DNA from: an uncultured Flavobacteriales bacterium
Lineage (GTDB): Bacteria; Bacteroidota; Bacteroidia; Flavobacteriales_D; Sanyastnellaceae
Reading direction: 5' to 3'
Length of the DNA stretch: 12,659 bases
Assembly: GCA_965659565.1 (NCBI GenBank)
Contig: CBFHWV010000057.1
Span: 1 to 12,659 of the forward strand
Below, piece after piece: positions 1 to 12,659 of the stretch. The position numbers were made by a program, and so were the translations under genes. The first letter of the stretch is position 1, and each line of letters opens with the position of its first letter. A model generated the notes under the pieces. It made no database searches and was not told where the DNA came from. It worked only from the letters and a program-made list of their open reading frames with translations.

Positions 1-11
1 CGAGTGCGGAC

Positions 12-1220
12 GTGTCCCATGCCCTTGACGATTTCGAAGAGGCGCTCGGCACGACCACGACCCTGTTGGAACGGGGCAACGTCAAGGACGCCATCCTCGA
101 GGAGTGGCAAGAGCAGATGTCGGGCCTGTATGATGAGTCGACCACGGCGCAGTGGGGCAACCTCGCGGGAGCCGATGGTGTGGCCATGCTCGAGATCACG
201 TGCCGCAATGGCATCCAGGTCCACGCCGTGACGGTGTCAGACGCCGAGACCGGACAGCGCCTGTTCAGTGAGCAATACGTGGGGGGCAATGTGGCCAGCG
301 CGATGAACCTCTTTGCGATGGAGCTGGCGGCCCGCGACCAGATCGTGCGCCACCCTTTGGATGGGGTTCCGGAACAGGTCCTCCGCGACAGCACATTCAG
401 CTATTTCGAGGTGGACAAGCTGGGGGCCGCGACGTGGCGGACCGAAATGGAGGCCGTCATGCAGCGCGCCTTGAGCCGATATCGCCCGTCCAACCGCATG
501 AACCTCAACGCCCCGGTGGAAGTCGACCTCGACCTTGATCCTCTGCGCGGTGCCACCGTGGACTTCCATGTCTCGGGACTGCGCTCGGAAATGGTGGAGC
601 GGCATTTCCGGGATGCGGCCTCGGGCATGGCCTTGCCGGCGGTGCCGACCTACGCCGGAGTCCGGCTGCACGCCACGGCTGAAGTGACGTTGCCATTCCG
701 GTTTTACTACGATCCCCGATTCCCCATGCGGGTGCGCATGGAAGGAGCCGAAGGGCCCCAAGAGGTTCGGGACGCCCTGCGCGGCGCGCCTCCGGGCAAC
801 TACGAGTTCCAATACCGCTTCTGGCAGCTGGGGACCAAGCAGTCCAATGAGACCCAACTCATTTCCGCCCAGCCGCGGAGCACAGGTGGGGCCTTGGCCT
901 TGTCGGCTGTGGCGCCAGGCATGGGGATGGAGTACGTCACGTTCGGACAGAAGAAGGGGGGGAATTGGCTCCTGGCCGTCGCCTTGCCAGCTGCAGCCGG
1001 ACTCGTGTTGGACGCCCTCTCCGATCGAGCATACACCGATTACCAGAACGCCTTGACCCCGGATGCGGCTGAGACGGCTTATGTCAAAGCCAATCAACTC
1101 CACAAGGCCGCGTTTGTGACCTTGGGGGTGAGCGGCGTGCTGTGGAGCTGGAACCTGGTGGAAACCCGGCGCGCAGCGGACCAACATCGCCAGGCCATCC
1201 GTCAATTCATCGAACAATGA
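12..1220 (+). CDS. Hypothetical protein with a C-terminal hydrophobic segment (NWLLAVALPAAAGLVLDAL). It may be 5'-partial, because the frame stays open back to the window edge.
   Basis: ORF-track frame of 402 aa with high GC3 codon usage. The TGA stop at 1218-1220 overlaps the ATG of the next gene (ATGA), which suggests translational coupling. I do not recognise the family. Confidence 0.55.
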   Translation: MSHALDDFEEALGTTTTLLERGNVKDAILEEWQEQMSGLYDESTTAQWGNLAGADGVAMLEITCRNGIQVHAVTVSDAETGQRLFSEQYVGGNVASAMNLFAMELAARDQIVRHPLDGVPEQVLRDSTFSYFEVDKLGAATWRTEMEAVMQRALSRYRPSNRMNLNAPVEVDLDLDPLRGATVDFHVSGLRSEMVERHFRDAASGMALPAVPTYAGVRLHATAEVTLPFRFYYDPRFPMRVRMEGAEGPQEVRDALRGAPPGNYEFQYRFWQLGTKQSNETQLISAQPRSTGGALALSAVAPGMGMEYVTFGQKKGGNWLLAVALPAAAGLVLDALSDRAYTDYQNALTPDAAETAYVKANQLHKAAFVTLGVSGVLWSWNLVETRRAADQHRQAIRQFIEQ

Positions 1221-2341
1221 GGAACGCGTCATTTTGGATTCTCGCCCTCGTCCTCACCGCGTGCAGTGCGGAGGATTGGAATTGGAATCTGCCGCGGACC
1301 AATCCCGTGGACCCCGCGGTCAACACGGGCGCCACCTTGCCTGTGACCCTGTCGGCCCTCATCACGTCCAATTCGACGGCCACCCTCCGGGGCCGCATCG
1401 AGCCCTACACCCCGACCTTCAATGGCGCCGTGGCGTTGGAGTGGAAACCGGAGGGGGGAGAGTGGACGCGCATCCCGGCCAGCGAAGACGCGACCGGCCT
1501 CTTCGAGGCCAACCTCGGTGGGCTCTCGCCGGGCGGCGATTACGTCTGCCGGGCCTGGATGGGCATCGGCTCACTCGATGTGTGGGGGCAGGAATACGGG
1601 TTTACCATGCCGCTCTCGGCCGAAGACCTCGGGTGCACCGACGCTTCCGCCTGCAACTACGACGCCCAGGCCACCTTTGACGACGGCTCGTGCGAATACG
1701 CCCAATGGATCTGGCCGGACAACGACAGCGATGGGTACGGCGATGCCGATGCCCAGAGTGCCTTCGAATGCCCGCCCGTTCCGTCCGGCTATGTCCTCAA
1801 TGGCCAGGACTGCAATGACGACGAGTCCAGCGTTTACCCCGGTGCGCCCGCCACGGCGATGGGACTGGACAACGACTGCTCGGGGGTCATCGAGGAGGAC
1901 GAGGAGGCCCCGCCCTCAGCCTGTTGGGTCCACCACTGCGAGGACCTCGATGGCTTGACGGCGGAAATCACCTCCAATTGCTCCTCTGTTGGGGACTGGG
2001 CAGTCAGCACGGGATATGAAGGGGCGGGCATCGCAGCCATTTGTCCGGGGTATGTCGAATTCGACTACAATGAGTCTCAACCCTTTGAATTGAGGTTTTG
2101 GATGGTGGCGTACGATGCGGGCTTCTGGACCCAAGACATCCCCGTGGTCACGGTGAATGGAGGCATGCTCAACACGGAGATCATCACAGGAGACGACCAA
2201 GGAGGGGATGGTGACGACTGGCACCAACGGGCCTCTTTCAATGCGGTGCCTGCAGGCTCCGGTACCATCCGCATTTCCTTTCCCTACACGGGAGTGTACT
2301 CTCGCCGGCTCGATGAGATTGAGCTCTGGTGCAATCCCTGA
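1217..2341 (+). CDS. Cys-rich secreted lipoprotein. It has a lipobox signal (MRNASFWILALVLTAC), a CNYD-type motif (GCTDASACNYDAQATFDDGSCEY) and Asp-rich MopE-like stretches (DNDSDGYGDADAQ, GQDCNDDESSVYPGAP, GLDNDCSG).
   Basis: The internal ATG at 1217 (M26 of ORF 1142..2341) is followed by a hydrophobic h-region ending LTAC. The CNYD and DxDxDG-like repeats are typical of Bacteroidota surface proteins. The ATGA overlap with the upstream gene supports this start. Confidence 0.7.
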   Translation: MRNASFWILALVLTACSAEDWNWNLPRTNPVDPAVNTGATLPVTLSALITSNSTATLRGRIEPYTPTFNGAVALEWKPEGGEWTRIPASEDATGLFEANLGGLSPGGDYVCRAWMGIGSLDVWGQEYGFTMPLSAEDLGCTDASACNYDAQATFDDGSCEYAQWIWPDNDSDGYGDADAQSAFECPPVPSGYVLNGQDCNDDESSVYPGAPATAMGLDNDCSGVIEEDEEAPPSACWVHHCEDLDGLTAEITSNCSSVGDWAVSTGYEGAGIAAICPGYVEFDYNESQPFELRFWMVAYDAGFWTQDIPVVTVNGGMLNTEIITGDDQGGDGDDWHQRASFNAVPAGSGTIRISFPYTGVYSRRLDEIELWCNP

Positions 2342-2342
2342 G

Positions 2343-2498
2343 TCAGTCGTTCTTGTTGAGGATGACGAGGGCGGCGATGACGCCGGGTACCCAACCGCAT
2401 GCGGTCAGCAGGAGCACAATGAGGATGCTGCCGCACCCGCGGTCGAGGACGGCCAGGGGCGGAAACAGGATGGCGAGGATGACTTGAAGCACGGTCAT
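2343..2498 (-). CDS. Pmp3/YqaE (UPF0057) family stress-induced proteolipid, 51 aa.
   Basis: The internal Met (M35 of ORF 2343..2600) gives MTVLQVILAILFPPLAVLDRGCGSILIVLLLTACGWVPGVIAALVILNKND. This aligns colinearly with E. coli YqaE (two TM helices, conserved ILPPLGV-like motif) and has the typical family length of about 52 aa. Confidence 0.85.
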   Translation of the reverse strand: MTVLQVILAILFPPLAVLDRGCGSILIVLLLTACGWVPGVIAALVILNKND

Positions 2499-2537
2499 GC
2501 ATCGAAAATAGCCGAATCCCACGCCTTTGACCACTTG

Positions 2538-2561
2538 TTGAACTGGATTGAACTTTGAACC
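2538..2561. promoter_or_regulatory. Conserved cis-element TTGAACTGGATTGAACTTTGAACC. It has three TTGAAC-type half-sites with 10-bp phasing and lies in the divergent intergenic region between the pmp3-like gene (-) and 2593 (+).
   Basis: The 17-mer core ATTGAACTGGATTGAAC is identical to the one at 12126-12142 and matches 15/17 with the one at 6728-6744. All three copies lie in divergent promoter regions. Confidence 0.55.
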
Positions 2562-2592
2562 AAGGCGATTGGTCCTCATCTTCGGTTGAGCC

Positions 2593-2922
2593 ATGTCCAA
2601 GAACTACTACCTCGGCTGCATTGACAGCGAAAAGCGGGACATTGCCCGCCACCGTCGTGACATCGACAAATTGCGCGACGACAACCGTGATTTGATGGAG
2701 GACAAAAAGCGCGCCCGTGAGCGTTGCAAGCGCGCCCTCACCACCACCAAAGACCGCAGCCGCAAGGACAGCTACCGCAGCACCCGCGACCGCGAGCTCG
2801 ATCGCATCGATTCCAAGCGCGGTCGCAACAAGGAGAAAATCGCGGACCTCCGCGAGAAGATCCGGGGCTGCCGCGAGGACATCCAGGAGTACCGCGAGAA
2901 AATCCGCAACCTCCGCCGCTGA
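2593..2922 (+). CDS. Small, highly charged (more than half R/K/D/E) predicted coiled-coil protein of 109 aa. It resembles a hydrophilin/LEA-type protein. The family is unknown.
   Basis: ATG at 2593 with strong GC3 bias in this frame. The overlapping ORF 2717..2930 and the 5' part of 2717..3376 are the low-complexity alternate frames typical of GC-rich DNA. It lies 32 bp downstream of the 2538 motif. Confidence 0.6.
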   Translation: MSKNYYLGCIDSEKRDIARHRRDIDKLRDDNRDLMEDKKRARERCKRALTTTKDRSRKDSYRSTRDRELDRIDSKRGRNKEKIADLREKIRGCREDIQEYREKIRNLRR

Positions 2923-2956
2923 GCTGTTAAAATTTCATTCCTCAATACTCCATACC

Positions 2957-3376
2957 ATGGCCAAAGAAGTGACCGTACATGGCAGGAAACTCCTGCGAAC
3001 CCTCCAGAAAGAATTCACCGAGAAGTTTCCCTACCTCATTCTCGGATTCATCCACTCGGGTGACCGGGGAAAGTCCGTTGACGTCCGGGGGTTGGACACC
3101 TCGAAGAACATCAGCGCCACCCGAACAAAGACATCCAATGAGGAGATTTCCTTGCATGGTCGCACCAAAGTGAGCACCATGGAGGAAAAATTCTGGGATG
3201 AGCTGGGCATTGCCGTCCAGATTGCCGTCAAGGACTATCGCGGGCACAAATACTATTTCCCGATTGGCGATGGCTTCAATGAAAGGAGTTTGACCAAGGC
3301 CAATGCCTGGGCAGAGGCTGCAGGGTGTTCGGAGGTCGACGATATCGAGTCCATTTCTGGCCGGAACATCTTCTGA
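2957..3376 (+). CDS. Small tandem-repeat protein, paralog P3 (139 aa). It has two roughly 45-aa modules of the form G-R-K-L-x-x-L-x-x-E-F-x-E-x-F-G-x-x-V-Q-V.
   Basis: The internal ATG at 2957 (M81 of ORF 2717..3376) begins MAKEVTVHGRKLLRTLQKEFTEKFPYLILGF, and the second module is ISLHGRTKVSTMEEKFWDELGIAVQI. It is clearly homologous to 6798..7193, 7220..7585 and 6346..6660. Confidence 0.65.
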   Translation: MAKEVTVHGRKLLRTLQKEFTEKFPYLILGFIHSGDRGKSVDVRGLDTSKNISATRTKTSNEEISLHGRTKVSTMEEKFWDELGIAVQIAVKDYRGHKYYFPIGDGFNERSLTKANAWAEAAGCSEVDDIESISGRNIF

Positions 3377-3388
3377 ATTCTTGACCCC

Positions 3389-4243
3389 GTGACGAAAGAA
3401 GAAAGTCTGTTCCGGCAGTTCAAGCGGCTGAATCGGAAGAGCAGAGAAGCCTATGTGGTGTCCGGAATCTGGCACCGCATTGACAGCGATGAGGTGGAGA
3501 TGATTACGCAGCAGTATGTGCGGCGCAAGGAAGGCGGTCATGCCTTGACCGATGCTTATTTCCCCCAATTCAATCTCCACATCGAAGTGGACGAGGGATT
3601 TCACAGGAAGCAGGTGGTCCAGGACGATTTGCGCAAGCAGGACATTGTCGATGCGACGGGTCACGAGGTGGTGCGGATCAAGGCCGATGTGCCCCTGCGG
3701 GAGATTCACCGACAGATCGAGGGGGTGGCGGAACGGCTGAGGGCCGGGATGGATGCGCAACGCGCTGAGGGATCGTGGAAGCCATGGGACCCGACATTCC
3801 AGCATTCACCCGAACGGTATCGTGCTCTTGGTGAGGTGAGCATATCCAATGGGGCCGCATTTCACCGCATTGCCGACGCGTGCAACGCTTTTGGACATGA
3901 CTATTCCGGGTATCAAAAGGCTTGGGCCAGCAATCCTCTCGATTCAGGCACCTATCTGTGGTTTCCCAAACTGTACGAGAATCGGGACTGGGCCAATTCC
4001 CTGTCCGAGGATGGATGCACCATCACGGAGCTCTGTCTGAGTCCTCGGAAGTCCTTCCGGAAGGCGCACCATGACCGGGCCATGTCGAGGAACGTGGACC
4101 GGATCACCTTCGCTCATGGAAAGTCGCCACTGGGTGAAACGCTGTATCGGTTCGTTGGCGTGTTCCGCACGGACAAGGAGGCGAGTCACCCGGAGCGAGG
4201 CACCATTTATCGACGTGTGGCGACCTCAGCACCACTGCGTTAG
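3389..4243 (+). CDS. Fusion protein. The N-terminal part is a DUF559/Vsr-like PD-(D/E)xK endonuclease-fold domain, and the C-terminal domain of about 150 aa is unrecognised.
   Basis: TDAYFPQFNLHIEVDEGFH plus DDLRKQDIVDATGHEVVRIKADV match the DUF559 signature (DFYcP...L.vE.DGg.H ... D..Rd..L...G..VlRf.n.eV). The GTG start at 3389 lies 12 nt after P3. An alternative ATG at M38 is possible. Confidence 0.55.
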   Translation: MTKEESLFRQFKRLNRKSREAYVVSGIWHRIDSDEVEMITQQYVRRKEGGHALTDAYFPQFNLHIEVDEGFHRKQVVQDDLRKQDIVDATGHEVVRIKADVPLREIHRQIEGVAERLRAGMDAQRAEGSWKPWDPTFQHSPERYRALGEVSISNGAAFHRIADACNAFGHDYSGYQKAWASNPLDSGTYLWFPKLYENRDWANSLSEDGCTITELCLSPRKSFRKAHHDRAMSRNVDRITFAHGKSPLGETLYRFVGVFRTDKEASHPERGTIYRRVATSAPLR

Positions 4244-4413
4244 GTGAGTTCAGTGGCGGCGGCCCAGGAAGAGGCTGAGCAGCCATTTGCCGACTTTTCG
4301 CTGGCGGCCTTGTCGGGTCAACGGGATGCCCGTGAAGCGGGCAATCCGTTGCTTTAAAGTTTGAATGCCCAGCAGCCGACTGAGGCTCCACGAAAACCCG
4401 CACCTCCGCCCCA

Positions 4414-6267
4414 TCAGGCGAGTTGGTCGATGCGTTGCGCGATGACCTCACGCAGGCGGGGCAGACCCTCCTCAGAGAAGAGGGTGAAGCTCCACTGATC
4501 GGGAATGCTTTTGCCGCCCTCCTTGAATTCGATGTGGGCGTTGCCTTCCGGAGCAGGGACGCCGACCGGGTGGTAGACATGGCCCTTGATGATGAGCTTC
4601 TTGGCCTTGCAGTTGTGCAGTTTGGCGACCTTGTCCCGCCCCTTGTTGAGGGGCATGTAGGATGCAGTGACTTTGATGGCGCAGTCCCGCTCGGCCACGA
4701 AGGCCTCGAACATTTCACCCACTGAGCGCCAAAGGGGAAGGGCCTTTTGGTTGATGGCGGGGTCTTCCTTGAGGAAATTGTATTTGGACTCCATCGAGTC
4801 GAAGCGGACCACTTTGCCGCGCTTCTCCATGCCGCTCTTGCCCGCCACATCGTCGTCGACGTTGGTGATGGCAGCAAAGGACATGCTGCGTCCGAGCAGG
4901 TCATACAGGGTCTCGACGTCTTCCTCCTTTTTCCCCTCCGTGAGGGAGAAGGTGTCGCGCAAGAGGTTGAGCAGGTCCACGATGCTCTCCCATTTGGCTT
5001 TGAGGTAGGGGTCGCGCTTGCCGGCACCGAGGTCCCGGTTGCAGAACCCGTAGATGATCTGCTCCCAGACCTCGTCGGTCTTTCCCTTCATGCCATCGCC
5101 AAACTTGCTGACCGTTTCTGCGACCTCGGTCAGGTTCACGGAGAGCTTCTCGGCCATTCCGGGCTCCCAGTCGACATACTGGATGTCTTGGACCAGGAAG
5201 CGGAAGATCTTGGGGTAGCTGATCTGCAGTCCGAGGAGGGAAAACAGCATCAGATCGTCCTTGGCGTCGGGTTGGTCGCCGTCAAAGGCTTCCGGGTCGT
5301 CGCGGAAATCCGCATCGCGCAGGCTGCGCAGCAAGGAGAAACTGTTGAGGTAGCGCTTCAGGCTTCGGGGGTTGAAGCCCACCGTGTAGGTCACCACCTT
5401 GGCGTATTCGTCTTTGTACTCCTCGGGAATGGCAATGCCCATGCCGGAGAGCTTGTCTTGCATGAGCTCATCGATGGTGTAGGCCCCCGTCGGCATGGAG
5501 AATGGCACCTGGATGATCTTGTCGAAGAAGCTGCGGAATTCGCGCTCGTTCTCTTCGGTCTTCTCGCCGAATTTGCCCTCCAGGCCCTTGACGACCACCT
5601 CGTAGTCGATGGCCAGGACAAAGATGCAATTCGGGATGTCGAACATGTTTTTCAGCGCCTCGAGCACCTCCACGGCGTCTGTCGGCGGGATGCGGTCGAG
5701 GTCATCCACGAAAAAGACGACGCGCTTGTAGCTGTTCGACGGGTCGTCGAGCAGCTTTTGAATGATGGCCCGGATGTCTTCTTTGACGTCTGCGATTTCG
5801 GCCTGAACCGCTGCAGCATCTTCCCCGGCTGCTGCATCCATGATGTCCAAGCCCGTTTTGTTGGCGATGGCCTGGTTGCCGAGTCGGGTGAAAAAGCGCC
5901 CGACCTTTTTCATGGTTTGCTTGCTCTCGTCGTGGAGCGTCCATTGGCCCTCGGCTTCACAGCTGGCGATGAGCTTCTCGAGCATGCCGCGCAAGACGGC
6001 GGGTGTGGTTTCCGCCGCTCCGCGGAACATGCTGTACTCCCAAGTATTGACCCAGCTGGTCGCGATGTCCATGGCTTTGAGCTGCTCCCGCAGCATGTAC
6101 ATCATCGACGTTTTTCCCGTTCCCCACTCTCCTTGCAGTCCCACGGTCATGGGGGTGTCGCTCTTGGAAATGAACTGGGTCAGGGCGAGGGCGTAGCGCT
6201 TGGACTTGAGTTTGTCCTGGTCAACGCTCGTGATGGGCTTGTCGGTGATGCTGGAATGGTGGGTCAT
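4414..6267 (-). CDS. KAP-family P-loop NTPase, 617 aa and soluble, with no TM insert in the NTPase core. A C-terminal extension of about 130 aa has unknown function.
   Basis: It has Walker A LQGEWGTGKTS and Walker B VVFFVDDLDR. It has the KAP hallmark motifs IQVPFSMP and NPRSLKRYLNSF. The ATG at 6265-6267 is M3 of the ORF; ORF M1 is a TTG. Confidence 0.85.
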   Translation of the reverse strand: MTHHSSITDKPITSVDQDKLKSKRYALALTQFISKSDTPMTVGLQGEWGTGKTSMMYMLREQLKAMDIATSWVNTWEYSMFRGAAETTPAVLRGMLEKLIASCEAEGQWTLHDESKQTMKKVGRFFTRLGNQAIANKTGLDIMDAAAGEDAAAVQAEIADVKEDIRAIIQKLLDDPSNSYKRVVFFVDDLDRIPPTDAVEVLEALKNMFDIPNCIFVLAIDYEVVVKGLEGKFGEKTEENEREFRSFFDKIIQVPFSMPTGAYTIDELMQDKLSGMGIAIPEEYKDEYAKVVTYTVGFNPRSLKRYLNSFSLLRSLRDADFRDDPEAFDGDQPDAKDDLMLFSLLGLQISYPKIFRFLVQDIQYVDWEPGMAEKLSVNLTEVAETVSKFGDGMKGKTDEVWEQIIYGFCNRDLGAGKRDPYLKAKWESIVDLLNLLRDTFSLTEGKKEEDVETLYDLLGRSMSFAAITNVDDDVAGKSGMEKRGKVVRFDSMESKYNFLKEDPAINQKALPLWRSVGEMFEAFVAERDCAIKVTASYMPLNKGRDKVAKLHNCKAKKLIIKGHVYHPVGVPAPEGNAHIEFKEGGKSIPDQWSFTLFSEEGLPRLREVIAQRIDQLA

Positions 6268-6288
6268 GGTCAATGGGGTTTGGGGCCG

Positions 6289-6320
6289 AAAAAAACCGCG
6301 CGGCTTTGAGGGCCGCGCGG
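6289..6320 (-). terminator. Rho-independent terminator for the P4 gene. A 9-bp all-GC stem (CCGCGCGGC/GCCGCGCGG) with a 7-nt loop is followed by a run of 7 U on the minus-strand transcript.
   Basis: The plus strand reads aaaaaaaCCGCGCGGCtttgagGGCCGCGCGG at 6289-6320. On the minus strand this is a hairpin followed by UUUUUUU. It lies about 25 nt downstream of the P4 stop and about 20 nt upstream of the KAP ATG. Confidence 0.75.
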
Positions 6321-6345
6321 GAAATTGTCAGAAGGGAAGAACGCC

Positions 6346-6660
6346 TCAGGAGAGGCTGCCCAGTTTCGCGCTGTTGTCGGCGAGCTCGCTGTCGTCGGCG
6401 CTGGCCACTTGGACCTTCACACCGATTTCTTTCATGAAACGCTCCTCCACCGTCTTCACGAGCATGTTGCCGTGCAGGTCGACAGCACCGTCCCCATCGG
6501 GGCGCTCGTTGTTGTGGCGTGCGCTTGCCAAGGTCTCATCGTCGTCGGCGTACTTCTTGCCCATGCCTTTGTAAACGCGCAGGGTGGCGCCGTACTCCTC
6601 TTTGAATTGGGCCTTGATGGTCTTCACTTTCGTGTTGCCGGATGCTTTGATGTCAGCCAT
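6346..6660 (-). CDS. Small tandem-repeat protein, paralog P4 (104 aa).
   Basis: The ATG at 6658-6660 (M10 of ORF 6346..6687, whose M1 is TTG) begins MADIKASGNTKVKTIKAQFKEEYGATLRVYKG. The second module is VDLHGNMLVKTVEERFMKEIGVKVQV. Confidence 0.65.
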   Translation of the reverse strand: MADIKASGNTKVKTIKAQFKEEYGATLRVYKGMGKKYADDDETLASARHNNERPDGDGAVDLHGNMLVKTVEERFMKEIGVKVQVASADDSELADNSAKLGSLS

Positions 6661-6726
6661 GATCTTCGAATTGGTTTGTTGTGACAAGATGGGGGATGGG
6701 CTTCAAAATTCCGCGTGCCATCCTCA

Positions 6727-6757
6727 AATTGAACTAAATTGAACTGGGTTCAAATGC
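6727..6757. promoter_or_regulatory. Conserved cis-element AAATTGAACTAAATTGAACTGGGTTCAAATG. It has two direct TTGAAC sites 10 bp apart plus an inverted GTTCAA (TTGAAC-N3-GTTCAA palindrome), and lies between the divergent P4 (-) and P1 (+) genes.
   Basis: The sequence was read directly. The 15/17 match to the 2538 and 12119 elements is what ties this copy to the other two. Confidence 0.55.
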
Positions 6758-6797
6758 GAGAATTTCTGAGCTTTCTGCCTGTCAAAAACCGTCCCTG

Positions 6798-7193
6798 ATG
6801 AGTACCGAAATCACCACCACCGGATCGAAGAAGATCAAGACCCTGAAGAAGCAGTTCAACGAAAAGTTTCCGTTTCTCCGTTTGGGGTTGTTCCCCTCTT
6901 CATCCAAAGTGGATGTCGCCAACGGCAAGACCATCACCAACCTCGATGCCGACAAGACGTTGTCTGCGGTTCGTGAAAAGGTCGGGGATGGGGACATCTC
7001 CATTCACGGTCGGAAGCTGGTGAAGAACCTCGAAGCGGAATTTGAGGAGGTGTTTGGATTGTATGCCCAAGTCTGCTGGACCAGCGGTGACGGTAAGCGT
7101 TATTACACCACGGGCAGCGACCAAGACAAGAGCCTCACTGCGCTCAACCGCGAAAAGGAGGCAGAAGGCGCCAAGAAGGGCGCTTGGGAATGA
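6798..7193 (+). CDS. Small tandem-repeat protein, paralog P1 (131 aa).
   Basis: The first module is KKIKTLKKQFNEKFPFLRLGLF...DKTLSAV and the second is ISIHGRKLVKNLEAEFEEVFGLYAQV...DKSLTAL. ATG at 6798. The frame has high GC3. Confidence 0.7.
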   Translation: MSTEITTTGSKKIKTLKKQFNEKFPFLRLGLFPSSSKVDVANGKTITNLDADKTLSAVREKVGDGDISIHGRKLVKNLEAEFEEVFGLYAQVCWTSGDGKRYYTTGSDQDKSLTALNREKEAEGAKKGAWE

Positions 7194-7219
7194 ACCCCAA
7201 CTGAAAACATCAAGAACAC

Positions 7220-7585
7220 ATGCTCAAGAATCTCGTCAACCGCATCGCGGACAACTTCGACCGCGAAGAATTCGGCGTTGCGCCGCAGAAGAAACTCAAG
7301 ACCATTTCCAAGGACTTCCAGGCCGCATTCGGTCTCGAGCTGGTCTTTTACAAGGGCAAAAAGATTGCTGAGGGCGATCTGACCTTGGCTGGACTGAACA
7401 AGAAGACGGCTGATTCCGTGGACGCGAAGGCCGGCGACATGAAGATCAAGGCGAGCATGTCCGTGGGTGAGGTCGAGGATTTGTTCAAGTCCAACTTCGG
7501 CACGACTGTCCAGATCAAGTCCGGCGGCAAGCTGGTCGACAATAAGACCTCCCTCGGCGATGCCCGGCGTGCCGCTGAAGGCTGA
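7220..7585 (+). CDS. Small tandem-repeat protein, paralog P2 (121 aa).
   Basis: The first module is KKLKTISKDFQAAFGLELVFYKG and the second is SMSVGEVEDLFKSNFGTTVQIKSG. It begins 26 bp after P1 on the same strand. Confidence 0.7.
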   Translation: MLKNLVNRIADNFDREEFGVAPQKKLKTISKDFQAAFGLELVFYKGKKIAEGDLTLAGLNKKTADSVDAKAGDMKIKASMSVGEVEDLFKSNFGTTVQIKSGGKLVDNKTSLGDARRAAEG

Positions 7586-8273
7586 GGCCGCCTGGGGCTG
7601 GGCGAAAGAGCGCAACGAAGGCTTCAAGTCATGGTCGGACCGGTGGTCTGATCGAATCGGCATCGATGCACCGTCGATCCGGAAGGCGGTCTTGTGCTTT
7701 GTCTTCCTGTTCATTTGCACCCCGCTGGGGCAATTGATCGCATGGGTTCAATTCAGCGGTTATGCCCCGACCATGGATGAGTACACCGCCCAGCAGGAGG
7801 AGTACCACGACCAGTTCATGGCCTTCTTATCGGATTACCTTCCGGACGATCCGGCGGGCGATGATCTGTATCACGAGACATTGCGCAGCATGACCCAAGG
7901 GATGCGGAATGCTGCGGACATGGGAGCAAGTGGCATGGCCTGGATGGTGGACCACACCCTTTCCATGTCCACAACGGCCACGAAGTATGTCCTCGATGCA
8001 TGGAAGGCGTTCAAAATCTACCTCTTCAGTTGGATTTACGGGAGCATCCTGTACCTCGTGGCGTTCAGTTTTCTGACCGATCTGATCACGCAAAAGGTGC
8101 AGCACCGGTTTTGGAAAGGCCTGAACAGCGTCACGGGCTGGAAGCTCAAGGAGCAGGGTTTCCTCTTCGGTGCGATTCTGACGCTGATCCTGTGGCTGAC
8201 CCCGGTAGGCGACGTTATGGAAGCAGGGTTCAACGCCATTCACTGGATCACCTACGACGCGCTCTATTCTTGA
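7560..8273 (+). CDS. Multi-pass membrane protein of unknown function, with at least 3 hydrophobic helices.
   Basis: ORF 7467..8273. The first ATG in frame is at 7560 (M32), which overlaps the P2 3' end by 26 nt. GC3 is high from 7560 onward. The TM segments are AVLCFVFLFICTPLGQLIAWV, IYLFSWIYGSILYLVAFSFLTDLI and FLFGAILTLILWLTPVG. The exact start is uncertain; the alternatives are GTG at 7569 or TTG at about 7692. Confidence 0.55.
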   Translation: MPGVPLKAEAAWGWAKERNEGFKSWSDRWSDRIGIDAPSIRKAVLCFVFLFICTPLGQLIAWVQFSGYAPTMDEYTAQQEEYHDQFMAFLSDYLPDDPAGDDLYHETLRSMTQGMRNAADMGASGMAWMVDHTLSMSTTATKYVLDAWKAFKIYLFSWIYGSILYLVAFSFLTDLITQKVQHRFWKGLNSVTGWKLKEQGFLFGAILTLILWLTPVGDVMEAGFNAIHWITYDALYS

Positions 8274-8321
8274 TGGAGCCGTACCACGAGGTGGGACAAA
8301 TCTGGACCGCGAGCGGAGTGG

Positions 8322-8831
8322 TCATGTGTTCCCCCTGCTCAACGCTTTGTTGATTCGCTTGGTCAAGGCTTTCCATGCCTTGTGAAGGGCTTCTGCGCCT
8401 TCCGTGTCTTCAGCTGAATTCCACCACGAGACTTTGGTCGCCGCGGCTTGCGATTCTGCCATGTCCAACATGCGCTCGAGGGACGGTCTGTCCTGAGCCA
8501 GAATGGCGGCGCCGACGACGTTGGCCTTGGCGTGGTTGATCATGTTTTCAAGGCTCATCGATTCTTCGAAGACCTCAGTCTGGAAACTGTCCATCATGCG
8601 ATGGACCAAACCGGACCAGCTGCTGTCATGAGAGCGTTTGGTTCTGCTGAGATGCGCTTCACGTGCGGCAGTTTCAGCGTCGAGAAGGGCTTGTTGAAGT
8701 TGCTTCAACGGGTCGATTCCTGTTTCACCCGCCCCTTCTTGTTCCGAAGTCACAGGTATGGCGTGTCCACACCATTCGCATTCCCGGTCGAATGAGATTT
8801 CCGTGGGGTTCTTGCACTGTGGGCACTTCAT
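8322..8831 (-). CDS. Zinc-ribbon protein of 169 aa. It has an N-terminal CxxC...CxxC ribbon followed by an alpha-helical domain. It is possibly a YdjG-like partner of the SPFH protein.
   Basis: The internal ATG at 8829-8831 (M36 of ORF 8322..8936) begins MKCPQCKNPTEISFDRECEWCGH. Its ATG overlaps the upstream gene's stop codon (ATGA on the minus strand). Confidence 0.6.
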   Translation of the reverse strand: MKCPQCKNPTEISFDRECEWCGHAIPVTSEQEGAGETGIDPLKQLQQALLDAETAAREAHLSRTKRSHDSSWSGLVHRMMDSFQTEVFEESMSLENMINHAKANVVGAAILAQDRPSLERMLDMAESQAAATKVSWWNSAEDTEGAEALHKAWKALTKRINKALSRGNT

Positions 8832-10129
8832 GATGAAGGGTTGGTTTGAGAGGTTCCGCAGTTCGGACAAAATTTGGCGCCCACAGCCGACGGGTCTCCG
8901 CATGAAATGCAACCGGTGGACATGGGTTTGTTGCAATCAAAGCACACACTGACATCCTGTGCTTGGTCTGCGCCACAGTGGGGGCATGGATTGTAAGGGT
9001 CACCACAGTGCGGACAGAACTTACAGGAGGCGTCAAATGTCGCTTTGCATTTGTCACACGCGATGGAGGGTGTAGCTGGGCTGGTGGGTGCAGGTGGTGG
9101 TGCCTCGGTCCCATTTCCACAAGCTCCGCAGAACTTGGATTGGGGCGCCATGGGGGCCTGGCATTGGGTGCATTTTTCCGGGTTCATGGATTGTGTGACC
9201 ATGCCGGACAAATTGCCTGCAAGGGGCATGGCCATGCCCAAACCCAGCACCGTTCCGAGAAGCCCGGAGCCCGATCCGTCTCCACCGCCACCAGTTCCTG
9301 CTGTACCGATGCTTTCTGCGGCGGCTTGGGACACATCGAAGGAGCGTTCGACGGTGAAGGTTTGCAGTTGTTCTTGCCGGCGCTTCAGGCGCATGCGCTC
9401 TTCCATGTCCTCCTCCATCAAGCGGTGATACGAATCGAGGACTTGCTGCACCCGGGGATCCTCATCCACAATGGACACCGCCTCGATTTGGAACATCAGG
9501 AGTTCCAATCCAAAATCGGCCATGCTTCGGGCAATCGGCGGGGTCGCGATTTGATTGAGGGACATGACCTCAGTCTCCAATTCAAAAGGGGAGAGGGAAA
9601 GGGCTTTCATCACCTGTCCAAAAGCGGATCGAACCTGCTCGTTGATGACCCCGCGGAAGACCTTGCGAAGGCTCTTTTGATCGTAGTTCTTGGTAACGCC
9701 AACGAGGTCCACCAGAAATTTCCGACTGTCCGAAATGCGGATGCTGTAGCTGCCGCGGCTGGCAATGGGCACCGGCAGGCGGAACTTCTCCTCCATCACC
9801 TTGAAGGGGATGAGCCCCCATTTGGAGTCTTGAGACACGGACTTGTTGACAAAGAACACCTCGGCCTTGAACGGACTGTCCCCACCTGTGGCCAGTGCCA
9901 AAAGGTCGGTGAGGAGCGGAAGGTTGTATGCGGATAGGGTGTGGGTGCCTGGTCCGAATACGTCGAGAATTTTGCCACCGCGGTAGAACACGGCCTCCTG
10001 AGATTCATTGACAACGAGTTGGCTGCCAAAACGGAGTTCTTCGGTCCGTTTGGGATTGCGGTCCGATGACCATTTCCAGACGAGCTCGTCGTTTGGGCCG
10101 TCGTATTTGAGGACGTTGATGATGGGCAT
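8828..10129 (-). CDS. SPFH/Band-7-fold protein of the YdjI/COG4260 type (putative virion core protein-like), with a C-terminal tail of about 117 aa carrying about 8 CxxC pairs (multiple zinc ribbons).
   Basis: M51 of ORF 8828..10279 begins MPIINVLKYDGPNDELVWKW...LRFGSQLVVNESQEAVFYRGGKILDVFGPGTHTL, which matches the conserved N-terminal region of B. subtilis YdjI-like proteins. The C-terminal ...KFCPNCG ribbon is also as in YdjI. The start lies 1 nt after the upstream lipoprotein's stop. Confidence 0.75.
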   Translation of the reverse strand: MPIINVLKYDGPNDELVWKWSSDRNPKRTEELRFGSQLVVNESQEAVFYRGGKILDVFGPGTHTLSAYNLPLLTDLLALATGGDSPFKAEVFFVNKSVSQDSKWGLIPFKVMEEKFRLPVPIASRGSYSIRISDSRKFLVDLVGVTKNYDQKSLRKVFRGVINEQVRSAFGQVMKALSLSPFELETEVMSLNQIATPPIARSMADFGLELLMFQIEAVSIVDEDPRVQQVLDSYHRLMEEDMEERMRLKRRQEQLQTFTVERSFDVSQAAAESIGTAGTGGGGDGSGSGLLGTVLGLGMAMPLAGNLSGMVTQSMNPEKCTQCQAPMAPQSKFCGACGNGTEAPPPAPTSPATPSIACDKCKATFDASCKFCPHCGDPYNPCPHCGADQAQDVSVCFDCNKPMSTGCISCGDPSAVGAKFCPNCGTSQTNPSS

Positions 10130-10130
10130 G

Positions 10131-12065
10131 TCAGGCGGGCTGGGAGCGCAATGGGATTTTGACACTGCCTTTGTCGGTTGACAAATGCAGGTAAGGCAGG
10201 TCTTCGAGGGCGTCAGTGGTTTTGAATCGGTACTCAATGTAGTCTGCTGTGATGCGCTTCTCTCGAGGATAGACGGCATCGGGCAGGTGCATTTCGTTCA
10301 GGGAAACATATGGGTTGAGTTGAATCAATGCCCGGTCAAATCGAACTGTTCCGGTGGTGTAAACATATCCCTCCTCAAAGTCCAGTTCTGCCCCTTCTGC
10401 AATGGCTTGAAGTTCAGGTGACACATTGCGCTTGGCATCGATGGCTTCTTGGGCTCGCTTGAGTTTGAAGTCGTCTGAATCGACCCACGCGACGATGTCA
10501 TCGGTGACGAGGACGCCACGGATGTGAACGACATCCTTCAGGACTTCTTTGGGTTGTCCCTTCCATTCGAACTCCACAACGGCCGGGTCATCGAAAGACT
10601 GGGCTTCAAAAGGGCCAATGGCGCGGATCGCTCCGGGAACCTCAAATACTTCGTACGTATTGCGATAAGTCTCTGTGAAGTGGATGCAGAGGTAGAGTCT
10701 GACATTTTCGAGGTTTCGGCTCGAATGGTTGGCGATGTTGGCGAAAAGAGAATTGTCTTTGTCCATCACACCCCCCTCCTCAATGGAGATGTCGAGAAAC
10801 GAATTCTCGACCAGGAGGCTGTTGATGGCCTCAGGAAGTTCTTGTTGGCAAAAGATGAGGTCGGTCGGCAGGTAATCTTGCACGACTTGGCCGCCTCTTC
10901 GAAAGAAGTGCATTCGAATCTCTTCTTGGGCGGCGTCGACATCACCTTTATTCAGATAGATCGCCGCCTTTTGGAAGTTGGGTGAGAATGCGCCAAATCC
11001 TTCCATGGTGGATTTGTAGAGCTCGAGTACAAATTCGGATTCAACAGAGGTCCCAAAGTAGCCGCGGGCCTTGTAGGGGTTGACCATGTCCAAAAGCAAC
11101 TCGGCTTGCTTGGGATACATCAATGCGGCCTCATCAAACAACGTCATGGCCCGAGACTCATTTCCAGCCCTCGCAGCCAGCATGCCTTGGAGCAGCAGTC
11201 CGGGGGCGGATTGACCTGGATAGAGTTGCAGATATCTGTCCATCATGGACTCGAGTTCCTGCAGGGATGAGGACGTCAGCTCTGGGGAATCCGGAGCTGC
11301 CAGTGCTGCAGGTTTCATGAGTGTACTGTAGACTTTCAACAGCATGCTCTCCCGGTCGTTTGGGGCCATGTCGAGCGCTTGATTGGCCAGGGTTTCGGCC
11401 GCGGCATAGTCACCGTGATGAATGGACAAGTAGGCCTGGTCGCGCACCACACAAAACGCATCCCATTCTTTCATGTACTTCAGGAAGGCTGCGGATGATT
11501 TCTCCAAGTAGGTGGTGTAGGCTTGAGAGGCCGCATCCAGCTTTTTGGCGACCGCTTCGTCACGTTTGTGTCGTTCTGAGGCGGCACCCATGGCCCCTTT
11601 TCCGGCTTTCAGAATGCTCATGGTGGCGCTGACGGGGTCCGCTCCCAATGCAGAAATGGCCCCGGATACAGCGAGTTGAGCTGGGCCTTGAAAGTCTTGA
11701 AATGCCTGCCAAGCAGATTCGTTCGACTCCTTGTCCGCGCGCGCTGCCCTCATTTCTCTGACCACGGGCATCATGAAGGCTTGGGCGGCGATCACATCTG
11801 GGGCTACGCCGGCATAGTCGTAGGTGGCAAGGAATTGGGTGTAGGCATCGAAATCTTTGAGGCGAGAAGGCCCCTCTTCCAGTGCATAGATGACCCGCAC
11901 GGTTTGTTCAAGATTGTACTCATGGGTCTCGGATGCCTTGGCTTCCAATTCATTGGCCAGCTTGTCAAGGTCATCCGCAACGGGGGCATTCCCGCCGCAT
12001 GCCGCCAGCATCAGGGCGCAGCAGAAAAAGGTGAAAGAGAGAAAGTGGTTAGGGAAGGCTTTCAT
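10131..12065 (-). CDS. Lipoprotein of 644 aa. It has a lipobox signal (MKAFPNHFLSFTFFCCALMLAACGG), a TPR-like helical-repeat middle region and an unknown C-terminal domain. It is the first gene of the lipoprotein-SPFH-zinc-ribbon operon.
   Basis: M81 of ORF 10131..12305. The 80 aa upstream ([18 protein letters not shown]...) are not coding-like. The signal peptide with LAAC lipobox sits immediately after this Met. Confidence 0.65.
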   Translation of the reverse strand: MKAFPNHFLSFTFFCCALMLAACGGNAPVADDLDKLANELEAKASETHEYNLEQTVRVIYALEEGPSRLKDFDAYTQFLATYDYAGVAPDVIAAQAFMMPVVREMRAARADKESNESAWQAFQDFQGPAQLAVSGAISALGADPVSATMSILKAGKGAMGAASERHKRDEAVAKKLDAASQAYTTYLEKSSAAFLKYMKEWDAFCVVRDQAYLSIHHGDYAAAETLANQALDMAPNDRESMLLKVYSTLMKPAALAAPDSPELTSSSLQELESMMDRYLQLYPGQSAPGLLLQGMLAARAGNESRAMTLFDEAALMYPKQAELLLDMVNPYKARGYFGTSVESEFVLELYKSTMEGFGAFSPNFQKAAIYLNKGDVDAAQEEIRMHFFRRGGQVVQDYLPTDLIFCQQELPEAINSLLVENSFLDISIEEGGVMDKDNSLFANIANHSSRNLENVRLYLCIHFTETYRNTYEVFEVPGAIRAIGPFEAQSFDDPAVVEFEWKGQPKEVLKDVVHIRGVLVTDDIVAWVDSDDFKLKRAQEAIDAKRNVSPELQAIAEGAELDFEEGYVYTTGTVRFDRALIQLNPYVSLNEMHLPDAVYPREKRITADYIEYRFKTTDALEDLPYLHLSTDKGSVKIPLRSQPA

Positions 12066-12118
12066 GAGGAGGAAAATAGGCAGCGAATCATTGGAAAGGT
12101 GGTCAGTGGCTGTGTCGA

Positions 12119-12143
12119 GTTCAAATTGAACTGGATTGAACCC
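12119..12143. promoter_or_regulatory. Conserved cis-element GTTCAAATTGAACTGGATTGAACCC. It has an inverted GTTCAA followed by two direct TTGAAC sites, and lies in the divergent region between the lipoprotein operon (-) and purL (+).
   Basis: The 17-mer core is identical to the one at 2538-2554. It sits 54 bp upstream of the lipoprotein ATG (minus strand) and about 148 bp upstream of the purL ATG. Confidence 0.55.
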
Positions 12144-12289
12144 TGCTTTTTTGATGGCGTGGCGATGTGTGGTTTGGTTCTTCTTCAGCTGTTGGAAAAG
12201 CCCCATGAGGCGAATGAGGTGAGGTCGGGTCAGGTGCAGGTGCGGGCGTACCTTCGCGGGACGATTTCGCACCCCGATACGTTCGCAAC

Positions 12290-12659
12290 ATGGCCCAACG
12301 CGCATCCACTGCCCCCGCCACCCTCGAGCAAGCCCAAGAGATGGGCCTGCGCCCCGAGGAATTCGACCTGATCAAGGAGATCCTTGGACGGACCCCCAAC
12401 TTCACCGAGATGTGCATCTACTCGGTCATGTGGTCCGAGCACTGCAGCTACAAGAACTCGATCCAGTGGCTGAAGACCCTGCCCAAGGATGGTCCGCATT
12501 TGCTGGTCAAAGCCGGGGAGGAAAACGCCGGCATTGTCGACATCGGCGACGGCATCGGGTGTGCCTTCAAAATCGAGAGCCACAACCACCCCAGTGCGCT
12601 GGAGCCTTACCAGGGGGCCGCGACCGGCGTGGGTGGCATCAACCGCGACATCTTCACCA
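12290..12659 (+). CDS. purL: Phosphoribosylformylglycinamidine synthase subunit PurL (FGAM synthase II). The N-terminal 123 aa are present and the gene is 3'-truncated by the window edge.
   Basis: [57 protein letters not shown]...GIVDIGDG...[30 protein letters not shown] is colinear with the B. subtilis PurL N-terminus ([40 protein letters not shown]). It is not in the ORF track because there is no stop codon inside the window. Confidence 0.92.

Follow-up and report, generated by a model that had tools for sequence, protein, structure and literature searches.

A short sequence recurs between divergently oriented genes in the 12,659-nt stretch of DNA analysed here, a Flavobacteriales-like metagenome contig (referred to below as the window). 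The locus therefore raises the question of whether the recurrence exceeds chance, whether the copies act as a shared regulatory site and, if so, which of the adjoining genes they serve. A first-pass annotation of the sequence had proposed a single regulon for all of the copies.

Gene map and sequence of the element

The gene map of the window combines Pfam and PADLOC results with gene calls made on an identical Logan contig (L001). It contains only three divergent intergenic regions (2499-2592, 6661-6797 and 12066-12289) and one copy of the element lies in each (sites 1, 2 and 3, respectively), as the annotation had said when it placed the copies in the only three divergent promoter regions of the window. 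Site 1 has on its minus side the gene for a Pmp3 proteolipid (2343-2498, minus strand; Pfam 4.8e-12) and is followed on the plus strand by an operon (2593-4243) for a charged coiled-coil protein, charged109 (2593-2922), the small protein P3 (2957-3376) and a homologue of PvuRts1I/SRA-type methyl-directed restriction enzymes (3389-4243; Pfam, and PADLOC mREase_II at 2e-87). On the minus side of site 2 are P4 (6346-6660, minus strand) and a KAP-family NTPase (PifA/QatA/PDC-S20-like; 4414-6267, minus strand), with a terminator-like hairpin at 6296-6320 in the gap between the two; downstream of the site, on the plus strand, come P1 (6798-7193), P2 (7220-7585) and a membrane protein (7560-8273). 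Site 3 is flanked by a minus-strand lipoprotein operon (8322-12065), which encodes a TPR lipoprotein (10131-12065), an SPFH/zinc-ribbon protein (8828-10129) and a 169-aa protein (8322-8831), and by purL, which runs on the plus strand from 12290.

Two of these boundaries depend on the choice of start codon. The automatic ORF of the lipoprotein (691 aa in the NCBI record, 725 aa in L001) runs across site 3 and that of Pmp3 (78 aa in L001) runs across site 1. Homologues of the lipoprotein are, however, only about 635-660 aa long, and the protein read from the shorter start has a lipoprotein signal peptide. The Pmp3 orthologue of a related lineage, L126, was called at 51 aa, and in a form of this length the match to Pfam Pmp3 extends over residues 3-46. 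These observations favour the shorter reading frames, starting at 12065 and 2498, with which sites 3 and 1 are both intergenic. Shine-Dalgarno sequences are missing before the start codons of the window, as is usual in Bacteroidota. The homologues of the lipoprotein carry Flavobacteriaceae or Psychroflexus names.

P1 to P4 are paralogues, 33-37% identical at the protein level, and belong to a family with more than 1200 homologues in Bacteroidota. A structural model of P1 predicts a two-repeat alpha/beta protein, with weak matches to beta-grasp proteins. Searches of NCBIfam and PHROGs gave nothing informative for the small proteins of the window. Rumen homologues of the P family have histone-H1-like Lys/Ala/Pro tails.

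The element itself is best described as a 16-mer, TTGAACTGGATTGAAC, which occurs exactly at 2538-2553 (site 1) and at 12126-12141 (site 3); its counterpart at site 2 is TTGAACTAAATTGAAC (6729-6744). The annotation had reported an identical 17-mer at 2538-2554 and 12126-12142. When the window was searched with that 17-mer, allowing up to three mismatches, four matches were obtained: 12125-12141 (ATTGAACTGGATTGAAC, exact), 2537-2553 (GTTGAACTGGATTGAAC, one mismatch), 6728-6744 (ATTGAACTAAATTGAAC, two mismatches) and a weaker match at 6738-6754 that overlaps the one at site 2. The recurrence is thus real, but the identical stretch is 16 nt long and both pairs of coordinates were one base too high, whereas the position and the 15/17 score given for site 2 were correct.

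Site 1 is a tandem, TTGAAC-TGGA-TTGAAC, on the plus strand and directed toward the charged-protein gene. Site 2 is an extended block, TCAAATTGAACTAAATTGAAC (6724-6744, plus strand), with P4 on its minus side and P1 on its plus side, and site 3 reads GTTCAA-A-TTGAAC-TGGA-TTGAAC (12119-12141, plus strand). The pattern TCAAATTGAACT..ATTGAAC is common to sites 2 and 3. All three copies have the same direct orientation, and seven of the eight TTGAAC hexamers on the plus strand of the window lie within them. The period of TTGAAC-N4-TTGAAC is 10 bp in each of the seven instances known from the window and two related lineages, L126 and L212. The annotation had also described a third half-site at each copy and its positions hold: a direct TTGAAC at 2555-2560 and inverted GTTCAA sequences at 6748-6753 and 12119-12124. 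Their conservation does not, in that the first two are specific to the window, and neither the extra TGAACC nor the TTGAAC-N3-GTTCAA palindrome of site 2 is found in L126 or L212. The DNA flanking the three copies is unrelated from one copy to another, in agreement with the earlier view that the element is no transposed repeat.

Chance occurrence had been called negligible. For the exact pair taken alone this was too strong, since about 0.04 exact 16-mer pairs are expected in 12.7 kb with both strands counted (an arithmetic estimate). It does apply to the triple tandem. In a look-elsewhere test, occurrences of any hexamer in tandem with a period of 7-12 bp were counted, with a threshold of at least three, in 1000 dinucleotide-preserving shuffles. 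No shuffle reached three occurrences (0/1000); the maximum was two, in 3.7% of the shuffles. Chance falls far short of explaining a triple tandem whose copies are all confined to divergent spacers totalling approximately 455 nt.

Conservation in related genomes and the genes concerned

Syntenic contigs were reached by way of P-family homologues, which resulted in two groups of lineages. The high-GC subclade (GC 0.58-0.62) comprises the window, L126 (to which L127-L131 are identical in this region) and L212/L213. Each of these three lineages has retained the tandem at sites 1 and 2 or their orthologues. Site 1 is TTGAACTGAATTGAAC in L126 (3028-3043) and TTGAACCGAATTGAAC in L212 (11776-11791, minus strand), which gives the three-lineage consensus TTGAAC[TC]G[GA]ATTGAACT; the corresponding consensus for site 2 is TCAAATTGAACT[AG]AATTGAAC. 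At site 2, 20 of the 21 positions of the block are invariant among the three lineages, against 25 of 118 (21%) in the rest of the spacer (Fisher p = 7.5e-11), and at site 1 the figures are 15 of 17 against 16 of 91 (18%; p = 3e-8). Third codon positions are 61-88% identical among the three lineages, the range for comparisons with the window being 61-77%.

Distances and orientation are conserved as well. The gap between the tandem and the ATG of P4 is 68 nt in all three lineages, and that to the ATG of Pmp3 is 39 nt in the window and L126, the two that have Pmp3. Site 1 sits 47 nt upstream of the charged-protein gene in L126 and L212. Seen from the charged-protein gene and from P1/P2, the tandem also has the same orientation throughout, L212 included, where the locus is inverted in the stored contig. 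The motif is present in only three independent lineages, so the footprint rests on few comparisons; judged from these alignments, it shows purifying selection on the element at two of the three sites (sites 1 and 2; n = 3 lineages), as a site of protein binding should. Together with the shuffles, the three-lineage footprint bears out the claim of a real, non-random motif in promoter regions. Conservation upstream of orthologues, which the annotation had suggested looking for, was found at sites 1 and 2 in L126 and L212, but site 3 has no counterpart in the relatives.

The tandem is missing in the sister lineages L214-L229, L132 and L133 (GC 0.51-0.54), in which P4 is 88-90% identical. With up to one mismatch allowed, it was not found in 580 kb around 80 more distant P1 orthologues. 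These loci came from a metagenome profile search with the alignment of P1 orthologues and belong mostly to low-GC flavobacteria and rumen Bacteroidales. Within the subclade, the tandem is missing from other promoter spacers (L212 15827-16000, L231 4489-4549 and the L126 spacer before a gene for a 67-aa protein), and the extra subclade flanking DNA of L230 and L231 contains no further copies. This distribution rules out both a dispersed repeat and a general promoter feature. The annotation had likewise argued against a transposed repeat, a view supported by the unrelated flanks and by the lack of any match in the 580 kb of related loci. When 185,579 species genomes were scanned, the exact 16-mer was present in at least 120 stretches from unrelated phyla, a chance-like rate; among the matches listed there was one 16-mer match per stretch, and no genome among them had many copies. 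In the rearranged lineage L226/L227, an 11-mer, CAACTGAAATC, which resembles the motif core AACTGAAT, is common to the regions upstream of the charged-protein gene and of P1. This suggests that co-regulation of these modules persists while the site drifts.

The related genomes also separate the neighbours of each site. Pmp3 is absent in L212 and L214. In L212 the 3' end of a MopE-like gene lies upstream instead and site 1 is still present, so that site 1 is best assigned to the charged109-P3-nuclease operon and its earlier assignment to Pmp3 has to be given up. At site 2 of L212 it is P1 that is missing, and the site is flanked by P4 and a P2-like gene. On these comparisons the element tracks the operon of the charged protein and the small paralogues P4 and P1 as a pair, and not Pmp3 or purL.

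The case of purL is informative in the same way. The regions upstream of purL in L126, L212 and L214 have no TTGAAC tandem. A six-lineage alignment reveals instead a conserved promoter/leader of its own (12200-12289, plus strand, with TACCTTCG at 12249-12256), and about 70 nt upstream of purL are kept in every lineage, whether or not it has the motif. The proposed link to purL is thus not sustained, as the gene has its own conserved promoter and its relatives lack the tandem. The leader was also considered as a riboswitch and rejected, the RNAalifold structure being weak and covariation almost nil.

On the other side of site 3, no tandem was found upstream of the lipoprotein orthologues in L122-L125, which are 60-82% identical and lie in other genomic contexts; a single GTTCAA is present upstream of the orthologue in L122. 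In L126, L212 and L214-L220, purL comes directly after P2 or after the gene for the 67-aa protein, and the approximately 4.6-kb block (membrane protein, 169-aa protein, SPFH protein and lipoprotein) between P2 and purL was seen only in this window. Since the orthologues of the lipoprotein operon have no upstream tandem, site 3 is specific to the window and the supposed general link of the element to the SPFH/lipoprotein operon does not hold. At best the operon is a recent recruit to the element.

The name 'envelope or osmotic stress regulon', which the annotation had given to the set, rested on Pmp3, the SPFH operon and the label 'hydrophilin-like'. As Pmp3 is dispensable for the site and the SPFH operon is window-specific, that name is not retained. 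The conserved targets are small beta-grasp-like paralogues, a coiled-coil protein, the methyl-directed restriction enzyme homologue and the KAP (PifA/QatA-like) NTPase. The restriction enzyme and the NTPase are defence-type genes.

Predicted promoters and the nature of the element

In flavobacteria the -7 consensus is TAnnTTTG / TAnnTTGY at -12 to -5 and the -33 element is TTG (PMC9723704). Candidate -7-like boxes beside the sites were scored against this published consensus and their matches were weak (4-5 of 6 positions). For site 1 the positions in the window were obtained by search and those in L126 and L212 were counted by hand. A predicted box for the charged-protein promoter is CATCTTCG (2577-2584, plus strand), which would place the half-sites at -51/-41, and TTTCTTGG is found at the same spacing from the site 1 tandem in L126 and L212. 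For P1 the predicted box is GAGCTTTC (6768-6775, plus strand; half-sites again at -51/-41), with AATTTCTG at 6761-6768 as an alternative. The site 2 tandem is followed after 23-24 nt by GAGATTCT in L126 and by GAGATTTC in L212, and the half-sites would be at -51/-41 of the predicted P1 promoter in L126 and at -52/-42 of the P2-like promoter in L212. In each of the three lineages, a T-rich -7-like box thus stands 22-24 nt beyond the second TTGAAC, at site 1 and at site 2 alike.

On the minus strand, a TAnnTTGY-like box, CATCTTGT (6684-6691), is predicted for P4, with the proximal edge of the tandem at -50; the same position has CATATTGC in L126 and GATATTCC in L212. The box predicted for the lipoprotein, TATTTTCC (12071-12078, minus strand), would give a nearly leaderless transcript and a proximal edge at -60, and in the L122 orthologue TACATTCC stands immediately before the ATG. 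The predicted proximal edges for Pmp3, P4 and the lipoprotein (-40, -50 and -60) are spaced one helical turn apart. The agreement on -51/-41 is suggestive but, coming from just two or three independent promoters and from weak consensus matches, not significant. The tandem would then occupy about -51 to -36 of the plus-strand promoters, and such a predicted position would suit either an activator of class-II-like type or a repressor that overlaps the -33 region. A class-II-like position is typical of OmpR/PhoB-type activators.

From the genomic comparisons, the element is probably a cis-regulatory site for protein binding, either an operator or an activator site, and is specific to a narrow subclade of high GC content among uncultured marine Flavobacteriales-like bacteria. 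This reading is based on its being short, restricted to the spacers of a few promoters, invariant amid changing neighbours, and fixed in distance and orientation. Binding of a protein is what these properties lead us to infer. The 10-bp spacing places both hexamers on one face of the helix, where a dimeric transcription factor could bind the two direct TTGAAC half-sites; a further (G)TTCAA arm is present at site 2, and in this window also at site 3. The bound factor would control the promoters beside each site: from site 1 the operon for the charged protein, P3 and the restriction enzyme, and from site 2 the divergent pair P4(-KAP NTPase) and P1-P2. The third copy in the window lies upstream of the newly acquired lipoprotein-SPFH operon.

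Dimeric winged-helix response regulators of the OmpR/PhoB class use two direct hexamers about one helical turn apart. The annotation had proposed such a factor, and the 10-bp direct-repeat geometry is compatible with it, but no transcription factor gene was found in the window or in the approximately 20-kb neighbourhoods of relatives. Its further idea, that the TTGAAC-N3-GTTCAA arrangement would allow a dimeric HTH regulator, is not supported, as the palindrome is not conserved in the other two lineages. The inverted arm TTCAA-A-TTGAAC, on the other hand, is common to site 2 of the three lineages and to site 3 of the window, and in view of this arm other dimeric or tetrameric regulators may be involved. 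There is also a slim chance that the tandem is the operator through which a clade-specific regulator turns on or off a conserved chromosomal cluster, one in which P1-P4 are interleaved with the defence-type genes, the regulator possibly being a P-family protein itself and thus a member of a new autoregulated class of DNA-binding or nucleoid proteins. An association of the P family with DNA is hinted at by the histone-H1-like tails of the rumen homologues.

The position of the element also invites the view that it is part of the promoter itself, either an extended -33/-35 element for the primary sigma factor or an ECF-type -35 TGAAC. The TTG would then be the Bacteroidetes -33 element and TAnnTTTG / TAnnTTGY its -7 boxes (PMC9723704), and in the window and L126 exactly 19 nt separate the second TTG of site 2 from a downstream [AG]ATTTCTG. 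This TTG-N19 relation fails, however, at site 1 in L126 and L212. Moreover, the conserved stretch is 16-21 nt long and includes both repeats, compared with 3-4 nt for a -33 element, and it is missing from the other promoters compared in these genomes. The ECF version draws on site 3, where a CGT lies 16 nt beyond TGAAC and a TPR/Band-7 operon adjoins; in F. psychrophilum, Band-7 and TPR genes are under ECF-like SM6 promoters (PMC9723704). It is weakened by sites 1 and 2, neither of which has a conserved CGT-type -10 at 16-17 nt in any of the three lineages. To our knowledge the -35 elements of sigma factors do not occur as tandem duplicates, and a promoter element of either type seems an unlikely explanation.

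Two further readings concern recombination and neutral ancestry. If the repeats were targets or scars of recombination that shuffled the gene modules of the locus, this would accommodate the direct orientation of all three copies, the position of site 3 at the edge of the window-specific block of approximately 4.6 kb, and the rearrangement of modules in L226-L229 relative to the window, the breakpoints of which lie in intergenic spacers. Yet the rearranged lineages are without the tandem, the motif bounds the block on one side only, and exchange between direct repeats would delete P1 and P2, both of which are retained. No recombinase, integrase or transposase was found in the window or its relatives, and the 21-mer had no match in viral contigs. 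The strict conservation at fixed distances from start codons in syntenic, unrearranged genomes fits regulation, and recombination is accordingly very improbable. The repeat might alternatively be a functionless leftover of promoter duplication along with the P-family genes, or of gene conversion between the spacers. Sites 1 and 2 both precede operons with P-family paralogues (P3 after site 1; P1, P2 and P4 at site 2), and a common origin of their promoters is conceivable. The paralogues are, however, only 33-37% identical, and neutral DNA of that age would be randomised, whereas the motif is identical or nearly so and only about 20% of adjacent bases are invariant. The dissimilar flanks speak against recent conversion tracts longer than the motif. 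A leftover of this sort is hardly credible.

Two narrower candidates were rejected. A structured RNA element is not supported, since Rfam gave no match at any site, even at E <= 1, and the TTGAAC..GTTCAA palindrome of site 2 is specific to the window, its pairing not being conserved. A sigma-54 reading of TGGCACGCGGAATTTTG at site 2 was dropped because the sequence is not conserved in L126 or L212.

If confirmed, the protein-binding site would add to a very small number of regulatory sites so far defined in uncultured marine Flavobacteriales. It could be used as a PWM to delineate the regulon in MAGs and would provide a handle on a conserved cluster of small proteins beside defence-like genes. 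It would also be an example of fast operator turnover, being strictly kept in lineages that have diverged by about 13% in coding DNA and gone or remodelled in sisters whose P4 is still 88-90% identical. Otherwise it would be an ordinary bacterial operator of a narrow uncultured clade, with no bearing on a major open question.

Comparison with known systems

The closest likeness is to the boxes of OmpR/PhoB-type regulators, such as the pho box of PhoB and the GTAAA-N5-GTAAA of CpxR. Like these, the element has direct half-sites one helical turn apart, its position, if predicted correctly at -51 to -36, would adjoin or overlap the upstream promoter element, and one box is common to several promoters. 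It differs in that many members of the family have a period of 11 bp and not 10 bp, that the additional inverted arm (TTCAA-A-TTGAAC) at sites 2 and 3 is atypical, and that no response regulator or kinase gene lies nearby. The TTGAAC half-site matches no box known to us or found in the literature searches.

The elements recognised by the primary sigma factor of Bacteroidetes share with it the TTG, the location in promoter spacers and a distance of 19-24 nt upstream of T-rich -7-like boxes (PMC9723704). The element is nevertheless longer and stricter than the -33 element, is duplicated, and is present at just two to three promoters of the subclade, being absent from the others that were compared. 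ECF promoters of the SM6 type have a -35 GAAC, a spacer of about 16-17 nt and a -10 CGT (PMC9723704), and the TGAAC within the element and the CGT 16 nt beyond it at site 3 resemble this arrangement. The likeness ends there, as sites 1 and 2 are without a conserved -10 CGT and the element is a tandem pair. The TGAAC-N16-CGT of site 3 is, furthermore, on the plus strand, pointing toward purL and away from the lipoprotein/SPFH operon.

With REP/BIME sequences and MITEs the element has in common that it is a short, recurrent intergenic sequence. It lacks their flanking homology, hairpin and high copy number, and lies in divergent promoter spacers and not at 3' ends. Full-text literature searches found no described TTGAAC-N4-TTGAAC box or regulator. 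The motif was thus not found described, but its kind is familiar and ordinary: it resembles a bacterial operator with direct repeats.

The restriction enzyme–KAP pair and rearranged loci in relatives

The gene cluster contains two genes of defence type, a homologue of PvuRts1I/SRA-like methyl-directed restriction enzymes (PADLOC mREase_II, 2e-87) and a KAP NTPase related to PifA/QatA/PDC-S20, encoded convergently at 3389-6267 of the window. As this pair lies in synteny beside purL in many relatives (L212-L221), it looks, from gene order, like a stable chromosomal feature and not a mobile island. In a rearranged subset of the sister lineages (L226-L229) the modules are the same as those of the window cluster and the breakpoints fall in intergenic spacers, giving the order P2 | P4, then nuclease-P3-charged protein, then KAP and then P1. 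On a further relative's contig, L230 (1556-7900), the 615-aa gene that borders the cluster in L212 is adjoined by a pair of giant genes for products of 1073 and 1037 aa, and a Tubulin_2 domain (PF13809) is present in one of the pair.

Upstream regions and the P2-purL interval

The block encoding a membrane protein, a 169-aa protein, an SPFH-zinc-ribbon protein and a TPR lipoprotein (~7560-12200) was found between P2 and purL only in the window. Elsewhere this interval holds a 67-aa gene (L126) or measures ~240 nt (L214-L220), and the lipoprotein-SPFH-~170-aa operon is found in another genomic context in L122. About 70 nt upstream of purL (12200-12289) are kept in both subclades (GTCAGGTGAAGG...GTACCTTCGCGGGACGATTTCGCACCCC) and could be a promoter, with a TACCTTCG box, plus a leader element; RNAalifold gave a weak hairpin with little covariation for this stretch.

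On the minus strand, the Pmp3 and lipoprotein genes are preceded by the boxes TATTTTCG and TATTTTCC (2496-2510 and 12063-12078). Because these boxes end 4-5 nt upstream of the ATG, the two mRNAs are predicted to be leaderless or nearly so; such mRNAs are rare in Flavobacterium, at about 5% (PMC9723704).

In the sister clade with a GC content of 0.53 (L214-L219) the spacer upstream of the charged-protein gene lacks the TTGAAC tandem, and a different direct repeat with an 11-bp period, TGTACCA-N4-TGTACCA, is present there, ahead of the same operon (e.g. L217 ~9540-9570). This repeat may be a replaced operator. Within the charged-protein gene of the window, three 21-bp (7-codon) direct repeats (GAGAAAATCGCGGACCTCCGC..., 2833-2906) encode a heptad-like EKI(A/R)(D/G)(L/C)R unit in a highly charged coiled-coil protein.

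The hairpin after P4 and the tails of P1 homologues

A match to the Rfam suhB/mmgR family at 6281-6363 on the minus strand, which at 35.8 bits (E = 2e-4) stays below the family's gathering score of 41, overlaps a strong terminator-like hairpin 3' of P4 (6296-6320). As the family is alphaproteobacterial, the match is probably an artefact of the terminator.

More distant P1 homologues from rumen and gut carry a Lys/Ala/Pro-rich N-terminal tail, e.g. L168 5277-5795 (MAVTKKTSAKPAAKKTIAKAAPAKKAAPK...), and the same type of tail is found on those of L166, L171, L176, L180-L182 and others. Its composition hints at an association of the family with nucleic acids, since the tail is similar to histone H1 or bacterial nucleoid proteins.

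What the first reader, a model, noticed from the sequence alone, without database searches (positions are those of the whole stretch)
6346..7585. Family of four small tandem-duplicated proteins, each heading a unit with a different downstream partner (nuclease fusion, KAP NTPase, membrane protein)
The four paralogs are P1 6798..7193, P2 7220..7585, P4 6346..6660 (-) and P3 2957..3376. They share a two-module architecture with a repeating signature of roughly G-R-K-L-V-K-x-L-x-x-E-F-x-E-x-F-G-x-x-V-Q-V ... D-x-x-K-[ST]-L. At the DNA level they are well diverged, so they are old paralogs and not recent duplicates. Each one is the 5' gene of a different arrangement. P3 is followed by the DUF559-like nuclease fusion. 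P4 is followed by a terminator and then the KAP NTPase. P1 and P2 are followed by the overlapping membrane protein. A conserved small partner with swapped effector-like neighbours is the layout seen in modular conflict/defence systems, or in stress systems with alternative outputs. I do not recognise the fold. I noted a weak resemblance to beta-alpha-beta modules (a GR..E.K..L motif, as in tautomerase-like folds), but it is unconvincing. This is my best candidate for an undescribed system.
Basis: seen in the sequence. Interest (0 to 1): 0.75.

Follow-up and report, generated by a model that had tools for sequence, protein, structure and literature searches.

The report
Undescribed small-protein family beside KAP NTPase
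Four small genes in this window are real, ancient paralogs of an unannotated two-module protein family that is widespread in Bacteroidota and repeatedly sits beside a KAP-type NTPase and anti-phage-type nucleases; what it does is still unknown.

Summary
P1 (6798-7193), P2 (7220-7585), P4 (6346-6660, minus strand) and P3 (2957-3376) are genuine paralogs, with pairwise BLASTP E-values from 3e-25 to 2e-3. Each is built from a duplicated beta-alpha-beta module (hhalign 96.6%, E 6e-10).

- **Core pair.** P2 and P4 co-occur in 70 of 80 sampled Bacteroidota genomes.
- **Usual neighbours.** A basic coiled-coil protein is present in 54 of 80 loci and a soluble KAP NTPase in 31 of 80, in Flavobacteriales, Bacteroidales and Cytophagales, despite rearranged gene order.
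- **Nucleases.** Nucleases of several superfamilies occupy neighbouring positions: PvuRts1I-like here; PD-T4-3-like GIY-YIG and PDDEXK_4 elsewhere.
- **No one-to-one pairing.** The nuclease occurs without P3 in close relatives. The "membrane protein partner" belongs to a 4.6 kb insertion unique to this window. KAP orthologs also occur without P genes.

The P domain is also fused to PspC, to a TM segment plus OmpA, to TerB-like/LRR regions and to hypervariable acidic tails. My best guess (confidence about 0.4) is a cytoplasmic docking or regulatory domain in a KAP-linked stress/defence island.

The parts
7220..7585 (+). P2, 121 aa. Most conserved subfamily of the new two-module 'P domain' family, and one half of the conserved P2+P4 pair.
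   Evidence: ORF. Family HMM 2e-48. Orthologs at 54-88% identity in 78 loci of Flavobacteriales, Bacteroidales and Cytophagales. Called as a gene, unnamed.
6346..6660 (-). P4, 104 aa. Minimal or 'canonical' form of the domain (two beta-alpha-beta modules only), and the other half of the conserved pair.
   Evidence: ORF. HMM 1.5e-32. Orthologs at 34-93% identity, co-occurring with P2 in 70 of 80 loci. AlphaFold model pLDDT 82.4, E4-7 H12-23 E26-31 | E59-62 H68-79 E82-86.
6798..7193 (+). P1, 131 aa. Paralog of the P1/P3 subfamily, which carries a C-terminal extension (...RYYTTGSDxDKSLTxLN...). Forms an operon-like pair with P2 (26 nt gap).
   Evidence: ORF. BLASTP to P3 3e-25. Absent from close relatives L021 and L022. 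AlphaFold model pLDDT 82.8, pTM 0.70.
2957..3376 (+). P3, 139 aa. Second P1/P3-type paralog, lying between the coiled-coil gene and the restriction enzyme gene.
   Evidence: ORF. HMM 1e-35. Present in L013-L020 and L028-L029; absent in L021, L022 and L009.
4414..6273 (-). Soluble KAP-family P-loop NTPase, 619 aa. The most frequent large neighbour of the P genes.
   Evidence: Pfam KAP_NTPase 3e-36. PADLOC PDC-S20 1e-34 and PifA 3e-29, over the N-terminal NTPase region only. Orthologs at 34-55% identity next to P genes in Paludibacter and Flagellimonas. Present in 31 of 80 loci.
6296..6320 (-). Intrinsic-terminator-like hairpin between the P4 stop codon and the KAP start codon.
   Evidence: 9 G-C pairs plus TTTTTTT. 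Hairpins of different sequence follow P4 in L013, L009/L021, L076, L107 and L042.
2593..2922 (+). Basic coiled-coil protein, 109 aa, pI 10.1. Conserved companion of the P genes.
   Evidence: No Pfam match above the curated cut-offs. Homologous to the 80-108 aa coiled-coil cluster: phmmer 1e-7 to 2e-8 against Flavobacteriales forms, and HMM 5e-6. Present in 54 of 80 loci.
3389..4243 (+). PvuRts1I-like modification-dependent (type IV) restriction endonuclease, with an N-terminal nuclease domain and a C-terminal SRA domain. A co-resident defence gene, not a P-specific partner.
   Evidence: Pfam PvuRts1I-like_N 7e-33 and SRA 3e-34. PADLOC mREase_II 2.4e-87. Alleles at 96%, 54% and 49% identity in relatives, found both with and without P3.
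6729..6753 (.). Tandem/palindromic TTGAAC motif in the divergent P4|P1 intergenic region. Candidate shared operator. Further copies lie at 2538-2552 and 12126-12140.
   Evidence: 5 matches against 0.23 expected by chance. Conserved at the same two promoter positions in L009-L012 and L021/L022.

Best explanation
The four ORFs belong to an undescribed cytoplasmic protein domain family, called here the P domain. It is about 100 aa long and is an internal duplication of a beta-alpha-beta module ending in a D-D-x-x-T-L loop. The family is widespread mainly in Bacteroidota.

P2 and P4 are its conserved core pair. P1 and P3 are extra paralogs of a third subfamily that come and go even between close relatives.

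My proposal is that the P domain is a non-enzymatic docking or regulatory module. On this reading, P2 and P4 form a small hetero-oligomer, probably abundant because P4 has its own terminator. That oligomer would connect other P-domain proteins to the neighbouring soluble KAP P-loop NTPase and the basic coiled-coil protein, within a stress/defence gene island. The other P-domain proteins include forms tethered to the membrane or envelope (fused to PspC, to TM-OmpA, or to TerB-like/LRR regions) and forms carrying a histone-H1-like tail.

The nucleases beside the P genes are independent, interchangeable defence genes that accumulate in this island. These are the PvuRts1I-like type IV enzyme here, and PD-T4-3-like GIY-YIG and PDDEXK_4 enzymes elsewhere. 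They are not cognate partners of individual paralogs.

Shown: the paralogy, the internal repeat, the size and taxonomic spread of the family, the absence of any known relative, the neighbourhood statistics, the fusions, and the insertions and deletions among relatives.

Inferred: the adaptor role, P2/P4 hetero-oligomerisation, coupling to the KAP NTPase, and any defence or stress function.
For: - **Paralogy and internal duplication:**
- **No enzyme-like motifs and no known family:**
- **Predicted cytoplasmic.** There is no signal peptide or TM segment. The P domain is N-terminal to TM plus OmpA and to PspC in fusion proteins.
- **P2+P4 pair.** They co-occur in 70 of 80 loci, and all 32 loci with full flanks hold at least 2 P ORFs.
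- **KAP NTPase proximity.** Present within 10 kb in 31 of 80 loci. It stays close although the order changes: KAP-P4-P2 in Flavobacteriales, P2-x-P4-cc-KAP in Bacteroidales, P4-P2-KAP in Aquirufa, divergent here, and a 12 nt gap between P2 and KAP in Paludibacter. A KAP gene again lies directly upstream of a P-domain gene in an unrelated marine clade (L120).
- **Same domain on several proteins of one cluster.** Partners include PspC (4.5e-20), OmpA (2.8e-18), LRR_5 with a TerB-like region, histone-H1-like tails, FGE-sulfatase and DUF6273.
- **Polymorphic tails.** Near-identical N-terminal P domains carry unrelated acidic C-termini in 350 of 2028 pairs.
- **Defence-type neighbours:**
- **Terminator hairpins after P4 in six lineages:**
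- **Shared TTGAAC motif upstream of the coiled-coil/P3 operon and the P1/P2 operon:**
Against: - The KAP proteins themselves carry no P domain. In some searches no KAP ORF met the E <= 1e-3 P-HMM cut-off. In one search, run at E <= 1 with filters off, the only weak hits (E about 0.66) fell in a small alternate-frame ORF lying inside the KAP gene, not on the KAP protein. Homotypic recruitment to the NTPase is therefore not indicated.
- 59% of full-flank P2 loci have no KAP gene within 10 kb.
- Three independently sampled KAP-ortholog lineages have no P gene within 8 kb.
- Much of the neighbourhood (EamA, DUF481, DUF4230, Ion_trans, TerB, DUF2779) could simply be inherited synteny.
- P2 is unusually conserved for a defence gene, at about 60% identity between classes.
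- The family is essentially absent from phage, plasmid and viral-contig collections.
Confidence: 0.4

Rival explanations
1. Synteny only. P2/P4, with the coiled-coil protein, form a self-contained small-protein module, for example an envelope-stress or nucleoid-associated module. It has no functional tie to the KAP NTPase or the nucleases. They merely share a conserved, insertion-prone chromosomal region of Bacteroidota.
For: - KAP-DUF481-cc-ZnR-GIY-YIG clusters exist without P genes.
- Most P2 loci lack a KAP gene within 10 kb.
- Many other neighbours recur, including Ser/Thr kinase, TerB, DUF4230, pyroglutamyl peptidase, Ion_trans and OM barrels. This points to long-range synteny.
- Fusions point to envelope stress (PspC, OmpA, TerB-like) and to histone-H1-like tails.
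- P2 is highly conserved.
- The region is insertion-prone in close relatives.
Against: - P-KAP proximity survives several different gene orders in three orders, while the other neighbours are lost. In Aquirufa only P4-P2-KAP remains.
- The P2-KAP gap is only 12 nt in Paludibacter.
- KAP adjacency recurs in the unrelated marine clade.
Confidence: 0.3
2. P2+P4 (with or without the coiled-coil protein) are themselves a defence or abortive-infection system or its sensor. This would be discovered by the usual 'guilt by association' with defence islands, and would be independent of the KAP NTPase.
For: - They are embedded among PADLOC-recognised defence genes: mREase_II 2e-87, PD-T4-3 1e-46, PDC-S26 and PDC-S20/PifA-like KAP.
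- Distribution is patchy: 246 of 185,579 species by the pattern scan.
- Gene content is variable between P2 and P4.
- The marine clade has polymorphic C-terminal tails.
Against: - There is no effector-like domain in P2, P4 or the coiled-coil protein.
- Sequence conservation is strong.
- The family is not found on phages or plasmids.
- The pattern scan undercounts, so patchiness is uncertain.
Confidence: 0.12
3. Each paralog is the dedicated small partner (regulator, antitoxin or specificity subunit) of the gene downstream of it: P3 with the nuclease, P4 with the KAP NTPase, and P1/P2 with the membrane protein.
For: - P3 lies 12 nt upstream of the nuclease, and P4 lies 72 nt upstream of the KAP gene.
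- The P3-nuclease order is kept in L013-L020 and L028-L029.
- P4 lies directly upstream of KAP also in L076 and L107.
Against: - The nuclease occurs without P3 (L021, L022, L009), and P3-like genes occur without the nuclease (L001, L002).
- PvuRts1I-type enzymes are self-sufficient (established knowledge of the family).
- A terminator separates P4 from the KAP gene.
- The membrane protein is part of a window-specific 4.6 kb insertion.
Confidence: 0.08

Closest known systems
KAP-family NTPase defence proteins (PifA of the F plasmid, QatA of Qat, PADLOC candidate PDC-S20)
   Same: The neighbour at 4414-6273 has the KAP P-loop domain with Walker A GEWGTGKTS and Walker B VVFFVDDLD. It matches PDC-S20 (1e-34), PifA (3e-29) and QatA (7e-24) over the NTPase region. 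It sits among restriction-type nucleases.
   Different: Only the N-terminal roughly 250-310 residues match. The NCBIfam QatA score is 92.9 bits against a cut-off of 600. No QatBCD or other known partners are present. The protein is soluble, with no inserted TM segments. None of the known KAP systems has a P-domain partner.
Ubiquitin-like beta-grasp domains and the MCU N-terminal domain (fold level only)
Adaptor domains of NTPase-centred conflict systems (effector-associated domains, bacterial Death-like domains; Kaur et al. 2020, PMC7159879) and sub-membrane adaptor domains of PSP systems (Toastrack, SHOCT-like; PMC11237479)
   Same: The logic is the same: one small non-catalytic domain is found standalone and fused to many different partner domains encoded in the same neighbourhood as a STAND/KAP-type NTPase or envelope-stress sensors.
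   Different: There is no sequence relationship (Pfam scan negative). The KAP NTPase lacks the domain, so the defining homotypic NTPase-effector pairing is missing. The PSP survey does not mention such a domain.
PvuRts1I-family modification-dependent restriction endonucleases
   Same: The gene downstream of P3 is a full-length member of this family.
   Different: It is a neighbour, not part of the P family, and relatives show it does not need P3.

Membership tests
Ubiquitin-like / beta-grasp superfamily | Significant structural match to beta-grasp domains | tested here: inconclusive
Ubiquitin-like / beta-grasp superfamily | Sequence-profile match to ubiquitin-family models | tested here: not met
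   Pfam ubiquitin matches 2 of 70 members at E 0.03, and Rad60-SLD matches 1 of 70. hhalign of the family profile against ubiquitin gives 0.35% probability. The only hit above a cut-off is Ubiquitin_TPR1, 29.3 bits, summed over the repeats of P0138.
Ubiquitin-like / beta-grasp superfamily | Conjugation apparatus: C-terminal Gly-Gly and E1/E2/JAB neighbours | tested here: not met
   No GG terminus in P1-P4 (sequences). None of the neighbouring proteins that were scanned matched an E1, E2 or JAB family; most ORFs in the related loci were clustered but not scanned.
KAP NTPase defence systems (PifA / Qat / PDC-S20) | KAP P-loop NTPase present | tested here: met
   Pfam KAP_NTPase 3e-36, 125.6 bits against a cut-off of 20.
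KAP NTPase defence systems (PifA / Qat / PDC-S20) | Full-length equivalence to a named system protein, and presence of its partner genes | tested here: not met
   NCBIfam QatA scores 92.9 bits against a cut-off of 600. PADLOC hits cover only model positions of about 3-312. The window neighbours scanned (P1-P4 and the membrane ORF) matched no PADLOC model, and the PvuRts1I-like nuclease matched only mREase_II.
KAP NTPase defence systems (PifA / Qat / PDC-S20) | Anti-phage activity | not testable with these tools
   Requires phage challenge of a strain carrying or lacking the locus.
Two-gene small-partner/effector modules (toxin-antitoxin or immunity-like) | Obligate conserved adjacency of the small gene and its effector across genomes | tested here: not met
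   The nuclease occurs without P3 in L021, L022 and L009. P3-like genes occur without the nuclease in L001 and L002. The membrane ORF is absent from all relatives.
Effector-associated (homotypic adaptor) domains of NTP-dependent conflict systems | The same small domain on the NTPase and on the effectors or sensors of the locus | tested here: not met
   The P domain is found on many partner proteins but on none of the KAP ORFs. In the 80-locus HMM/BLAST census no KAP ORF met the E <= 1e-3 P-HMM cut-off. A laxer search of the KAP-sampled loci (E <= 1, filters off) also gave no hit on the KAP ORF itself.
Defence-island genes (guilt by association) | Recurrent co-localisation with recognised defence genes in diverse genomes | tested here: met
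   KAP (PDC-S20/PifA-like) in 31 of 80 loci. GIY-YIG in 15 of 80; the Flavobacterium KAP-cluster GIY-YIG (L112), taken here as representative of the family, matches PD-T4-3 at 1e-46. PvuRts1I-like in 7 of 80. PDDEXK_4/PDC-S26 in 12 of 80.
Defence-island genes (guilt by association) | Carriage on mobile elements or phages, and rapid turnover | tested here: inconclusive
   No tblastn hits in phages or plasmids, and 1 hit among 2.9 million viral contigs. However, P1 and P3 are gained or lost between close relatives, and TA, IS or ICE-type genes flank some loci.

The most novel reading that the evidence does not exclude
P2, P4 and the basic coiled-coil protein are the core subunits of a previously unrecognised surveillance system that is widespread in Bacteroidota. 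In it, a new tandem beta-alpha-beta (beta-grasp-like) domain acts as the common docking module. This module ties membrane or envelope sensors (P-PspC, P-TM-OmpA, LRR-TerB-P) and DNA-tethered forms (H1-tail-P) to a soluble KAP NTPase switch. The P2...P4 interval serves as a dedicated landing slot for interchangeable nuclease effectors.
Probability: 0.15. Interest if true: 0.8.

Novelty: new variant of a known kind. Interest (0 to 1): 0.55.

Why it matters
This family has more than 1,500 sequence clusters and no annotation at all. It occurs in major gut lineages (Bacteroides, Alistipes, Prevotella, Rikenellaceae) and marine lineages (Flavobacteriales, Cytophagales).

It is the most consistent small-protein companion seen here for a conserved group of KAP NTPases. 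KAP NTPases include the classical PifA exclusion protein, and their mechanism is still poorly understood.

If the P domain is the adaptor of such a system, three things follow. It would define a new signalling domain. It would give a handle on how KAP NTPases are wired to sensors. And it would provide a practical marker, the P2...P4 interval, for finding new defence genes in Bacteroidota.

If it is instead an envelope-stress or nucleoid protein pair, it is still a domain that deserves a family definition and a solved structure.

Tried and rejected
- **Library searches.** Pfam, NCBIfam, PHROGs and PADLOC on all four paralogs found nothing. A Pfam census of 70 members at E <= 1 found no consistent family. 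A PDB sequence-profile search found nothing.
- **Ubiquitin comparison.** hhalign was negative.
- **Pattern scan with the four-paralog alignment.** It was too divergent, so a P2-subfamily alignment was used instead.
- **Mobile-element collections.** Phage and plasmid tblastn and viral-contig scans were essentially empty. A phage anti-defence or plasmid origin is therefore unlikely.
- **Rfam on the window.** No hits.
- **Flanking repeats for the 4.6 kb insertion.** None were convincing.
- **Literature.** Searches on KAP/GIY-YIG/Bacteroidetes, KAP/ubiquitin-like/conflict systems and PSP partner domains found no description of this domain. [quoted passage not shown]
- **Conserved Lys-Lys-x-Lys-Thr motif as a kinase site.** I judged it more likely to be a helix N-cap, and did not test it.
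Full report
**1. Observation**

The window holds four small ORFs: P3 2957-3376 (+), P4 6346-6660 (-), P1 6798-7193 (+) and P2 7220-7585 (+). With these ATG starts they are present as called but unnamed genes of 139, 104, 131 and 121 aa in public collections.

They are significantly similar to one another. BLASTP E-values run from 3e-25 (P1-P3) to 2e-3 (P2-P3). A family HMM scores them at 1e-32 to 2e-48.

The two-module architecture is real. Cross-module BLASTP hits exist. A profile-profile comparison of the N-terminal half against the C-terminal half gives 96.6% probability and E 6e-10. AlphaFold models show beta-alpha-beta twice: P1 has pLDDT 82.8 and pTM 0.70, and P4 has pLDDT 82.4 and pTM 0.66. 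P1 adds short helices and a C-terminal helix.

The proteins have no signal peptide or TM segment. Their pI values are 5.7 to 9.3.

**2. What the family is**

None of the four matches Pfam, NCBIfam, PHROGs or PADLOC. A Pfam census of 70 members at E <= 1 shows no recurrent family. A PDB sequence-profile search is empty.

The family is large. A word-indexed search found 1243 proteins. An exhaustive HMMER search found 1581 representatives of 50%-identity clusters, 480 of them at E <= 1e-10.

A pattern scan of one genome per species found P2-type genes in 246 species. The best 80 are Flavobacteriales, Bacteroidales, Cytophagales and one Pontiellaceae. The Flavobacteriales include Crocinitomicaceae MAGs, which are the lineage of this window. 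The Bacteroidales include Bacteroides cellulolyticus, Alistipes, Rikenellaceae, Prevotella, Muribaculaceae and Paludibacter. The Cytophagales include Aquirufa and Cyclobacteriaceae.

The family is essentially absent from phage, plasmid and viral-contig collections.

**3. Close relatives test the 'unit' model**

Marine metagenome contigs 76-87% identical to the window keep this order: coiled-coil gene, P3, PvuRts1I-like nuclease, KAP (-), P4 (-), P1, P2, purL.

- **The membrane ORF is not a partner.** Window 7587-12222 is a 4.6 kb insertion absent from all relatives. Homology stops exactly at the P2 stop codon and resumes upstream of purL, whose start is at 12290.
- **P1 and P3 are dispensable.** L021 and L022 lack P1 and P3 but keep the nuclease (96% identical), the KAP gene, P4 and P2. 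L009 has a nuclease homolog (49%) preceded by an unrelated 258-aa ORF instead of P3.
- **P3 does not always accompany the nuclease.** The P3-like gene of L001/L002 (60% identity) has no such nuclease nearby.
- **The nuclease is a complete enzyme.** It is a full PvuRts1I-type modification-dependent enzyme.

**4. Distant relatives show the conserved core**

I ran an ORF, HMM and BLAST census over the 80 genome loci.

| Feature near P2 | Loci |
|---|---|
| P2 plus a short P4-type gene | 70 of 80 |
| At least 2 P ORFs, among loci with 8 kb or more on both sides | 32 of 32; 16 have 3 or more |
| Homolog of the window's basic coiled-coil protein (2593-2922) | 54 of 80 |
| Ortholog of the window's KAP NTPase (34-55% identity) | 31 of 80; 13 of 32 with full flanks, 9 within 3 kb |

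The proximity to KAP persists although gene order differs:
- (GIY)-KAP-(DUF481)-P4-(P3-like)-P2 in Flavobacteriales;
- P2-[variable]-P4-cc-KAP in Bacteroidales;
- P4-P2-KAP in Aquirufa;
- GIY-P2-KAP with a 12 nt P2-KAP gap in Paludibacter;
- divergent P4-KAP | P1-P2 in this window.

A 700-aa KAP gene also lies directly upstream of a P-domain gene in an unrelated marine clade (L120).

Against an obligate link, three independently sampled KAP-ortholog lineages (50-57% identity) carry no P gene within 8 kb. They carry EamA, a 425-aa protein, KAP, DUF481, the coiled-coil protein, a zinc-ribbon protein and GIY-YIG.

**5. The surroundings**

Positions between and beside the P genes hold interchangeable nucleases:
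- PvuRts1I-like, in 7 of 80 loci, including Bacteroidales L036, L039 and L062;
- GIY-YIG of the LEM-3 type, in 15 of 80, which matches the PADLOC model PD-T4-3 at 1e-46 over its full length;
- PDDEXK_4, in 12 of 80, matching PDC-S26;
- an unclassified 221-aa protein with a PD-(D/E)XK-like motif;
- a weak GIY-YIG in L076.

Bacteroidales loci also share further neighbours: a TM Ser/Thr kinase, TerB, two DUF4230 genes, an OM barrel (Phenol_MetA_deg or DUF481), pyroglutamyl peptidase and an Ion_trans protein.

**6. Fusions**

The P domain occurs:
- N-terminal to PspC (4.5e-20);
- N-terminal to a middle domain plus TM plus OmpA (2.8e-18);
- together with LRR_5 and a TerB-like stretch;
- C-terminal to histone-H1-like Ala/Lys-rich tails (P1/P3 subfamily in Bacteroidales);
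- with FGE-sulfatase, DUF6273 and TM2+HTH;
- as 2-4 tandem copies.

In a marine clade (GC 32-47%), single long proteins carry P domains of 70% identity or more followed by unrelated, mostly acidic C-termini. This holds for 350 of 2028 pairs.

**7. Expression signals**

A strong terminator hairpin follows P4 in the window. Hairpins of unrelated sequence follow P4 in five other lineages. This suggests that the P genes are expressed at a higher level than, or separately from, the KAP gene.

A motif of tandem TTGAAC units 10 bp apart lies upstream of the coiled-coil/P3/nuclease operon, in the P4|P1 intergenic region, and in the intergenic region at the right end of the insertion. There are 5 matches against 0.23 expected by chance. 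It is conserved at the first two positions in the nearest relatives, including L021, where it now precedes P2.

**8. Interpretation**

The four genes are members of an undescribed domain family. Its core is the P2+P4 pair.

The best-supported reading (confidence about 0.4) is that the P domain is a non-catalytic cytoplasmic docking or regulatory module. It would operate in a KAP-NTPase-linked stress/defence island. The nucleases would be independent co-residents of that island.

The main rival (confidence about 0.3) is that co-localisation reflects inherited synteny in an insertion-prone region, and that P2/P4 act on their own, for example in envelope stress or nucleoid binding. A role as a stand-alone defence module has confidence about 0.12.

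No step of any mechanism has been shown. Paralogy, family extent, context statistics and fusions are shown. Interactions and function are inferred.

**9. Novelty and score**

The family itself is unannotated and structurally unassigned. The kind of arrangement, small accessory proteins beside an NTPase and nucleases in a variable island, is familiar.

I rate it a new variant of a known kind, with interest 0.55. There is a 0.15 chance that it is the core of a distinct KAP-linked surveillance system widespread in Bacteroidota; that reading would deserve an interest of about 0.8.

Noticed in passing
window 7587-12222: A 4.6 kb block absent from all close relatives is inserted exactly after the P2 stop codon and before purL. 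It encodes four genes. These are a multi-TM protein (7560/7467-8273, +), a zinc-ribbon protein (8322-8936, -) and an SPFH Band_7_1 protein with double zinc ribbons (8828-10279, -; Pfam 3e-41). The fourth is a TPR lipoprotein (10131-12065/12305, -). The Band-7+ZnR / ZnR combination recalls the B. subtilis YdjL/YdjG PSP-associated module described in PMC11237479. No flanking repeats were found.
   Followed up: partly
window 2538-2552, 6729-6753, 12126-12140: The motif TTGAAC-N3-RTTSAA (tandem ATTGAAC 10 bp apart, with one palindromic copy) occurs only in three promoter-like intergenic regions. There are 5 matches against 0.23 expected by chance. It is conserved at the coiled-coil and P-operon promoters in L009-L012 and L021/L022, but not in the L013/L028 lineage. 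It is a candidate shared operator.
   Followed up: partly
L115-L194 (marine metagenome contigs); P0224, P0233, P0238, P0240, P0249, P0252, P0260, P0263: A marine clade has P domains of 70-97% identity, followed by a Lys/Arg-rich linker and completely unrelated, mostly acidic C-terminal regions of 100-500 aa with no Pfam match. This is a polymorphic, cassette-like family. Usually there is one such gene per locus, and DUF2779-type nucleases recur nearby.
   Followed up: partly
L109-L114 (Flavobacterium and relatives): Orthologs of the window's KAP NTPase sit in a conserved cluster without any P gene. The cluster is EamA, a 425-aa unknown protein, KAP, DUF481, a 90-aa coiled-coil protein, a 71-aa four-Cys zinc-ribbon protein, and a GIY-YIG protein matching PD-T4-3 at 1e-46. 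KAP+DUF481+cc+GIY-YIG may be a module in its own right.
   Followed up: partly
L060:5782-6354, L090:9630-10241, L047:14448-14960, L033:6266-6874: In Bacteroidales, the P1/P3-type paralogs carry 40-70 aa histone-H1-like Ala/Lys/Thr-rich N-terminal tails. This suggests tethering to DNA or to another polyanion. The window's P1 and P3 lack these tails.
   Followed up: no
L051:8826-9977, L046:2458-3756, P0132, P0156, P0228, L053:11119-12804: A second unannotated module of about 60 aa (K-x-Y-x-I-T...DG...KP-x-L-x-E-x-A...W-x-T-x-Q-x-G-x-x-L-x-x-F) is found N-terminal to P domains, N-terminal to TM-OmpA proteins, and at the C-terminus of an LRR-TerB-P protein.
   Followed up: no
window 3389-4243 compared with L013-L019, L009, L021: The PvuRts1I-like enzyme shows allelic replacement between close relatives. 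It is 96% identical in L021/L022, but only 54% (374-aa form) in L013-L019 and 49% in L009. Meanwhile the flanking KAP gene stays at 82-94% identity. This is typical turnover of a defence gene inside a stable frame.
   Followed up: partly
window 2343-2600 (-): A Pmp3 (proteolipid membrane potential modulator) gene, Pfam 2e-11, is transcribed divergently from the coiled-coil/P3/nuclease operon. It shares the intergenic region that carries the TTGAAC motif. It is present in L009 but not in the L013 lineage.
   Followed up: no
window 6274-6345 and the equivalent positions in L013, L009, L021, L076, L107, L042: The hairpin after the P4 stop codon is conserved as a structure but not as a sequence, across Flavobacteriales and Bacteroidales. 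This is consistent with a selected terminator or attenuator between the P genes and the KAP or coiled-coil genes.
   Followed up: partly
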